The position numbers and the translations under genes are program-made. A stretch of 64,000 bases of DNA from an uncultured delta proteobacterium (GTDB lineage: Bacteria; Desulfobacterota; Binatia; UBA9968): the NCBI GenBank assembly GCA_963847445.1, contig CAWJZV010000048.1:96001-160000 (forward strand), in the 5' to 3' direction. How positions within the stretch are numbered: the stretch's first letter is position 1; each line of letters begins with the position of its first letter. Shown piece by piece: positions 1-64,000 of the stretch. Below the pieces are notes generated by a model that did no database searches, was not told the DNA's origin, and worked only from the letters and a program-made list of their open reading frames with translations.

Positions 1-516
1 AAAAATTAGTCGAAGTCATCTGGGCCTTTCCGCCGCTGTTGCTCGGCATCACGATCATGGCCTTCCTCGGCCAGGGACTTGTTCAATTTAATCCTGGCGC
101 TGGTGGCGCAACGGTGGATTCCCTATTGCCGGGTGGTGCGCGGCCAGGCGTTGTCGCTGCGCTCCCGCGACTTTGTCACCGCGGCGCAATCCTTGGGCTC
201 GGGCCATTGTCAAATCATTCTGCGCCACATCATTCCCAACTTGATTCAAACTTCTCTCGTCATCGGCACCTTCGCCATGGCGTCGTCGATCATCGCCGAA
301 GCGAGCCTGAGCTTTCTCGGCGTCGGCGTGCCGCCGCATATCCCGACCTGGGGCACCATGCTCGCCGACGCGCGCATTTATATCAGCACTGCATGGTGGC
401 TGCCGCTGTTTCCCGGCCTGTGCATCTTCATCACGGTGCTGGGCATCAATCTTCTCGGTGACGCCCTGCGCGACATCCTCGATCCGCGACTGAAACGAAC
501 CGGGTCGGGGCTGTGA
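1..516 (+). CDS. Peptide/nickel ABC transporter permease (DppC/OppC-like), 5'-partial, frameshift near 80
   Basis: RVVRGQALSLRSRDFVTAAQSLG (EAA loop), IILRHIIPN, EASLSFLGVG, WGTMLADAR, GDALRDILDPRLK are typical DppC motifs. Confidence 0.9.
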
Positions 517-521
517 AGACC

Positions 522-621
522 TTGGAGTGATGGCGTAACGGAAGATTGGAGTATTGGAGTACTGGAGTGTTGGGAACTTCTGATCCCATCACTCCATCAC
601 TCCATTGCTCCATCACTCCAA
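522..621. repeat. Octamer (TGGAGTAN) tandem array followed by its reverse complement, forming a periodic hairpin
   Basis: tggagtattggagtactggagtgttgg then ccatcactccatcactccattgctccatcactcca; same family recurs five more times in the window. Confidence 0.85.
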
Positions 622-679
622 TCCCATCTGTCCTCCCGCTCGCATTGATTCCCCCACGCTCTCGTGTAAATTGATCGGA

Positions 680-2086
680 ATGCGCCGCACTAAAATCGTT
701 TGCACCATTGGCCCTGCCAGCTCGTCGGAGAAAATGATCGAAGGTTTGATCCGCGCCGGCATGAATGTCGCGCGGCTAAACTTCAGCCATGGCGACTATG
801 CCTCGCACCGCCGGGTGATTCGGACGATTCGTAAGCTCGAACGTAAACTCGACGACGCCGGTGGCGATCCTGCAGGACCTGCCGGGACCGAAGATCCGCA
901 TCGGCGCCATGGCCGGCGACCGCGTGCGTTTGCAAACCCGCGGCCGTCTGGTCCTGACGACCCGCAAAGTGCTCGGCAGCGAGCTGGCGGTGCCGGTGAA
1001 TTTTCCCGGACTGACTCAAGCGGTGAAAAAAGGCGATCCGATCCTGCTCGGCGACGGCGAGATCGAGCTCGAAGCGCTGCAAGTCGGCAAACAGGAAGTC
1101 AACTGCCGTATCGTCGTCGGCGGCATCTTGGGCTCGCACAAAGGCATTCACTTTCCGCGCAGCTCGCTCAACATTCGCGCCCTCACCGCCGAAGACAAAA
1201 AAGACTTGGCGTTCGGCATCGAGAACAAGGTCGACTTGGTGGCGTTGTCCTTCGTGCGCAACAGCCAGGATATTCTCTACGCCCGCCGCGAGATGCACAA
1301 ACTCGGCGCCAATATCCCGCTCATCGCCAAGATCGAAAAACACGAAGCCTTGGACAATCTCGACAGCATTTTGCAAAACGTCGACGGCATCATGGTGGCG
1401 CGCGGCGACTTGGGACTGGAGATCGCCCAGGCAGCGCATACCGGCGGTGCAAAAACATATGATTCGCGAGGCCAATCACCTCGGCAAGCCGGTCATCACC
1501 GCGACCCAGATGCTGCGCTCGATGGTGTGGAATCCGCGGCCGACGCGCGCGGAAGTCGCCGACATCGCCAACGCGATTCTCGACGGCACCGACGCGCTCA
1601 TGCTGTCGGAAGAAACCGCCGCCGGCGATTATCCGTTGGAAGCGGTCAGAATCATGGCCCAGGTCGCCGAGGAAACCGAAACAATTCTCGAACCGCGCCA
1701 ACGTTTCGCCGGGCTTGCCCAAGACGGTGCCGGAAGCGATCAGCGTCAGCGCGATTTCCTTAGCGCGCGACCTGGAGGTCAAAGCGTTTCTGATTCCGAC
1801 GACCTCCGGCAGCACGGCGCGCTTGATCGCGCGCTACCGGCCGACGCAGCCGATCATCGCCGTCAGCCCCGATCCCCAAACCGTCAAAATGCTTTGTCTG
1901 GTCTGGGGGGTCTATCCACAGCCGACGCGGGGTTTTAAGAACACCGATGAAATGGTCCGCGTGCTGCAAGAAAAAGCGCTCGAATCCGGCATCGTCAAAC
2001 GCGGCGATCTCGTCGCCATCACCGCCGGCTTACCACTGCACCAGTCCGGCACCACCAACATGATCACCGCCAAAGTGATCGAGTAA
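680..2086 (+). CDS. pyk: Pyruvate kinase (split by frameshifts over ORFs 605..1462, 861..1763, 1447..1938, 1715..2086)
   Basis: [83 protein letters not shown]. Confidence 0.95.
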
Positions 2087-2174
2087 AGGCAATTTTTTTC
2101 TTTCCAAACTGCACAAAGGACGGGAACCATTGCCGCCATTTGTTTTTGCCATCCTAACTCGCAGTGTCCTGCCA

Positions 2175-2385
2175 CGCAGTTATTCACCCGGCAGGGGTGA
2201 GTCCGGAGCAGTGAAGCCACCTAGCCGTGAAGTCGCAAAGTCGTGTTTCATTCGCAGCTCCAAGATATCACTTCCCTGCCAAACAAACCGGACGCACCAT
2301 AGTCCAAGCAGCGCTCTGAGGTAGAGGCCCATTGGCTTCACTGCGGAGGGCTCGCCCCTTGCCGCGCCGTTAACTTTCAACTGCG
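2175..2385 (+). other. Long fold-back element, candidate structured RNA or MITE
   Basis: gcagtgaagcca 2208-2219 / tggcttcactgc 2333-2344 perfect; cggcaggggtgagtcc 2189-2204 / gggctcgccccttgccg 2348-2364 with G-U pairs on +; cgcagtt 2175-2181 / aactgcg 2379-2385. Confidence 0.45.
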
Positions 2386-2538
2386 GAATCTGGGATGAGC
2401 GTACAACTTGTGTTTGCGCCGCCCGGCAACGAGCCGGCATGATGAACCGGCCACCGATGGCAAAAGGCGCTGTCGCCTTCGCCTTGCAACCCTTGCTCAA
2501 ATCGCGCTAGATAAGATCAATTTGCTGGAGGTGACGCT

Positions 2539-3552
2539 ATGTCCGAAGTGCTGAAACAATTCGAAAAAGAGCTGGAAAGTAAGAACTTCAAAGGCTACTG
2601 GCAAAACATTCAGGGCGATGCCGCGCGCCAGCCGGTGGCGTCCTTCGACGCCTGCCACTGGAAGGGCAAGGATCTCTTCGCCGCCATGGAAAAAGCCGGC
2701 GACGTGGTCGGTCTCGACGTGTCGTTCCGGCGCGTCATCCAGCTGTGGAATCCCGCTCTCAAAAACGGCACCTCGCGCACCCTGGTGTTGAATCTGCAAT
2801 TGCTCAAGCCCGGCGAGAATGCCGGATCGCACCGCCATATCGCCGGCGCGATCCGATTTATTCTGAAAGGCCATGGCACCCGGCTGATCGTCGAAGGCGA
2901 ATCCTTTGAAATCGGCGAAGGCGATTTCGTCACCACGCCGAGCTGGACCTGGCACGATCATGAAAATCGCGGTGAGAACATGATGTGGCTCGACGGTCTC
3001 GACGCGCCGCTGGTGCGATTGCTCGAAACCGACTTTCACGAACCCGATCCGCGCAAGAAACAGACCGTCACCCGGCCCGACGGCTACACGCTCGCCACCA
3101 CCGGCCCGCTGCGCCCGGCGTGGGTCAAACCGAATACCATCCAACCGCCGGCCTTTTGCTACAAATGGGCCGACACCGAAAGCGCCTTGAATAAAGTCGG
3201 CGAGCAGCCCGGCGACCCGTTCAACGGCATCGTCCTCGACTATGCCAATCCGTTGAACGGCGGGCCGACCCTGCCGACCATGAACTGCCAGATCCACATG
3301 CTGCGCGCCGGCGAAAAAACCAAAAGCCACCGCCACACCAGCTCGGATATCTATCATGTCTGGCGCGGCAGCGGCGTCAGCTACGTCGGCGACAAGCGCT
3401 TCGAGTGGGAGCAAGGCGACTCCTTCGTCGTGCCGCTCTGGCAAAACCACCGCCATGAAAACACCTCGAAGGATCCGGCGATCTTCTTCGTCATGAACGA
3501 CAAACCACTGATGGACGCCATCGGCCACTACCGCGAAGAAGCGCAGGGATAA
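2539..3552 (+). CDS. Bicupin dioxygenase, gentisate 1,2-dioxygenase family
   Basis: RRVIQLWNP, LQLLKPGENAGSHRH, TPSWTWHDH, WLDGLDAPL, YANPLNGGPTLPTM, HRHTSS; RBS GGAGGT upstream. Confidence 0.85.
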   Translation: MSEVLKQFEKELESKNFKGYWQNIQGDAARQPVASFDACHWKGKDLFAAMEKAGDVVGLDVSFRRVIQLWNPALKNGTSRTLVLNLQLLKPGENAGSHRHIAGAIRFILKGHGTRLIVEGESFEIGEGDFVTTPSWTWHDHENRGENMMWLDGLDAPLVRLLETDFHEPDPRKKQTVTRPDGYTLATTGPLRPAWVKPNTIQPPAFCYKWADTESALNKVGEQPGDPFNGIVLDYANPLNGGPTLPTMNCQIHMLRAGEKTKSHRHTSSDIYHVWRGSGVSYVGDKRFEWEQGDSFVVPLWQNHRHENTSKDPAIFFVMNDKPLMDAIGHYREEAQG

Positions 3553-3634
3553 CAGCTGTAGACCGAATAGGTTGTCGGGGCGCAGCAAGCTGCGCCCATT
3601 TCTATCCGCGATCACGCACAAGGAGTCGCGATCT

Positions 3635-4384
3635 ATGTTCACGCTCGATCACAAACTCAGCCCTGACGAATTCATCAAAACCTTCTTCGAAGTCAACCGG
3701 CAGGACCACCAACGCCCGCCCCATCCTTGGGAAGAGCTATTTCGCAACGGCAAATGCACCAAGGAGCAACTCCAGGGTTGGGGCAAGGAACGCTACTATT
3801 TCACCAAGCAGGTGCCGGTGAAGGAATATTCGATCCTGTATAACTGCCCGCACACCGACGTGCGCCGCATGTGGCTGCCCAAGGCCATCGAAGAAGAAGG
3901 CGAAGATCTGATCGGCAAATCCGGCAAACCTCATCCGGAATATTGGCTCGATGTCTGCGTCGGCATGGGCATGGACCGCGAGTTCGTAAAGAACTCCGAG
4001 CCGCTCTACGGCGTCAAGTTCGCCGTCGACAGCTTCGCCAACGCCGCCTTTAAAACCTCCTGGCTCCTCGGCGTCGCCGTCTCCGAAGGCGACGACACCG
4101 CCAAGGCGATGTCGCGCGACTTAGATATTTTTCGTAAACACTACCAATGGGTGCCTGACGACACCCTGACGTTTTACAAACTGCACGCCGAAGTCGATCA
4201 GGAACATGGCTTGCTGCGCAAAGAAATTTTGAAAAAGTACGCCGACACCAAAGAGCTGCAAGAAGCCTGCATCAACGCCCAACTGATGAAAAACAGCATG
4301 CGCTGGGTGATGGCCGACTGCATCTACATGGAGTACGTCGTCCGCGCCGCGAAGTTGAATAACAGCGCCGCGGCAGCGGCGTAG
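3635..4384 (+). CDS. Heme-oxygenase-like/PqqC-TenA-CADD family iron-containing redox enzyme
   Basis: HPWEELF..GKCTKEQLQGW, EEEG..HPEYW, VSEG, FYKLHAEVDQEH: E/H/E/H/D/H ligand pattern of CADD-like di-iron proteins. Confidence 0.75.
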   Translation: MFTLDHKLSPDEFIKTFFEVNRQDHQRPPHPWEELFRNGKCTKEQLQGWGKERYYFTKQVPVKEYSILYNCPHTDVRRMWLPKAIEEEGEDLIGKSGKPHPEYWLDVCVGMGMDREFVKNSEPLYGVKFAVDSFANAAFKTSWLLGVAVSEGDDTAKAMSRDLDIFRKHYQWVPDDTLTFYKLHAEVDQEHGLLRKEILKKYADTKELQEACINAQLMKNSMRWVMADCIYMEYVVRAAKLNNSAAAAA

Positions 4385-4436
4385 TTTTCTACCACAGCTC
4401 CCGACAACGTAACTTGTCCATGTCGAATTCCAATCC

Positions 4437-4541
4437 TGTCATCCCGAGCGCAGCGATGGATCTCGTCTTCTTCGCCACTTACAAAGTCGAGATTCCTCGG
4501 CGGAGTTTATCCAGAGCCAAGCCGAAGCTCTCGGAATGACA
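4437..4541. repeat. REP-like palindromic element (TGTCATCCCGAG...CTCGGAATGACA) with a nested insert
   Basis: Terminal inverted repeats 4437-4448 / 4530-4541; internal gatctcg/cgagatt stem and extra cggagtttatccagagccaagccgaag segment. Confidence 0.6.
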
Positions 4542-5500
4542 ATGTCTTCTCATCCTCGCAATCTCTCGTCATCTCGCACCAGCTCTCGCCGGCGCCGCGC
4601 CCATTCGCATCGCCTACAGCTCCATCAGCGCCGCCATGCTGCCGCTGTTCGTCGCCAAAGACAAAAAGCTTTTCGACAAACAGGGCGTCGACGTTGAAAT
4701 AACCTACATCCGCGGCATCGCCATCGAAGCGTTGATTGCCAACGAAGTGCAATTCACCCGCGCCTCGCCGCCGACCGTCGTTGGCGCCACGCTGCGCGGC
4801 GCCGATCTCGCGGTCATCGCCAACACGATTAACGTGCCGGTGTTTTCCTTGATGACCCGTGCCGACCTGCGGCGTCCGGAAGATCTCCGAGGAAAGAAAA
4901 TCGGCGTGACCAGCCTGGGCGATTCGCCGGATCTCGTGCTCAGCATGATTTTAGACAAGTTCGGCTTGCAGCGCGGCCGGGATGTCACCGTTATGGCGAT
5001 TCGCGGCGGCATGCCCGACATGATCCTCGCCGTCAGCAAGGGTTTCGTCGACGGCGCCATGATCTCGGCGCCCAGCAACTTGCGCGGCATGAAATTGGGC
5101 CTGCGCGAGCTCATCGACTCCGCCGACCTAGGCGTCCCCTATCTCAATTCACCGCTCAGCACCCGGCGGGCCTTCATCAAGACTAACCGCGACATCGTGC
5201 TGCAAAGTGCTGCGCGCTTACTATCAAGGCGTGCAAGAAACCCACAACGACCGCGACGGCGCCATGAAGATCCTCGCCAAATACACCCGCGTCAGCGAGC
5301 CAGAAATCCTCGCCGAGTCCTACCGCATCTACGGCCAGAAGCACTTGCAGAAAACCATCAGCGTCGATTTGGAAGGGGTCCGGCAATTATTGAAAACGCT
5401 GGGTAAAGAAGCCGCCAGCGCCAACCCCAGCCAGTTTGTCGACGCGTCGCTGGTACAGGAGTTGGAGAAGGAAGGGTTGTTTCAGCAGAAGAGCCGGTGA
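4536..5500 (+). CDS. ABC substrate-binding protein, NMT1/THI5/SsuA-like (frameshifted; start approximate)
   Basis: IRIAYSSISAAMLPLFVAKDKKLF..QGVDVE, DLRGKKIGVTSLG; C-terminus in 5207..5500 ending FVDASLVQELEKEG. Confidence 0.8.
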
Positions 5501-5809
5501 CTCAAGCATTCATCCCGGATTCCACTGTCGAAGCTACGCTAACCGTTGAGCGCGGGGCGAGACTAGAGTAGCGAAGGTGCTGACGGTGCTTCAAGCTAAC
5601 GCAGGGGACGTACAATTGCTCGAGGTCTGTGCTTGAGTTTGCCAAGCCGGTGCACGGGATTCGCGGTTAACCAGCGCTTTGAAGAAAAAGCGATTAAATT
5701 TGCCGTGCCTGATAATTCCGCTTTCCTGCAGGCCCATTATCAGGTTGACAGCTGCCCCTACGGTTGATAGCTCTGCAATCGACTCAGCGATTCATTGCAC
5801 AATAAAACG

Positions 5810-6583
5810 ATGGAAAACGTCGACGCTAAATTCGTCCTTTTCACCCAGCCCGGTTGAAGCAGTTGCCTAAGAACGAAAGAGTTTCTTTCGAAAAAAGGCA
5901 TCGACTTCATCGCGCTCGATATCTTGAATGATCCCACGGCATTAGAGCGATTGGGCAAACTTGGCGTTCGCACCGTGCCGGTTTTGGCCAGCGGCGATCA
6001 ATTCATCTTTTGCCAGAACCTGGAAGACGTCGCCGAGTTCGTCGGCTTGCAAGGCAGCGGGCATACGCCCCTCGATCCAACTGCGTTGATGGCGAAATGG
6101 CTCACAGTGCTGCGCGCGGCGCAGCGCTACATTCGTCAGCTCCCGAGCGAACGGCTGGTCGAGCGCGCGATCGATAATCGCGACCGCTCGCTCCGACTCT
6201 TGAGCCACCACATCTTTCGCATCGGCGAGGCTTTTCTCGAAACCGCCATTGACGGCGTCGAATACCGCACCGACAATGCCAACATCCCGCCCGAGGATGG
6301 AAGCTGCACCGCCGCAGAGGAAATTGTCGCCTACGGTGACGGCATTGTCGAGCGACTTGAGAACTGGTGGAGCCAACTCACGGACAGATCCTGCCGGCAA
6401 CCGGTGAAAACCTTCTATGGCACGCCGCCGATGCACCAGCTTTTCGAACGCTCCACCTGGCACTCCGCGCAACACACGCGCCAGCTGATGGCCGTGCTCG
6501 AGCGCTTCGGTATCGAGCCGCAGGGGCGACTCACGGCTGAAGATCTCGCCGGCCTGCCTCTGCCGCAAGGCCTGTGGGAATGA
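5810..6583 (+). CDS. Predicted selenoprotein: glutaredoxin/NrdH-like UxxC domain fused to a DinB-superfamily domain
   Basis: ATG 5810 reads MENVDAKFVLFTQPG-TGA(5855-5857)-SSCLRTKEFLSKKGIDF..., in frame with ORF 5924..6583 (TVPV cis-Pro motif; DinB His motifs SHHIF and WHSAQH). Confidence 0.8.
5858..5900 (+). promoter_or_regulatory. Putative bacterial SECIS hairpin
   Basis: cgaaaga-GTT-tctttcg upper stem-loop, G-containing apical loop ~24 nt after UGA, lower gcct/aggc pairing. Confidence 0.55.
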
Positions 6584-6605
6584 GTAAGAAAATTCGGAGT
6601 ATCTC

Positions 6606-6675
6606 TCGCCAAGGCGCAAAGGCGCGAAGGTAAGAAAAAATATTTCCGAACTTAGCGTCTTTGCGCCTTTGCGGG
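6606..6675. repeat. CGCAAAGG-type periodic hairpin repeat
   Basis: cgccaaggcgcaaaggcgcgaag ... cttagcgtctttgcgcctttgcg; related unit at 12884-12942. Confidence 0.7.
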
Positions 6676-6702
6676 AGTAATTCCCCAAGGAACGGAAAAT
6701 CG

Positions 6703-8100
6703 ATGGGACTGACGCAAGAAGTTGCGCACTTTGTCGCGCGCACACGCTACCGGGATATTCCCAAAGAGGTCGTCCAACTGGCGCGCGGATTCATCCTGGA
6801 TGGACTCGGCGTCGCCTTGGCCGGTTCGACCGATGAGTGCTCGCGCATTGTTCAAACCCAGGTCCGGCAAATGAACGGCAAGGGCGAGTCGTCGATTGTC
6901 GGCACCGCGCTCACAGCGCCGGCAGCCAAAGCGGCGCTGGCCAACGGCGTGGCCGGCCATGCGATGGATTACGACGATACCCAGCTTTCAACTTCCAAGG
7001 AAGCCGTTTACGGTCTCCTGACGCATCCGACCACGCCTGTGCTCGCCGCCGTGTTGGCCATCGGTGAGAAAGAAAAAATCAGCGGCGAGCATTTTGTTTT
7101 GGCCTATCTGTTAGGCGTCGAAGTCGAGTGCCGCATCGCCGATGCGATCAACCCACGCCACTATCAGGATGGTTTTCACTCCACCGCAACCATGGGCGGC
7201 ATCGGCGCCGCCATGGCGGTGGGAAAAATCCTTCGACTCAACGAGCGAAAGTTGATTCAAACGTTGGGCATTGCCGCCAGCATGGCGTCTGGTCTGCGCG
7301 AAAACTTCGGCACCATGACCAAGCCGCTGCACGCCGGACGCGCCGCCGAGAACGGCGTGAGCGCCGCGTTGTTGGCGCGCGACGGCTTCACTGCGGCGGC
7401 GAATATTCTCGAAGCCCGCCGCGGCTTTTTCAACGCCATGGCCGGCGGCTGCGACGAGAGCAAGATTACCGGCCGCCTAGGTTCGCCTTTCTTCATGAAG
7501 GAGCCGGGAATTTCCATCAAGCCGTATCCATCCGGCTCACTCTCGCACCCGGCGCAAGATTTGATTCTCGACCTGGTCAAACAGCATGATCTTAGCGCGG
7601 GCGAAATCGATCACGTCGAAGTCGGCACCAATTCCAACGTGCCCAACGCCTTGATTTATCCGATGCCCAAGACCGCGCTGGAAGGGAAATTCAGCATTCC
7701 ATTCTGCATGGCAATCGCTATCCTCGAGCGCAAGGCCGGCATCGCGCAGTTCCAGGACCGCAAGGTGCGCGACAAGAAGGTCGTCGAGTTGATGAAGCGG
7801 GTGACGCTCTGTGTCGACGATGAACTTGAGAAGCTCGGCTACGATCAGGTGCGTTCGCGGATTCGCATCAGGCTGAACAATGGCCGGGTGATTGAAGGGC
7901 GCTATGACGTCGCCCGTGGACACCCGGAGAAACCGATGAGCTGGGCCGAGTTGGGCGACAAATTTCGCGACTGCGCCGGGCTCGTGCTGGCGGACAAGGA
8001 CGCCGAGACGGTGATCCAATTGGTCGCCCGCATCGAAAAACTGAAAAGCTTAAGCCCCCTGTTCCGCGCTCTGACCAGCGCCGCGCGCCAAGAGTGGTAA
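6703..8100 (+). CDS. MmgE/PrpD family protein
   Basis: AALANGVAGHAMDYDD, HPTTPV, GLRENFGTMTKPLHAGRAAENG, KPYPSG, EGKFSIPFCMA, RGHPEKPMS. Confidence 0.9.
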   Translation: MGLTQEVAHFVARTRYRDIPKEVVQLARGFILDGLGVALAGSTDECSRIVQTQVRQMNGKGESSIVGTALTAPAAKAALANGVAGHAMDYDDTQLSTSKEAVYGLLTHPTTPVLAAVLAIGEKEKISGEHFVLAYLLGVEVECRIADAINPRHYQDGFHSTATMGGIGAAMAVGKILRLNERKLIQTLGIAASMASGLRENFGTMTKPLHAGRAAENGVSAALLARDGFTAAANILEARRGFFNAMAGGCDESKITGRLGSPFFMKEPGISIKPYPSGSLSHPAQDLILDLVKQHDLSAGEIDHVEVGTNSNVPNALIYPMPKTALEGKFSIPFCMAIAILERKAGIAQFQDRKVRDKKVVELMKRVTLCVDDELEKLGYDQVRSRIRIRLNNGRVIEGRYDVARGHPEKPMSWAELGDKFRDCAGLVLADKDAETVIQLVARIEKLKSLSPLFRALTSAARQEW

Positions 8101-8138
8101 AAAAACTAAATCTTCTGGGATACCTGTGAAGGCGTATT

Positions 8139-8457
8139 CACCACGAAGTGCAAATGATCTTCCGCTCGTCTACAGAATATGAAAATGGCTGGGATTCCCG
8201 CCATAGTCGGCCTGCATGACGCGTCATTCCCGCGCACGCGGGAATACAGATGACGGACAGAGTCCGTCATACCGTTGAAAAACGGTATCCAGGTGGATGA
8301 CGGGTCTGAGATGCCGGCCTGCGCCGGCATGACGGAACCCCGGAGGCTCATTGTTGTGCATATCATCCGCTTACATGTACTTTCGAAGGAGAACACGAAG
8401 AGCACGAAGTCGGAGACATAACTTCCGAACCTTCGTGTTCTTCGTGCCTTCGTGGTG
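8139..8457 (+). mobile_element. Composite MITE-like element, copy A (CACGAAG shell with internal GTCAT-type REP palindromes)
   Basis: Shares ccacgaagtg..atgatctt.cgc.cg.c.ac..gaaaat start and gaacacgaagagcacgaag..cttcgtg..cttcgtggtg end with 23964-24250 and 49994-50258. Confidence 0.7.
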
Positions 8458-8632
8458 AGATTGAAATTTCTATCGGCGCGCCAGATCGACGACGTTATCG
8501 TTACGGTGAACCGAATCGAGTCAGACTGCCGGCGGTAATCGACATTGACTGAAAAACGAATTCCGCGATAATGTCTCGGCCCGGAAGTAACTTGGAAACG
8601 CGAGGATCTAATTGAAGGACTAGGAGGCCATC

Positions 8633-9659
8633 ATGAAAAAGATTGGTATTTACTTCGTCATTCTCACCGCGATTTTCGCCCTGGCGTCGCTGGTTGCGGC
8701 GCAAGATGCCGCGCTGATTCAGGCGGCGCGAAAGGAAGGCAAGGTCGTCTGGTACACTTCGCTGGCGATTCCGTCTTCCACGGCGATCGCGCACTATTTT
8801 CAAAACAAATACAAAGGCATCGAAGTCGAAGTGCACCGCAACGGATCGCAGCGGGTGCTGCAACGATTCATGCAGGAAGCGGCGGCGGGAATAAAGAATG
8901 CCGATATCATGCATACTTCGGATGCCGGCCACTTCGAGCTTCTCAAGGACAAAGGGATGCTGCTCAAATTCACGCCCCAGGGCGTCGCCGGTTTTCCGGA
9001 CGGCTTTAAGGACAAGGCCGGCTTTTACTACGGCATGCGGGCGACACTTTCGGTCATCGCTCACAATCCCGAAGATCAGTTGCGGAAAAGGACGCGCCGC
9101 AAACCTGGAAGGATCTTTTAAATCCCAGATGGAGCGGTAAGATGGTCACCGCCCATCCCGGCTACAGCGGCATCATCATGACCCATGTGCTGGCGCTGGT
9201 GAATCTCTACGGTTGGGACTACTTTCGCGATCTGGCGAAAAACAAATTGCATATCGTCCAGTCGGCCAACGATCCGGCCGGTGTCGTCGCATCGGGAGAG
9301 CGGCCGGTGGGCGTAAACGGCGCGGAATATTTCTATTACAAAACCCAAAAACAGGGTAATCCGATCAAGATCATCTATCCCAAAGAGGGCGTTCCGCTAG
9401 TGGTATCGCCGGTGGCCATCGCCAAAGACGCGCCCCATCCCAACGCGGCAAAACTCTTCACTGAGTTTATTTTCGCCAAAGAGTCGCAGCAGTTGTTGGC
9501 GGATAAAGAAGGACTTTATACCGGCCATCCTGACGTCACCTATCCGGCGGACAAGCCCAAGCTCAAGGACTTGAAACTGTCTGGCCGCCGAACGCCGACG
9601 AATTGGAAAAGCGCAATGCCGAGATAAAAAAACGCTTCGTTGAGTACTTTGGCGCGTAA
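8633..9659 (+). CDS. Fe3+/polyamine-class ABC transporter extracellular solute-binding protein (frameshifted)
   Basis: Signal peptide, AARKEGKVVWYTS, YPKEGVP, KDAPHPNAAKLFTEF; ORFs 8633..9121 and 9142..9627. Confidence 0.85.
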
Positions 9660-9673
9660 TGGCGAAATGGCTG

Positions 9674-9793
9674 TTGGAGTATTGGAGTGTTGGGGTTCAA
9701 ATGCGTAACTCCATCACTCCAATACTCCCGGCTTTACCGCGTCGGAGCAAGGCGATTGAGCGCAACGAACCCTATGAAATTTTTTCAGCAGCC
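9674..9793. repeat. Octamer hairpin repeat followed by an IS-end-like tail (TTTTTCAGCAGCC)
   Basis: ttggagtattggagtgttgg / actccatcactccaatactcc, then ggagcaaggcgattgagcg..aaattttttcagcagcc. Confidence 0.6.
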
Positions 9794-9810
9794 GGCGAGC
9801 AACTGAATTC

Positions 9811-11543
9811 ATGCCCGCTTCTGCAAACCTCGACTCTCGATCGAGTCGGCCACAGCGGGCTGGTCCGCGCTGCGATTCAAGGATCCGACCTTGCCCGTGT
9901 GGATCGGCGCGGCGCTGCTTCTGGTCTTCTTGATGCTCTTGCCGCTAGGCGCGATTTTCCGCGCCAGCTCTGTGGGATGACAGCGGGTTCACGCTCAGCA
10001 GATATCTTGAAGTATTTACCAACGAACAATTTCTCAAGGCGATCTGGAACACCTTGATCATTTCCACCTGGGTGGGAGCGATCGCGGTGATCATCGGCGC
10101 TCTGCTCGCCTGGTTGGTGACGCGGACGGATCTGCCGTGGAAAAAACCGATCCGCGCGCTGGTGATGGCGTCGTTTGTGACGCCGCCGTTCTTGGGCGCG
10201 TTTGCCTGGACGCTGCTTGCCGGGCCCAACGCCGGCTCGCTGAACAAACTTTACCGCGCCGTGACCGGTTCGGAAGAGGCTCTTTTCAATATTTTTTCCA
10301 TGCCCGGGCTGATTTTCGTCATGGCGCTCTACAGCTTCCCCTATCGTCTTTTCCATGATCGCCAACGTCTGTGAGCTGATTTCGTCGGATCTCGAAGACG
10401 CCGCGGAGATATTGGGCGCGAACAAATGGCAAACCGCCTGGACCGTCACGCTGCCGCTGGCGCTGCCGGCGCTGATCGGCGGCTTCATCCTGGCTTTTCT
10501 TCAATCGTTGTCGCTCTTCGGCGCGCCGGCGATTCTCGGCTTGCCCGCGGGGCTGCACACGATCACGACGCAGATCTGGACATTGTTTCAATATCCGCCG
10601 CGGTTGGATATGGCCGCCGCCTTTTCCGTGCCGCTGCTGCTGGCAACGATGCTGTTGCTTGCCGTGCAAAAAAAAATCCTCGGGCGCAAAGGCTACAGCA
10701 CGGTCGGCGGCAAAGGCGGACAGAAACGGTTAATCCGGCTCGGCTGGGGCCGGGTTCCGGTGCTGCTTTTTGTCTTCGGAATTCTTTCGCTTTCGGTGTT
10801 TCTGCCTTATTGGATCCTGCTGAAGGCGGCGCTCTCCAAGGCCTGGGCGCTGCCGTTGACCTGGGATAATTTCACACTGCACAATGTTTATTTTAGCTTT
10901 TTCGAGTACGGCGATACCCAGCTGGCGATTTACAATACTTTCAAATTGGGCACTGATCACCGCCACGCTCGGCACGCTGTTAGCGACCCTGATCGCCTAC
11001 ATTACCAATCGCAATCTGTTTCGCGGCGCGCGCTATCTCAGTTTCTTCGCGCTGGCGCCCTTGGTGATTCCCGGCATTGTCTTGGCCGTCGGCTTGTTTA
11101 TCGCCTACTCGCGGCCGCCTTTGGTGCTCTACGGCACGATCTGGATTCTCTTCGTGGCATTCCTGACCAAAGAAATGCCGATTGGATTTTCCCAGGCGGA
11201 GTCCACCTTCAAGAGCATTCACCCGGAGCTCGAAGATGCCAGCCGGATTATCGGCGCCAACCGGCTCATGTCCCTCAAAGATGTAACCGCGCCGCTGGCA
11301 CGCTCGGGACTAATCGCCGCCTGGTCTTTCATCTTCATCGGCGTAATCCGCGAGCTCAGCGCCGCGATCCTGTTATTCGCGCCGAAGTCGAAAGTTGTCT
11401 CGGTGGTCATTTTCGATCTGAAAGAAGAAGGACAAGTGGGAGTCATCGCCGTTTTAGGAATTCTTTTGCTGCTGGTCTCCTTCGCGGTCATACTTGCGGT
11501 CCAGTGGTTCGGCGGACGGGACGTGGTGGCGACGCGGGAATAG
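9811..11543 (+). CDS. Fe3+-type ABC transporter permease with two TM modules (FbpB-like; frameshifted)
   Basis: AWLVTRTDLP, TPPFLGAFAW, DLEDAAEILGA, HPELEDASRIIGA, RELSAAILL. Confidence 0.85.
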
Positions 11544-11574
11544 TCCGGATTATTCGCGGTAAAAGGGGTAATTT

Positions 11575-11715
11575 ACATGGGCGCGAAACCCTTCCGCAGC
11601 GAAGGCGTGCCCTTCGGGATTGCCAATGGCAAATCGCAAATTCCAAATATGAAATCTGCAATCTGCGATTTGAAATTCCGCGCGTCAGCGAGGCAACAGG
11701 TTCCACCTCGATCAA
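11575..11715. repeat. Intergenic 7-mer periodic repeat element (AAATCTG-like units)
   Basis: aaatcgcaaattccaaatatgaaatctgcaatctgcgatttgaaattccgcgcgtcagcg; related to 46593-46645. Confidence 0.55.
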
Positions 11716-11758
11716 CACTCTATCGTTCATTTTCCTGCTGAATAATCCAGGATAGCTC

Positions 11759-12848
11759 ATGGCAATAGTTTCGATACGAGGTCTCAGCAAACATTTCGCC
11801 GACAGCCGCGGCGGTCGACGATCTCCATTTGGACATCGGCGACGGCGAATTCGTGTCGCTCCTCGGTCCGTCCGGTTGCGGCAAAACTACAACGCTAAGA
11901 TTGCTCGCCGGCTTCTTACAGCCCGACGGCGGCGAGATCCGCGTCGCGGGTGAAGTTGTCTCATCGCCGTCCATCCTGGTGCCGCCGGAGCGGCGCAACA
12001 TGTCGATGATCTTTCAAAGTTACGCCGTCTGGCCGCATATGACGGTGGCGCAAAACGTTGCCTATGGCCTCAAATTCAAAAAACTTACGAAAGCGGAAAT
12101 TGCCGCAAAGGTTGCCAAACTGCTTGGTGTGGTGCGCTTGGCGGAGTTGAAAGATCGCTATTCGGCGGAGCTGTCCGGCGGCCAGCAGCAGCGGGTGGCG
12201 TTGGCGCGCGCATTGGTGGTCGAGCCGCAGATTCTTTTAATGGATGAGCCACTGAGCAACCTCGACGCCAATCTGCGCGAAGAGATGCGCTTCGAGATCC
12301 GCCGGCTGCATGAAGAATTCAAAATTACCACCATCTATGTCACCCACGATCAGGCCGAGGCGATGGCGACCTCCGACCGGATCGCCGTGCTCAATCGCGG
12401 CCGTCTAGTTCAGGTTGGAGCGCCGGCGGAGATATTCGACCGGCCGAAAACCCGCTTCGTCGCGGAGTTTGTCGGCAAAGCGAATATCTTGAGCGGGCGC
12501 CTCGACGGCGATGGCCGCTCAATTCTATCCGATGGCGTAAAGATTCGCCTGGCTGACGGCGGCGCTGTCGCGCCGGCGAGCGAAGTGTCGGTGTGCTTGC
12601 GGCCGCATAATATCAAGCTGGTCGCCGGGCAAGACGCCGCGCGGCAGCTGACCGATCAAGGTTACAATCTGTTCTCCGGTGTCGTTCGCCGCTCGATCTA
12701 TTTCGGCGACGCGGTCGATTATACGGTCGAGCTCGCTTCGGGGAGAGTTTTACACGTCATCGCGCCGCCATCCCAACGATTCGCGCCCGGCCAAGCGATA
12801 TGCGCGGCGGCCCATCCCGAACATTGCGTCGTCGTGCGTGAAGATTGA
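11759..12848 (+). CDS. ABC transporter ATP-binding protein (PotA/FbpC-like with TOBE domain; frameshift near start)
   Basis: [44 protein letters not shown]. Confidence 0.93.
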
Positions 12849-12883
12849 CGCGGCAAAGCCGCGACCAAAGAGATAAGAGATTT

Positions 12884-13111
12884 CACCGCAAAGGCGCAAA
12901 GGGCGCAAAAAAGAAATAGGAAGATCTCCCGCAAAGGCGCTAAGAAAAATTCGAAACACGAAATCCGAAATTCGAAACAAATTCAAATGGTCAAACAACA
13001 CAAAATTCGAAACCATGCTGAATCGGATGCCGAGTTTTGGATTTTCCGGATTTGGGATTTCTTTTGGCCGCGGTTTGTTTCGGATTTGGTGCTTCGGATT
13101 TAGAATTTGGT
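12884..13111. repeat. Cluster of periodic hairpin repeats (CGCAAAGG units; 7-mer AATTCGA/TTCGGAT units)
   Basis: aattcgaaacacgaaatccgaaattcgaaacaaattc ... gtttgtttcggatttggtgcttcggatttagaattt form inverted arms. Confidence 0.7.
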
Positions 13112-13218
13112 TGTTATAAGCGCGGTGTAATCGCAACTCGGGTTGGAACACGGCAGCGAATATTATTTCGACGAAAAAAAGGGCGGGTTTGAAACCCGCC
13201 CCTACCCGATCGAAATTA

Positions 13219-13292
13219 TTTGCGCCCTTTGCGTCCCGATCGCCCTGAGCTTAGCCTGCCCTGAGCTGAGTCGAAGGGTCGAAGGGTGCGGC
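13219..13292 (+). repeat. 74-bp dispersed repeat with self-nested CCCTGAGC..GTCGAAGGG unit, copy 1
   Basis: Identical to 14448-14521; near-identical partial copy at 22641-22704. Confidence 0.9.
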
Positions 13293-13349
13293 GAATCAAA
13301 ACGATGCCAAGTGCGCGACGGCGAGCAACTCTTCGGTGTTTATGCCGAC

Positions 13350-13697
13350 TTAGCTTTCGTCGAGCAATAGCGTTCCTAACTTGTCTAAGACTTCATTGGT
13401 GGTCTCGCGCGGCAGTTTGCAGATGAATTCCGCTTTGCGAAAGCGCCAATCGAGACTCTTAACTTGATCGGCAAGAACCACGCCGCCGAGCTTCGATCTG
13501 GAAGGAATAGTCACTTCAAAAGGATAACCTTTTACCTGACTCGTGATCGGACAAAGAATGGCGAGTCCAACTTTGCGATTATAAGATGATGGAGAAAGTA
13601 CCAAAGCCGGGCGTCGCCCGGCTTGCTCATGGCCGGCTTGGGGATTGAAAGTTATCCAGACCGCGTCGCCCCGGGCGGGAACATAGCGGCGGTCCAT
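13350..13697 (-). CDS. mazF: Type II toxin MazF/ChpB (PemK family endoribonuclease)
   Basis: YVPARGDAVWITFNPQAGHEQAGRRPALVLSP..YN, CPITSQVKGYPFEV, LADQVKSLDWR. Confidence 0.95.
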   Translation of the reverse strand: MDRRYVPARGDAVWITFNPQAGHEQAGRRPALVLSPSSYNRKVGLAILCPITSQVKGYPFEVTIPSRSKLGGVVLADQVKSLDWRFRKAEFICKLPRETTNEVLDKLGTLLLDES

Positions 13698-13939
13698 TAC
13701 CAAATTTCACGACCGACCGACGGACCGAAATCAACTTCCGCATGGAGGTTCTTCCGAGTTACCTTAGCCAGTAACTGTTTGAGGGACAGTTTCTTTTTTT
13801 CAACGGGTGTCGCAACGACCTTCCCTTCGGAGACCGCCAAGTTTAACACGGTGCCTTCCTTCACTTCGGCGTCTTCAGCCAGCGGCTTGGGAATCCTGAC
13901 GGCCAAGCTGTTTCCCCACTTTTGAACTCGAACATGCAT
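13697..13939 (-). CDS. mazE: Antitoxin MazE (AbrB/SpoVT family)
   Basis: VQKWGNSLAVRIPK, LKQLLAKVT..NLHAEVDFGPSVGREIW; stop overlaps mazF start. Confidence 0.95.
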   Translation of the reverse strand: MHVRVQKWGNSLAVRIPKPLAEDAEVKEGTVLNLAVSEGKVVATPVEKKKLSLKQLLAKVTRKNLHAEVDFGPSVGREIW

Positions 13940-13955
13940 CGGCGCACCTCCAACC

Positions 13956-13997
13956 TGTTTCTACAATGAAGATACATAGCCTAGAAACTCGCGTCAA
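13956..13997 (-). promoter_or_regulatory. mazEF sigma70 promoter with overlapping palindromic operator
   Basis: Minus strand TTGACG(13997-13992)-17 bp-TATCTT(13974-13969); imperfect palindrome tgtttctaca-a-tgaagataca 13956-13976. Confidence 0.65.
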
Positions 13998-14447
13998 GCG
14001 TGAGGTGCTGAAGTGCATGGCAATGGGTCCGGGCACGGCGCAGAGGGCACGTCAGGGGGGACAGGAACGGGAAAGGGGTGTGAGTATTAATTCTCGACCA
14101 TCTTCGGCGTTCAAGGCTCACTGGTTCCGTAGCCCGCCTCGCGTTTCGAATAGTGACTGTCGGGGCCAGCCTTGCTACCTGAAAAAATTCAACCAGTCGG
14201 CAAAGTATCCCGGCCAGATCCGGTTTTTCATCCAATAGTGGACCCGCGACTCTTTATTTGCCCAGCTGGCGCGAGAAATTGGCGCGGCGGATTTCGTCGA
14301 GCAAAATCAGGTCGGGGAATTCGTTTTCGCCGAGCCTTTTGGCTTTGGGATAACGGCGCCCGATGAAATCCAAAAGGAAGCGTGAGTTCGGAAAGCTCAA
14401 ACGGCAAGCTCTGAAAAAAGCAGGGGCGGGGTGCGTCCCGCCCCTAC

Positions 14448-14521
14448 TTTGCGCCCTTTGCGTCCCGATCGCCCTGAGCTTAGCCTGCCCTGAGCTGAGT
14501 CGAAGGGTCGAAGGGTGCGGC
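14448..14521 (+). repeat. 74-bp dispersed repeat, copy 2, preceded by a GGGGCGGG..CCCGCCCC hairpin
   Basis: Identical to 13219-13292. Confidence 0.9.
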
Positions 14522-14536
14522 TAATCGAATTCCGAG

Positions 14537-15505
14537 CTACGCGCCTTTGCGCTTCTTCAGCTCTTCGATCAGCTGCGGGATGATTTTGAACAGGTCGCCG
14601 ACGACGCCGAAGTCGGAGTACTGGAAGATCGGCGCGTCCGGATCTTTGTTGATGGTGATGATGTACTTGGAGGTCTTCATGCCCGAGAGATGCTGCACGG
14701 CGCCGGAGATGCCGACGGCAAAATAAATATCCGGCTTGACCGTCTTGCCGGTCTGGCCGATCTGCATGGCGTAGGGCACCCAGCCGGCGTCGACCGCGGC
14801 GCGGCTGGCGCCGACGGCGCCGCCGAGGACATCGGCGAGATCCTTGAGCAGGTTGAATTGCTCTTCGCCCTTGAGGCCGCGGCCGCCGGAGACGACGATC
14901 TTGGCGCCTTCCAGCGACGGGCCTTCACGTTTGACCACGACCCGTTCCTTCATGTGGACTTTGCGCAAGCTGTCGTCCGCCGCCGCCGGGACTTCTTCAA
15001 CAGCCAGCGCTTGCGGATTTTCTTTCGGTTCGAAAGACTTCGGCCGCACGACTAGAAGCTTGGTTCCCTGATTGAGCAGGGTGCTGGTGTTCTCGTAGCT
15101 CGCGCCGAGTGCTGGAATCGTCGCCACCACGCTGCCGTCTTTGAGCTCGAAATCGCCGACATCGGTGATCGCGCCGCAGTCGAGCCGGGCGCTCAGGTTG
15201 GCGACCAAGTCGCGGCCGGCGTAGCTCGACGCAAACAACATCACCGCGGGATTATGCTTTTGAATCAGGCCGGCAACGGTCTCGGCCGCCGGTAAAGTCA
15301 GATAGTCTTGGTAAACTGCGTCGGCGCAGTGGTAGATCTTGCTGGCACCGTGATTGGCCAGCGTCTGCACGGCATCGTCAGGCGCCGGGCCAAGGAGCAC
15401 CACCTCGGCCTTGCCGGCTTCGGAGGCTTTGGCGAGCATCTCCAACGAAGTGGTGGTTATCTTGTCGTCGCCAATTTCCGCGTATACCCAGATTGTTTCC
15501 GCCAC
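14537..15505 (-). CDS. etfA: Electron transfer flavoprotein alpha subunit
   Basis: [53 protein letters not shown]. Confidence 0.95.
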
Positions 15506-16285
15506 TTAGATCACCTTGATTTCAGCAAGAAAGTCCGCGATCTGCTTGCCGCCTTCCCCTTCGTCGGTTACCGCTTTGCCGGCTTGCCGCTTGGGCGGGC
15601 GGCCGATGGTCAGAACTTTTTCGCGCGCGCCTTTTTCGCCCACCTGGTCCGGCGATAGACCGAGATCGGCAGCGCTATAGACTTTGATCTCTTTTTTCTT
15701 CGCCGCCATGATGCCCTTGAGCTGCGGATAGCGCGGTTCGTTGATGCCGCTGCTGCACGCCACCAACGCCGGCAACGTCGACTCGACGATGTCGTAGCCC
15801 GTCTCGCTCTGGCGCTTGATCGCGACCTTGCCGCCGTCGACGGTGATTTCCTTGGCAAAGGTAAGCGGTGGAATGCCCAAGAGCTGGGCGATCTGCCCAT
15901 GGACGATGCCGGAATAACTATCGCCGCTTTCGGTGGCGCACAGCACGATATCGAATTCCTGTTTCTTGATCGCCGCGGCCAACAGCTTCGCCGTCGCCAG
16001 CGTGTCGGAACCGGCCACCGCATCGTCGAGTATATGCACCGCCGACGTCACGCCCATCGCCAACGCGTTGCGGATGCCAATGGTCACATCGCTGGTGCCC
16101 ATGGTGACGAGCACGACTGTGCCGCCATGCTTTTCCGTGAGGCGCAAGCCTTCTTCGACGGCGCTGGCCGCTGCCGGGTCCAACTCGTGGGGGACGCCCT
16201 TGCGCACCATGCGTTTGGTATTGGCGTCGAGCTCGATGATGACCGTGCTCGCGGGAATGACTTTACCGCAGACGACGACGTTCAA
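15506..16285 (-). CDS. etfB: Electron transfer flavoprotein beta subunit
   Basis: AVEEGLRL, ALAMG, GSDTLATAKLLA, INEPRYPQLKGIMAAKKK. Confidence 0.93.
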   Translation of the reverse strand: MNVVVCGKVIPASTVIIELDANTKRMVRKGVPHELDPAAASAVEEGLRLTEKHGGTVVLVTMGTSDVTIGIRNALAMGVTSAVHILDDAVAGSDTLATAKLLAAAIKKQEFDIVLCATESGDSYSGIVHGQIAQLLGIPPLTFAKEITVDGGKVAIKRQSETGYDIVESTLPALVACSSGINEPRYPQLKGIMAAKKKEIKVYSAADLGLSPDQVGEKGAREKVLTIGRPPKRQAGKAVTDEGEGGKQIADFLAEIKVI

Positions 16286-16400
16286 TGTTTTGCTCTCCCG
16301 TGCCTGAGTTCGCCTGTTACAGATACGACAAAGGCGCCTTTGGAGGGCGCCTCTGGTCGTGAGACTGATTGGATGCGCTTAAATTTTGCCGCTCAGCGGC

Positions 16401-16592
16401 TCATGAAAGCCACTGCTTGACATCGCCTTCGATGACTACGTCAAGAATTTCCTTGCAGTCGGCGATCGCTTGATCGACGACTTTTGGATCGTCCTTCAAG
16501 TGCGGTATGCCGGCGCCCACCGCTTTTTTTATGCCTTGAATGAATTCTTTGAACTGCTGGTCCAATGCTTCAGTATTCGCTGCAGGTTCCAT
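16401..16592 (-). CDS. Small hypothetical protein (63 aa)
   Basis: AGGAG RBS upstream of ATG, amphipathic helical composition, co-oriented between the Paa-like gene and etfB. Confidence 0.65.
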   Translation of the reverse strand: MEPAANTEALDQQFKEFIQGIKKAVGAGIPHLKDDPKVVDQAIADCKEILDVVIEGDVKQWLS

Positions 16593-16662
16593 GACACTCC
16601 TGCGCTTAGCGATTTTGGGTTACGGCGTACAACCCGAAACCGAAAACCCCGTTAAAGATTAA

Positions 16663-17385
16663 TTATGTATAAAGCCGGCCCTTGTTGGGATCGGGGAGCG
16701 TTAGTCCCATCTTCAAGATCAGCGCGTCGATTTCGTCTTTGTATTGCTGGCGCGCTACTGAATTTGACCGGCGTTTGAGCCCCCAGTGCATGTAGCGCTC
16801 GGAACGGTACGACTTGCTGTTGCCGAACATGTCGAGTCCCTTGACGTACCAGTAGTCCACCGCTTTTTGCACTCTTTCTTTATACTCACCGCCTTTGGCG
16901 GCGAAATCGGCGGTGGCGTTGGTGCCGAAGTCGAGGTGACCTTCTTCCTCGCGGATGATGTCGGGATCCTCGACCACGCGGGCGAGCGGCAGATAGGTGC
17001 AATCGAGAAACTCTTCAAGCTGGAAGCGGCCAACCCGGTCGATCAAGAAACCGAAGACGGCATAGTCTTCCCAGGTTTTGATCTCGCCGCGAAACGCTTC
17101 GACGTAGCGTTCCTGATTGGTTCGGCTGAGCGTGTAGGAAACATCGACACCGATGTCACCGGCTAAACGGGCCATTTTGCGGAAATGGTCCATCTCTTCG
17201 GCCGCCGTGCGCGCCACGATCAGCTGATCCAACTTGGTCGGCGCCGTCGGCAAAATATGCTTTACATAAAGATTCGGACCGCCGATCTCGCAATCGGCTT
17301 GAATCGCCAGCACGCGGCGAATCAGATCCTGGTACTCCGGATCCTGTTTCTCAAAATCCTTAAGGTCGACCTTGTCGGTAAACAT
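16663..17385 (-). CDS. PaaA/PaaC-like ferritin-fold di-iron protein (phenylacetyl-CoA oxygenase family)
   Basis: QADCE, APT, AAEEMDH, FLIDRVG, REEEGHLDFG, VQKAVDYWY..LDMFG, WGLKRRSN; RBS AGGAGG. Confidence 0.8.
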   Translation of the reverse strand: MFTDKVDLKDFEKQDPEYQDLIRRVLAIQADCEIGGPNLYVKHILPTAPTKLDQLIVARTAAEEMDHFRKMARLAGDIGVDVSYTLSRTNQERYVEAFRGEIKTWEDYAVFGFLIDRVGRFQLEEFLDCTYLPLARVVEDPDIIREEEGHLDFGTNATADFAAKGGEYKERVQKAVDYWYVKGLDMFGNSKSYRSERYMHWGLKRRSNSVARQQYKDEIDALILKMGLTLPDPNKGRLYT

Positions 17386-17534
17386 CGATGCCCTCCTATG
17401 GGATGTAATTAGGCGTAAGCTATACAAAAATGCTTAACAAAACGGTCCCGACAAATCAACCGGACTGGCTGGCCGGCAGGCCTGATTGGCAGTGCGGTTA
17501 TCTCCATCGGCGAGGAATCTGCTATAACGGCTGC

Positions 17535-18879
17535 ATGCGATCCAGCGAAAACTTCACGCTGCTCACCGACCTCTATCAGCTAACCATGGCCCAAGGCTAT
17601 TTTCGCGAGCAGCGGATCGCTGCAGCGTCGTTTAGTCTATTTATCCGCAGTTATCCGCCCAACCGCGGCTATTTCGTCTGCGCCGGGCTTCAGGATGTCC
17701 TCGACTATTTAGAAAATTTTTCCTTCGATAATGCCGCCCTCGATTATCTCGCGACGCAGAAACTTTTTACCGATGATTTTCTCCATTATTTGACAGATCT
17801 CAAATTCACCGGGGAGGTGTGGGCGATCCCCGAAGGGCGGATTTTTTTTAAAGACGAACCGGTGCTCGAAGTCACCGCGCCGGTGATCCAGGCGCAGCTC
17901 GCCGAGACCTTCATCATCAATCAAGTTCACCTGCAAAGCATGATCGCCACCAAAGCGTCACGCTGTGTCCATGCCGCCGCCGGCCGGCCGGTGGTCGACT
18001 TCGCGCTGCGCCGCACCCATGGCAGCGACGCCGGCATGAAGGTGGCGCGCGCCAGTTATCTCGCCGGCTTCGCCGGCACCAGTAACGTCATGGCCGGGAA
18101 AAACTACGGCGTGCCCATCGTCGGCACCATGGCGCACTCGTTCGTCATGAGCTTCGAGCGCGAGATCGACGCCTTCCGCGCCTACGCCGCGAGCTTTCCG
18201 CGCGCCACCATCCTGTTGATCGACACCTACGATACCCTCGCCGGCGCGCGCAACGCCGCGACCGTCGCCAGAGAAATGGCCGAACGCGGCGAAAAGCTCA
18301 TCGGCGTGCGCATCGACAGCGGCGATCTGGCGGCACAGGCCCACGCCGTGCGCGAGATTCTCGATGAAGCCGGGCTTGGCGAGGTCAAAATCCTCGGCAG
18401 CGGCGGCTTGGACGAATTTGATCTTGGCGAATTTTCCCGTCGCCCAAGTGCCCTTCGACAGCTACGGCGTCGGCACCAAGATGGGCACTTCGGCCGACGC
18501 ACCGTGGACCGACATGTCTTATAAAATGGTCGAATACGCCGGCCGGCCGGTGCAAAAACTCAGCACCGGAAAAATTTCCTGGCCGGGAAAGAAACAAGTA
18601 TTTCGCCGCCTCGACGCCGAGGGCAATCTAGCAAGCGATGTCATCGGCCTGCGCACCGACAATATTGCCGGTGCCGAACCGCTGCTTGAAAAGTCATGGA
18701 ATCGACGGAAAAGCGCCGCGACTGGCGAATCTCGAGAGAAAGTTCCTCGACGAATTTCACCGCCTCGACGAATCCGTCAAAGCGGTTCCGAACCCCGCCG
18801 TATATCCGGTCGATTACGCGATGCCCTGCGCGAACTACAGCGCGAGGTGGCGAGACGATCAACCAGCAGCTTGAACTGA
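17535..18879 (+). CDS. pncB: Nicotinate phosphoribosyltransferase (frameshifted)
   Basis: LLTDLYQLTM, DFALRRTHG, GTSNV, GTMAHSF, LIDTYDT, GVRIDSGD, YGVGT, KLSTGK..PGKKQVFR. Confidence 0.93.
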
Positions 18880-19131
18880 AGCTGCCGCGCCGAAATACCA
18901 AGCCACATCGCAAATCAGCCGAATTGCAGTCGTACTCCCAGCGTCATAGCTCTGCATAGCAAGCACCGACAACTGCGGGGTTTCGCAAACTTGGGGAAGT
19001 TGGACGGATCGCAGCCTATAGCCGCGAATGAGGGTTCGACGACCCCCATCGGCGTCACATGCGCAAGCTTGAACCTCAGCTTACGGCGAACGATATCGTA
19101 TCGCGGAATGACGAGCTCAGACGGCACAAGT

Positions 19132-20124
19132 TCAGAATTTGACCACCGCTGCGCCCCAGGCGAAGCCGGCGCCAAAAGCATTGAACAGGACAATGTCGCC
19201 GGGCTGGATGCGGCCGGCGCGTCTGGCTTCGTCGAGGGCGACCGGGATCGATGCCGCCGACGTGTTGCCGTATTTGTCGACATTGACCACGACTTTGTCC
19301 ATTGGCACGCCGAGCCGTTCGGCCAGCGCGACGATGATGCGCTTGTTGGCCTGGTGCGGGATGACTAGAGAGACCTGATCGATGCTGACGCCGGCTTCGT
19401 CGAGGGCTTGCCGGCTGATCTCTTCCATGGAACGCACGGCGATCTTGAACACCTCTTTGCCGTTCATGGTGATCGTGTGCTCGTTGTTGCGCACCGTCTC
19501 CGGACAGGGAGGCTTGAGCGAGCCGCCGGCGGGAACGTAGAGCTGCTTAACGTAGGAACCGTCGGTGCGCAGCTTGGTGCTCAAGACACCGGAACCGTTC
19601 TCGGACGCGCCCAGCACCACCGCGCCGGCGGCGTCGCCAAAAAGTATGCAGGTGCCGCGATCCTTCCAGTTGAGCATGCGGCTTAGGGCGTCGGAGCCGA
19701 CCACCAGCGCTTTGTTGGCCTTGCCGCTGCGAACGAATAAATCGCCCACCGCAAGCGCATTGAGAAACCCCGCACAGGCGGCGCCGACGTCAAAGGAAAA
19801 AGCATTGCGCGCGCCGAGCTTGTCCTCGAGGACGCAGGCGGAACTGGGAAACGGATAGTCGGCGGAAACCGTGCCCATGATGATGGCATCGAGATCTTTC
19901 GCATCGACGTGAGCGTCATCGAGAGCGCGCTTGGCCGCTTCGTAGGCCATGTCGGCATTGCCCTTGCCTTCTTCGAGAACGCGCCGTTCTTTGATGCCGG
20001 TGCGCACGGTGATCCACTCGTCGCTGGTGTCGACCATCTTTTCCAAGTCATGGTTGGTGACGATTTTGGACGGCAGTTCGGAGCCGGTGCCGAGAATCAC
20101 GCTGCGGCGTTCGGAACGGCTCAT
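19132..20124 (-). CDS. fabH: 3-oxoacyl-ACP synthase III (in frame with fabF in this sequence)
   Basis: [47 protein letters not shown]; own RBS GGAGGT at 20135-20130. Confidence 0.9.
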
Positions 20125-21372
20125 GCGGCACCTCCCGAAAATCACGCAAGCATTGGTGCCGCCGAAACCGAAGGAGTTGGAAAGCACGACTTTGACATCG
20201 GCCTTGCGCGCTTGATTGGGCACATAGTCGAGATCGCAAGCCGGATCGGGATTTTCATAATTGATCGTCGGCGGCAGCATGCCGTGATGCAGCGCCAGCG
20301 CCGAGTAGACACCTTCCACCGCGCCAGCGGCACCGAGTAAATGTCCGGTCATCGATTTGGTCGAGCTCACCGCCAGCTTCGCCGCGGCTTCGCCAAAAAC
20401 AGTTTTAATCGCCGTGGTTTCATTGGCGTCGTTATACTCCGTCGACGTGCCATGGGCGTTGATATAGCTGACATCGCTCGGCGCAATGCCGGCGTCTTTC
20501 AAGGCCAGGCGCATGCAGCGCGCCGCCCCTTCGCCGTTGGGCGCCGGCGCGGTCATGTGATGGGCGTCGCCGTTGGCGGCGTAGCCGATCACTTCGGCGT
20601 AGATCTTGGCGCCGCGTTGGACAGCATGATCGCGCTCTTCGAGAATCAAAATACCGGAGCCCTCGCCGATGACGAAACCGTCGCGCTCCTTGTCGAAGGG
20701 TCGGCTGGCGCGCTCGGGCTCGTCGTTACGCGTCGATAACGCTTTCATGGCGGCGAAACCGCCCACGCCCAGCGGCGTGATCGCCGCCTCAGCGCCGCCG
20801 GCAATCACGGCATCCTGCAAGCCGCGGCGAATCATATGATAGGCCTCGCCGATCGCGTGGGTGCCCGAGGCACAGGCCGAGGTCGGGGTAAAGTTGATGC
20901 CCTTGGCGCCGTAGCGAATCGCCACATGACCGGGCGCTAGATTGGAAATGACTTTAGGAATGAAAAATGGCGATATCTTGCGCGGCCCACCGGCCATCAG
21001 CGCTTCTTTGGTGACTTCGAGGGTATCGAGGCCGTTCATGCCGACGCCGATGATGACGCCGACGTTCTCGGCGAACTCCCCTTCGATCTTGAGACCGCTG
21101 TCGGCCATGGCCTGAGCCGAAGCGCCCATGGCGTAGTGAATGAAGAGATCCATTTTTTTGATCTCTTTCGCTTCGATATAATCTTCGGCCTTGAAGTCAG
21201 GCACTTCGCCGGCGATACGCGAGGCAAACCCATCGGCGTTGAAGCGGCTGATCTTGCGGATGCCCGAGCGGCCGGCCATCAAAGCGTGCCAATTTTTTTC
21301 GACTCCGGTGCCCAACGGTGTGACCAGGCCAATACCCGTCACGACAACTCGGCGTGCTTCAGTTGTGTTCAC
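20121..21372 (-). CDS. fabF: 3-oxoacyl-ACP synthase II
   Basis: [63 protein letters not shown]. Confidence 0.93.
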
Positions 21373-21449
21373 GATACTTAACCAATCTTTAATGGATTTG
21401 AAATATCACGATAAAGGAGACCTTCCGGTGAATCAATAGGACTTTCAAG

Positions 21450-22478
21450 TTAGCGATAACGCTCATGAAGCTGTTGAATGTGGCGAATCAGCGGAGCGAT
21501 TTGGCTGTCCCTCGACCTGGCCGCGTCGCCAGCCGGGGCTGCGCCGGATTGCATGGCAGCCAGCACCGCTGCCACCGATCCGCGCAAGCCGGCAAGGTCG
21601 TAACCGCCTTCGAGAAGAAAGGCGATCTTGCCATCGGCGAATTTATCTGCGAGCCCGAGTAACCGGGTCGCCATGAGCGCAAAACCTTCGTCGCTCACTC
21701 CCATGCCGCCCAGCGGATCGCGCCGGTGCGGGTCAAAACCGGCGGACACCAAAATCCAATCGGGGCAAAATTTTTCCGCCGCCGGCCCGACGATATCGTG
21801 AAACGCCTGAGCGTACTCGGCATCGGCGCAGCCGGCGGGCAGAGGGATATTGATCGTGTAACCTTCGCCGGCGCCGCTGCCAACTTCGTTGGCCGCGCCG
21901 CTGCCGGGGTAAAACGGATACTGATGGGTCGAAATGAACAGCACCGAAGGATCGGCGTAAAAAGCGTCTTGAGTGCCGTTGCCGTGGTGCACATCCCAAT
22001 CCATGATGAGAATTTTCTTGGCGCCGTGCGTGCGCCGCAAATACTCGGCGCCGATCGCCATGGTGTTGAACAGACAAAACCCCATGGCGCGGTTGCGCAG
22101 GGCATGATGTCCCGGCGGCCGCACCAGCGCGAAACCGTTGCGGCAATCTTTGGCAGCGACCGCATCGAGCAGACCGATGAATCCGCCCACGGCCAATAAA
22201 CTGACAGCGAACGAATCGCGGCAAGTGATCGTATCGCCGTCCAAGGCGTAGCGGTTATGCTGCGCCGTCGCTTCGATCAGTTTGATGTGTTCTTCGCCAT
22301 GGGTCGCTGCGATATCGGCGCGCTTGGCCGGTTCGGGCGGCAGCAATTGAAATTTCGCCGCGTCAAGTTCACTGGCCAAGTCGAGCAACACTTTGACGCG
22401 CTCGGGCCGCTCCGGGTGGGACTCGCCGGGCTGGTGTTTCAAATATTCTTTATCGACTACCACCGCCGTCTTCGCCAT
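21450..22478 (-). CDS. Histone deacetylase family protein (acetylpolyamine amidohydrolase-like)
   Basis: HPERPER, RPPGHHA, GFCLFN, DWDVHHGNGTQ, SAGFD, LEGGY. Confidence 0.93.
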   Translation of the reverse strand: MAKTAVVVDKEYLKHQPGESHPERPERVKVLLDLASELDAAKFQLLPPEPAKRADIAATHGEEHIKLIEATAQHNRYALDGDTITCRDSFAVSLLAVGGFIGLLDAVAAKDCRNGFALVRPPGHHALRNRAMGFCLFNTMAIGAEYLRRTHGAKKILIMDWDVHHGNGTQDAFYADPSVLFISTHQYPFYPGSGAANEVGSGAGEGYTINIPLPAGCADAEYAQAFHDIVGPAAEKFCPDWILVSAGFDPHRRDPLGGMGVSDEGFALMATRLLGLADKFADGKIAFLLEGGYDLAGLRGSVAAVLAAMQSGAAPAGDAARSRDSQIAPLIRHIQQLHERYR

Positions 22479-22640
22479 GGAAAGAACCTAACACCGACGC
22501 CCAGGCGCTGCAAAGCAATTTCGCCGCGATTCGATCGAGATCTCTCGCTGCACTCGGGACGACAACGTTCTTAGTGTTTTACTTGAAGTAATGATCCAAG
22601 TGAGCGGGTGTCAAACCCGCCCCGACAGTTAGGAAATCTT

Positions 22641-22704
22641 TTTGAGCCCTTTGCGTCCCGATCGCCCTGAGCTTAGCCTGCCCTGAGCTGAGTCGAAGGG
22701 TCGA
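22641..22704 (+). repeat. 74-bp dispersed repeat, partial copy 3
   Basis: ccctttgcgtcccgatcgccctgagcttagcctgccctgagctgagtcgaagggtcga matches copies 1 and 2. Confidence 0.85.
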
Positions 22705-22879
22705 CGGACGCCGCTAATTTTCCGCTTCCAAATCTGCTTAGATTGCTTCTCTGCCGCGCTCTGCAACTGTCATTTCGAGCGCCGCGAGAAATCCCGTCTC
22801 GCTCCGCGCAACCAGGCTAAACAAGCGTTAACCGTCGCGCAATCTTGCGGAGCCGAATGAAATCGCTTAGCTTAGCTGC

Positions 22880-23158
22880 ATGTTTGGTATCGGCATGCCG
22901 GAATTGCTCATGATCTTGGGGTTGGCTTTGATCGTCCTTGGCCCCAAGAAACTGCCGGAACTCGCCAAGACCTTGGGCAAGGGTTTAGCCGAGTTTCGCC
23001 GCGCCACCGATGAGCTCAAGGATGAATTTCGCAAAGTGGAGGCCGATCTTGACGAGCCGCCACCGCCGGCCGAGCCGCTGCCCATCGATCCCCAACCGGC
23101 GCAACCCGCCGACACGCCGCAGACCGACGTCAATCCCAACGCCACCGAGAAAAAGTGA
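22880..23158 (+). CDS. tatA: Twin-arginine translocase TatA/TatB family subunit
   Basis: [37 protein letters not shown]; overlaps tatC. Confidence 0.85.
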
Positions 23159-23928
23159 CCACGCCAGACGGCAACGGACAGCACGCCGATGTCCAAATGC
23201 CCTTTACCTCCCATCTCGGGGAGTTGCGCTCGCGGCTGATCAAGTCGGTACTCGCCGTCGCCGTCGCGTTCTTCGGCTGCTTTTATTTCGTTGACACGAT
23301 TTTCGCGTTACTCGCCGCGCCCGTGCGGCGTCTCAATATCCCAGGGCTGACACTCATCGGCACCGGCGTTACGGAAGCGTTCTTTACCAGGATGAAACTC
23401 GGCTTCGCCGCGGCGCTGGTTGTCGCTCTACCGGTGCTCCTGTGGCAGGGCTGGCAATTCGTCGCCCCCGGCCTCTATGAACATGAGAAGCGCTATACGC
23501 GAAGCTTCGTCTTCGCCGGTTCGCTGTGCTTTTGCCTCGGTGCGGCTTTCTGTTATGCCATCGTCGTGCAACATGGTTTGAGCTTTCTACTGCATCGCTA
23601 TGAGGTCATCGGCGTCAAGCCGATGCTCCAAATCGGTGACTACCTTTCGACGATCTCCCGCCTGGTTTTGGCCTCCGGCGCCATGTTCGAGCTGCCGGTG
23701 ATCGCGTTTTTCACCGCGCGGGTGGGCCTGATCGACCATCGCTTCTTGATCCGCCACAGCCGCTACGCACTGATCGCCATCGCGCTCTTGGCGGCGATCC
23801 TGACGCCGCCCGATTTGATCTCGCAAATCTTGCTGATGGTGCCGCTCATGCTGCTTTACGCCTTGAGCATCGCCATCGCCTACCTCGCGCGCTTCCGGAT
23901 GAACCGGCGCGAACGGTCGGCGCAATAA
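23155..23928 (+). CDS. tatC: Twin-arginine translocase subunit TatC
   Basis: [50 protein letters not shown]. Confidence 0.95.
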
Positions 23929-23963
23929 ACGGCTCTTCCGGGTTTACTGTAAAGATGTTTTTC

Positions 23964-24250
23964 CCACGAAGTGAATCATGATCTTACGCACGCCCACGGA
24001 GAATGAAAATGAGGGAATTCCCTCCCTATGCCATCTGCTCGACTCGTCATTCCCGCGCACGCGGGAATCCAGGTTTGGTCTGCGTCCAATTAGCCTGGAT
24101 ACCCGCTTTCGCGAGTATGACGGAACCCAGGTGACCTCGTCATTGTGGGAGACCATCGCCTTACATGTATTTTCAATGGAGAACACGAAGAGCACGAAGT
24201 TCGGAGTCTTAATCATCCGAAACCTTCGTGTCCTTCGTGCCTTCGTGGTG
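23964..24250 (+). mobile_element. Composite MITE-like element, copy B
   Basis: Same ends as copy A; inner cgtcattcccgcgcacgcgggaatccag ... ctggatacccgctttcgcgagtatgacg. Confidence 0.7.
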
Positions 24251-24305
24251 CACAAAACAAACTGAACGCTGGCACATTATCCGCAAAAAACCCGGAAGGC
24301 CCGAA

Positions 24306-24337
24306 TAAAAAAGGGCGCACCCGAAGATAACGCCCTT
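24306..24337 (-). terminator. Intrinsic terminator downstream of pdaD
   Basis: aagggcg/cgccctt stem followed by a T-run on the minus strand. Confidence 0.6.
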
Positions 24338-24364
24338 GATCGCTGCGAATCTGAAAATGAGACT

Positions 24365-24916
24365 CTAGTTGTCGTCGTTGATGAACGCGCAGGCGGCAAA
24401 CACCGTGGTCCACAGACCGTCTTTGTTGCCGATGGCGGACTGGGTGATATTGGAAGTACGGACGATTTTCTCGGACATTTTGAACAGCTGCTCGCGCTCG
24501 TCCCAGGCGGTGTCGGGATTGAACTCGATGCCTAGAGTGGTCGCCAGCATGCTGGCGGCGAGATCCTCGGCGTAGTCGCCGGCCTTTTCGTCGGTCTCGC
24601 CGAAGGAGTGATGCTCCGACAGATAGCCGTATTGGCTCTCATCCGATGGAATCGCCACGCCCACCGAGGCGGCCACCAAGCGGTTGGGCTCGTTGGTGCT
24701 CTCGCGGTCGTAGACGCTGAACACAATCTCCCCGGGACGGAGCAGCTTGGCGCCCTCTTCCTTGGAAAGCCGTTTGCAGTAGGGCGGGAAGATGCTCGAC
24801 ACCAACACCAGGTTGCAATAAGCCAGACCCGCTTGTCGCAAAGCCAGCTCGAAGGACGCCAACTTTTCCTTGTGAACGCCAACACCTTTGGTAAAAAAAC
24901 ATTTTTTCGGAATCAT
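24365..24916 (-). CDS. pdaD: Pyruvoyl-dependent arginine decarboxylase
   Basis: [32 protein letters not shown] (Ser-Ser self-cleavage site), [27 protein letters not shown]. Confidence 0.92.
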
Positions 24917-24987
24917 GGTGCGCTGCTATAACATGAAAGATATTAAGCTGACAAGAATCTGGCGGGGAAATCTTCGTGAAATTCGGC

Positions 24988-25496
24988 CTACTCGACGACC
25001 AACCAGCAGGGCGCCGCCCTCGACGGTGTCGCCCGGCTTCACTTTGATCTCTTTGACTTCGCCGGCGATGGGACTATGCACTTCGTTTTCCATCTTCATC
25101 GCTTCGACGATCACCAGCCCCTGGCCCTTTTCGACCTGGTCGCCCTCGGACAACCAGGACCGCGATGAATTTTCCCCGGCATCGGCACGGACAACCTTCT
25201 GACGCCCCTGGAGTTCGAGGCCGCCCTGGGCGCCGCCGACGCGCACACGCCGCTCATCGACCAGGTTAACGTGGTAATTGCGCCCATCGACCAGCACCCG
25301 GTAGTCATCGTCGGTGTTGTCGACTTCGATCTCGAAGGAGCGATTGTCGACAATCAGCGAATAGTTGGTTCGGCCGGTCTTCTTGCCGTCGACGATAAAC
25401 TCATTGCCGTCGACCGAGACCCGGTAAACCGACTTTACCGGTTTCCTCGATTTCGACGGTGAAGGTTTGATCGCCGAGCTTGCCGATAAACGCCAT
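24988..25496 (-). CDS. Biotin carboxyl carrier protein (frameshifted)
   Basis: VPMPGKI, EGDQVEKGQGLVIVEAMKMENEVHSPIAG (AMKM biotinylation motif). Confidence 0.9.
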
Positions 25497-25500
25497 GGGG

Positions 25501-27043
25501 CTAGTCCTCTAACGGCGCCAGCCGCGGTTGCCGGGCGCGGCCGACCGGCGCAATGACGCGCGCTGCTGGCGCCACTTGGACGGCTCGGCCGCGCCTTTGG
25601 CAAGCAAGCCCGATGGTCCGTTCCTGTTCGCCGTGCAGCGCCGCGATGGCCGCCGAGGCGAGCGCGATCTCCTTGTGCGGGTAGACTTCTTCGTTGGCCT
25701 TGGGATTATATTCTTCGTCGATAAACCCGGTGTTGACGTCGCCGGACATGAACCGGGGATGGCGCAAGATCCATTGATGAAACGAAATATTGGTCTTGAT
25801 GCCGCGCACTTGGTACTCGCGCAGCGCCCGGCGCATGCGCAGAATCGCTTCGATGCGATTCTCGCCCCAGGTGATCAGCTTGGCGATCATCGGATCGTAA
25901 TAGATCGACACTTCGGCGCCTTCGTAGACGCCGTTGTCGTTTCTCAAGCCCAGCCCTTCGGGCAGACGCAGACCTTCGATCCGGCCGGGGCATGGCATGA
26001 AGTCGCGCTCGGGATCTTCGGCGTAAATCCGGCATTCGATGGCGTGGCCGGTCTGGGTAATATGGCGCTGGCGCCATGGCAAATAACCGCCGGCGGCGAT
26101 TTCGATCTGCGCCTTGACCAGATCGATGCCGACCACCCGCTCGGTCACCGCATGCTCGACTTGCAGGCGGGTGTTCATTTCCAAGAAATAAAAATTCTGC
26201 TCGCTGTCGAGCAAAAACTCCAACGTCCCGGCGCCGACATAGCCGACGGCACGGGCGCCTTGAATGGCGATCCGGCCGATGCGCCGGCGCGTGCGGTCTT
26301 CCAGCCCTGGAGCCGGCGATTCTTCGATAACTTTCTGATGGCGCCGCTGGATCGAACACTCGCGGTCGTAGAGATGAATCACCCGGCCATAGCTATCGGC
26401 GAGGATTTGAATCTCGACATGACGCGGTTTGACGATGAACTTTTCGACATACAGACGCGGATCGCCGAAGGACGACTTGGCTTCCGAACCGACGGCGCGA
26501 TAGGCCGACGACACTTCGCGCCGTGAGCGCACCAGCCGTAGCCCCTTGCCGCCGCCGCCGGCCACCGCCTTTAACATGCAGGGATAGCCGATCTCTTCCA
26601 TGGTCTGGAGTACTTCCTCTTCGGAAGTGAGAATGCCGTCGGACCCCGGCACCACCGGCACGCCGGCGGCTTTCATGAGCTGGCGCGCTTTAACTTTGTC
26701 GCCCATCTGATCGATGACTTCGGGCGACGGGCCGATGAAGACGATGCCTTCGTCTTTGCAGCGTTGGGCGAACTTGGCATTCTCCGCCAAGAAGCCGTAG
26801 CCCGGATGGACCGCCTCGGCGCCGCTTTTCTTGCAGACATCGATGATACGGTCGATCGACCAGATAACTCTGCGCAGACGGCGCCGGACCAATCGCGTAG
26901 GCATAGTCGGCGTATTTGACATGCAGCGACTCGCGGTCGGCTTCCGAATAGACCGCAATCGATTCGATATCGAGCTCGCGGCAAGCGCGCGCGATGCGCA
27001 CGGCGATCTCGCCGCGATTGGCGATGAGGATTCGTTTAAACAT
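25501..27043 (-). CDS. accC: Biotin carboxylase subunit of an acyl-CoA carboxylase (frameshifted)
   Basis: [64 protein letters not shown]. Confidence 0.92.
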
Positions 27044-27049
27044 GGACGG

Positions 27050-27156
27050 CAGACAGAGATTGGAGATAGAGATTTGAGATAGAGAATAAAGATAGAGAAT
27101 CGAGTTCGCCGAGCCTCTTGATCCGGTCTCTGTCTCTAATCTCTGTCTCGCATCTC
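27050..27156. repeat. AGAGAT/AGACAG hexamer periodic hairpin
   Basis: agacagagattggagatagagatttgagatagaga ... tctctgtctctaatctctgtctc; same family at 52838-52932. Confidence 0.7.
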
Positions 27157-27159
27157 ATT

Positions 27160-28712
27160 CTACAGTGGAATATTCCCATGCTTCTTGGGCGGATTGTGAT
27201 CCTGCTTGTTCTTGAGCATTTCCAAGGCGCGGATCAAGGTCGGCCGGGTGTCCTCGGGATAGACGATGCCGTCGACATAGCCCGACTCGGCGGCTTTGAA
27301 TGGATTGGCGAAGGTCTCGCGATAATTGTTGACCAGCTCGTCGCGGGTCTTGGCCGGGTCGGCCGACTTCTCGCAGTTCATCGCGGAAGACGATGTTGAT
27401 CGCTCCTTCCGGCCCCATGACCGCGATCTCGCCGGTGGGATAAACTAAATTGACATCGCCGCGCAGATGCTTGCTCGCCATGACGATATAGCCGCCGCCG
27501 TAAGCCTTGCGCGTGACGATGGTGACTTTCGGCACCGTCGCTTCGGCATAGGCGTAAAGCAACTTCGCGCCATGGCGAATGATGCCGTGATATTCCTGCT
27601 CGGTGCCGGGCAAGAAACCCGGCACGTCGACAAACGTAACGATCGGAATATTGAAACAGTCGCAGAAACGGATGAAGCGCGCCGCCTTCACCGAGGCATT
27701 GATATCGAGACAGCCGGCCAAGTGATTCGGCTGATTGGCGACAATGCCGATGGAGCGGCCGCCAATATGAGCGAAGCCGATTAGAATATTGCGCGCGAAC
27801 TCCGGTTGGACTTCGTAGAAATAACCTTCGTCCACCACCGCGCCGATCAACTCTTTCATGTCGTAGGGGCGGTTGGGATTGTCGGGGATGATATCTTTGA
27901 GTCGCTTGTCGCGCCGCAGCGGATCGTCGTTGGTCGGCCGAAACGGCGGATCTTCCTGATTGTTGCTGGGCAAAAAACTGATCAGCTCGCGGATCATCAG
28001 CAAGCAGTCCTTTTCGGTATTGGCGGTAAAATGCGCCACGCCGCTCTTGCCCGTATGGGTCTCCGCGCCGCCCAAGTCTTCTTTGGTCACCTCTTCATGG
28101 GTCACCGTCTTGATCACGTCCGGACCGGTGATGAACATGTAGCTGTTGGTCTTGATCATGAAAATGAAATCGGTGATCGCCGGCGAATAGACTGCGCCGC
28201 CGGCGCACGGGTCCCATGATCGCGGTGATCTGCGGCACCACACCCGACGCCATGACGTTGCGTTGGAAGATATCGCCGTAACCGGCAAGACTATCGACGC
28301 CTTCTTGAATGCGCGCGCCGCCGGAGTCGTTGATGCCGATCAGCGGCGCGCCGTTCTTGATCGCCATGTCCATGACCTTGCAGATCTTGTCGGCGACCAC
28401 GCGGCTCAGGCTGCCGCCAAAAACAGTGAAGTCCTGCGAGTAGACATAGACGAGCCGGCCGTCGATGGCGCCGTAACCGGTGACCACGGCATCGCCGAAA
28501 AATTTTTGTTTATCGAGACCGAAGTCGGTGCTGTGGTGCGTGCGCAGGCGGTCGATCTCGACGAAACTGCCGCTATCGAGAAGAATGTCGAGACGCTCGC
28601 GCGCCAAAAGTTTACCCTGTTCATGCTGGCGGCGCGCGCGTTCGGCGCCACCGCCAGCTTCGGCCTTGTCGTTAAGTTCGCGGAGTTTGTCGAGATTGTT
28701 AGCGATCGTCAT
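27160..28712 (-). CDS. pccB: Acyl-CoA (propionyl-CoA-type) carboxylase carboxyltransferase beta subunit (frameshifted)
   Basis: [68 protein letters not shown]. Confidence 0.92.
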
Positions 28713-28906
28713 CGAGAGAAATTCCTTAGGCGCGAAAGCAAAATAGTTTCGCCAGCGAGTCGCGGCATCATAACAAAAGCCCTTGGGCTGTCAACCGAAA
28801 CGCGCGAATTCACGAGGAAAAACTTGCAGTTCCAGAGGCAACTTGTTAGCTTGAAGGAGTCGCATGAAGCCCTTCGTGGCGCTTGCGGACTGCCTGTTGA
28901 GGAGGA

Positions 28907-28995
28907 TTCACCGCAGAGACACAGAGGTAGTAGAGTTTGTCGTATTTCTTGATTAAGCACTCTTATACTCCGCGTCCTCCGCGCCTCGACGGTGC
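28907..28995. repeat. CACCGCAGAG..CTCCGCG-type palindromic repeat
   Basis: ttcaccgcagagacacagagg ... ctccgcgtcctccgcgcctcgacggtg imperfect inverted arms. Confidence 0.5.
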
Positions 28996-29067
28996 AATGC
29001 CAAGCCCGGCTTCAGACAAAAGCCTAAAAACCCATAAACCAACGCGAATCGAGCGCGATCAACAATC

Positions 29068-30262
29068 ATGTTCGAAGCGAAGGCAAAGCCGACAAACACC
29101 ATCGAGCGGCTCCGCGCCGCAACCGATCCAACTCAAACCGAACCAGGCGATTCTGCTTTACGCCGCCAGCGAAGGCGACGCCAACATGCTTTACGCCACC
29201 GGTTTCTTCGTGCCCGATCCGTTTATTTTTTTTCAGCACAAGAACCATCGCCACATCGTCATGAGCGATCTGGAGATCGACCGCGCCAAGAAGCAAGCCC
29301 ATGCCGACCGGGTTCTGTCTCTGTCGCTGTATCAGAAGAAGCTGCGCAAGCTCGGCAAGTCGCCGGCGGCGGTCATCGACATCGTCGATTTGATTTTTCG
29401 CGAGCGCGCCATTCGCTCGCTGATCGTGCCGGCGAACTTCTCCGCGCTTCTGTTGGACCAGCTGCGCGCCAAGGGCTACAGCGTGCAGATCAATCGCGAC
29501 CCCTTCTGGCCCCAGCGCGAGACTAAGAATAATCTCGAAGTAAAACAGATCACCGAATCCCTGCGCATCGCCCGGCTCGGCCTGGAAGCCGGCATCCGCA
29601 TGCTCAAACGGACCAAGACCAAACGCGACGGCTATCTCTATCTCAACGGCACGCGGCTGACATCCGAAATGCTCAAGACCGCGGTCAACACGACGATCAT
29701 GGCGCAAGGCTGGCTGCCGAGCCACACGATCATCTCGTCGGGCAACCAATGCGTCGATCCGCACCATGAAGGCACGGGTCCGATTCGGGCGAATACCTCG
29801 ATCATCTTCGATATCTTTCCGCGCTCCCAACACAATGGTTATTTCGGCGATTTGAGCCGCACCGTGGTGCGCGGCCGGGCGTCGGAAAAACTAAAAGAGA
29901 TCTACGCCACGGTCCAAGCCGGCCAGCAGATCGGCTACGCGCAGATCCGCGACGGCGTCAACGGCAAGGAAGTGCACCAGAATATTTTGCACATGTTCGC
30001 CGCGCGCGGCTTCCCGACTGGGAGAATCAACGGCCGCATGCAGGGATTCTTTCACGGCACCGGTCATGGCTTGGGTTTGGATATTCACGAGCCGCCGCGC
30101 ATCGCCCCGATTGACGCAGTCCTGCGCACCGGCCATGTGGTCACCGTGGAACCGGGACTCTATTACATCGGCGTCGGCGGCGTCAGACTGGAAGATGTCG
30201 TCGTGGTCAAGCCCAAAGGCAATCGCAACCTCACCGATTGCCCGCAGTTTTTAGAAATCTAA
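29068..30262 (+). CDS. Xaa-Pro aminopeptidase (M24 family); start uncertain
   Basis: PHH, IIFDIFPR, GYFGDLSRT, FFHGTGHGLGLDIHEPP, VTVEPGLY, GGVRLEDVVVV. Confidence 0.9.
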
Positions 30263-30293
30263 ATCGGCTAACTTCTCGCGTTGGAGTTCGCTC

Positions 30294-30998
30294 ATGACCA
30301 CCGAGCCACGCGAGCTCGCCGATCTCATCGCCGCCCTCGATCATCCCGACAAGCCGACGATCCGCGCCGCCGTCGATAAGCTAATCGCGTTGGCCGAGAC
30401 TTCCGAAACTCTCAGACAAGCACTCCACAATCGCCTCAGCGAAGCGGGTCACAGAAACTATTGGCCGGTCGCCTACATTCTCGGCCATCAAGCCCGGCCT
30501 TCGGGACTTGTGATTCGCACGCTGCTCGACGCCCTCGACCACCGCGAACCGGATATCCGCTGGGCCAACGGCCTACTGCTCGTGCGCATCGCCCACCAGG
30601 AACGCGCCGTGGTACCGCTGCTGATCGAGCTGTGTGAAACCGGCAGCGCCAATCAGAAACGCATGGCGCTCTACTGTCTGCGCGACTTAGCTTTGAACGA
30701 TGCTGAGAGTCGGCTAGCAATGTTGACGGCGTTGGAAGACAAAGAACCGACAGTCCGCGTCGCCGCCGCAACCAGTCTGAAAGTGAGAACCGATGTCGAT
30801 CGCGCCGTTCGGCAAAAGCTGCTAGCGACTTATTTGCATGATGCCGACGACCGCGTGAAGAACGTAATCGCCGTAACCCTGGCGAGTCTAGGGTCGCCGG
30901 ATGAAGAATTTATGCGGGCGTTGAACGAAGCGAGCCGGAGCGGCAATGGGCAGATCAAAAAGAGCGCCGACGCGGCACTTAAGATGCTGCAAAAATAA
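30294..30998 (+). CDS. HEAT/PBS-lyase repeat protein
   Basis: Repeats LIAALDHPDKPTIRAAV, LLDALDHREPDIRWAN, LTALEDKEPTVRVAAA, DADDRVKNVIA. Confidence 0.8.
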   Translation: MTTEPRELADLIAALDHPDKPTIRAAVDKLIALAETSETLRQALHNRLSEAGHRNYWPVAYILGHQARPSGLVIRTLLDALDHREPDIRWANGLLLVRIAHQERAVVPLLIELCETGSANQKRMALYCLRDLALNDAESRLAMLTALEDKEPTVRVAAATSLKVRTDVDRAVRQKLLATYLHDADDRVKNVIAVTLASLGSPDEEFMRALNEASRSGNGQIKKSADAALKMLQK

Positions 30999-31044
30999 AA
31001 AGGCCCGCTACACTCGGCAGCTTGCGCGACCGGTGCAGCGGGCC
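30994..31044 (-). terminator. Intrinsic terminator of the small minus-strand transcript
   Basis: ggcccgctgcac ... gtgtagcgggcc stem followed by tttttatttt on the minus strand. Confidence 0.75.
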
Positions 31045-31180
31045 ACTGCGGTGGCTGAGGGAGATTCTCAGGCTCTAGGCCCGAATCTCCATTCAGAGTC
31101 GCCGCCTAGAGCCTAAGTCTCAGCCACCTCACAGCCAGTACTTAAATCAATCATGTCTGGACCACCTCCTTTCCCTGCTG
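30997..31180 (-). ncRNA. Putative ~185-nt structured small RNA or small-peptide mRNA
   Basis: Bounded by a near-consensus promoter and an intrinsic terminator; internal long hairpin; extended complementarity to the 16S 3' end. Confidence 0.6.
31113..31154 (-). CDS. Putative 13-aa micropeptide MIDLSTGCEVAET
   Basis: GAAAGGAGGTGGTCCAGAC directly before ATG 31154; TAG at 31115-31113. Confidence 0.5.
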   Translation of the reverse strand: MIDLSTGCEVAET

Positions 31181-31186
31181 ATTATT

Positions 31187-31240
31187 AGTTTACGAAAGTG
31201 TTTTTTCTCTGTCAATAAAATAACGTAAAAAAAATAAATT
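31187..31240 (-). promoter_or_regulatory. Strong sigma70 promoter with AT-rich UP element
   Basis: TTGACA(31215-31210)-17 bp-TAAACT(31192-31187), A/T tracts upstream. Confidence 0.8.
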
Positions 31241-31333
31241 GATTCAAACGTTGCACTCACAGCGATCGACAACTCTAACGGCCTTGCTCGGCAAAATCCT
31301 CCAAGCATGACGGCAGACCGTCAAGTTTCGATT

Positions 31334-32323
31334 CTAATCCCCATAAAGCTTTTTGATAAACCCACCCTGCTCCAGTTCCTTCAAATAACTCACGTCGATG
31401 AAACTCTCCGGCGCGAGACTCTTGGCCTTAGGCGTGCGCGTGCCGATCTCGTCAAGCACCATTTGAATGCCTTTGATCGTCGGGTACGGCACGCGCGGCA
31501 TCACTTTGACGGCATAGTGCTGATAGGTTTCCTCCAAAGCGTCGGGATCGGTCATGCGCGAATACTTGCCGATAACTTTCGCCGCGAAAGCTTTATCGGT
31601 TTTGAAGCGGTGCAGCCCTTCGACGTAGGCGCGCAGATAACGGCGGACAGTGTCGGGCGCTTCGCGCATGTACGAGCGGGTCGTCACGACGCCGGCGCCC
31701 TGGTAGTCGACACCGATGGCGCTCAAATCGGCGAGCAAGCTGAAACCGAGCTTGGCCGCTTGCAGATGAAGCGGCGAAGAGAGCATACCGCCGTCGATCG
31801 CTTTCGAAGCCAAGCCAGCGACAGTTTCTTGCGTACCGCCCATTTGAATCAGCGCCACATCACGGTCGGGCTGCAATCCCCACTGGCCTAAAACATAGCG
31901 CAGAAGGAAATCATCCGAGGTGCCGAAGCGGGTGATGCCGATCTTCTTGCCTTTCAAATCCTCGCGCCGCTTGATCTCCGGCTTGACCATGATCTTCTGG
32001 CCCGGCTTATGATTGGGCCCGGCGAGCATCACCAGATCGGCGCCGGCGAGATTCGCCTGAATCACCGCGGGAATGGCGATCTCGGATATCGGAATATCTT
32101 TCGCCAACATAGCCTGCACCACGCGCGAACTGCCGGCGACGTAAATCAACTCGACATCAAGTCCATGCTTCTCAAACAGCTTGGCCTCTTTGGCGACCCA
32201 AACCACCGCCATCGAACCGACCGTCGTCGGATAAGCGACTTTGAGCTTGATCGTTTGCGCGGCAATCGGATCGACAGAAAACGCTAGCCACAGGAAAAGA
32301 GCGGAGACAACGCGTTGCACCAT
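31334..32323 (-). CDS. ABC substrate-binding protein, NMT1/THI5-like
   Basis: Signal peptide, WVAKEAKLFEKHGLDVEL, DLKGKKIGITRFGTS, FIDVSYLKELEQGGF. Confidence 0.87.
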   Translation of the reverse strand: MVQRVVSALFLWLAFSVDPIAAQTIKLKVAYPTTVGSMAVVWVAKEAKLFEKHGLDVELIYVAGSSRVVQAMLAKDIPISEIAIPAVIQANLAGADLVMLAGPNHKPGQKIMVKPEIKRREDLKGKKIGITRFGTSDDFLLRYVLGQWGLQPDRDVALIQMGGTQETVAGLASKAIDGGMLSSPLHLQAAKLGFSLLADLSAIGVDYQGAGVVTTRSYMREAPDTVRRYLRAYVEGLHRFKTDKAFAAKVIGKYSRMTDPDALEETYQHYAVKVMPRVPYPTIKGIQMVLDEIGTRTPKAKSLAPESFIDVSYLKELEQGGFIKKLYGD

Positions 32324-32363
32324 TCCGACCTTGAACATTGAACGTTTGAACTTTGAACAAAAT

Positions 32364-33443
32364 TTACGGATGCACATCTTCCAAAAACCAATCCGTGGGA
32401 ATTTCTCGTCCCACTCGCGCCTCCCGCGCCCGCGCCAATACTTCGCTGCCGACGGCGGCGAACTGCAAACCAAGGCCGACATTGTTACAAAAGCAGCTGA
32501 TCGCCTCGTCATGAACTCGTCCCGGATGCTGGCCATTGACCAACTGCGAGATCGTCGGTAGATCCCAGATCGCCGTGTCTTCACGCGTGATCGGATGGTG
32601 CCAGCCTTCGGCAACATCGGGAATCGACTGCGGATCGACGCCAATGGCGATCTGAAACGGTTTCGCCTCGCGCCAGTGGATGATCAGAGGATCGGCGCGC
32701 TTGTACGTCAGCGCATCGAGCTCACAGGGCTTAACGCACGACACATGCATGCCCGGCTGTAATATCTCACCCGGAAACAGTGCCGAGATCGAGTTGGTCG
32801 TGCAGATGACCATGTCGGCGTCTTTAATCGCTTCGGCGGCGCTGACGGACTCGATCAATTCGACGTTCACCTTACCGCGCCATTCGTCGACAAACTTGCG
32901 GCGCGACTCAGGCGTCGGGCTAAAGACTCGGACCTGTCGCAAATCACGGATCATCGCCATCGTGACCAGATGCGCGCTCGCCTGCCAGCCTGAACCGAGC
33001 AACGCCATCGTGGTGGAATTCTTGCGCGCCAGATAGCGCGCGGCGATCGCGCTGGCACCGGCAACGCGCAACTTCTGCACATAGCCATCGGGGAAAATCG
33101 CCAGCGGTTCGCCGGTCTCGGTGCTGAACAGCATGATCAGCCCCACGTAGCGGTCGCCGCCGGCCACCGGCAGTTTGTCCTTGCGCACGCCGCCCGCCTT
33201 CTCGTACCACTTGACCACGCTGGAGTTGAGCCGGAGCGCGGCGATGCCGCGATTGGGCAGCACGCCGCTCATGGTTTTGTACTCGTAGAACTCATTTGAT
33301 GACTTCGTCGGGCTGAAGACGTCGTAGCGCGGCACCGTCGCCGCCATGCCGTTGCCGAGGTCTCGATAGGCTTCTTCGAGCACGTCGAGGCACGCGCCCA
33401 CCGGAAGAATTTTTTCGATGTCGTCGTTGGAAAGAATCAGCAT
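32364..33443 (-). CDS. Ornithine cyclodeaminase/mu-crystallin family protein
   Basis: LFSTETGEPLA, RVAGASAIAARYLAR, LLGSGWQA, VFSPT, GLGLQFAAVG. Confidence 0.88.
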   Translation of the reverse strand: MLILSNDDIEKILPVGACLDVLEEAYRDLGNGMAATVPRYDVFSPTKSSNEFYEYKTMSGVLPNRGIAALRLNSSVVKWYEKAGGVRKDKLPVAGGDRYVGLIMLFSTETGEPLAIFPDGYVQKLRVAGASAIAARYLARKNSTTMALLGSGWQASAHLVTMAMIRDLRQVRVFSPTPESRRKFVDEWRGKVNVELIESVSAAEAIKDADMVICTTNSISALFPGEILQPGMHVSCVKPCELDALTYKRADPLIIHWREAKPFQIAIGVDPQSIPDVAEGWHHPITREDTAIWDLPTISQLVNGQHPGRVHDEAISCFCNNVGLGLQFAAVGSEVLARAREARVGREIPTDWFLEDVHP

Positions 33444-33593
33444 GACAACCTCCTGAGCAACCTGCGCCGCCATTCTTAGTGCTGTCCGTTGAGCTTTTCA
33501 AGCCGCTCGCTATGCATATCAAGCGGTTGACAGGGCACCAGCGCTGTTGTCTTATCGGACAGCCGAAACGCACGACTTTAGCTGAAGGCAACC

Positions 33594-34650
33594 ATGTCAT
33601 TGCACCCGAACACCAAGATCGCAAAACATCTTTCATCCATCGGCGTCGTCGTCATATGCATTCTCGCGGCATCGTTTGCTCGCGCCAATCCGTACCTGGC
33701 AAAGCCGGGCGAAGCGCCGGTCACGGTTTACGTGGCCACCTGCGCTGTTTCCGGCGGTTTCATCCAACTCTACACCGCCCTCGACCAGAACCTGTTCGAA
33801 AAGTACGGCATCGCGGTCAAGCATGTCGTCATCCGCGGCGGCACGAATATCAACCTGGCCGCCCTCGGCGCCGACGAAGTGCAGTTTCTCTATTGCGCCG
33901 CCGACTCGACTCTGCCGGGCTATGGCCGTGGGCCGGGACGCCATGCTGCTCGCTTCGCCGTTGGTCGGTTTGCCCTACGTGATTATCGCGCGCAAGGAAA
34001 TTCGCACGGTGCAGGATTTGAAAGGGAAGTACGATCGGCGTCGGCAGCGTCGCCGGCCTGCCCTATCGTCTGCTGACGAATCTTCGTGAAGAAGTTCGGG
34101 CTTAGCTGACACGCAGATCCGGCCCGTCGGCGGCAGCCAGCCGGAGCGCTACAACGCCATGATGCAGGGCGTTATCGATCTCCGGGCCATTCACACCGCC
34201 AATGGACGCGCGCGGCAAAAAGGATGGATTCAACCTGGTCTACCATATGAATGACTTGGGCTTGCCGGCGATCTACAGCTCGCTGCACACCAACGCCAAG
34301 TCCCTGCGCGAGCGCCGACAGACCGTCCAGCGTTTCGTCGCGGCGCTGGCGGAAGCCGTGAAATTCGTTGAAGACAATCCCGAAAAGGCCAAGGCGTCGG
34401 TAGCGAAGATCCTCAGAGTCAACGACGACGAGCGCGTTGCAATCCTCTTACGACGCCTATGCCAAGAAGCATGTGAACCGGCGCCTGATCGTGCCGCTCA
34501 ATGCCGTGGCGGATTCCGTGGAAGTGGCCCGCGAAGCCGGCGCTAAAAGTTACCAAGAAAGCCAACGAGATCGTCGACAACAGCTTCGCGGAGAATCTGG
34601 AGAAGAGCGGATTTTTAAAGGAGCTATGGGGCGGCAAACTGCCGAATTAA
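33594..34650 (+). CDS. ABC substrate-binding protein, NMT1/THI5-like (several frameshifts)
   Basis: LYTALDQNLFEKYGI, IRTVQDLKGK, VQRFVAALAEAVKF, IVDNSFAENLEKSGFLKELWG. Confidence 0.8.
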
Positions 34651-34672
34651 CTTTTTTTGGAGAATCAGACCG

Positions 34673-35519
34673 ATGCTAAAACCAACCGGATTTGGTAAGC
34701 GGCCACTACGAATGTCGATCCTTCACGGAATCGTTGCCGATCCTCAAAGAATTTCTCGCCCTCGAATGTCGTCGACGAAAAACGACGGCGAGAAGATCGT
34801 CAAGCATCCCGAACACCGGCTGGCAGATCGTCGTCCACGAGAACGGCGCCGACGCGCCGATCAAGTCGATGCGCAATCACTACGGCGTGCGCGTCGCCAC
34901 CAACGCCGAAGTCGATCGCGCGACGGAATATTTGGAGAGCCGCAAGAGCCAGTTCGGCATCAAAGTGATCAAGCCGCGCGAGAACCACAACGCCTACTCG
35001 GTCCACTTCTACGAACCCGGCGGCAACTACTGGGAGATCGAGTCCTACGAACACGCCGTCGAGCACGGCATGGGCAAAACCACCAACCCGCACTGGACAA
35101 AACCGCTGCCCGAAGAAGCATTCGCCGGCAAAGGCTACGTGCCCCAAGCCCTCACCCATGGGACCTTGGAGAATGACGACCTCGCCGCATCCGAACGCTT
35201 CTACAAAGAAGCCCTCGGCTTGGAAGTGGTCAAACTGTGGCCCAGCTCCTGCTACGTCAAACATCCCGACACGCCGTGGTACATCGTCTGCATCCAAGCG
35301 CAAAATCCCAACCGTCCCCGGCTGTCGCGTTACCAACGTTTCACCGTCGCCGTCGATTCCGCCAACGCGGTCCACAACGCCCATCGCGAACTTACGGAGC
35401 ACCGCGACAGCTGGCAGCTGCGCGAGCTAGAAGAGGTACGTGAATCGAATGATGCAGCGTCGTTTCTGTTTGCCGACCTAAACGGCAACTGGTGGGAGAT
35501 CAAAAACATCCAGTCCTAA
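34673..35519 (+). CDS. Two-domain VOC/glyoxalase family protein (frameshifted near start)
   Basis: NHYGVRV, SVHFYEPGGNYWEI, HGTLE..DLAASERFYKEALGL, FLFADLNGNWWEI. Confidence 0.85.
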
Positions 35520-35684
35520 AACAAGCAGGCCGTATGATTTCCAGTAGATTCTGATTTTGCCAAGTTTATCGGCGCTAACCCAAAGACATTCGTGGACTTG
35601 CAAAGCCACCCGTTGAGAGTAACCTTGGCTGGAAATACGGATTTCACAATCGGTTTCCTTGCAAGGCTTTAGCCGGAGACGACG

Positions 35685-35991
35685 ATGAACGACGCAGCGC
35701 CTCTTCACATTCCTTCTGAAGAACTCACGAACTTTTGCCGCCGCTACCAAGTGCGGGAGCTGGCTCTTTTTGGATCGATGCTGCGGACCAGACTTTGATT
35801 CCGATAGCGATGTTGACCTGCTCGTCAGCTTCGAACCCGCCGCGCGAATAACCTTTTTAACCCTAGCGAGAATGCAGCGCGAACTGGAAGCCATCATGGG
35901 GCGACCGGTCGACTTAGTCCCCCGGGATGGGCTGAAGCCGATCATTCGTAGTCAAGTTCTCGCAACCGCGCGCGTGCTTTATGCGGCGTGA
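35685..35991 (+). CDS. mntA: Minimal nucleotidyltransferase (MNT) antitoxin (extra base near 35787)
   Basis: [28 protein letters not shown] (GSx10DxD after removing one base), LEAIMGRPVDLV. Confidence 0.85.
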
Positions 35992-36337
35992 GACACTCTA
36001 TCTCCAAGATATCGTCGAGGCCTGCGACCTGCTTGCTACTTTTTTGGAGGGCATGGATGCGTCGGCGTTCATGGCCAGCGAACTGCACAAGGCCGCGGCA
36101 CTGCAAAAGCTCGCCGTGATCGGCGAAGCAGCGGCGCGCCTTCCACAGGAGTTTCGTGAAAGACACCCGGAAGTGGAATGGCGCGATATCGTCGCGTTCC
36201 GCAATATTGCCGTGCATGCATACTTTTCAGTGCAGTGGGACATTGTCTGGGCGACGGCTCATGACGATGTGCCTGTGCTTCGAAGTCAGGTCCTGCAGAT
36301 TCTGCAGAATGAAAACCTAGAACAGCCTGATGACTAA
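35981..36337 (+). CDS. hepT: HEPN (DUF86) ribonuclease toxin
   Basis: YLQDIVEAC, LAVIGEAA, HPEVEWRDIVAFRNIAVHAY (Rx4HxY); overlaps the MNT gene. Confidence 0.9.
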   Translation: MRRETLYLQDIVEACDLLATFLEGMDASAFMASELHKAAALQKLAVIGEAAARLPQEFRERHPEVEWRDIVAFRNIAVHAYFSVQWDIVWATAHDDVPVLRSQVLQILQNENLEQPDD

Positions 36338-36423
36338 ATGCATCGGGACGATGGTCCTCAGCCGCGATTGACCGACCGGTTTAAAAAAAACCGTACTCCG
36401 AATCCGTTTTCACGCACACATTC

Positions 36424-37767
36424 ATGAATCACAGGAGCGACTCCGCCGCTGGCGCGACACCACAGGCGCGTTTTTTCTACGGCTGGTATATCGTCGCCGT
36501 CGGCATTCTCGTCAACATCGCCGGCACTTTCGCCTTTTCCAGCACGTTGAGCATTTTTCTCAAACCGATCACCGAAGAGCTGGGTGTAACGCGCGGCGCA
36601 TTCTCGTTGATCCGCACGTTCGAGATCGGCGTCGCCGCGTTGATCGTGCCGATGCTCGGTTCGTGGATCGACCGCCATGGCGGGCGCGGCGTGCTCGTCT
36701 TGGGCGTGCTCATGGAAGGCGCGGGGCTGTTGCTTTCGAGCTTGGTGCAGAGTTTCTGGCAGTTCGTCGTCGTGCGCTGCTCGTTGGTCATCGCCGGCGA
36801 GGCGCTGCTCGGTTCGCTGGTGATCAACGTCACCATCGCCCAATGGTTCGTGCGCAAGCGCGGCCGCGCCATGGGCATCGCCAACCTCGGCACCGGTGTC
36901 GCCAAGCTGGGCATCCCGATCGCCGCCGCGTCGCTGTTCGTGCTGGTCGGTTGGCGCTACACTTGGGCGATCTTCGGCATCATCGCGCCGCTGTTAGTGG
37001 TCGCCCCCGCGCTGATCTTCGTGCGCCGCCAACCCGAGGACTTGGGACTCCGCCCGGATGGCGACCCGCCGCTGCCGCTGCTGCTCCGCAGCCCCGAGAA
37101 TCCAGCACCGACGACAAGCGAAAACAACCGGCGCAAAGCTCTGACGAAACGGTGTGGACTCGCGCCCAGGCAATACGGTTACCGGCGTTTTGGGTGCTCG
37201 TCATCACCTTCGGCATCGCCAGTGTTGGCATCGCCGGGTTGAATCTTCATATATTCTCTTACGTCACCGACATCGGCCACTCACCGCTCGTCGCCGCCTC
37301 GTTCATGAGCACCATCGCGATCACGCAACTGGGCTCGACGCTGGTCTGGGGCATGCTCGCCGATAAGTTCGACATCAGAAAAGTCTCTTGTATTCAGTTC
37401 CTCATCCAAGGCATCGGCCTGATCACCGCCATCACCAGTCGGCAAATTCATGTCACCTACATTGGCTTTTTTCTTTATGGCACCGGCCTGGCCGGGAGTT
37501 TCGTGCTGCGGGAAGTGATCTGGGCTAACTTCTTCGGCCGAAATTCCCTCGGCACCGTGCGCGGCCTATCGATGCTGTTCTCGCATCTGTTCGCCGCCAG
37601 CGGCGCGCCGTTTTTCGGCTTCCTTCACGACCGCACCGGCAGCTACGATCTTATCGTTCACGATTTTTTCTTGTGCGCTGTTTACGTCAGCGTTCTTGGT
37701 GCTGTTGGCAAAGCCGCCGCGGCGGGAGTCGGCAGTTGTCAGTATTCTGTCGTCCGAAGGACGGTGA
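36424..37767 (+). CDS. MFS transporter (frameshifted)
   Basis: FFYGWYIV, GSWIDRHGGR, QWFVRKRGRAMGI, WGMLADKF, IWANFFGRNSLGTVRG. Confidence 0.85.
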
Positions 37768-37801
37768 ACAGTAAACCCGAGACACCAAACTCTAAACGTT
37801 C

Positions 37802-38752
37802 TTATTCGATCCCCACGAACAATTCCTCCGCCGTGAGCTGCCGCTTGGTCAATCCCTGCTCGTAGCTGTAGAGCGCGAAGCGTTCGATGTTCTTGCGATT
37901 GGCTTCAAGGCCGTTCTTCCACGGATCGAAGCTGCAAAGATTATTCTGCCGCTCCAGCTCTTTCCTGCCCCACATCACCATGGACCAGTTGGGATCGACC
38001 CAGCGCTGCATGGCGCGGCCGCGGGATTGCTCGAAAATATCGAAAAGCGCGCGCGGCACCTCGGGATGTTTCTCGGCCAACTCTTTTTTGTAAGCCAACA
38101 CATGCATGATCGGGAAGTAGCCTTCCTCGCGCAGGTAGCGTTCTTCTTCGGCTTGCGGATCGGTGAACAAGCGATCCAAGTTCTGGTTGCCGTCGCGGAA
38201 AGGTTTGGGCAGGCGCGATACGAACATCGCTTGAATTTTACCGTCGACAAATTCCTGTTCGATCTCGGCCATGCTGTCGCGGCTTTCAATTTTTAAATCG
38301 GCGGGCAACTCGACATCGATCACCTCCTTTCCCGGCGTGATCCAAGTTACCGATTTTCGATCGACGCCGTAAAAATGCGTCAGATCGCCCTTGGCGCGCA
38401 CTCCTAGAGTATTCTGATAGCCACTCAAGCCGATACGCTTACCCATCAAGTCTCTCGGCGATTGGATGCCACAGTTGACGTTCCTATACATCTGCGACTG
38501 GCTGAACAGCCGGCGCGGAAAGATCGGCACCGCATGCACCGGCATGCCTTGGTCGACGGCGATGCAGTAGGACGAGAATGACAGCTCCGCGGCGTCGAAC
38601 TCCCAATGCTGCAAAAACCGCTCGTGACGCCCCTGCTGCGGGTCGCATTCGATATATTCGATGTCGATATCCGGGTGTTGGACGCAGCCTTCGAGCAAAG
38701 GCGCGTGCCGGTCATAGGAGCCTAGGGCCAAAGTAATTTTGAGTTTGGTCAT
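37802..38752 (-). CDS. 4,5-dihydroxyphthalate decarboxylase-like / SBP-fold protein
   Basis: LALGSYDR, EFDAAELSFSSY, PIFPRRLF, GYFPIMH, DPWKNGLEANRK, EQGL. Confidence 0.8.
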   Translation of the reverse strand: MTKLKITLALGSYDRHAPLLEGCVQHPDIDIEYIECDPQQGRHERFLQHWEFDAAELSFSSYCIAVDQGMPVHAVPIFPRRLFSQSQMYRNVNCGIQSPRDLMGKRIGLSGYQNTLGVRAKGDLTHFYGVDRKSVTWITPGKEVIDVELPADLKIESRDSMAEIEQEFVDGKIQAMFVSRLPKPFRDGNQNLDRLFTDPQAEEERYLREEGYFPIMHVLAYKKELAEKHPEVPRALFDIFEQSRGRAMQRWVDPNWSMVMWGRKELERQNNLCSFDPWKNGLEANRKNIERFALYSYEQGLTKRQLTAEELFVGIE

Positions 38753-39043
38753 GGGTCGATCAAGTATCGAACCGCGCTGAGTTCGTCAACCGTCGGGTGG
38801 CTTGGCTCAGGAAAGATTTATCGCTGCGCGCGCAATGTCAGCTTGCAACGGTACTATGCCAACCCAAAAAAACATCGGCCTAAGCGTATCACCGATGCTT
38901 TGGCCAATCGAGATTGGTAACCGGCGATTTGGCTGCGTCAGTTGCAGCCCCCGCAATGGCGAGGCTTTCCGCGAATTTGCCGTAGCTTGTGCGCGAGACA
39001 ATCTATACATAATATAATCGATTAATTGGGAGGTCGGGCTGTC

Positions 39044-39484
39044 GTGTACTATTTCGCTTACGGATCGAATTTGCATTGGCCGCAGATGCAGCGGCGCTGC
39101 CCTTCGGCGAAGTTCGTCACCATCGCCAAGCTGCCCGGCTATGAATTTGGCATAACCCGCCACTCGCGTTTGCGCGAGTGCGGCACCGCCAACGTCTGCC
39201 CCGTCGCCGGCCGGGAAGTCTGGGGCGCAGTGTACGATGTCTGCGACGCCGATCTCGACGTCATGGACGGCTTCGAAGACGGCTACCACCGCGAGATTTT
39301 ATCGGTCTACGCGCCGGACAACGGTGGTCATCCGCTGCAAGTATTGGTCTACGTCGCCGCCATCGAGAAAAATGTCCCGCTGCCCAATCCCGAATACAAA
39401 CGCTTGATCCTCGAGGGCGCGCGCCATTGGCACATGCCAAGCACTTACATCGCCATGTTGGAAACTATCGAAACCGCCGGCTAA
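39044..39484 (+). CDS. Gamma-glutamylcyclotransferase family protein
   Basis: YYFAYGSNL, VWGAVY, MDGFEDGY, PNPEYKRLILEGA. Confidence 0.88.
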   Translation: MYYFAYGSNLHWPQMQRRCPSAKFVTIAKLPGYEFGITRHSRLRECGTANVCPVAGREVWGAVYDVCDADLDVMDGFEDGYHREILSVYAPDNGGHPLQVLVYVAAIEKNVPLPNPEYKRLILEGARHWHMPSTYIAMLETIETAG

Positions 39485-39571
39485 ATCACCATCATTTAGA
39501 TCGGCACATTCGATGGACATGCAATACCCCTTGCGATAAGCTCGCGGCAATTCATCCTCCCGAAGGTTGCC

Positions 39572-42500
39572 ATGGCGTCAAAACTCACCGATCTGCGGAC
39601 AAAAACCACCGCCATGGTTCGCCATCCGCGGACCCGCAAGATCGCCATTTGGCTCGTCGCGATCGTTGTCGGTTTCGGCGTGCTCTTGGGTCTGGCCGCG
39701 CCGCCGCTATTGCGTGGTAAGATTGCTAGCGAGCTATCGAAAACCCTGCACCGTCCCGTCACCATCGAGCAGATTAAGCTCAATCCCTACACGCTCACCG
39801 TCACGGTGCGCGGCTTTCTGATGCAGGAGAAGCAAGGCCAAACTGCCGCGCTCTCGTTCGAAGAGCTGTTCGTCAATCTGGAATTACAATCGCTAATTCG
39901 CCTGGCGCCAGTGATCGAAGAACTGCGCCTGGTCAAGCCCTATGTCAATTTAGTGCGGCAGCAGGATTTCAAATATAACTTCCAAGACCTGATTGACGAA
40001 TTTACTTCCGGCCCGCCGGGGCCAACACCGCGCTTCGCATTGCATAACATTCAAATCATCGACGGCAAGATCGATTTCGACGACCAGCCCGAGAAGACCA
40101 AGCACTCCGTCACTTCACTCAAGATCGGCCTGCCGTTTATTTCCAGCTTGCCGGCGCACCTGGCGATCAAGATCAAGCCGGAGTTCGCCGCGGTGATCAA
40201 CGGCGCGCCGTTCCACCTCGCCGGCGATTCCACCACGCCATTCACAGATTCGCTTGAAAGCACACTGGGCATTAAAATCGATAAGCTGGAGATCGCCAAG
40301 TTTTTGGAATACTCGCCGGTGGCACTCAATTTCAAACTTTCATCGGGACAACTCAACGGCAAGGTCACTTTAGGCTTCAAGTCGGCGCCGAAAGCCGCGC
40401 CGGTATTGGCGCTGTCGGGCGATCTCAACGTAAACGCATTGGAGATGCAGGAGACCGGCGCCGCGCCGCTGCTCAAGCTGCCCAACTTCGATGTCGTGAT
40501 CGGCGCCTTCGAGGTTTTCAACAGCAAGCTGGTGCTCAAATCGGTGAAGTCCCAGGGCCTCGAAGTCCATGTCGCAATCGACCGCAAGGGCGCATTGAAT
40601 CTGGCCAATCTGGTGACGCCATCGGCCAACAGCCAGCCGGCCCCGGAAAAAAAAGACGACGCCAAGCCGTTCATCTACCAAATCGAGGAGTTCGCCCTCG
40701 ACGGCGCAACGATCCACTTCAACGATGAACAACCGCAGCAGCCCTACAAGACACGCCTCGACAATGTCCGCCTCAAAGTCACGGGCCTCAGCAATGAAGC
40801 CGATAAAAAGGCTAATGTCGAACTGTCGTTTGAATCTGACGCAAAAGAAACATTCTCTCACGCCGGCACCGTCCAACTGACGCCGCTGCTGGCAGACGGC
40901 AAGTTGGAGATCGGGGCGCTGCAACTCAAGAAACTCCGCCCTTATTACGGAGACTTGATCGGAGTGGAATTCAAGGACGGACTTCTCGACCTTACGACTC
41001 AGGTTGCCTTCGCGCAGAAAGCAGACGAGCCGGAGATAAAACTTTCCGAGCTAAACGCGGCGCTGCGAACATTGCGCATGGACGTGCCGGGAGAATCCGA
41101 ACCTCTTTGGCGCGTTCCGCTCCTGACCGTAAAAGACACCACGGTTGACGTCGGCAAGCGTTCGGTCGTCATTGGTTCCGTGGAAACCCGGGATGGCAAC
41201 GGCTATGTCCAACGGGAAAAGGACGGGACGATCAGCTACGCCCGCCTGCTCAAGACGCGCGGTCCTGAAAGCGCTACCAAACAGCCGGCGAAAGCAGAAC
41301 AGGCGTCCTGGACCGTGCTCACTAAGCGCGTGGCTTTCAACCGTTATAAAATTGTTTACGATGATCGCTCCCTGGCGACACCGGCGCGCATCGTCGTATC
41401 CAATACAACCCTCCGCGGCGAGAATTTTTCCAACGTGGAAAAGTCGCGCGGCAAAGCGACGTTCCAAGCCACAATCAACGACAAAGGGACCTTGAAAATT
41501 GCCGGAACTGTGGGAACTCGGCCCGTTACAGGCCGGCTGGAGGTGGATGCTCAGGGGATTGATATTCTACCATTTCGGCCTTATGTGGAGGACCGAGTTA
41601 ACTTCTTGTTCACCAGCGGTAGTATTGGCACCAAGGGTAATTTAATTTTTGATACCAGCGGCGACGGCCCGGCCAAAGTCAACTACGACGGCAGCGTCGA
41701 CATCACCGACTTTGCGACCATCGAAAAGAGCAACTCCAACGACCTGCTCAAGTGGAAATCGCTCAACTTAAACGCCCTTCAGTTCAACCTCGAACCTTTC
41801 AAATTAAGCATCGGCGAAATCAATCTCGGCGATTTCTACTCGCGCTTGATCCTCGGCGCCGACGGCAAAATGAATTTGCAAAAGCTCACGCCCGAAAGCG
41901 AGGAAAAGAAAGCCGAGCCGCCGCCGGAAAAAACCACGGCGAAAGCGCCGGAGGCAAAAGCACCGGACAAGCCAGGAGCCGCGGCTCCCTCCGCCGCAGC
42001 CGAAGAGAAAGCGATTACCATCGGCAAGATTAACTTGACTGCGGGCAACATTGACTTCAGCGACCTTTTCATCAAGCCCAACTACAACGCCAATCTCACC
42101 GGCGTTCAGGGAACGATTTCCGAGCTCAAACCGGAAACGCCCGGCGATCTCGACATTACCGCCCGCCTCGACAATGCCGCGCCGGTGGTGATCAAGGGCA
42201 AGCTCAACCCGCTGTCGAAAGAATTATTTCTCGACATAGTGGCCGATGCCAAGGACATCGAGCTGAGCCCGATGACTCCCTATTCGGGGCGCTACGTCGG
42301 CTACGGCATCGAGAAAGGCAAGCTTTCGTTCAACGTCAAATACAAGCTTGAGAATCGCAAGTTGACCGCCGAAAATAAAATCATTCTAAACCAGCTCACT
42401 TTCGGCGAAAGAATCGAAAGCCCCGATGCGACTAAACTACCGGTGTTGCTTGCCGTGGCATTGTTAAAAGACCGCGACGGCGTCATCGATATCGATCTGC

Positions 42501-43213
42501 CGATCAGCGGGTCGCTGGACGATCCGCAGTTCAGCGTCGGTGGCATCATCTGGCGCATCATCGTCAACATTCTTACCAAGGCCATCACCGCACCCTTCTC
42601 TCTGCTCGGCGCGGTGTTCAGCGGCGGCAGTGGCAGCGGCGAAGAGTTAAGTTATGTTGAATTCGACAACGGCCGCGCCAACTTGAATCAAACCGCTCAG
42701 ACTAAAATCGCCACGCTCGCCAAGGCGCTCAACAATCGTCCGTCCATCAACTTGGAACTGACCGGCCGGGTCGATCCGGCGAGCGATCTCGAAGGCTTGA
42801 AGCGCGTCGGCATCGAACGCAAGGCCAAGGCGCAAAAAATGCGCGAACTGGTGCGCCAGGGCCAAGCACAGCGATCGCTGGACGACATCCAGTTCGACAA
42901 AGACGAGTATCCGAAGTATTTGAAGGCCGCCTACGGCGAAGAAAGTTTTCCCAAACCGCGCAACCTAGTTGGACTCGCGGTGGATTTGCCGGTGGCCGAG
43001 ATGGAAAAATTGATGATGCAGCATGCCAAAGCGACAGACGATGACATGCGCCAATTGGCCAGCCAGCGCGCCCAAGCGGTGCGCGACGCCCTGTTGGCCA
43101 CCGGCCAAGTCGCTGCCGACCGGCTGTTCATCGTCGCCGCCAAACCGCTCAGCAACGAAGAACAAGCCAAACTCAAAGGCAAACCCAACCGCGTCGACTT
43201 CACTATGAAGTAA
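39572..43213 (+). CDS. DUF748 (AsmA-like) large envelope protein with OmpA-like C-terminal domain
   Basis: N-terminal TM helix, repeated beta-rich modules, PYSGRYVGYGI..GKL, LPVLLAVALLKDRDG.IDIDLPISGSLDDPQF, LASQRAQAVRDAL, NRVDF. Confidence 0.85.
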   Translation: MASKLTDLRTKTTAMVRHPRTRKIAIWLVAIVVGFGVLLGLAAPPLLRGKIASELSKTLHRPVTIEQIKLNPYTLTVTVRGFLMQEKQGQTAALSFEELFVNLELQSLIRLAPVIEELRLVKPYVNLVRQQDFKYNFQDLIDEFTSGPPGPTPRFALHNIQIIDGKIDFDDQPEKTKHSVTSLKIGLPFISSLPAHLAIKIKPEFAAVINGAPFHLAGDSTTPFTDSLESTLGIKIDKLEIAKFLEYSPVALNFKLSSGQLNGKVTLGFKSAPKAAPVLALSGDLNVNALEMQETGAAPLLKLPNFDVVIGAFEVFNSKLVLKSVKSQGLEVHVAIDRKGALNLANLVTPSANSQPAPEKKDDAKPFIYQIEEFALDGATIHFNDEQPQQPYKTRLDNVRLKVTGLSNEADKKANVELSFESDAKETFSHAGTVQLTPLLADGKLEIGALQLKKLRPYYGDLIGVEFKDGLLDLTTQVAFAQKADEPEIKLSELNAALRTLRMDVPGESEPLWRVPLLTVKDTTVDVGKRSVVIGSVETRDGNGYVQREKDGTISYARLLKTRGPESATKQPAKAEQASWTVLTKRVAFNRYKIVYDDRSLATPARIVVSNTTLRGENFSNVEKSRGKATFQATINDKGTLKIAGTVGTRPVTGRLEVDAQGIDILPFRPYVEDRVNFLFTSGSIGTKGNLIFDTSGDGPAKVNYDGSVDITDFATIEKSNSNDLLKWKSLNLNALQFNLEPFKLSIGEINLGDFYSRLILGADGKMNLQKLTPESEEKKAEPPPEKTTAKAPEAKAPDKPGAAAPSAAAEEKAITIGKINLTAGNIDFSDLFIKPNYNANLTGVQGTISELKPETPGDLDITARLDNAAPVVIKGKLNPLSKELFLDIVADAKDIELSPMTPYSGRYVGYGIEKGKLSFNVKYKLENRKLTAENKIILNQLTFGERIESPDATKLPVLLAVALLKDRDGVIDIDLPISGSLDDPQFSVGGIIWRIIVNILTKAITAPFSLLGAVFSGGSGSGEELSYVEFDNGRANLNQTAQTKIATLAKALNNRPSINLELTGRVDPASDLEGLKRVGIERKAKAQKMRELVRQGQAQRSLDDIQFDKDEYPKYLKAAYGEESFPKPRNLVGLAVDLPVAEMEKLMMQHAKATDDDMRQLASQRAQAVRDALLATGQVAADRLFIVAAKPLSNEEQAKLKGKPNRVDFTMK

Positions 43214-43226
43214 GCGGAGACAAGAA

Positions 43227-43311
43227 CTGGAGTGATGGAGTGTTGGAGTACTGGAATAATGGGTTCCGGATTGCCCAATACTCCAGTACCCCAACACTCC
43301 AGTACTCCATT
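43227..43311. repeat. Octamer TGGAGTAN periodic hairpin
   Basis: tggagtgatggagtgttggagtactgga / ccaatactccagtaccccaacactccagtactcca. Confidence 0.85.
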
Positions 43312-43377
43312 GCCTCGCTCAAGTTGTTTAGCCCTCCCAACTGTTATAAGATTCCGCTTGGTCCAGGAGGCCGCTCA

Positions 43378-43623
43378 ATGACCCAGGTAAAAAAAACCGC
43401 TAACCCCAAAGTAACCATCATTGCCAGCAAAGGGGCCAATCAGGCAATCAACTATCTATTGGAAGACCGCGACGAGCTCGACTGGCTGGTCGCCATCGGC
43501 CGCAATAAGAAAGGCGATATCTTTTTCTACGATACCGGCGGCGACATCATCCAAGACCTGGGCGCCATCGAATACGTCAAGGAAAGAATCGTCAGGGACT
43601 ACTTCGGCGAGCCGGATGAATAA
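43378..43623 (+). CDS. Small hypothetical protein (81 aa)
   Basis: AGGAGG RBS, typical GC3-rich codons, globular composition. Confidence 0.7.
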   Translation: MTQVKKTANPKVTIIASKGANQAINYLLEDRDELDWLVAIGRNKKGDIFFYDTGGDIIQDLGAIEYVKERIVRDYFGEPDE

Positions 43624-43644
43624 GCGCGGCTCCGGCCGCGCCTA

Positions 43645-43729
43645 GTTCAAGGTTCAATAGTTCAAAGGTTCAACGTCCACTCCTCTCCGATTCCGACCTT
43701 GAACTTTTGAACGCTTGAACCTTGAACGA
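43645..43729. repeat. GTTCAA/TTGAAC periodic hairpin between convergent genes
   Basis: gttcaaggttcaatagttcaaaggttcaacg / ccttgaacttttgaacgcttgaaccttgaac; one arm also at 32330-32359. Confidence 0.8.
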
Positions 43730-43735
43730 ATACTC

Positions 43736-45166
43736 TTAATCCATCGGAATTTTCGGTTTAATTCGCAACGGCGGCGCCCCCGCCGGCAAGAAATCTTCTA
43801 AATTCACTGTTTCCCAACCCACCGGTTGCAGCCTTTCAAACTCCTTGCGCCGCTGGGCATCGCACTCAGGCGGTTTGGTCGCGTCGATGATCATCTTGCC
43901 GCCGATGCGGTGCCATCCCGGCGCGCCGGGATGGCCGAACTCCGGGCAGGATGGGTCCATGGCATGAATCTTCGCGCCGGGTATGGTGACGATGTCCTCC
44001 GCCGGATTCACCCGCGTGTTGATCGACCACAAGACTTCAGCATAGTTGAAAATATCCACGTCGATATCGACGGCGATGGCGATTTTCGGATGTTGATATT
44101 CGCTCGATAGCACCGACATCAAGACGTTTTTCGCCTCGCCGTAGTAGCGCGGCTTCATCTGCACCACCACGCCGAAAATTCCCGGCATGACTAACACGTT
44201 GCGCACATCGGCGAGGCCGCCGACGTTGCGCGCCCGGCGCAGGATCTGCGCCGACATCGGCACTTTGTGATAGACGCAGCCTTCGACCTCCGTGCCGTTC
44301 TGAACGTTCTTGAAGATCGCATCGTTGCGCATGGTGATGGCTTTGATGTTGACGATGGGATTTTGCCCGGAGCCGGTGAGGTAATAATCCTGAAACTCAC
44401 TGAACGGCCCTTCCGGTTCGCGAATCTTCGGCGGGATTTCCCCTTCGAGGACGATTTCGGCCCAGGCCGGCACTTCGAGATCGACAGTACGGCATTTGAC
44501 CAACTCGACATCTTCCTGCAATAAAGCGGCAGCGATCTCGAATTCGTCGACGCCATACTGGGTCGTCGTCGCCGCCGCGAAGTAATACATCGGATGGTGG
44601 CCGATCATGATCGCCACCGGCATCGGCTTATCCTGCGCTTCATACATCTGATAGTTGGCCCAGGCATGGCGCGGATAGAGCAGGATGCCGGTCTTCTTCG
44701 GCCCCTTCATCTGCAAGCGATGAAAGCTCAAGTTGCGCTGGCCGGTCTGGGGATTTTTCGTGATCATCAACCCCGAGCCGATGAACGGACCGCCGTCGCG
44801 AATGCCGGCCTGATGGATCGGCATCTTGGTGATATCGACATCGTCGCCGAGTAAAACCTTCTGCTGCACCGGGCCGGTTTCTACCAACCGAGTCTTGCCC
44901 AAAGTTTCCGTGCGCCGGACGAATTCGGGAATCATCTGATCGCGCTCGGTGCCGAACGCCACCGGCGCCAACGCCACGTCCCCAGGCGCCTGCCCCAAAC
45001 AACGCCAACCCGGATAGCCCGGCAGATTTTCAAATAATAAACCACGATCGCGCGCCTGCCAGAGCAACGCGCCCATCTGCGTGCGCGGGTCGACTGGTTT
45101 GGCAATGCGCGCCAACAGTCCGGCTTTTTCCAGTTGATCGATCCAACTGCGCATGTCTTGGGACAT
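43736..45166 (-). CDS. UbiD family (prFMN-dependent) decarboxylase
   Basis: DGGPFI, RNLSFHRLQ, VPAWAEIVLEG, EGPFSEF (E-x4-E), VDIDVDI, KMIIDATKP. Confidence 0.92.
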   Translation of the reverse strand: MSQDMRSWIDQLEKAGLLARIAKPVDPRTQMGALLWQARDRGLLFENLPGYPGWRCLGQAPGDVALAPVAFGTERDQMIPEFVRRTETLGKTRLVETGPVQQKVLLGDDVDITKMPIHQAGIRDGGPFIGSGLMITKNPQTGQRNLSFHRLQMKGPKKTGILLYPRHAWANYQMYEAQDKPMPVAIMIGHHPMYYFAAATTTQYGVDEFEIAAALLQEDVELVKCRTVDLEVPAWAEIVLEGEIPPKIREPEGPFSEFQDYYLTGSGQNPIVNIKAITMRNDAIFKNVQNGTEVEGCVYHKVPMSAQILRRARNVGGLADVRNVLVMPGIFGVVVQMKPRYYGEAKNVLMSVLSSEYQHPKIAIAVDIDVDIFNYAEVLWSINTRVNPAEDIVTIPGAKIHAMDPSCPEFGHPGAPGWHRIGGKMIIDATKPPECDAQRRKEFERLQPVGWETVNLEDFLPAGAPPLRIKPKIPMD

Positions 45167-45236
45167 AAGAGATTCCTCCACGACTCGATATTGCGCCCAT
45201 CCATATCACGGCGCCGCTACGCCCACCATCGGGAAT

Positions 45237-45313
45237 TGGAGTACTGGAGTGTTGGAGTAGTGGAGTAATGGGTTTCCGGACCACCCAATCACTCCATCAC
45301 TCCAGTACTCCAT
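45237..45313. repeat. Octamer TGGAGTAN periodic hairpin
   Basis: tggagtactggagtgttggagtagtggagtaatgg / ccaatcactccatcactccagtactcca. Confidence 0.85.
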
Positions 45314-45357
45314 TCTTCCGGTTTGCCTTTCGCAGAGGCTTCGCCTACTTTCGCTCC

Positions 45358-46578
45358 ATGCACTCGATCACGGACTTCTTCGGTCTCGACAAACTCGCGC
45401 CGGAAAAAGCCCGCGCCTTGAGCATCGTCTACGCCGCAAGCCTGGCGCTGATGATGGGCGTCAACTTCATCCAGCCGGCTTTGCCGGCGCTCACCCAGCC
45501 GTTTCAAGTGAGCGACGCGCAACTGTCGTGGATCATGACGCTGTTTACCGCGCCGGCGATTTTCTTGTCGCCGATTTTCGGCGTCATCGCCGATCTCTAC
45601 GGCCGGCGCCTGCTGCTCGCTTATGGATTAATGGTGTTTGGCCTGTTCGGCGGGGCCATGGCGTTTGCGCCCAGCTATACCTGGCTGCTGGTTTTTCGCA
45701 CGTTGCAAGGCGTCGGCTTCAGCGCCGTGATCCCGCTGACTATCGTCTTGATCGGCGATCTGTTGGAAGGCGACAAGGAAGTCAGCGGCCAGGGTCTGAA
45801 AGTTTTTCTCGACCGCATCGGCTATTTCATCTTTCCACCGTTGGGCGGACTGCTGGCGACCATCGCCTGGTTCTGGCCCTTTGTCTTTTACCTCCTGGCG
45901 ATTCCCTTGGGTCTAGTCGCGCTGCTTTACATGCCCGAGACTAAAGGCAAGCAGAAACCGCCGGCGGCAAACTACTTGGGCGACATCCTGCGCTTGACCC
46001 GCCATCCCCGGCTGATGATCGCATTCACTGCCGGCTTCCTGCGTTTCTTTCTCGACTATGGCTTTCTCACTTATTTTCCGCTCTTCTTGGTGCGCACCCA
46101 TGGCATCTCCACCGCCACCGCCGGCTTGCTCTACGTCTTTTTTGCGATCGGCGCCATGGCGACATCGAGCCAAGCCGGCCGCATCGCCACTGGCCGCGAC
46201 AAGGCGCGGATCTTGTTTCTCGCCTTCGTCGTCAGCGGCGCATCGGTCTTGGCCGTGCCGTTCATTCCCAATGTCTGGCTGATCGGCGGCGCATTGTTTT
46301 TTTACGGCCTCGCCAACGGCGTGATCTCGCCCATGCAGAAAAGCCTGCTGACGCAGAATGCGCCGGCGGAACTGCGCGGCGGCATCGTCTCCTTCGACCG
46401 CTTGATCCAGCAGGTCTCGAAAACCACCTCGACCTCCATCGTCGGCTTGTTGTTGGTCAGCACCGAACTGCCGACGATCTTCTGGATGTTGGGCATTCTT
46501 TCGTTTATCAGCGTCGCCCTAATGGCACTGCTATTGCCCCGCGGCGCAAAAATCCTACCGACGCCAACCACATCGTGA
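45358..46578 (+). CDS. MFS transporter (drug/H+ antiporter-like)
   Basis: IQPALP, GVIADLYGRR (motif A), FRTLQGVG, about 12 hydrophobic segments. Confidence 0.88.
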   Translation: MHSITDFFGLDKLAPEKARALSIVYAASLALMMGVNFIQPALPALTQPFQVSDAQLSWIMTLFTAPAIFLSPIFGVIADLYGRRLLLAYGLMVFGLFGGAMAFAPSYTWLLVFRTLQGVGFSAVIPLTIVLIGDLLEGDKEVSGQGLKVFLDRIGYFIFPPLGGLLATIAWFWPFVFYLLAIPLGLVALLYMPETKGKQKPPAANYLGDILRLTRHPRLMIAFTAGFLRFFLDYGFLTYFPLFLVRTHGISTATAGLLYVFFAIGAMATSSQAGRIATGRDKARILFLAFVVSGASVLAVPFIPNVWLIGGALFFYGLANGVISPMQKSLLTQNAPAELRGGIVSFDRLIQQVSKTTSTSIVGLLLVSTELPTIFWMLGILSFISVALMALLLPRGAKILPTPTTS

Positions 46579-46646
46579 CGATCTATCGCACCGTTTGAAA
46601 TCTGCAATCTGAATTTTGGAATCTGGAATCCGCGCGGCAGCGGGAC

Positions 46647-47753
46647 CTAGCCCAAATGTTTCTTGAAGCGCACCACGCTCAAGATCATAAAGAACAGGCC
46701 GAAGGCGCCGAGCACCAGCGCTTCATCCCACAACGCGACGATACCGGCGCCGCGCAGAATGATGCCGCGGAGGATTTCCAGATAGTAGGTCGCCGGAATC
46801 AGAAAACTGATCAGATAAATCAGCAGCGGCATCGACTCCCGGGGAAAAACGAAGCCGGACAGCAGAAACGCCGGCAGCAGCGTCATCAAGGACATCTGCA
46901 TCGCTTCGCTTTGGTTGCGCGCGAAGGTCGAAATCACGATGCCCATGCCGAGGGCGGACACGAGAAAGACCATCGATAAAAACAACAGCAAGGCAACCGA
47001 ACCATGAATCGGCACACCGAACAGGAAAACCATCAACAAGAGCACCAACACCGTCTGGCCGAAGCCGATGGCGGTGTAGGGTAAAAGCTTGCCGAGGATC
47101 AGCCCGCCCTTGGACACCGGCGTGACCAGCAATTGCTCCAGCGTGCCGCGCTCGCGCTCGCGCACGATGGCGAAGGCGGTGAGAAACACCGTGACCAACT
47201 GGAGAATGATGCCGATCAGTCCCGGCACGTAAAAGTTGGCGCTCAACAGATTGGGATTGAACAGCAAGCGCGGCCGGATATCGATGCTGAACTGGCTGGT
47301 TGAAATGCCGTCCCGTTCCAGCGATTTGACGAAACCCAACTGTTGGCTGGCGTTGAGCACGCGCGTGGCGATGGTCGAGTCCGAACCGTCGATGATCACT
47401 TGCACTTGCCCCTGCCGGCCGTTGACCAGATTGGTCGAGTAGTCCGGCGGGATTTTAATGCCAACTTTCGCGCGCCCGCCAATGATCGCATCTTGCAACT
47501 CTTGGTCCGACTGGACTTCACCGACCAAACGAAAGTAGTGGGTGTTCTCGAACTCCTGCACCAATTGGCGACTCTCCAATTGGCGATTGAGGTCGAACAC
47601 CACCGTCGGCACATGCTTGACGTCGGTATCGATGGCGTAGCCGAACAACAGCAATTCGAAAAGCGGGATGGCGAAGATAAAGCGCGTCGCCGGATCGCGT
47701 TTGATGTGAATGACCTCTTTTTTGAGGATCGCCCACAGGCCGCTAAACATCAT
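46647..47753 (-). CDS. ABC-2 type efflux permease (YbhS/YbhR-like)
   Basis: KKEVIHIKRD, LLFGYAI, FYVPGL, IVRERERGTLEQLLVTP, LSGFVFP..SMP. Confidence 0.9.
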   Translation of the reverse strand: MMFSGLWAILKKEVIHIKRDPATRFIFAIPLFELLLFGYAIDTDVKHVPTVVFDLNRQLESRQLVQEFENTHYFRLVGEVQSDQELQDAIIGGRAKVGIKIPPDYSTNLVNGRQGQVQVIIDGSDSTIATRVLNASQQLGFVKSLERDGISTSQFSIDIRPRLLFNPNLLSANFYVPGLIGIILQLVTVFLTAFAIVRERERGTLEQLLVTPVSKGGLILGKLLPYTAIGFGQTVLVLLLMVFLFGVPIHGSVALLLFLSMVFLVSALGMGIVISTFARNQSEAMQMSLMTLLPAFLLSGFVFPRESMPLLIYLISFLIPATYYLEILRGIILRGAGIVALWDEALVLGAFGLFFMILSVVRFKKHLG

Positions 47754-48703
47754 CGCCCTTCCGTGGCGCTGCGGCGCATGCGCGTCAACGCGACAAAAAC
47801 ATCTTCCAGAGACGGCGGCACGGAGCGGCACGCGACGTTGACCCCGCCCTGTTGGCGGGCGAACTCGATGAGCGCCGCCGCATCGGTGGACTGGCGGACT
47901 AAGGCATGAATCGCCTCGCCGAAGATGGTCGCGTCGACGACATCGTCATGGCGCCGCAAAAGCGGTAGCAGCTGGGTGGCATCGTCGCTGGTGACTTCGA
48001 CCCAAGCGCAGCCCGCCGGGGTGATCTCGGGCAACCGCTTCAGATCCTGCGGCCGGCCGATGGCGATCAGCTTGGCAAGATAAATATAGGCGACCTGCGA
48101 GCAGCGCTCCGCCTCGTCCATGTAATGGGTGGTCACGAACAGTGTCGTGCCTTCGGCGGCGAGGCGAAAGAGCAGATCCCAAATCTCCCGGCGCGCCACC
48201 GGATCGATGCCCGCCGTCGGCTCGTCGAGAAACAAGATCTTGGGCTGATGCAAGAGCGAACAAGCCAACGCGAGGCGCTGCTTATAGCCACCGGACAGCG
48301 TCGCCGCCATCTGTTCCAACCGGTCGTCCAGACCGACCAAAGCCACCACCGCCTGCCGCCGCGCCGCCAGCTCGGCGCGATTCAGCCCATAGATCGCGCC
48401 GTAAAAATCGATATTCTCCTCAACCGTGAGATCTTCGTAGAGACTGAAACGCTGCGACATGTAGCCGATGCGCTTCTTGATCTCCTCGGTCTGCTCGACG
48501 ACATCGAGACCGTCGAGCTCGGCCCGCCCCGAGGTCGGCTGCAACAGGCCGCAGAGGATGCGGATCATCGTCGACTTGCCCGAGCCGTTGGGGCCGAGGA
48601 ATCCGAAGATCTCACCTTCCTCGATGGTAAAACTGACATCGCTGACCGCCGTCAACGCGCCAAATTTCTTGCTGATAGCGTCGGCTCTAATGGCGATAGT
48701 CAT
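47750..48703 (-). CDS. ABC efflux ATP-binding protein (YbhF-like)
   Basis: GPNGSGKST, GYMSQRFSLY, LSGGYKQRLALAC, LDEPTAG, TTHYMDEAE, SLEDVF. Confidence 0.92.
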   Translation of the reverse strand: MTIAIRADAISKKFGALTAVSDVSFTIEEGEIFGFLGPNGSGKSTMIRILCGLLQPTSGRAELDGLDVVEQTEEIKKRIGYMSQRFSLYEDLTVEENIDFYGAIYGLNRAELAARRQAVVALVGLDDRLEQMAATLSGGYKQRLALACSLLHQPKILFLDEPTAGIDPVARREIWDLLFRLAAEGTTLFVTTHYMDEAERCSQVAYIYLAKLIAIGRPQDLKRLPEITPAGCAWVEVTSDDATQLLPLLRRHDDVVDATIFGEAIHALVRQSTDAAALIEFARQQGGVNVACRSVPPSLEDVFVALTRMRRSATEGR

Positions 48704-48801
48704 GGATCGTACTCGTGACTCGTGCTCGTGACTCGTCATTCCTCGATAACGCTCACCGCTGGGAACGCGACTCCTCTGCGCGGGCGATTCACGAATCGCC
48801 C

Positions 48802-49941
48802 CTACCGTATTTGAATCATCACATCCGCACTCATGCCCGGACGCAGCACATGCTCGGCATCGTCGATGACCACTTCGACCTGAAACACTTGCAGCACCCG
48901 TTCTTCGTGGGTTTGGATATTGCGCGGCGTGAATTCTCCCTGCCGATGGACGCGCCGCACCGCACCGGAGAAGTCCTTGTTGGGAAATGAATCGACGCGA
49001 ACTTTTACTTTCAATCCCGGCTGAACAAAACCCAGACGCGCCTCCGGCAGATAGGCGCGCACCCAAAGACTGCCCTGGCGCAACAGCGTCGCCACCGGCT
49101 TGCCGGCGCCGACTAGATCCCCCGGCTGCAAATCCAAAGCCTCGACCAGCGCATCCACCGGCGCTTTGATCACGGTCTCATCGAGTTGCGTCTGAATTTG
49201 CTCGAGCTTCGCCGTCGCCACTTCCATCTCCGACTTGGCCTGGGCGATTTCTTCTTTGCGAAAGCCGCCGCGTAGTTGGCGCCGCTTGGCATCGGCTTCG
49301 GCCCAGCGCTGGCGCGCCCGTTCGACTTCTTCCTTGCGCGTGCCGGCGAGCAAGAGATCGTAGCGCTCGCGGGCGCTGGTCATTTTCTGTTCGGCTTCGT
49401 CGGCTTTGGTCAAGGCATCGTCAAAGTCTTGCTTGGCAATCAGCTCGCGCTTAGCCAGGTCATCCATGCGGCTGAGAAACTTGCGCGCGTTCTCGGCCTG
49501 CGCCTTGGCCGCCTGCCAGTCCGCCGCCGCCTGGGCAATTTCCTCCTTGCGCGGCCCGGAGATTTGTTGGTCGAGCTCCGCTTGGGCTTGGCGCATGGCG
49601 GCTTCGGCTTGTTCGATTTCTTCCTTGCGGTAGCCCGCGCTTAACAAAGCGAACTTGGCGTCCGCCTGGCGCAAGCTCGCCTGCGCCTCGGCTAGCGCCG
49701 CGTTGAGCTCGCGCGGATCGAGCAACACCAGCGGCTCGCCGGCCTTGACCGCCTGGCCTTCCTTGACCGCGACTTTCAAGACCCGTCCGCCAACCTTGGA
49801 ACCGACATGAATATCGTCCGCCTCGACGATGCCGGAGATAACGAATTCGCTGCGGTTGCCGAAGACGTTACGCAATGAATAACCGGCGCCGACAACGATC
49901 AGGGCGCCAAGAATAATCCAGGTTACGATCTTCGCTTTCAC
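48802..49941 (-). CDS. HlyD/YbhG-like membrane fusion protein
   Basis: VGSKVGGRV, coiled-coil GxRKEEI repeats, IKAPVD, GEFTPRNIQT, LRPGMSAD. Confidence 0.9.
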   Translation of the reverse strand: MKAKIVTWIILGALIVVGAGYSLRNVFGNRSEFVISGIVEADDIHVGSKVGGRVLKVAVKEGQAVKAGEPLVLLDPRELNAALAEAQASLRQADAKFALLSAGYRKEEIEQAEAAMRQAQAELDQQISGPRKEEIAQAAADWQAAKAQAENARKFLSRMDDLAKRELIAKQDFDDALTKADEAEQKMTSARERYDLLLAGTRKEEVERARQRWAEADAKRRQLRGGFRKEEIAQAKSEMEVATAKLEQIQTQLDETVIKAPVDALVEALDLQPGDLVGAGKPVATLLRQGSLWVRAYLPEARLGFVQPGLKVKVRVDSFPNKDFSGAVRRVHRQGEFTPRNIQTHEERVLQVFQVEVVIDDAEHVLRPGMSADVMIQIR

Positions 49942-49993
49942 GGAAAGGATTTAGCGTAGTGTCTCACGCTGCTATTGTTTATCCGGAGTAACT

Positions 49994-50258
49994 CACCACG
50001 AAGGCACGAAGGACACGAAGGGTTCGGATGACCAAATCTCCGAACTTCGTGCTCTTCGTGTCTGCCTTAGAAAATACCCGTGCAGCGATGATCTGCGCAT
50101 CGATAACGACTCTCTGTTCCGTCATACCGGCGCAGGCCGGTATCCATCCCCCTCCCGCCCCTGGATGCCGGCCTGTGCCGGCATGACCAGTCTAAGGAAT
50201 GGCTTCCGGTATTTTCATTATCTGTGGGCGTGCGTAAGATCATGATTCACTTCGTGGT
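49994..50258 (-). mobile_element. Composite MITE-like element, copy C (inverted)
   Basis: Reverse complement begins ccacgaagtgaatcatgatcttacgcacgcccac, identical to copy B; inner gtcataccggcgcaggccggtatcca..tggatgccggcctgtgccggcatgac. Confidence 0.7.
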
Positions 50259-50322
50259 AAAAAACTCTTTCCCATTTGGTTGCGACGCTGTCGCGCCAGA
50301 GCCTTCGTGGTGAATTACCATC

Positions 50323-51195
50323 CTAAAAATCCTTGAACTCCTTGTCCTCGCGGCTCTCGGTTTCCAGTTGGATCGTCGTATGCTCGATGTTGAAGCGCTC
50401 TTTCAAAGTATCCTCGATGCCGTTCAACACCTGATGGAAGTCGCCGCCGTTCTCTACCACCGCATGGGCGCTCAGCGTGTAGATATCCGAGGTCACCGCC
50501 CAAACATGCAGGTCGTGAACCTTGTGGACGCCGTCCACCGCTTCGATGGTCTGGCGCACTTCATCGAGACGAATGCCCTTGGGCACCGACTGCATGAGCA
50601 CACTGAGGGAGTCTTTGATCAGGCTCCAGGACGAGTACAGAATCAGCGCGCCGATAAACATACTGATCAGCGGATCGGCCAGATACCAACCGGTGGCCAA
50701 CATGATCGCGCCGGCGGCGATGGCGCCCACCGAGCCGATGGCGTCGCTTATGACATGGAGAAACGCGCCGCGCATGTTGAGATTGTGCTGATGGCCGGAG
50801 TGGAGGATCGCCGCCGCGGCGAAATTGACCAATAGCCCCAGAACCGCGACGACGATCATGCCGAAACTTTCCACCGCCGGCGGATTGGCCAAGCGATAGT
50901 AGGCCGAAGTGAAAATCACGCCGACGATCAGCCAAAGCGTCAGGCCGTTGAACAGCGCCGCGAGAATTTCGACGCGATGGTAACCGTAGGTGCTGTGATG
51001 AGTCGCCGGCCGCTTGGCGACCCGGAAGGCGAACAAGCTGAGCGCCAAAGCGCCGATGTCGGAAAGCATATGGCCGGCGTCGGACAACAACGCCAAACTG
51101 TTGGTGAGAAAACCGGCGGTCAACTCGGCAAAGAAATAGACCGAACTGATGATCAAAGCCCATTTCAACCGCTGTGTTTCAGTATGCCGCGCCAT
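50323..51195 (-). CDS. Cation diffusion facilitator (CzcD/ZitB-like)
   Basis: SLALLSDAGHMLSD, TYGYHRVEILAA, NMRGAFLHVISD, VHDLHVW, HTTIQLE. Confidence 0.92.
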   Translation of the reverse strand: MARHTETQRLKWALIISSVYFFAELTAGFLTNSLALLSDAGHMLSDIGALALSLFAFRVAKRPATHHSTYGYHRVEILAALFNGLTLWLIVGVIFTSAYYRLANPPAVESFGMIVVAVLGLLVNFAAAAILHSGHQHNLNMRGAFLHVISDAIGSVGAIAAGAIMLATGWYLADPLISMFIGALILYSSWSLIKDSLSVLMQSVPKGIRLDEVRQTIEAVDGVHKVHDLHVWAVTSDIYTLSAHAVVENGGDFHQVLNGIEDTLKERFNIEHTTIQLETESREDKEFKDF

Positions 51196-51276
51196 GCAAT
51201 CGTTGATCGCTGTTAAGTTACCCCCGCGCGGAGAAAGGCTCAAGACGCGTTGAGAATAATCCCAACTGTCTCTGTC

Positions 51277-52398
51277 TCATCGCTGTTTGCGCACCAAGAA
51301 ATACAGCCGTCCCTGCCGGTTCATGTATCCCGCCAGTGCGCCAGCCTGATCGCCTGTGCCAAAATAATAATCCGCCCGCTGCGGCCCGCGAATCGCCCCG
51401 CCGGTATCTTGATTGAGCACGAAACGTGTAACCGGCCGCCATCCCGCCAATTCACCTTGTGGGCCGATGACGGGGATTTCCACCTGCACCAGCGCCAGCG
51501 CGCCGCGTGGGAACAATCGTGAATCGGTGGCGATGGATCGACCGGCGGTAACCGGCACGCCAAGACTGCCCAGCGGGCCGCCTTCATTGAGACGAAAGAA
51601 AACATAACTCTCATTGTAGGCAAGTATCTCATCCTGCTCGCCGGGATTTTCCACTAGGTAACGGCGCAGCCGCTGCATCGACATCTCTTCTTTGGAGACT
51701 TTGCCGTCGTCGATAAGCAAGCGGCCGATGCTGCGATAGGGCAAGCCGTTCTGCGCCGCGTAGCCGACGGTCACCTCCCGGCCATCGCGCAAGCGCAACA
51801 GACCCGAGCCCTGGATATGGAGAAAGAACAAATCGATGGGATCTTTGACCCAGGCGATTTCGAGAGCGCGGCCGCGCAGGGCGCCAAGCTGGTCGATCTC
51901 GCGGCGCGAATAATACGGCACCGGCAGTTCATTCTCGATCCTGCCGGGGGTCTTTTCATCGTTCTTGGCGCCGTTGGCGCCGGCTTGCTCCTGCCCTGGC
52001 AAATCCGCCGGCACACCGTAAATCGCATAGTCGAATCCGTCGCCCGGCGTCAAACTGCCGTCGATCACCGGCTGATAGTAGCCGGTAAAGAGGACCTCCG
52101 CTTGATCGGCTGCGGCGCTCGATGGAATGATTTCGAAAGCCGCGGCGATGGCGCGCGCCAGGCAATCGCGGCAATGCCAATGATCGAGCAATCGGTCGAA
52201 TGCGATCAAGGAGTCGATCAGCTCCCGTGCCGTGAACGGTCGCGGCTGCTCGCCGACGATCCGTTCCGCCGGCAATTTTTTTAGATAACCAATGCTGTGG
52301 CCGATTGCCAAACGCAGCGACGCGACGTCGAGATCGTCGCTCAGCGCCGGCCACGGCACAGTAACCGGAAGCGCACAGCCGGCCACGGCGATGGCCAT
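51277..52398 (-). CDS. mltA: Membrane-bound lytic murein transglycosylase A (true start possibly ~52445, frameshifted)
   Basis: Lipobox VAGC, FTGYYQP, FFLHIQGSG, YRSIGR, NESYVFF, QDTGGAIRG..RADYYFG. Confidence 0.9.
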   Translation of the reverse strand: MAIAVAGCALPVTVPWPALSDDLDVASLRLAIGHSIGYLKKLPAERIVGEQPRPFTARELIDSLIAFDRLLDHWHCRDCLARAIAAAFEIIPSSAAADQAEVLFTGYYQPVIDGSLTPGDGFDYAIYGVPADLPGQEQAGANGAKNDEKTPGRIENELPVPYYSRREIDQLGALRGRALEIAWVKDPIDLFFLHIQGSGLLRLRDGREVTVGYAAQNGLPYRSIGRLLIDDGKVSKEEMSMQRLRRYLVENPGEQDEILAYNESYVFFRLNEGGPLGSLGVPVTAGRSIATDSRLFPRGALALVQVEIPVIGPQGELAGWRPVTRFVLNQDTGGAIRGPQRADYYFGTGDQAGALAGYMNRQGRLYFLVRKQR

Positions 52399-52465
52399 GG
52401 CGACGCCAGAGAAATCAATTGTGAGAGCTTGCAGCGCAGAACCATTTACGGGAAACTCAGCCGCG

Positions 52466-52834
52466 GTGAATCATCAAGATATTCGCAAAGAAGTTGCCCG
52501 GCTCATCGACCGGCTGCCGCGCCAATTCCGCGAGCAACTGCGCAACGTCGAGTTCGTCGTCGAAGACCGGCCATCTGAAGAACTCCTGCTCGCCGAGGAG
52601 CTGGACCCTGAAGAAGAGACCCTCTACGGTCTATACCAGGGCATCCCGTTGCCGGAACGCTCGAGTCTCGATCCGCCGCTCTTGCCCGACAAGATCACCA
52701 TCTTCGCCGAGCCCCTTTTAGAAGACTTCCCCGACCCCGAAGAGCTGCGCGAAGAGATCCGCCTCACGGTGCTGCACGAAATCGCCCACTACTTCGGCAT
52801 GGACGAAGAAGAGATCGAAGATTTGGGGTACTGA
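52466..52834 (+). CDS. Zincin-like metallopeptidase (DUF1025)
   Basis: LYGLYQGIPL, PDKITIF, TVLHEIAHYFG (HExxH). Confidence 0.87.
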   Translation: MNHQDIRKEVARLIDRLPRQFREQLRNVEFVVEDRPSEELLLAEELDPEEETLYGLYQGIPLPERSSLDPPLLPDKITIFAEPLLEDFPDPEELREEIRLTVLHEIAHYFGMDEEEIEDLGY

Positions 52835-52837
52835 AGA

Positions 52838-52932
52838 AGACAGAGTATTGAGATAGAGACCGCCCTCCACCTTTGCCCGCTCTCATCCCGCCATCTCCTG
52901 TCTCTATCTCTATCTCGACTCTCTGTCTCTGT
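52838..52932. repeat. AGAGAT/AGACAG hexamer periodic hairpin between convergent genes
   Basis: agacagagtattgagatagagac / gtctctatctctatctcgactctctgtctctgt. Confidence 0.7.
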
Positions 52933-54022
52933 CTAGTCCCGGATATCCTGTAAAAACCACTCCGTCGGCAGCTCCCGTCCGACCTTGGCTTTCTTCGCCA
53001 GCTCGACCACCTTGCCGGCGCAGGCGGCGAATTGCAGCCCTTGGGTGCCGGCGTTGATGAAGAACGTCACCTGCTTATTGTTCTGCCGTCCGGGGACTTT
53101 GCCGGAGCGCACGTCCATGAAGTACTTGAAATAGTCGCCCTTGTAATTATCCACCGCCGGATTGGGAATGCGCGCCCGCTCTTCCGGCTGGCCGGCGATG
53201 TAGCCGACGTTGCCATGGAGGCGGACCATGCCTTCGTCCATCGCTTCAATGGTATTTCTGCCGAGCTTCACCGACAGGTCGCATTGCTTGATCACTGCGG
53301 GCCCAACTTCGCAGGCACGCACGCAGGTGATATGCGCGCCTTCTTTCAACCATTCGGGGTTGTCGAAAACCGTTTGCGTCGAGTCCGTGCAGGTCGCCAC
53401 GATGTCGGCCTCGCGCACGACTTTTTCCGGCGCGTCCACCGCCACGACTTCGATGTCGAGTTTACCGGTCATCTCCTGGGCAAATCGATCGCGGTTCGCC
53501 CTGGTCGGGCTGAAGACTTTCACCTTGCGCAGCTTGCGCACTTCGTAAATCGCTTCCAGATAGCTGCGCGCCATGCCGCCGGAGCCGAAGATGCCGACAT
53601 CGCAGGCGTCTTCGCGGGCGAGATATTTCACGCCCAGGCCGGCGCAGCCGCCGACCCGCATATGTTGCAGTCAAACCGTCGTTGATCATCGCCAGCGGTT
53701 CGCCGTTGCGCACGCTGAAGACCATCACCAAACCGCACCAGGTGCCGGGCTGCATGCAATATTTTTCTTCGGTCTCACCACCGGGCCAGTAGACCACATC
53801 CGATTTCATACGGATCGCGAACACGCCGATCTTGCGGCTCGCCCCCTCCATGGTGCCCCAGCGCCAGTAGCCGTCGGGCCGTTCACAGGGCATCCACAGA
53901 TCCAAGCGCGGCCGATAGACGGCGTCGCCGATCATCAGATCGTCGTAGCCGTCTTCGAGGGCGGCAAGACAATCTTTCATCGAGAACAGTTTTTCCACTT
54001 CCTGATTATTGATCAGTAACAT
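52933..54022 (-). CDS. Ornithine cyclodeaminase/mu-crystallin family protein (frameshift near 53670)
   Basis: FSVRNGEPLA, MRVGGCAGLGVKYLAR, IFGSGGMA, VFSPT, QGLQFAAC. Confidence 0.87.
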
Positions 54023-54351
54023 TCAACCTCCAAGACTGACTGTAATGGCTCAAAACGAAATCCCAGTAGACTTAATTCTATACGCCGCAGTGCTCTCAAC
54101 ATTCAAGTCATAGCCATTTTGCAGGCTTATACCTGCATGGCACCGACTACGCGCTGACAAATTTGCCCAGCGGCCGCTTCAATTGTCGCCGCGCCGATGG
54201 CTGCCGACGCCCGAATCGGCAGGATTTGGCCGGTTTGAAGAATCGAGTCTGACAGAACCGCAACCGTGGGCCGTGAGCCGAGTGGCACTGATGTTGCTCG
54301 CCCTATGGAAAGGAGAGCGCCAGCTCGATTGAAAAGATTTTGAATACCGCC

Positions 54352-55351
54352 ATGCTTAACATCATCATAACAGCGACCACTCTACTCGCCGCCGTTCTCC
54401 ATTTCACCCCCCTTGCCGCTGCTCAAGTGACAGGCGAGCTGGCACACAACCGGCTGGCCACCAACGAACAATTGAGCGACGCCGCCAGTCTGCACCAGCG
54501 CGCCTTGGGTAATCTCAAGGACGGCAACCCCGCGCGCGCCCTGGAAGATTTGCACGCATCAATCCAACTCAACCCGTATTATACCCAGTCGTACTATCTG
54601 CGCGGGCAGATCTTTGCGCAGCAGAAGGACTTCGCGCCGGGCGATTCACGACTTTGACAAGGCGATCGCCCAGGACAGTTCTTTCGCCAGCGCTTTGCAC
54701 CAGCGCGCCCTCGCCCACCAAGAGCGCCGCGACTACCGCCAAGCGCTCAAGGACTTCGACAACGCACTCGCCCTCGAACCGCTGAATGCCTTGACGCTGC
54801 GCGATCGCGCCATCGCCCACCGGGACGCCGGCAACTACGACCAGGCGGTGGACGACTACGAAGCGGCCATGCGTTTGGGCTTTAGCGCCGTCGATCCTCA
54901 TCCGATGGCCGACCTGTTATTTTTCCAAGGCCGCTTTCTCCAGAGCGCCCAGACCCTCCAGCAAGTGGTGCGCAGCAGACCGGACAACCGCCACGCCGCC
55001 CTGTGGCGCTATCTCGCCCTGGGTAAAGCCAATGACGATCGCGGCGCGGCGCGCGAGCTTGCCGAGCAATCGGCGCGCGCTGGGCTGGATAAACGCTGGC
55101 CAGCGGCCGTATTTGAATATTATCTCGGTAAGATCGACGAGTCTTCTTTGTATGCCGCCGCTGAGACGGCTGAAGAAAGCATAAAGACTGAGCAGCAATG
55201 CCAAGCCAATTTCTACGTCGCCGAAGCCAAGCTGCTCAAGGGCGCCAAGGACGAAGCAATTGCCCGGCTGCTGACCGCCAGAAGCCAATGCCCGCCCAAC
55301 ACGTCCTTTTTTCACGGCGCCAATGCCGAACTGAAACGCTTCGGTCAATGA
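54352..55351 (+). CDS. TPR repeat protein, NlpI-like (frameshifted)
   Basis: Signal peptide, TPRs (ALEDLHASIQLNP, AIHDFDKAIAQD, ALKDFDNALALEP), ALWRYLA, WPAAVFEYYLG, CQANFY. Confidence 0.8.
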
Positions 55352-55560
55352 ATCCTCTGCTATCGATGTTTGACGCCAGTTAACCACCATCCGCCGCTCG
55401 CCGAACCAAGCGCAGCGAAGACGATTCCCTGCTCCAGCCTCGCGCGCGACCGTAGTGCGCGCAGTTCTCCCATTGCGCGCCGCAACCGGGATTTTCAGTT
55501 TGACAAGCCCACCCGCTTGTCGCAAAGATAAGCCGAAATTTGGCCCGAGAGGAGATTACC

Positions 55561-56472
55561 TTGAAGATTCTTCGTTTCAACGACGACCAGATCGGCGTGA
55601 TCAAAAACGACAACATGGTCGTGGATGTCAGCAACACCATCAGCGCGCGCAAAGCCAAGGGGCCGCAGCGGGTGATGGAAGAGATCATCGACGGCTGGCG
55701 TAAATATCGTAAACGGTTCGAAAAGGTTTTGGCCGAGCAGGACGGCGTGCCGCTGGCGAGCGTGCAACTGCGCAGTCCGCTGGCGCGGCCCGGCAAGTTT
55801 CTTGCCGCCTTCAGCAACTACATCGACCGGCCAGAGCGCACCGCCGACAACTTTCCCAACGAGTATTTCTATAAGTCACCGGACCTGGTCGGCCCCGACG
55901 GCGAAGTCGAGCTGCGCGATATTCCTTCCTGTGTGGTTTATCAACCCGAAGCTGAGTTCGCCTTTGTCATCGGCAAGACCGCCAAGGACGTAACCGAAAA
56001 AAAGGCCCTGGACTATGTGTTCGGCTATGTGCCGATGTTCGACATCTCGACCCGCGGCATGGTGCGGCGCACCCAGTTCGTCGGCAAAGGCCAGGGTTCC
56101 CATGGCTGCTGCGGTCCGTGGATCATTACCAAGGATGAGATTCCCGATCCGCATAATGTCAACGTGAAATCCTGGACCAACGGCGAGCCCCGGCAGAACT
56201 ATAACACCGGCGCCATGGCCCATAAGATCCCCAACCAGATCGCCTGGCTGACCAAGCTCTTGACGCTCAACCCTGGCGACGTCGTCGCCACCGGAACTTT
56301 TCACGAAGGCTTGGCGCCGGTGAATTCCGGCGACACCATCGAGATCGAGTTCGCCAACATGGGCCGGGCCAAGTTCAAAGTCGTCGGCAACAGCCCGCGC
56401 AAAGACGTGCCCTGGCTGCCCGGCAAAAATCAGCCAACCCCGCCTCCCGGCGGCGGCATGCACATCGTCTAG
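55561..56472 (+). CDS. Fumarylacetoacetate hydrolase family protein
   Basis: SNY, FYKSP, EAEFAFVIGK, YVFGY..DISTR, GKG, GPWIIT, TLNPGDVVATGT; RBS GAGGAG. Confidence 0.88.
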   Translation: MKILRFNDDQIGVIKNDNMVVDVSNTISARKAKGPQRVMEEIIDGWRKYRKRFEKVLAEQDGVPLASVQLRSPLARPGKFLAAFSNYIDRPERTADNFPNEYFYKSPDLVGPDGEVELRDIPSCVVYQPEAEFAFVIGKTAKDVTEKKALDYVFGYVPMFDISTRGMVRRTQFVGKGQGSHGCCGPWIITKDEIPDPHNVNVKSWTNGEPRQNYNTGAMAHKIPNQIAWLTKLLTLNPGDVVATGTFHEGLAPVNSGDTIEIEFANMGRAKFKVVGNSPRKDVPWLPGKNQPTPPPGGGMHIV

Positions 56473-56477
56473 AAAAA

Positions 56478-56570
56478 TGGAGTGATGGAGTATTGGAGTG
56501 ATGGAATAATGGGTTCTCCGGAACCCATCACTTCCACACTCCATTACTCCAATCCTCCATTACTCCAATT
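56478..56570. repeat. Octamer TGGAGTAN periodic hairpin; overlaps the stop codon of the adjacent permease
   Basis: tggagtgatggagtattggagtgatgga / ccattactccaatcctccattactcca. Confidence 0.85.
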
Positions 56571-57322
56571 CCCTGCCCCGCTGCCACGGCAGCAACAACC
56601 GCTGCAAAAGATTGAATAGCTGATTGAGCGTGTAGCCGAGGAGCGCCAGGGCGAACATGCCGGCGTACATCTGCGCGACTTTGAAGCGGCGTTGGGAATC
56701 GAGCACGAAGTAGCCGATGCCGTCGGTGCTGCCGACCATTTCCGAGATCACCACGAGAATCAGCATGATCGGCAAGCTCACTCGCAGTCCGGTGATGATC
56801 TGTGGCGAACAGGCCGGCAAGATCACTTGCCAGATAATTTTTACCGCGCGACAGACCGAAGGTTCTGGCGGTGTTCAAGAGCACCCAGTCGATGCCGCGC
56901 ACACCGTCAATGGTATTTAAGAGAATCGGCCAGGCGCAGGAAAAGAAGATGACAAAGATCTTCATCTCGTCGCCCAAGCCGAAAAACAACAGCGCCACCG
57001 GGATCACCACCGGCGGCGGCACCGGGCGAAGCATCTCGACGATCACTGCGAAAAGCCGATAGATCGTCGGCGATAACCCCATAAAAATTCCCAGCGGGAT
57101 AAACACCACGGCGGCGAGCAAATAGCCCGCCAGCGCTCGTTTCATGCTGACGAGGATCTGCATGGGAATCTGCCCGGACCAGGTCAGCTCGGAAAATATT
57201 TTGAGAATCTTCGACGGCGGCGGCACGATCAGCGCATTGATCCACTCAGCCTGGGCAGCAAGCTCCCAGAGCGCTAGTAGCGTCAACAGAAACGCCATGC
57301 CGTTAAATCGCCGCAGTCCCAT
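56560..57322 (-). CDS. NitT/TauT ABC permease (frameshifted)
   Basis: EMLRPVPP, WPILLNTIDGV, ILPACSPQIITGLR, ISEM..GIGY. Confidence 0.87.
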
Positions 57323-58105
57323 CACGCCGCCTGCCGCGCCATCATGCCGTGGCGCCACTTCATCGCGCGGCTCTCGATCATCAAGAACAGCCGATTGAGC
57401 GCGTAGCCCAGCAGCGCGACGACGACGATTCCGGCGTACATGTTGGCGCTGTTCATCGCCCGTTCTTCATCGAGGATAAAAAAGCCCAGCCCGTTGCTGC
57501 CGGCGATCATCTCCGCGGTGGTGACGAGAATCAAGGCGATCGACAAGCCGATGCGCAATCCGGTGACGATATACGGCGACGCGCCAGGCAGAATGATTTG
57601 CCAGAGAATGCGCCAGCGGCTGAGACCGAAGGTGCGGCCGGTATCGATCAGCGTGGGGTCGATGTTACGCACGCCATCGATCGTGTTGATGAGAATCGGC
57701 CAGAGGCTGGCATAGACCGTGACACTGACGATCATGCCGTCACCGATGCCGAGTAAAAGAATCGCCACCGGAATGATCGCCACCGACGGCATCGGCCGCA
57801 GCAATTCGATCATCGTCGCCAGCAAACTATGCAAAGAAGCGAAAGTAGCCGAGCATCACTCCAGCGAGCACCGCCAACAAGCGCAGCCAGCAAGAAACCT
57901 TCGGCGAAACGCGCCAACGTGACCAGCGCATGCTGCGTAATCGAACCCGCGGCAAAGCGCCTGCCCGAGAGCACCGAGAATCCGGCTCACCGGCGGGAAG
58001 TAGAGTTCGAGCTTGGGCGTGGCGCGGGCGCCGAGCTCCCAGATGAGCAGCAACAGATGCGAAGCTCGACCAGCCCAGCCAATTGAAAGGTTTCGCCTGG
58101 TTCAC
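57322..58105 (-). CDS. NitT/TauT ABC permease (frameshifted)
   Basis: [41 protein letters not shown]. Confidence 0.87.
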
Positions 58106-58889
58106 GGCGCACCCTGGGTTGCCGATCTGCCGGTAAATGTCGTTGCGCAGCTCCATGAAGCGCGCGTCGGCACGGGTCGTCACTTGATGGCGCGGCCGGG
58201 GAAAATCGCTTTTAAGTTCTTGCATGATTTGCGACGGCCGCCGGCTCAGCACCCAGATGCGGTCGGAGAGATAAATCGCTTCTTCGATATCGTGGGTGAT
58301 GAACAGGATCGTCGTCTTGAGTTCCGCCCACAGCCGCAGCAGCGTGTCTTCGAGCTCCAGCCGCGTCAGGGCATCGAGAGACCCGAACGGTTCATCCATC
58401 AACAAAACCTCCGGCTCGTAGGCCAGCGCCCGGGCGATCGCCACGCGCTGCTGCATGCCGCCGGAGAGTTCCCAAGGATAGTGGCTTTCAAATCCTTTCA
58501 GGCCGACCAGCTCGATCAGCTTGCGCGCCTTATCTTCCGCTGCCGCCGCCCCCGTCGATCGCGCGCCGCGCGCTGCCAAACCGAAACGCACGTTGCCCAG
58601 CACCGACCGCCAGGCGAACAGCGACTTATTGTACTCCTGAAACAACAGCACCAAGTTGGCCGGCGGCCCGTTGACTTCCTTACCGTTGACGATGACGCGG
58701 CCGGAACTCGGCGCCAACAAACCGGCAATGGACATCAACAAGCGTCGTCTTGCCGCAGCCGGAAGGACCGACGAAGGAAACAAACTCGCCGGCCTCCACC
58801 TGGCAAGTAATATTGCCAATCGCCACGGTCGTTTCGCCACCGGCTTGCCGGTAGCTTTTCGAAAGGGATTGAACGTCGAGGATGGGCAC
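58102..58889 (-). CDS. NitT/TauT ABC ATP-binding protein (frameshifted)
   Basis: [44 protein letters not shown]. Confidence 0.9.
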
Positions 58890-58905
58890 GGGCGGGATGG
58901 CAGAA

Positions 58906-58989
58906 TGGAGTATTGGAGTGATGGAGTATTGGAGTGTTGGGTTCTTGATATCCCATCACTCCGATCACTCCACTACTCCATCACTCCAA
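58906..58989. repeat. Octamer TGGAGTAN periodic hairpin inside the ABC operon
   Basis: tggagtattggagtgatggagtattggagtgttgg / ccatcactccgatcactccactactccatcactcca. Confidence 0.85.
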
Positions 58990-59961
58990 CTGGGTTTTCA
59001 CGCTTTCGTCGCCAGATCGCTCAGCACATCCTTGCGCTTTGAGCGGCTTGGAGATCATCTTGTACTTGTAGGTCAGGTCCATGGTCACCTGGACATCTTT
59101 TTCGGCAATCGCTTTGTCAAATTGCGGCAAGCCGATCTTGCTGGCAAAGTCGGGGTTGAGGCCGGCCCATTTGATCATCGCCGCGCGCGCGCCTTCTTTG
59201 TCGGCGCGGATGGCGTCGACGCCGCGATTGATCGCGCGCACAAACCCCTGCGCGACGCCGCGGTTTTTCTGAATCCATTTATCGGAAGCGAACCAGCTGG
59301 CGATCAAAAAGCGCGGCAGGACATCGCCCCAGGGATTGGATAACACGCGGGCCTCCGGCCGGCGCGCCGCCACCGCGGCGAAGGGCTCCTGCACGCTGAT
59401 GGCGTCGACTTTGCCCGCGATTAACGCCGGTTCCATTTGCGGGAAGGGAATCTCGACGAACTTGACCTTACTCGCGTTACCGCCGTTTTTATCGACCCAG
59501 GCGAGGGCGAGTAAATGGACGATATTGTTGAGCGTGTTGACCGCGACGGTCTTGCCTTCGAGATCCTTGGCGCTCTTGATCGGCGAATCCTTGCCGACGA
59601 CGATCGCATGGGTTTCATTGCTGCCGCGAACGTTGGTCGCGCCGCCGGCGATGAGCTTGAAGTCGAAACCTTCGGCATGAGCTTGATAGAGCGAGATCAC
59701 GTTGGTCCAGCCGAATTGCAGGTCGCCCGAAGTCACCCCCTGGACGATCACCGCGCCGCCGGCCATCGGCACGGTTTCCAATTCGATGCCTTCCGCTTTG
59801 AAGAAACCTTTCTCCATCGCCATGAACATCGCCGCATTGTCGACGATCTTCATGTACCCCACCTTGCCCTTGGCCTGCGCCCAGGCGAAATCGCGCGCCA
59901 GCGAAAGGCCGGCGACACCGACGGTGACCGTGGTCAGGAAGTTACGACGTGAGATTTTCAT
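58981..59961 (-). CDS. NitT/TauT ABC substrate-binding protein with Tat signal
   Basis: SRRNFL twin-arginine motif, AMEKGFFKAEGIELE, DLEGKTVAVN, FPQM..AL..GKVDA. Confidence 0.9.
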   Translation of the reverse strand: MKISRRNFLTTVTVGVAGLSLARDFAWAQAKGKVGYMKIVDNAAMFMAMEKGFFKAEGIELETVPMAGGAVIVQGVTSGDLQFGWTNVISLYQAHAEGFDFKLIAGGATNVRGSNETHAIVVGKDSPIKSAKDLEGKTVAVNTLNNIVHLLALAWVDKNGGNASKVKFVEIPFPQMEPALIAGKVDAISVQEPFAAVAARRPEARVLSNPWGDVLPRFLIASWFASDKWIQKNRGVAQGFVRAINRGVDAIRADKEGARAAMIKWAGLNPDFASKIGLPQFDKAIAEKDVQVTMDLTYKYKMISKPLKAQGCAERSGDESVKTQLE

Positions 59962-60068
59962 CGAGCGGCTCCTTCTCGTCCTGTGCTTAAAATCAGTGAT
60001 AACGCACCACTAGATTCTTATTACAACCGCGAAACTAATAAAAGTAGTTGGACTGATTGACAAACAAG

Positions 60069-61949
60069 CTACAGATTCGGGCAGCTCAACCGAGGTTCTA
60101 CGGATTGGCGTGAAAGGCGGGCTCGCAGCCGCCGCTTGAGATCCTCGCCGACGCCTGGGTCGCGCGCTGAAATATCGACGAGCTCTTGTGGGTCGCCCGC
60201 CAAATCGTAAAGTAACGCTTCGCCGCTCTGGCAAGCGGCGATCAATTTATACTTGTCCCACCATATCGCAATCTTAGTTGGCAAGTAATGAACGATACCA
60301 TCGTATGGATATCGGTAATTGATTGCGACAACATCCGTTGGCGCCGGAACAGCGCCAAATTTGAGCGACTGTCCGTCCATCCAGTGCGGATTGGCAATGC
60401 CCACAACATTGAGAACCGTCGGCGCGATATCGAAGGACTGGGTTAGCCCCGCAACCCGTTCGCCCTTTTTCTGTCCGGGGTAGCGAATCAGCAATGGCAC
60501 CCGGGTGGAATTCTCAGACAAATCTTCACCATGCAAAAAATAGCCGCGTTCGAAGGACTCGCCGTGATCGGCAGTAAGGATCGCTAACGTGTTGTTGACG
60601 CTTGCCGTCGCTTCAAGAAACTTTCCCAGCTCCGCGTCCAGAGCTTTAATGGTCATTTCATAGAAACCCCGATAGGCGTCGACCGCCGGCTGAAACACTG
60701 GAGCGTATGGCGCGGAGAGCGCCAGTTGGCTGCCATCGACACGAACGGGAGCTGGCTCAAATCCCACAGGAATTTGATAAGGCCAATGCGGTTCCTGAAT
60801 ATGAACAAACAGAAAAAAAGGTGGGGGTAAACGCGCGATCAGATTCTTCACACGCGTCATCGTCTCGCTGATGTTACCTTCCATCGAAGCACGTCTTGGA
60901 AAAGCGAGAAGTGGGAAAATCCCCGCAAGATCTCCATACATGCGCCCACTGAAGCGGGTCGGATAGACACCAACATCGGTTAACCAGGAGAACAGGTTAA
61001 AGCCGAAGGCCATCTCTTCAGAGATATGCAATCCCGACCTCAAGCTCTGCAAGACCTCCGAGGCATCGCCGTTACTAGTCACGGCACCGATTGAGTACCC
61101 GTGGGCGCTCAAAAGGCTCAACAAGTTAAGTGGTTCAGGGCGTGGCGGGAATAATTCGCGATTCATTCTGCCATGGCTCAACGGGTGTCTGCCGGTCAAT
61201 AGCGTTAGCACACTCGTCATTGTCGTGGTGGCATTTGCATGCATCGCCAAATACGTACTGCTCGACTCGGCAAAGCGATCGATCGACGGTGTGGTCTTGT
61301 CCGTGTGCCCATACAGCGACATGCTCTGCGCTCTCAGCGAGTCGGCCACGATCAGGATCACATTGGCCCGATCCGCCGGCACCGCCGCGTTAGCAGCCGC
61401 CGCCGCAGGTTTATTCGCGCGGGCGGTCTCAATAATTCTCACGCTCACCGCTATAACCGTGGCGATCAACACCGGTACGACGACGCAAGAAAACATGTCT
61501 TGCCAACTTGGAATAATGTCCGTAGCGGGGGTGGGACTGATTTTCCGGCGCCTACGCAAGGCAAGGTACAGTGGGAAAATCACCAACAAGAGCAGCAATC
61601 CCACTGCTTTAGTGTTTGCCGGGTCGAGCTGCCAATTATCGAGCCAGCGCTTGAGAAAATAGCCGCTCGCAATGAAACAAGCGGATCGGCAAAGTGATTC
61701 ATTGACGCGGCGAACCACCGAAGCCTGCCAGCACAGACCGCCGAGGGTGACGACTCCGGCAAGCACCCCGATCCAAACAACTAAGGTCCAAAGCAGCGGC
61801 ACGCCACTGGTGAAACGGTCAAAAAAAGTCTCGTGACCGCTGCCGTAGACCGCTTGAAACTCAAGCGCCCAAAGGTAAACCACGAAACACAACCACGGTC
61901 GTAGGATGAGTCCGAATTGGCAATTCAAGGTGCGGGCGCCACCTAGCAT
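60069..61949 (-). CDS. Membrane-anchored sulfatase/alkaline-phosphatase-superfamily enzyme
   Basis: N-terminal TM helices, NVILIVADSLRA, TTTMTSVLTLLTG, FVHIQEPH.PY, TADHGE, RVPLLI, DIAPT, LYDL..DP.E. Confidence 0.82.
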   Translation of the reverse strand: MLGGARTLNCQFGLILRPWLCFVVYLWALEFQAVYGSGHETFFDRFTSGVPLLWTLVVWIGVLAGVVTLGGLCWQASVVRRVNESLCRSACFIASGYFLKRWLDNWQLDPANTKAVGLLLLLVIFPLYLALRRRRKISPTPATDIIPSWQDMFSCVVVPVLIATVIAVSVRIIETARANKPAAAAANAAVPADRANVILIVADSLRAQSMSLYGHTDKTTPSIDRFAESSSTYLAMHANATTTMTSVLTLLTGRHPLSHGRMNRELFPPRPEPLNLLSLLSAHGYSIGAVTSNGDASEVLQSLRSGLHISEEMAFGFNLFSWLTDVGVYPTRFSGRMYGDLAGIFPLLAFPRRASMEGNISETMTRVKNLIARLPPPFFLFVHIQEPHWPYQIPVGFEPAPVRVDGSQLALSAPYAPVFQPAVDAYRGFYEMTIKALDAELGKFLEATASVNNTLAILTADHGESFERGYFLHGEDLSENSTRVPLLIRYPGQKKGERVAGLTQSFDIAPTVLNVVGIANPHWMDGQSLKFGAVPAPTDVVAINYRYPYDGIVHYLPTKIAIWWDKYKLIAACQSGEALLYDLAGDPQELVDISARDPGVGEDLKRRLRARLSRQSVEPRLSCPNL

Positions 61950-61983
61950 ATCGCTGGTCGATTATAAAATGAGATGAGACAAG

Positions 61984-62211
61984 TCAGGGATTCCTGCCAA
62001 ATATTTTAGCGAGGGACTGTCCAACCTTGACAACATATTGTTTGATGTAACGCAACCCATAGAAAAACACCGCTAGCGCGCCGTAGAACATGACGTAGAG
62101 AAGCTGCGAGATCAGGCCGCTGGTGCCTGGATCGACGTAAGCGAGTGCCTGGCTGGGAATGAACAATCCCAAAGTTACGACCACAAGAGTGCGGTGCTCT
62201 AGTCTCAACAT
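61984..62211 (-). CDS. Small membrane protein with AYVDPGT motif
   Basis: GGAGG RBS; signal-like N-terminus ending ALA, YVDPGTSG, hydrophobic helix, basic tail. Confidence 0.75.
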   Translation of the reverse strand: MLRLEHRTLVVVTLGLFIPSQALAYVDPGTSGLISQLLYVMFYGALAVFFYGLRYIKQYVVKVGQSLAKIFGRNP

Positions 62212-62358
62212 TTTTTTGCGCCTCCCAGGTGCCAAACCTCAGCGGCAATTATCGCCGCCTTGACTCTCAAAGACAAATTGTTTTCAAGATGGCCGTCGCG
62301 TCGACGACAAGCCGCCGTATGGTTGATCCGGTTACGGCTGCGCCGCTCACGCCACATG

Positions 62359-63783
62359 TCATTTTTCGCAAAGGAACAATTTGCGGTCAGGCGGAAACGA
62401 CGGATGGCACTGCACAGCCTTGAAGTGCCCTTTCAAGCAATTCTCCATATCCTCGACTGTGTAATCATCGAGACGCGGCACCACGCTGGCGCCGATCTTT
62501 GGCTTCAAAGCGGGGACAAACTCCAACAATAACCAACGCTCGCTCAGCGCCGCGAACAGCTCGCAAATACGCGACATCGGCAACCGTTGCAACGCTACCA
62601 CATGGTGCATCACTGCCAAACCCATGACCAGTTCACTCTTGAATCGCTCGATCGGCCCTGGGCAGGCTACACCGCCACGGCCAGGCGTGGCTACCGCGCT
62701 GAAAACATTGACCGCCAGCGGCAGGATATTCAGCCGATTTGCACGCGCCGTCTCATGACATAACGCCAACGCCGCAGTGTCGGCTTCGCATGCCGTCACA
62801 CGCGCGCCGTGCGCAGCGGCAAGAGCTGAATATCGCCCGGTGTTGGCCCCGACGTCGAGCACACTCTTGGGCCGTAAGTCAGTAAGAGTATTGCCGACCG
62901 CCTGGTATTTTGACTGCCAGTCGCCCGGCGACAAATCGGTCTGGAAGTATTGCTTGTCTGGGTTTCCATAGTAGCGCGCCCAATGACTGGTTCGATGTTT
63001 CAGCTCGAGGCTTTCAATACGCTTACGTAGTGCCGTGAAAAATTTAAGCTTGAGCCTTCCCTGTCCTGGTCCGCTGTTGGCCGCTTTGGAAATCGCCAGG
63101 AAACGTTGCTGCATCTCTTCCGGCAGATGCTCAAAGAGTTTGCTCACGGCTTTTGGGATTGCCACACCGAGGGTGCGTTGCGGGTGACGCAGCTTGAAGG
63201 ATGCCGGCAAGGCGGCGAGCAAGTCGCCATCGCTGACACCGGAGAGATAATCGCGCATCAGCCAACGCGCGATGTGATCCTGCCCTGCGGCATAGAGATA
63301 CAACGGATAGAGAAAAAAATTGCAGAACTGCTGATAGGGCGCCCACAGGATGTCGTCCCGCGCCGGAACGATCGAGCCGGCGTCGACATAGACGGGCCTC
63401 GTGCCTTCAAACAGAATGTTCCACGGATGACCGTCTTGAAGCGTCAGTCCTTGCTCGGCTAAGCGAATGCAAAGATCGATTGTTAGCAACGCTGCGTCCC
63501 GGAGCATGGCCGGCGGCCATTCATAGCAATAAGACTGCACCGCCACGCGGCGGTGACGCAGTACCGCCTTACCTGAGTCGGTCTTGAGTCCGCTCCACTC
63601 ACTCTCGATCAACAGCCCATCGCGCACCAGACCGTCAATCACGCCGCTCTTAGCCCATTGTTGCCAGCGCGCCGCATACACCGGATCAAGCGCGCGATAA
63701 AGCTCACCGCGCCATTCAAACAGCCGGCCATTGGGATCGACGAAGGACTCGCTCAGCCAGTGCTGTTCTGTGGCAGGTATCAT
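62359..63783 (-). CDS. NoeA-like protein: kinase-like N-domain plus class I SAM methyltransferase
   Basis: SFVDP, SYCYEW, LQDGHPWNILF, YVDAGS; VLDVGANTGRYS, LAVMHH, LLEF. Confidence 0.8.
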   Translation of the reverse strand: MIPATEQHWLSESFVDPNGRLFEWRGELYRALDPVYAARWQQWAKSGVIDGLVRDGLLIESEWSGLKTDSGKAVLRHRRVAVQSYCYEWPPAMLRDAALLTIDLCIRLAEQGLTLQDGHPWNILFEGTRPVYVDAGSIVPARDDILWAPYQQFCNFFLYPLYLYAAGQDHIARWLMRDYLSGVSDGDLLAALPASFKLRHPQRTLGVAIPKAVSKLFEHLPEEMQQRFLAISKAANSGPGQGRLKLKFFTALRKRIESLELKHRTSHWARYYGNPDKQYFQTDLSPGDWQSKYQAVGNTLTDLRPKSVLDVGANTGRYSALAAAHGARVTACEADTAALALCHETARANRLNILPLAVNVFSAVATPGRGGVACPGPIERFKSELVMGLAVMHHVVALQRLPMSRICELFAALSERWLLLEFVPALKPKIGASVVPRLDDYTVEDMENCLKGHFKAVQCHPSFPPDRKLFLCEK

Positions 63784-63826
63784 GTCGCGGAGTTCTTGAT
63801 GAACGTAACGAAATTACAGCGCAGAG

Positions 63827-64000
63827 TTACGTCGCCTGCCAACCCACCACACCGATCTGCCGGCCGGTTTCGCCGCCCTCGCGGCGGTAGGAAAAGAACT
63901 CTTCGGCGGCGCAACGGGTGCAGGGGCCGATTTGGAAGAGTTGCGTGCCGGGCACGCCGGCGGCGCGCAGGATGTCGCGATTGAGCCGGCTCAGATTGAT
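63827..64000 (-). CDS. pgeF: YfiH/PgeF (laccase-domain, peptidoglycan editing factor), 3' end only
   Basis: Hand translation INLSRLNRDILRAAGV..GPCTRCAAEEFFSYRREGGETGRQ..*; matches the CT.C..FFSYRR..TGR motif; absent from the ORF track. Confidence 0.85.
   Translation of the reverse strand: MNLSRLNRDILRAAGVPGTQLFQIGPCTRCAAEEFFSYRREGGETGRQIGVVGWQAT

Follow-up and report, generated by a model that had tools for sequence, protein, structure and literature searches.

The window analysed here is a stretch of 64,000 nucleotides from the genome of an uncultured bacterium of the Binatia, and at positions 5810..6583 of its forward strand lies a gene that we read as coding for a glutaredoxin-DinB (Grx-DinB) selenoprotein. 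It has an ATG start, an internal codon assigned to selenocysteine (Sec), 257 residues and the stop codon TGA (6581..6583), which in this position carries no hairpin requirement; all features given below lie on the same strand. The frame from ATG 5810 runs MENVDAKFVLFTQPG-TGA(5855-5857)-SSC-LRTKEFL and stays open up to 6581-6583, and the 257 residues result when codon 16 is read through. This agrees with the initial annotation, which had placed an ATG 5810 frame with an in-frame UGA upstream of an ORF listed from TTG 5924: the two share one frame, and there is no second stop before 6581-6583. The UGA (5855..5857) is residue 16 and the first position of a U-S-S-C redox motif, whose resolving cysteine C19 (5864..5866) is invariant in all 33 sequences of our alignment (A1).

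A reading frame through an in-frame UGA

Codon 16 could be aligned across 67 homologous loci, and it is TGA in 44 of them and TGC or TGT in 23, so that both the Cys homologues and the further TGA forms that had been expected do exist. The shared motif is PG-x-[ST][SA]-C, the Cys forms carrying PGC[ST][SA]C, and full-length matches to the readthrough protein contain one internal TGA. The placement of the UGA at the first Cys position of a redox motif is upheld by the 23 homologues with Cys there and by the Pfam Glutaredoxin match that spans it. Within the genus the codon is TGA at every locus (17/17, including L030 from the unpublished genome G005; 16/16 when this locus is left out), and all 17 orthologues keep the ATG and the N-terminal 15 codons, which differ by synonymous changes. 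This uniform TGA and the synonymous variation on either side of it indicate that the 15 upstream codons are translated in frame.

It could be argued that a Cys codon was turned into TGA by a sequencing or assembly error or by a recent nonsense mutation, and that the gene is an ordinary Cys gene or a pseudogene, as Cys forms of the family exist and the assembly has many frame breaks. These breaks, however, are indels and not substitutions, as the initial annotation had held for the errors elsewhere in the window: the upstream NMT1-like gene is split between frames (ORFs 4636-5406 and 5207-5500) and forms a single 352-aa ORF in the closest relative (L052), and selA and selB on contig 14 are in pieces as well. 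Furthermore, 44 loci of several lineages, each assembled separately, share the TGA at this codon, a conserved hairpin specific to the TGA form accompanies it, and a short-read contig of independent origin (run X10, record 11, 5826-6060) has it as well, with three differences, none of them at the TGA. We therefore regard an error or recent mutation as vanishingly improbable. The read-level check was made on Logan contigs, and since the best run contained only 0.51 of the sampled words, the source sample is probably absent from the runs. Four contig pieces from an RNA run (X15) lie across 5828-5910, each with 5-7 differences. They belong to relatives, and their presence in an RNA library does not demonstrate transcription of the window gene.

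A different objection is that the TGA is a real stop, the products being a 15-residue peptide and/or an N-truncated protein of 219 aa from TTG 5924. This is how the family is called at present: the best 120 of 4131 homologues in a collection of 5.8 billion proteins are all N-truncated (202-238 aa), the six 238-aa entries that we examined start directly after the UxxC, in line with the expectation that standard pipelines would truncate the gene. In addition, no clear Shine-Dalgarno motif was seen by eye before ATG 5810. Yet a protein begun at 5924 would lack its active site and half the thioredoxin fold (the Pfam match begins at residue 9), the 38 codons ahead of 5924 are conserved at the protein level with synonymous changes, and the Cys homologues run unbroken through this region. 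The internal TGA is also fixed, in contrast to the terminal stop, which among 42 TGA-form loci is TAG in 20, TGA in 13 and TAA in 9; this interchange implies that TGA is an ordinary stop in these genes unless the hairpin follows. Termination at codon 16 is thus highly unlikely.

Two fused domains

The N-terminal part is a glutaredoxin/NrdH-like thioredoxin-fold domain (residues about 7-81, 5828..6052) with P57 as the cis-proline, recognised by Pfam, PDB profiles and VIA-align alike. Pfam Glutaredoxin (PF00462) matches residues 9-66 with 49.4 bits against a cut-off of 22.9, and it matches all 33 family members. Among PDB profiles the best was cGrx1 (7c10, 1.3e-15), with BC3987, NrdH and a Grx chain (4tr0, 2.9e-7), which we take to be the glutaredoxin of Clostridium oremlandii, also found. 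The AlphaFold model of the protein (pLDDT 95.0, pTM 0.91) has a strand at 8-12, a helix at 17-28 and P57 ahead of a strand at 58-61, with the UxxC at the start of helix 1; in VIA-align it superimposes on BC3987 with Z 13.4 (rmsd 1.6, 77 aligned), Grx and BC3987 structures together ranging from Z 11.9 to 13.4. Similarity to NrdH structures is Z 11.1-11.4, and the NrdH-redoxin model TIGR02194 gives 37 bits, below its curated cut-off of 85.75; judged from the structural similarity, the window redoxin may work like NrdH without belonging to that family.

The rest of the protein is a four-helix bundle of the DinB/YfiT type (residues about 88-246, 6071..6547), identified by its fold in VIA-align and Foldseek. 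Pfam DinB_2 (PF12867) gives the window protein 23.9 bits, just below the cut-off of 24.8, and matches 23 of the 33 family members at E <= 0.001 (best 5.6e-7). In structural comparison DR0053 (6iz2) is aligned over 144/144 residues (Z 15.7, rmsd 2.4) by VIA-align and has a TM of 0.84 on target in Foldseek, which also found 1rxq. The residues invariant in the 33 sequences of A1 are G15, U/C16, C19, P57, H134, H218, H222 and the block T216-Q225. The DinB domain with a His triad that had been annotated is thereby borne out, as the fold matches DinB/YfiT and all three histidines are present in 33 of 33 sequences. His134 (6209..6211) would be the first ligand of a putative metal-binding triad, and His218 and His222 (H-S-A-Q-H, 6461..6475), within the ten consecutive invariant columns TWHSAQHTRQ, the second and third; their HxxxH spacing is presumably that of YfiT-type triads. 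The three histidines are expected to hold a divalent metal.

Each half has known relatives from which the fusion differs. Selenoprotein Grx (PF00462, UxxC) is listed as experimentally verified in reviews of 2026 and 2022 (PMC13188914, PMC9312934), the main text of which makes no mention of DinB. The window protein resembles selenoprotein Grx in its thioredoxin fold, in Sec as first residue of the UxxC and in the SECIS directly downstream; however, selenoprotein Grx is a stand-alone protein of about 80-90 aa, whereas the window protein adds a DinB domain of 170 residues. The motif of the window protein, PG-U-SSC, is not of the CPYC type, and the solved structures that match it best are cGrx1 7c10, BC3987 and NrdH-type redoxins. 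The UXX-star and distant Grx-like selenoprotein families of NCBIfam share a small Grx-like fold with Sec near the N-terminus, but the window protein matches them weakly, far below every curated cut-off (NF041212 36.9 bits against 66, NF041211 28.5 against 100, NF041114 14.8 against 72, NF045501 26.1 against 325, and one more relative 26.5 against 97). UXX-star families also have Sec near the protein's end, in contrast to the UxxC centre of the window protein, which is followed by 241 residues.

The four-helix bundle is similar to that of YfiT from B. subtilis (1rxq, Z 13.5), BstA from S. aureus (5wk0, Z 9.6), the mycothiol S-transferase of M. tuberculosis (8f5v, Z 13.0) and the mycothiol-dependent maleylpyruvate isomerase (2nsg, Z 12.9). 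An early-helix His and a last-helix HxxxH are shared with the DinB/YfiT thiol S-transferases and invariant in the window family, while sequence identity to these enzymes is just 9-19%. Moreover, the thiol that they use is a free one of low molecular weight and no redoxin is fused to them, whereas in the window protein a Sec/Cys redoxin is covalently attached. As in canonical glutathione S-transferases (GSTs) and E. coli Grx2, an N-terminal thioredoxin fold with the catalytic residue is followed by an all-helical domain, and Foldseek returned many GSTs over about 250 columns. Membership among the GSTs was nevertheless rejected: the rmsd is 10-17 Å, the helical part is a DinB bundle with a His triad and not a GST C-domain, and a GST Pfam model is touched by only one of 33 family members. 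The likeness to GSTs and Grx2 is one of architecture by analogy and not of membership.

The hairpin and the selenocysteine genes

A SECIS-type hairpin (5874..5890) follows the UGA after a spacer of 16 nt, defined by its fold and by nucleotide conservation. Its 7-bp stem pairs 5874-5880 with 5884-5890 around the apical loop GUU (5881-5883). There are 23 nt between the UGA and the loop, and the loop G is 24 nt past the last base of the TGA, matching the earlier description of a hairpin with a G-containing apical loop about 24 nt downstream. Bacterial SECIS elements are generally described as stem-loops just 3' of the UGA with G or U in a small apical loop and a suitable spacing, all of which the 5874-5890 hairpin has. 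The folding energy of the 61 nt beginning with the TGA is -20.1 kcal/mol (z -2.85), a value equalled by 1 of 200 shuffles. Burkholderiales forms fold at merely -9 to -13 kcal/mol, and the mean minimum free energy is similar in Sec forms (-15.7) and Cys forms (-15.3). A lower stem (5855-5868 with 5896-5908) is not conserved and was dropped; the apical hairpin alone is claimed.

Conservation of the hairpin follows the codon. The block CG-AAA-GAG-TTT-CTT-TCG is identical over its 17 nt in 42 of the 44 TGA forms, and the other two have an A-to-G change at one stem position that retains a G-U pair. In the 23 Cys forms the same codons differ at synonymous sites and at the last residue. The check for a SECIS element thus came out positively, the hairpin being invariant at the nucleotide level in TGA forms only and present, with identical block and spacing, also in L039, a homologue of 31% protein identity. 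Among the 44 TGA forms and L039 no covarying change was found in these 17 nt; a hairpin that never varies never covaries, so the support for the structure is that of conservation and no covariance model was built. A search of Rfam with 5780-5960 (E <= 10) returned only chance snoRNA and miRNA rows and no family match. Rfam has no model for bacterial SECIS elements of this kind.

In the genome, selA, selB and selD are adjacent on contig 14 (191492-195726). Both selA (569.8 bits) and selD (360.3 bits) score above their cut-offs, selB is in four pieces that together cover model positions 2-580, and selD itself contains Sec, with TGA at the active-site position of SAG-U-AAK. An intact tRNA-Sec gene (selC) was not found in the assembly, which is 91.8% complete and in 48 contigs. 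Rfam tRNA-Sec matches in it were under the cut-off and are tRNA-Ser, and an ARAGORN tRNA-SeC on contig 2 was rejected as selC because of its poor cloverleaf and the lack of an Rfam match at E <= 1. The sole remnant found is the last 28 nt of the genus's tRNA-Sec at contig 12:77575-77602, about 320 nt from an ORF of the phage integrase family. The Sec machinery that was to be looked for was accordingly found as regards selA, selB and selD, and as regards selC only as this 3' end. Contig 46 has an intact stand-alone Grx-like frame whose copy of the UxxC motif likewise contains an in-frame TGA.

One may ask whether the family is one of selenoproteins whose trait is defunct or impaired in this genome, a mobile element having interrupted selC and the sel genes being in decay. 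The position of the tRNA-Sec remnant near the integrase ORF would fit this, as would the broken frames of selA, of selB and, at its end, of selD, where the breaks are either assembly indels or real damage. Frame breaks also occur in unrelated genes, however, which points to assembly indels, and tRNAs often fail to assemble, here in an incomplete assembly of many contigs. An integration scar is a duplicated tRNA 3' end beside an integrase, with the intact tRNA normally at the other end, and the 28 nt would be such a usual scar. A clear tRNA-Sec (74-77 bits) is present in four of five genomes of the same genus, and the window gene, its hairpin and the second Sec-Grx gene are all intact. Loss or impairment of the trait in this genome is therefore very unlikely.

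Near-cognate or reassigned decoding could also insert Trp, Cys or Gly at the UGA, without selenium, and the sequence alone would be compatible with this. Against it, TGA, TAG and TAA replace one another at the end of this very gene, homologues with a sense codon opposite the UGA always have Cys there, and a dedicated hairpin and sel genes are present, which makes such decoding exceedingly unlikely. As far as sequence comparison can tell, the near-start "stop" codon is almost certainly decoded as selenocysteine.

Proposed function and significance

Taken as a whole, it is very likely that 5810-6583 encodes a bacterial selenoprotein in which UGA is recoded via SelB and the hairpin, and in which a Grx/NrdH-like fold with Sec16-Ser-Ser-Cys19 is fused to a DinB/YfiT bundle with predicted metal thiol-transferase-type chemistry. 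The data above demonstrate the signature of recoding, the folds of both domains and the residues that are invariant; metal, substrate, reductant and the contact between the domains are what we infer from them. SelB, guided by the hairpin 5874-5890, would recode UGA 5855-5857 to Sec. The DinB domain could carry out thiol-transferase-type chemistry at its metal site, like its bacillithiol- and mycothiol-using structural relatives, and the redoxin would thus be coupled to a thiol S-transferase-like domain, as was proposed earlier. The tethered redoxin might supply or resolve a reactive selenol or thiol via a Sec16-Cys19 selenenylsulfide, and this bond may be re-reduced by an NADPH-dependent thioredoxin-reductase-like flavoprotein or by glutathione.

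Gene neighbours give some hints in this direction. At 8 of 68 loci the gene is immediately followed, in the same orientation, by an ORF for a pyridine-nucleotide-disulphide oxidoreductase, and five of these eight ORFs are of thioredoxin-reductase size (312-340 aa) and adjoin Cys forms. At 6/68 loci the closest flanking ORF is a GST gene. No reductase or GST neighbour was seen in the window genome or at the other Binatia loci, so that the hint as to the reductant is limited to other lineages and to 8 of 68 loci. Conserved neighbours as a clue to function in Binatia were set aside, since those in the window, an NMT1-like binding protein and MmgE/PrpD, are common to the closest relatives only; elsewhere in the Binatia the neighbours are GNAT, amidohydrolase or SDR genes.

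A bolder and rather doubtful possibility is that the protein is a self-contained GST-like detoxifying or reducing enzyme that arose by a separate route. In place of the GST helical domain there would be the DinB metal centre, the protein's own Sec would stand in for a free thiol cofactor or directly attack its conjugates, and the Sec-Cys pair would be recycled by a thioredoxin-reductase-like flavoprotein dedicated to it. If so, it would be the first selenoenzyme of the DinB superfamily and the first of its enzymes to work without a low-molecular-weight thiol. In some Burkholderiales Grx-DinB may be the selenoprotein that retains the sel genes in the genome, as selA is the direct neighbour of the family gene in 2/68 loci.

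The members of the DinB/YfiT superfamily are mostly of unknown function. If our reading as a selenoprotein is right, this superfamily gains its first Sec-linked member and the known selenoproteins a further family. As the best 120 homologues listed are cut at codon 16, a family widespread in soil and freshwater stands on record without its active site, and plasmid-borne Cys homologues from cultured bacteria carry no annotation beyond 'glutaredoxin domain-containing protein' or 'DinB family protein'. Cys forms are found in cultured Pseudomonas, Caballeronia, Cupriavidus, Mesorhizobium and Rhizobium, and because some, such as those of Pseudomonas lini and Caballeronia catudaia, adjoin a thioredoxin-reductase-like gene, the chemistry is accessible at the bench. 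For the Binatia, a poorly known soil lineage, the Grx-DinB gene would indicate the use of selenium.

The internal TGA and the hairpin downstream

Judging from comparison of homologous sequences, the Grx-DinB gene (window 5810-6583, forward strand) is very likely a real and conserved selenoprotein gene, and the recoding signals, the two domains, the UxxC centre and the His triad were all found in it. The reading frame runs from ATG 5810 through MENVDAKFVLFTQPG to TGA 5855-5857 and on into SSCLRTKEFL. The TTG at 5924, where the ORF list starts the gene, lies in the same frame and no further stop is met until TGA 6581-6583, so that the frame is continuous from ATG 5810 through a single TGA, as the initial annotation had claimed, and gives a product of 257 residues when the TGA is read through. 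A search for homologues in 41 genomes (its own, the same genus and the same order) returned full-length matches in the same-genus genomes with one internal TGA apiece. When the DNA was read, the TGA was at the identical codon within FTQPG-TGA-SSC in 17/17 genus loci (16/16 without L030, a locus from the unpublished genome G005). Synonymous changes flank it in these loci (CAG/CAA, CCC/CCG, GGT/GGC, AGC/AGT, CTA/CTG/CTT/CTC and AGA/CGA/AGG), indicating that the 15 codons 5' of the TGA are under protein-coding constraint in this frame. Logan contigs from four public runs, which are contigs and not raw reads, were aligned to window 5700-6700; record 11 of the soil metagenome run X10 spans 5826-6060 with three differences, at 5942, 5968 and 6028. 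As none of these falls on the TGA, the codon is present in an independent assembly. Among 42 TGA-form loci, the gene ends with TAG (20), TGA (13) or TAA (9). The terminal stop is thus interchangeable and TGA is an ordinary stop in these hosts, fixed only where the hairpin comes next.

The hairpin itself pairs 5874-5880 with 5884-5890 on the forward strand in a 7-bp stem closed by a GUU loop, with the loop G 24 nt past the last base of the TGA, in agreement with the apical-loop G proposed earlier at about that distance. The 61 nt from the TGA onward fold at -20.1 kcal/mol (z -2.85; 1 of 200 shuffles was equally good). The lower helix of this fold was dropped as part of the element since it is not conserved among the homologues. 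The hairpin block CG-AAA-GAG-TTT-CTT-TCG is identical in 42 of the 44 TGA forms found in a wider scan, and in the other two AAG replaces AAA, so that a G-U pair takes the place of A-U. In contrast, the codons at these positions in the 23 Cys forms are AAG/AAA, GAG/GAA, TTT/TTC/TAT/ATG/CTG and CTC/CTG/TTG/CTT, and the last residue is variable; the peptide K-E-F-L therefore does not explain the nucleotide invariance of the TGA forms. An identical block of 18 nt occurs at the same distance in L039, a locus of another family in the same order with 31% protein identity and the motif PG-TGA-FTC. This invariance leaves no room for covariation, and the structure is supported by conservation and thermodynamics. 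No Rfam family matches the hairpin region.

Sec and Cys forms and the Sec machinery

The wider scan, of GTDB with one genome per species, gave 70 Grx-DinB loci; it has some genomes in common with the 41-genome search and is therefore not independent of it. Three loci are without the codon-16 part of the gene, and among the remaining 67 the codon is TGA in 44 and TGC or TGT in 23. This places the UGA at the first Cys position of the redoxin motif, as initially read, and supplies both the Cys homologues and the further TGA homologues that were looked for. Such pairing of Sec and Cys at an active-site position is a classical mark of selenoprotein families. Among the TGA forms the labels are Binatia or "Deltaproteobacteria", Burkholderiales or Betaproteobacteria, with one Chloroflexia MAG; the labels Udaeobacter, Streptomyces and Chitinophaga on a few TGA-form MAGs seem to stem from binning errors. 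The Cys forms belong to Alpha-, Beta- and Gammaproteobacteria, and their cultured hosts include Cupriavidus, Pseudomonas lini, Caballeronia, Burkholderia, Bosea, Mesorhizobium and Agaricicola. In an IQ-TREE tree (quick search, SH-aLRT support) of 66 rows, from which the fragments L061, L118 and L119 and the loci L077 and L097 with extra frame breaks were left out, 42 of 43 Sec rows fell in a single group (support 93). Nested among the Burkholderiales Sec forms was a clade of 25 rows containing every Binatia-labelled locus (support 99), and the Chloroflexia Sec row stood apart on a long branch (2.46). The minimum number of Sec/Cys changes on this tree is two; the root is a midpoint only and hence fixes neither the direction of change, Cys to Sec or the reverse, nor the donor of a transfer.

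The genome of the window (7.19 Mb in 48 contigs, the window being on contig 48; 91.8% complete, 6.9% contamination) was expected to carry selA, selB, selC and selD. Profile matches to selA, selB and selD were found side by side on one strand (contig 14:191492-195726), all with frame breaks, and no intact selC was found in the assembly. selA scored 569.8 bits and has a further small piece in a different frame, selB was in four pieces over model positions 2-580, and selD scored 360.3 bits, carries an in-frame TGA at the active-site position (SAG-U-AAKLGPGDL, contig 14:194917) and goes out of frame in its C-terminal part. These breaks look like indel errors of the assembly, as an unrelated gene of the window is likewise broken: the NMT1/THI5-like substrate-binding protein gene upstream of the Grx-DinB gene (window 4414-5500) is split at about 5206 into ORFs 4636-5406 and 5207-5500, probably by an assembly indel, and is a single 352-aa ORF in the closest relative, L052.

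No tRNA-Sec passed the Rfam cut-off anywhere in the assembly, and the best rows were tRNA-Ser genes. The sole tRNA-SeC call by ARAGORN (contig 2:139122-139203) was discounted for its poor cloverleaf and lack of an Rfam match at E <= 1. A clear tRNA-Sec (74-77 bits) is present in four of five same-genus genomes, and BLAST with it picked up no more than the final 28 nt, at contig 12:77575-77602. A phage-integrase-family ORF (contig 12:77926-78258) lies about 320 nt from this remnant, and the two together resemble the trace left when a mobile element inserts into selC; an intact copy of the tRNA-Sec gene would then sit at the other end of the element, past the assembled sequence. The genome also holds a second candidate selenoprotein at contig 46:175813-176034, an ORF of about 76 residues for a stand-alone glutaredoxin-like protein, which reads YTQPG-TGA-GPC-HKEVEFLSQKG and shares 31% identity with the fusion's first domain. 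Small ORFs of this kind with an in-frame TGA occur in most of the relatives in the 41-genome search.

Domains, neighbours and proposed chemistry

That a glutaredoxin is fused to a DinB-type domain with a His triad, as first suggested, is borne out by Pfam for the glutaredoxin part and by the model fold and the invariant H134, H218 and H222 for the DinB part. Pfam Glutaredoxin matches residues 9-66 (49.4 bits, cut-off 22.9) and DinB_2 residues 102-226 at 23.9 bits, just below the cut-off of 24.8; across family members the two match 33/33 and 23/33, respectively. No NCBIfam model passed its cut-off for this protein, the best being YruB-type and NrdH glutaredoxin-like models and UXX-star families. 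In an alignment of 33 members (13 Sec and 20 Cys forms, identity down to 36%), the invariant residues are G15, U/C16, C19, K23, E24, L26, G52 and P57 in the redoxin domain, L88 between the domains, H134, W186, G204, R214 and the unbroken block T216-W-H-S-A-Q-H-T-R-Q225 in the DinB domain, and G248, L249, P250 and P252 in the tail. The AlphaFold2 model built with this alignment (mean pLDDT 95.0, pTM 0.91) predicts a thioredoxin fold at residues 8-77 (beta-alpha-beta-alpha-beta-beta-alpha), a linker and a long four-helix bundle (90-109, 128-148, 169-189 and 208-232), and the high pTM value points to domains that are fixed relative to each other, though not necessarily in contact. The bundle resembles the DinB/YfiT protein DR0053 most closely (6iz2; Z 15.7, rmsd 2.4, 144 aligned), followed by other DinB-like proteins (Z 13-15), Bacillus subtilis YfiT (13.5), the Mycobacterium tuberculosis mycothiol S-transferase in a structure with Zn and mycothiol (13.0), mycothiol-dependent maleylpyruvate isomerase (12.9), the DinB domain of the selenoxide synthase OvsA (11.6) and Staphylococcus aureus BstA (9.6). 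The first domain is similar to thioredoxin-like BC3987 (Z 13.4, rmsd 1.6), cGrx1 (7c10; Z 11.9, profile E 1.3e-15) and NrdH redoxins (Z 11.1-11.4). H134, H218 and H222 fit the one-His-plus-HxxxH metal triad of YfiT-type proteins and are putative metal ligands.

The neighbours in the window are the NMT1-like gene, a TENA/THI-4/PqqC-family gene (3572-4384) and, on the other side, an MmgE/PrpD-family gene (6703-8100), a set common only to the closest relatives. The intergenic stretch straight after the Grx-DinB gene (6584-6690) is a palindromic repeat that looks like a REP/MITE-like element, with 174 matching pieces genome-wide by BLAST (up to 125 over the 3' arm) and a public-metagenome contig depth of 845 compared to about 10 on the gene. 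Around 68 loci we surveyed the closest large ORF to either side, 131 ORFs altogether. A pyridine-nucleotide-disulphide oxidoreductase is directly downstream on the same strand in eight loci, five of thioredoxin-reductase size (312-340 aa) beside Cys forms (Cupriavidus, P. lini, Caballeronia, Mesorhizobium and Hydrogenophaga) and three beside Burkholderiales Sec forms (two of 456-491 aa and one fragment). This adjacency makes it probable that some lineages provide the redoxin with an NADPH-linked reductase of its own, which is consistent with its NrdH-like character, as NrdH is reduced by thioredoxin reductase. A GST gene adjoins in 6/68 loci and selA is directly downstream in 2/68, L081 among them. 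mnmA (tRNA 2-thiouridylase) is directly upstream of a Sec form on the same strand in 4/68 (L081, L083, L084 and L091, all Burkholderiales), which may reflect either a tie to thio/seleno-uridine metabolism or mere local synteny. The Binatia loci in this survey have no adjacent oxidoreductase, GST, selA or mnmA.

In the mechanism we propose, the DinB domain would bind a divalent metal and carry out thiol-transferase-type chemistry on an electrophile or disulphide. Sec16 would serve as nucleophile or resolving group and form a selenenylsulfide with Cys19, to be re-reduced by a thioredoxin-reductase-like enzyme or glutathione. This specific pairing of DinB-metal and Sec16 chemistry is a tentative suggestion, and we consider it rather doubtful.

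Annotation and study of the family

It had been anticipated that standard pipelines shorten the gene, and the best 120 of 4131 database homologues are all N-truncated, at 202-238 aa. Plasmid-borne Cys forms in cultured bacteria carry just the names "glutaredoxin domain-containing protein" or "DinB family protein", and the family is systematically mis-annotated. The prokaryotic selenoprotein tables include a stand-alone Grx, several Grx-like and UXX-star families and many fusions (PMC13188914, 2026; PMC9312934, 2022). DinB does not occur in the main texts of these two papers, and among the papers listed by full-text literature searches none is on a DinB selenoprotein judging by titles, one of them dealing with mercury stress in E. 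coli; the supplements of the two papers, or further papers, could still contain such a family. The 2022 table lists a "hypothetical protein GOS_C, TRX_GRX_like, UxxC" (PMC9312934), from which Grx-DinB is not set apart. The fusion is a new form within the known thioredoxin-fold UxxC selenoproteins. The Cys forms in cultured bacteria make the function of Grx-DinB tractable.

What the first reader, a model, noticed from the sequence alone, without database searches (positions are those of the whole stretch)
30994..31240. Stand-alone small transcript that base-pairs with the 16S rRNA 3' end and carries a 13-codon ORF and a two-state hairpin
Seen on the minus strand: AT-rich UP element, TTGACA-17-TAAACT promoter, then GAAAGGAGGTGGTCCAG (31173-31157). 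This is complementary at 16 of 17 positions to the conserved 16S 3' end CUGGAUCACCUCCUUUC, much longer than an ordinary SD. It is followed by ATG ATT GAT TTA AGT ACT GGC TGT GAG GTG GCT GAG ACT TAG (MIDLSTGCEVAET), which contains a second SD-like GAGGTG. A long hairpin (31050-31059/31119-31128 and 31070-31080/31104-31114) buries the stop codon, and an alternative stem (31060-31067/31083-31090) is mutually exclusive with its inner stem. An intrinsic terminator follows. The next gene is convergent, so this is not an attenuator of a downstream gene. Inference: a highly expressed RNA that captures or titrates 30S subunits, or a micropeptide gene with translation-coupled refolding. I do not recognise it as a named family.
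Basis: partly seen in the sequence, partly recalled or inferred. Interest (0 to 1): 0.85.

Follow-up and report, generated by a model that had tools for sequence, protein, structure and literature searches.

The report
Ribosome-gripping small RNA, Ms_IGR-5 relative
This is a real, expressed small RNA gene whose front end can pair with the whole free tail of the ribosome's 16S RNA and which carries a tiny reading frame; it is a distant relative of a catalogued but unexplained actinobacterial RNA and turns out to occur in many bacterial phyla.

Summary
The fold is far more stable than shuffles (z -7.8). The anti-16S box is the longest such match in the 7.2-Mb genome apart from the 16S gene's own antisense strand.

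The element is not unnamed. A permissive Rfam scan aligns it full-length to RF02471, Ms_IGR-5 "Actinobacteria sRNA", at 42.9 bits, E 1.6e-8. That is 2.1 bits under the curated cut-off.

- **Copy number and spread:** it is single-copy. It was found in 46 of 71 genomes sampled from its own class and in 75 of 101 sampled Actinomycetes. Homologues also occur in MAGs titled Acidobacteriota, Rokubacteria, Nitrospiria, Ignavibacteriales and Zixibacteria, and in a Leptospira.
- **Conserved geometry:** box, in-frame start, NGY-GAG-GUG, three codons, stop.
- **What is conserved:** the peptide itself is not conserved; the act of translation probably is.
- **Expression:** metatranscriptome contigs from four studies cover only the predicted RNA.

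Best reading: a stand-alone, translated, ribosome-tethering RNA that ribosome passage refolds. Its cellular output is unknown.

The parts
31187..31240 (-). Promoter: AT-rich upstream tract, TTGACA (31215-31210), 17-nt spacer, TAAACT (31192-31187)
   Evidence: A TTGAC-N16-18-TANNNT promoter ending 12-14 nt before the box is present in 31 of 31 relatives that have 60 nt of upstream sequence.
30994..31180 (-). The whole RNA, about 185 nt. The 5' end near 31180-31179 is inferred from the -10 box. The 3' end lies in the T-run.
   Evidence: The Rfam RF02471 alignment spans 30995-31179. RNA-library contigs span 30995-31171, 30984-31169, 30975-31169 and 30916-31169.
31157..31174 (-). Anti-16S box GGAAAGGAGGTGGTCCAG: 18 contiguous pairs (one G.U) with the 3' end of the organism's own 16S rRNA
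   Evidence: -32.4 kcal/mol. The 14-base core of the box is identical in all 32 relatives' elements printed. Conservation pattern.
31113..31154 (-). 13-codon ORF plus TAG (MIDLSTGCEVAET). It is conserved as an open frame, not as a peptide.
   Evidence: 120 of 121 distinct sequences have an open in-frame start 2-9 nt after the box, and 120 of 121 have their first stop exactly 6 codons after the NGY codon. Control frames gave 24 and 2 of 121 for the start and 0 of 121 for the stop.
31125..31130 (-). Internal Shine-Dalgarno-like GAGGTG, 9 nt before the stop codon
   Evidence: Invariant in all homologues seen, although most retrievals favoured it. Predicted duplex with the 16S tail -10.8 kcal/mol.
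31050..31128 (-). P2, outer stem: GGTGGCTGAG (31128-31119) with CTCAGCCACC (31059-31050)
   Evidence: Across phyla, 32 distinct 5' strands have matching 3' strands. 10 of 10 pairs form in 101 of 171 sequences, against 28 of 171 after shuffling the variable 6 nt.
31070..31114 (-). P3, inner stem: 31114-31104 with 31080-31070. It holds two bases of the stop codon.
   Evidence: helix 3: 97.8% of cells paired and 3 pairs changed on both sides (GC 21 / AU 7; CG 23 / UA 3; AU 24 / GC 1).
31060..31090 (-). P4, crossing stem: GGAGATTC (31090-31083) with GAATCTCC (31067-31060). It is either an alternative to P3 or a pseudoknot partner of it.
   Evidence: helix 4: 93.6% of cells paired, 2 pairs changed on both sides (GC 22 / AU 6). 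Other Binatia lineages carry different complementary arms at the same place (read). P4 forms in the predicted fold when a ribosome is placed at the stop codon.
30991..31044 (-). Intrinsic terminator: stem 31044-31033 / 31013-31002 followed by TTTTTATTTTT
   Evidence: In one search, helix 5, 10 of 12 pairs are changed on both sides.

Best explanation
The locus is the local version of the Ms_IGR-5 small-RNA family, in a lineage whose nearest named carriers are MAGs titled Candidatus Binatia. It is a single-copy gene, transcribed on its own, making an RNA of about 185 nt.

How it most likely works:
1. The first 25 nt or so carry a box that pairs with the entire free 3' tail of 16S rRNA: 15 nt, plus up to 3 more into helix 45. 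A 30S subunit therefore binds very tightly close to the RNA's 5' end.
2. Five nt downstream a 13-codon frame is translated.
3. The frame's last six codons, NGY-GAG-GUG-N9, and its stop codon form the 5' strands of stems P2 and P3. A ribosome reading to the stop must melt both.
4. At that moment the internal GAGGUG lies 6 nt behind the P-site codon, the normal Shine-Dalgarno spacing. The released strands can then form P4, and the CCACC strand can pair with the box.

The RNA thus behaves as a ribosome-tethering, translation-driven two-state switch. Its product is the act of translation and the RNA's fold, not the peptide.

Shown: homology, conservation of the box, the frame, the stop position and the stems, single copy, independent expression.
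Inferred: 30S binding, translation in this organism, the refolding.
Unknown: the cellular output, for example control of other RNAs, ribosome parking, or self-stabilisation.
For: - Homology: RF02471 aligns full-length at 42.9 bits, E 1.6e-8, and 5.9e-8 genome-wide. A sequence-only model built from Binatia and Actinomycetes rows alone (R1) found 19 of 19 test loci from other phyla at E 2.4e-12 to 4.9e-7. It found 0 of 4 in-gene pattern hits.
- Pairing with 16S: 18 contiguous pairs, unique in the genome. In 32 BLAST-derived and 30 CM-derived sequences, positions 1-5 and 17 of the box, which my regular expression left free, vary almost only A<->G opposite rRNA U. They keep pairing in 28-32 of 30-32 sequences. 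Six of the 9 further class-level homologues that I could read carry the perfect complement GGTGATCC.
- Translation: the frame test; indels in multiples of three, giving ORFs of 11-19 codons; a published statement of ribosome-protected reads on MS_IGR-5 homologues in M. abscessus and M. smegmatis (PMC4974804, passage).
- RNA-level rather than peptide-level constraint: the codon before GAG is TGT in 5, CGT in 24 and GGC in 1 of the 30 CM-derived loci, and AGT in Acidobacteriota. Codon 7 in the Binatia alignment varies at its second base, G/D/V.
- Stems.
- Refolding: constrained folds.
- Stand-alone and expressed. Also PMC8079986 and PMC8780764 (passages).
Against: - No experiment on this organism or lineage was available. 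Contigs cannot show RNA ends, strand or level (tool note).
- The 42.9-bit score is below Rfam's curated cut-off of 45.
- My large cross-phylum set was retrieved with a pattern that demanded the box and TGYGAGGTG. The invariance of those motifs in that set is therefore circular. The unbiased sets are smaller: 32 and 30 sequences.
- P1, the stem that would enclose the start codon, has no clear covariation (helix 1: 73% paired).
- P4 is not clearly supported outside Binatia-type sequences: longest helix 5.5 against 4.4 in shuffles.
- P3 and P4 cross with only a 3-nt linker, so whether they alternate or coexist is undecided.
- A box this strong could hinder rather than help escape from initiation.
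- The output of the switch is entirely unknown.
Confidence: 0.55

Rival explanations
1. Pure 30S (or 70S) sponge or parking RNA. The box holds ribosomes by the 16S tail, and translation of the little frame is incidental or only a release route.
For: The box pairs with the maximum possible length of the tail at -32.4 kcal/mol. It sits about 6 nt from the predicted 5' end. The RNA appears as a discrete contig even in RNA libraries of 17 and 47 million letters. It is single-copy and widespread.
Against: A sponge needs no start codon at a fixed place, no open frame and no stop at a fixed distance from GAGGUG. All three are kept in 120 of 121 distinct sequences. Abundance relative to ribosomes is unknown.
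Confidence: 0.15
2. Trans-acting base-pairing sRNA. The C-rich strand (CCACC and the AAUYCC motif) binds Shine-Dalgarno regions of target mRNAs. The box and frame serve stability or gating.
For: There is no conserved neighbour. A conserved CCACC strand is sequestered by the internal GAGGUG and released in ribosome-masked folds. According to a citing paper's reference list, the family was first reported in a screen with heterologous Hfq.
Against: No target was sought or found here. The conserved single-stranded parts are few. The original paper could not be read.
Confidence: 0.15
3. Gene for a functional micropeptide, or a cysteine-sensing leader-type frame.
For: Outside the Actinobacteria-like group, in-frame Cys codons make up 30 of 249 variable-region codons, against 0 of 207 and 5 of 207 in the other two frames. 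28 of 42 distinct variable regions have at least one extra Cys. Cysteine-rich regulatory sORFs are known in mycobacteria (PMC9094748, passages; 10.1101/834739, search listing with the start of its abstract only).
Against: The peptide is 11-19 residues long with only E-V constant, and those codons never change synonymously. The 'invariant' Cys is Arg in 24 of 30 CM-derived Actinomycetes loci and Ser in Acidobacteriota. W, R and G alternate through NGG codons. The last three residues vary freely. There are no linked modification or export genes.
Confidence: 0.1
4. Cis-acting leader or attenuator of a neighbouring gene.
For: It has alternative helices and a short frame followed by a terminator, the classic attenuator layout.
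Against: The downstream gene is convergent here and in the other Binatia family whose neighbours I scanned (L049). Neighbours differ between phyla. RNA contigs stop at the terminator in 3 of 4 runs.
Confidence: 0.03

Closest known systems
Rfam RF02471, Ms_IGR-5 (Actinobacteria sRNA)
   Same: Full-length alignment to the model (positions 1-184 of 184). It shares the 5' GGAAGGAGGUGGUCC box, the UGAUUGAUUU stretch, GUGAGGUGGCUG, CAG.CACC and the terminal hairpin. It is also single-copy and stand-alone.
   Different: It scores 42.9 bits, under the 45-bit cut-off, and the host is not an actinobacterium. The middle domain differs: here a 10-11-bp stem crossed by an 8-bp stem. The Rfam consensus leaves AAUUCCCC...CACC unpaired. 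In the papers I could search, no function, no 16S pairing and no conserved frame is described.
STAB-SD 5' stabiliser of Bacillus thuringiensis cryIIIA mRNA (recalled, from no call)
   Same: A Shine-Dalgarno-like GAAAGGAGG close to the 5' end that binds the 16S 3' end.
   Different: As I recall it, STAB-SD is not followed by a used start codon and protects a long downstream mRNA. Here a start codon and frame are conserved and there is no downstream cistron.
Leader-peptide attenuators, including cysteine-rich sORFs of mycobacteria (PMC9094748, passages)
   Same: A short translated frame whose ribosome occupancy decides between alternative helices next to a terminator.
   Different: There is no regulated gene downstream, and no family-wide regulatory codon.
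Internal Shine-Dalgarno signals at recoding sites (prfB, dnaX; recalled, from no call)
   Same: An SD-like sequence inside a frame at a fixed distance from a stop codon, with a stable structure just downstream.
   Different: No extended frame exists in any phase after the stop. I read it in the window sequence: all three phases stop within 15 codons. The spacing is 6 nt to the P-site codon.
rpsU of Flavobacterium johnsoniae (PMC13000453, search listing with the start of its abstract only)
   Same: An unusually strong SD that reads out the availability of the anti-SD.
   Different: That one is a protein-coding mRNA with an autoregulatory product. This is a stand-alone RNA with a non-conserved peptide.

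Membership tests
Rfam RF02471 Ms_IGR-5 | Covariance-model score at or above the curated gathering cut-off (45 bits) | tested here: not met
   42.9 bits, and no match at gathering threshold. By Rfam's own rule it is therefore not annotated as a member. I file it as a divergent homologue.
Rfam RF02471 Ms_IGR-5 | Significant, full-length alignment to the model | tested here: met
   Model positions 1-184 of 184. E 1.6e-8 over 451 nt and 5.9e-8 over the genome. The 14 control genomes gave 0 matches. Intermediates: Ignavibacteriales locus 47.5 bits, Zixibacteria 37.7, Terriglobales 32.7.
Rfam RF02471 Ms_IGR-5 | 5' box complementary to the 16S 3' tail | tested here: met
   Window 31174-31157. The same box is in all 30 CM-derived Actinomycetes loci, though my regular expression required GGAGGTG.
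Rfam RF02471 Ms_IGR-5 | Short frame with start after the box and NGY-GAG-GUG, three codons, stop | tested here: met
   Present in the window, in 30 of 30 CM-derived Actinomycetes loci and in 120 of 121 distinct sequences overall.
Rfam RF02471 Ms_IGR-5 | Single-copy, stand-alone gene ending in a strong hairpin | tested here: met
   One match in the own genome. One match in each of the 75 positive Actinomycetes genomes and each of the 46 positive class genomes.
Rfam RF02471 Ms_IGR-5 | Actinobacterial host, as the family is titled | tested here: not met
   The nearest named carriers of the same subtype are MAGs titled Candidatus Binatia (L093, L094, L097, L150).
STAB-SD type 5' stabiliser | SD-like sequence near the 5' end that is not used to start translation | tested here: not met
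   A conserved in-frame start lies 2-9 nt after the box in 120 of 121 sequences. The feature definition is recalled.
Leader-peptide transcription attenuator | A regulated gene downstream on the same strand | tested here: not met
   The neighbour is convergent and neighbours vary between phyla.
Leader-peptide transcription attenuator | Regulatory codons conserved in the frame | tested here: inconclusive
   Cys codons are enriched in frame in some lineages, but the key Cys is Arg or Ser in others.
Dual-function sRNA (base-pairing RNA that also encodes a peptide) | Defined mRNA targets and a functional peptide | not tested
   No target search was done. Peptide conservation argues against a functional peptide.

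The most novel reading that the evidence does not exclude
An RNA counterpart of a ribosome hibernation or parking factor, or a sensor of free translation capacity. It would be an abundant, stable RNA, conserved in at least seven phyla, that occupies the complete free 3' tail of 16S rRNA. It would let the ribosome go only by translating a fixed-geometry micro-frame, handing the anti-SD from the 5' box to the internal GAGGUG at termination and flipping the RNA's 3' domain. It would play for the ribosome the role that 6S and Ms1 RNAs play for RNA polymerase.
Probability: 0.2. Interest if true: 0.85.

Novelty: new variant of a known kind. Interest (0 to 1): 0.62.

Why it matters
Ms_IGR-5 is catalogued as an actinobacterial sRNA of unknown function. 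This work makes three points about it.

1. The family reaches far beyond Actinobacteria: into Binatia, and into genomes titled Acidobacteriota, Rokubacteria, Nitrospiria, Ignavibacteriales, Zixibacteria and Leptospira. It is a near-core single-copy gene in two large groups.
2. Its most conserved part is a maximal complement to the 16S 3' tail, with a substitution pattern that points to selection for that pairing.
3. It has a conserved micro-frame whose geometry, not its peptide, is kept.

Together these make a concrete question testable in easy laboratory carriers such as Mycolicibacterium smegmatis and Streptomyces: do bacteria use a dedicated RNA to engage, count or park ribosomes through the anti-Shine-Dalgarno tail? 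The result also shows that Rfam's cut-off misses most non-actinobacterial members.

Tried and rejected
- Rfam at gathering threshold found nothing in the window. Only the permissive scan found RF02471. The other hits (mir-550 and the rest) are weak and I take them as chance.
- Cysteine as a family-wide feature: rejected. My first cross-phylum pattern demanded TGY, which made Cys look invariant. CM-derived loci show CGT in 24 of 30, and the Acidobacteriota matches printed include AGT. Cys enrichment remains a lineage-limited observation.
- The G.U wobble in the box as a universal feature: rejected. 2 of 30 Actinomycetes loci and 6 of the 9 class-level homologues that I could read have the perfect A.
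- Pairing of GGAC in the actinobacterial frame with GUCC in the terminator loop: 79 of 85 sequences have both motifs, but the flanks do not covary. It stays a lead only.
- P1 around the start codon: no clear covariation.
- P4 outside Binatia-type sequences: weak.
- A conserved neighbour gene across phyla: none found. There is only partial synteny within Actinomycetes: a GCV_T-type gene and a class IV aminotransferase upstream, and a THAP4/nitrobindin-like gene downstream, each in subsets.
- The strict pattern found the element in only 2 of 401 genomes of the phylum sample, and in none of the 12 same-class genomes from other families. The more sensitive model R1 then found it in 46 of 71 class genomes. 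The strict scan therefore under-counts, and its zeros say little.
- Complementarity does not extend past the mature 16S end into the trailer (read). The '3' extension tethering' idea of 10.1101/2025.09.11.675593 (passages) therefore does not apply.
- Recoding (read-through or frameshift) into a longer frame: no open frame in any phase after the stop (read).
- Literature: literal box and peptide strings gave 0 relevant papers out of 2 hits. 'Ms_IGR-5' gave 3 papers. 'RF02471' and variants gave 1 paper. Guessed locus names gave nothing relevant. A paper on Cys-codon stalling has no sRNA terms. Supplements were not opened and may list the RNA.
- Parts of the laid 30600-31600 stretch without RNA contigs are reported only as a weak hint.

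Counts that include genomes flagged unpublished: G005 (locus L012), G443 (locus L043), and G462 and G474 (G462 is locus L177).
Full report
**1. The observation**

Reading the minus strand confirms each item at the coordinates given.
- Promoter: an AT-rich tract, then TTGACA-17-TAAACT at 31215-31187, matching 10 of 12 consensus positions.
- Box: GAAAGGAGGTGGTCCAG at 31173-31157.
- Frame: 13 codons from ATG 31154 to TAG 31115-31113, containing GAGGTG.
- Stems: an outer stem (31128-31119 / 31059-31050), an inner stem (31114-31104 / 31080-31070) that holds two bases of the stop, and a crossing stem (31090-31083 / 31067-31060).
- Terminator, then a convergent next gene (30294-30998), a HEAT-repeat protein.

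The genome's own 16S gene ends CTGGATCACCTCCTTTCT. With G31174 the box therefore makes 18 contiguous pairs, one of them G.U, at -32.4 kcal/mol. Of 7,504 GGAGG sites in the 7.19-Mb assembly, only this one and the antisense of the 16S gene reach 18. The next best reaches 15. The 192-nt RNA folds at -99.1 kcal/mol against -67.2 +/- 4.1 for shuffles, z -7.8.

**2. What it is**

The window has no Rfam match at gathering threshold. A permissive scan of 30900-31350 aligns 30995-31179 (-) to RF02471, Ms_IGR-5 'Actinobacteria sRNA', over the whole model (1-184 of 184) at 42.9 bits, E 1.6e-8, against a cut-off of 45. A genome-wide search gives the same single hit at E 5.9e-8, and 0 of 14 control genomes match. 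The shared blocks are the box, UGAUUGAUUU, GUGAGGUGGCUG, CAG.CACC and the last hairpin.

The papers I could search say little.
- The family is expressed in Streptomyces lividans (PMC8079986, passages).
- It is expressed in S. avermitilis (PMC8780764, passage).
- Homologues carry ribosome-protected reads in Mycobacterium abscessus and M. smegmatis (PMC4974804, passage).
- The founding paper (Li et al. 2013) was not held. I know it only from a reference list.
- Searches for the box, the peptide, 'Ms_IGR-5' and 'RF02471' found no description of a function, of 16S pairing or of a conserved frame.

**3. Distribution**

The element is single-copy in its genome.
- BLAST finds it in 36 of 41 genomes of the relatives' draw, G000 included.
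Most rows are Actinomycetota. Others are titled Binatia, Rokubacteria, Terriglobales, Bryobacterales/Solibacteraceae, Nitrospiria, Ignavibacteriales, Zixibacteria and Leptospira weilii. Four rows are chance hits inside genes.
- RF02471 itself scores a Mycobacterium locus at 175.8 bits, a locus from an Actinomycetota-titled MAG (L064) at 69.3, an Ignavibacteriales locus at 47.5, Zixibacteria at 37.7 and Terriglobales at 32.7. At E <= 0.01 it finds nothing in the Rokubacteria, Nitrospiria, Leptospira and Bryobacteraceae loci.
- A sequence-only model built solely from 18 Binatia and 30 Actinomycetes rows (A2, R1) then found 19 of 19 loci of the other groups at E 2.4e-12 to 4.9e-7. It found none of the 4 in-gene pattern hits.

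Prevalence:

| Sample | Method | Genomes with a match |
|---|---|---|
| Class Actinomycetes | RF02471 | 75 of 101 (74 over the cut-off), one copy each |
| The window's own class | R1 | 46 of 71, in 11 of 18 families, one copy each |
| Phylum Acidobacteriota | relaxed pattern | 6 of 81 |
| The window's own phylum | strict pattern | 2 of 401 |

The strict pattern under-counts, as one search shows.

**4. Conserved anatomy**

(a) The box. I tabulated 32 BLAST-derived Binatia and 30 CM-derived Actinomycetes sequences. Positions opposite rRNA C, A or G do not vary. Positions opposite rRNA U vary between A and G, for example A 19 / G 11 and G 25 / A 5, so pairing is kept. Positions 6-12 were fixed by my regular expression and so say nothing. 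Positions 1-5 and 17 were free. Three of four actinobacterial genomes checked have the same 16S tail up to CCTCC. Six of the 9 further class-level homologues that I could read carry the perfect complement.

(b) The frame. Of 121 distinct box-to-stop strings, 120 have an open in-frame ATG/GTG/TTG 2-9 nt after the box, against 24 and 2 in the other frames. In 120 the first stop falls exactly six codons after the NGY codon, against 0 and 0. Frames run 11-19 codons and differ by whole codons. Stops in the pattern set are TAG 136, TGA 6, TAA 5. In the CM-derived set they are 27 TAG, 2 TGA, 1 TAA.

(c) The peptide is not conserved.
- The residue before E-V is Cys, Arg, Gly or Ser, always from NGY.
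- W, R and G alternate through NGG.
- Codon 7 in the Binatia alignment changes at its second base.
- The last three residues vary.
- GAG GTG never changes synonymously.

(d) The stems. In 28 Binatia-type sequences (A1), P3, P4 and the terminator show changes on both sides (3, 2 and 10 pairs). Overall 90.0% of cells are paired, against 34-56% when partners are slid. P2 is matched across phyla by many different strand pairs.

(e) The promoter is kept at a fixed distance in 31 of 31 relatives. This puts the box about 6 nt from the 5' end.

**5. Expression and autonomy**

16 listed runs on record as RNA hold the stretch or part of it, and the 24 listed runs come from 14 studies. Contigs from four studies, 185-254 nt long, lie on 30995-31171, 30984-31169, 30975-31169 and 30916-31169, and on nothing else in 30600-31600. 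The tool rates this as a weak hint. Neighbours differ between phyla:
- an NMT1-type binding protein and a HEAT-repeat protein here;
- elsewhere MFS transporters, SLT, aconitase, Maf, holA, aldolase, a ligase, a class IV aminotransferase, a TIR/PknH_C protein, a GCV_T protein and a nitrobindin-like protein.

**6. How it most likely works**

A 30S subunit is captured at the 5' end by the full-length tail pairing. The micro-frame is translated. On reaching the stop, the ribosome has melted P2 and P3 and has the internal GAGGUG at normal SD spacing behind its P site. In constrained folds, P4 then forms and the CCACC strand pairs with the box.

I read this as a translation-driven two-state RNA that tethers ribosomes. 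The conservation is shown. The binding, the translation in this lineage and the refolding are inferred. The output is unknown.

Rivals:
- a pure sponge, which does not explain the frame geometry;
- a base-pairing sRNA, not tested;
- a micropeptide or cysteine sensor, which is contradicted family-wide though Cys codons are enriched in frame in some lineages (30 of 249 against 0 and 5 of 207);
- a cis leader, which is contradicted by context.

**7. Comparison and verdict**

It works partly like a STAB-SD element and partly like a leader-peptide switch (both recalled), but it fails a defining feature of each. It is a homologue of RF02471 that falls 2.1 bits below Rfam's cut-off, in another phylum and with a different middle domain. 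I therefore call it a new variant of a known kind. The family's anatomy and breadth as described here were not found in print by my searches.

Noticed in passing
window 38318-38332 (-), inside ORF 37802-38752 (-): This is the second-longest match to the 16S tail in the genome: GGAAAGGAGGTGATC, 15 contiguous pairs. It lies inside a 316-aa frame and is followed 2 nt later by an in-frame-looking ATG. It may be an internal start or chance. Model R1 touches it at E 0.021.
   Followed up: partly
L043 1024-1385 (-) and 4832-4903 (+): In a Terriglobales MAG the element (4478-4668) lies about 3 kb from the tmRNA gene and 160 nt before a tRNA gene.
   Followed up: no
G442:C8:1697857-1698208 (locus L064): Two adjacent RF02471 matches (52.4 and 27.7 bits) stand head to tail in one actinobacterial genome. 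This may be a partial tandem duplication. In one search the same place was reported as one 352-nt match.
   Followed up: no
Variable part of the micro-frame in non-actinobacterial homologues (e.g. L010, L025, L045, L062, L091): Extra in-frame Cys codons are common (CxxC, CxC, CC, Cx5-6C): 30 of 249 codons, against 0 and 5 of 207 out of frame. This is unexplained, since the 'main' Cys is not family-wide.
   Followed up: partly
window 30294-30998 (+); L049 1858-2478 (-): In both Binatia families whose neighbours I scanned, the gene convergent on the element's terminator is a small HEAT-repeat protein of 206-234 aa. One flanking-ORF cluster is shared by 28 loci.
   Followed up: partly
L088: A contig of a MAG titled Gammaproteobacteria carries a Mycobacterium-type element (LVDLWTCEVAAS). 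It is probably mis-binned or contamination.
   Followed up: no
L092, L128, L185-L194: The window's class holds two subtypes of the element. One is the window's type (…CEVAET). The other is a 'Rokubacteria-like' type (…TVICEVVAS), often with the perfect GGTGATCC box and without the TTGACA promoter.
   Followed up: partly
Actinobacterial homologues, e.g. L046, L123, L124: GGAC in the frame (codons NGG ACN) is complementary both to GUCC of the box and to a GUCC kept in the loop of the last hairpin. 79 of 85 sequences have both, but the flanks do not clearly covary.
   Followed up: partly
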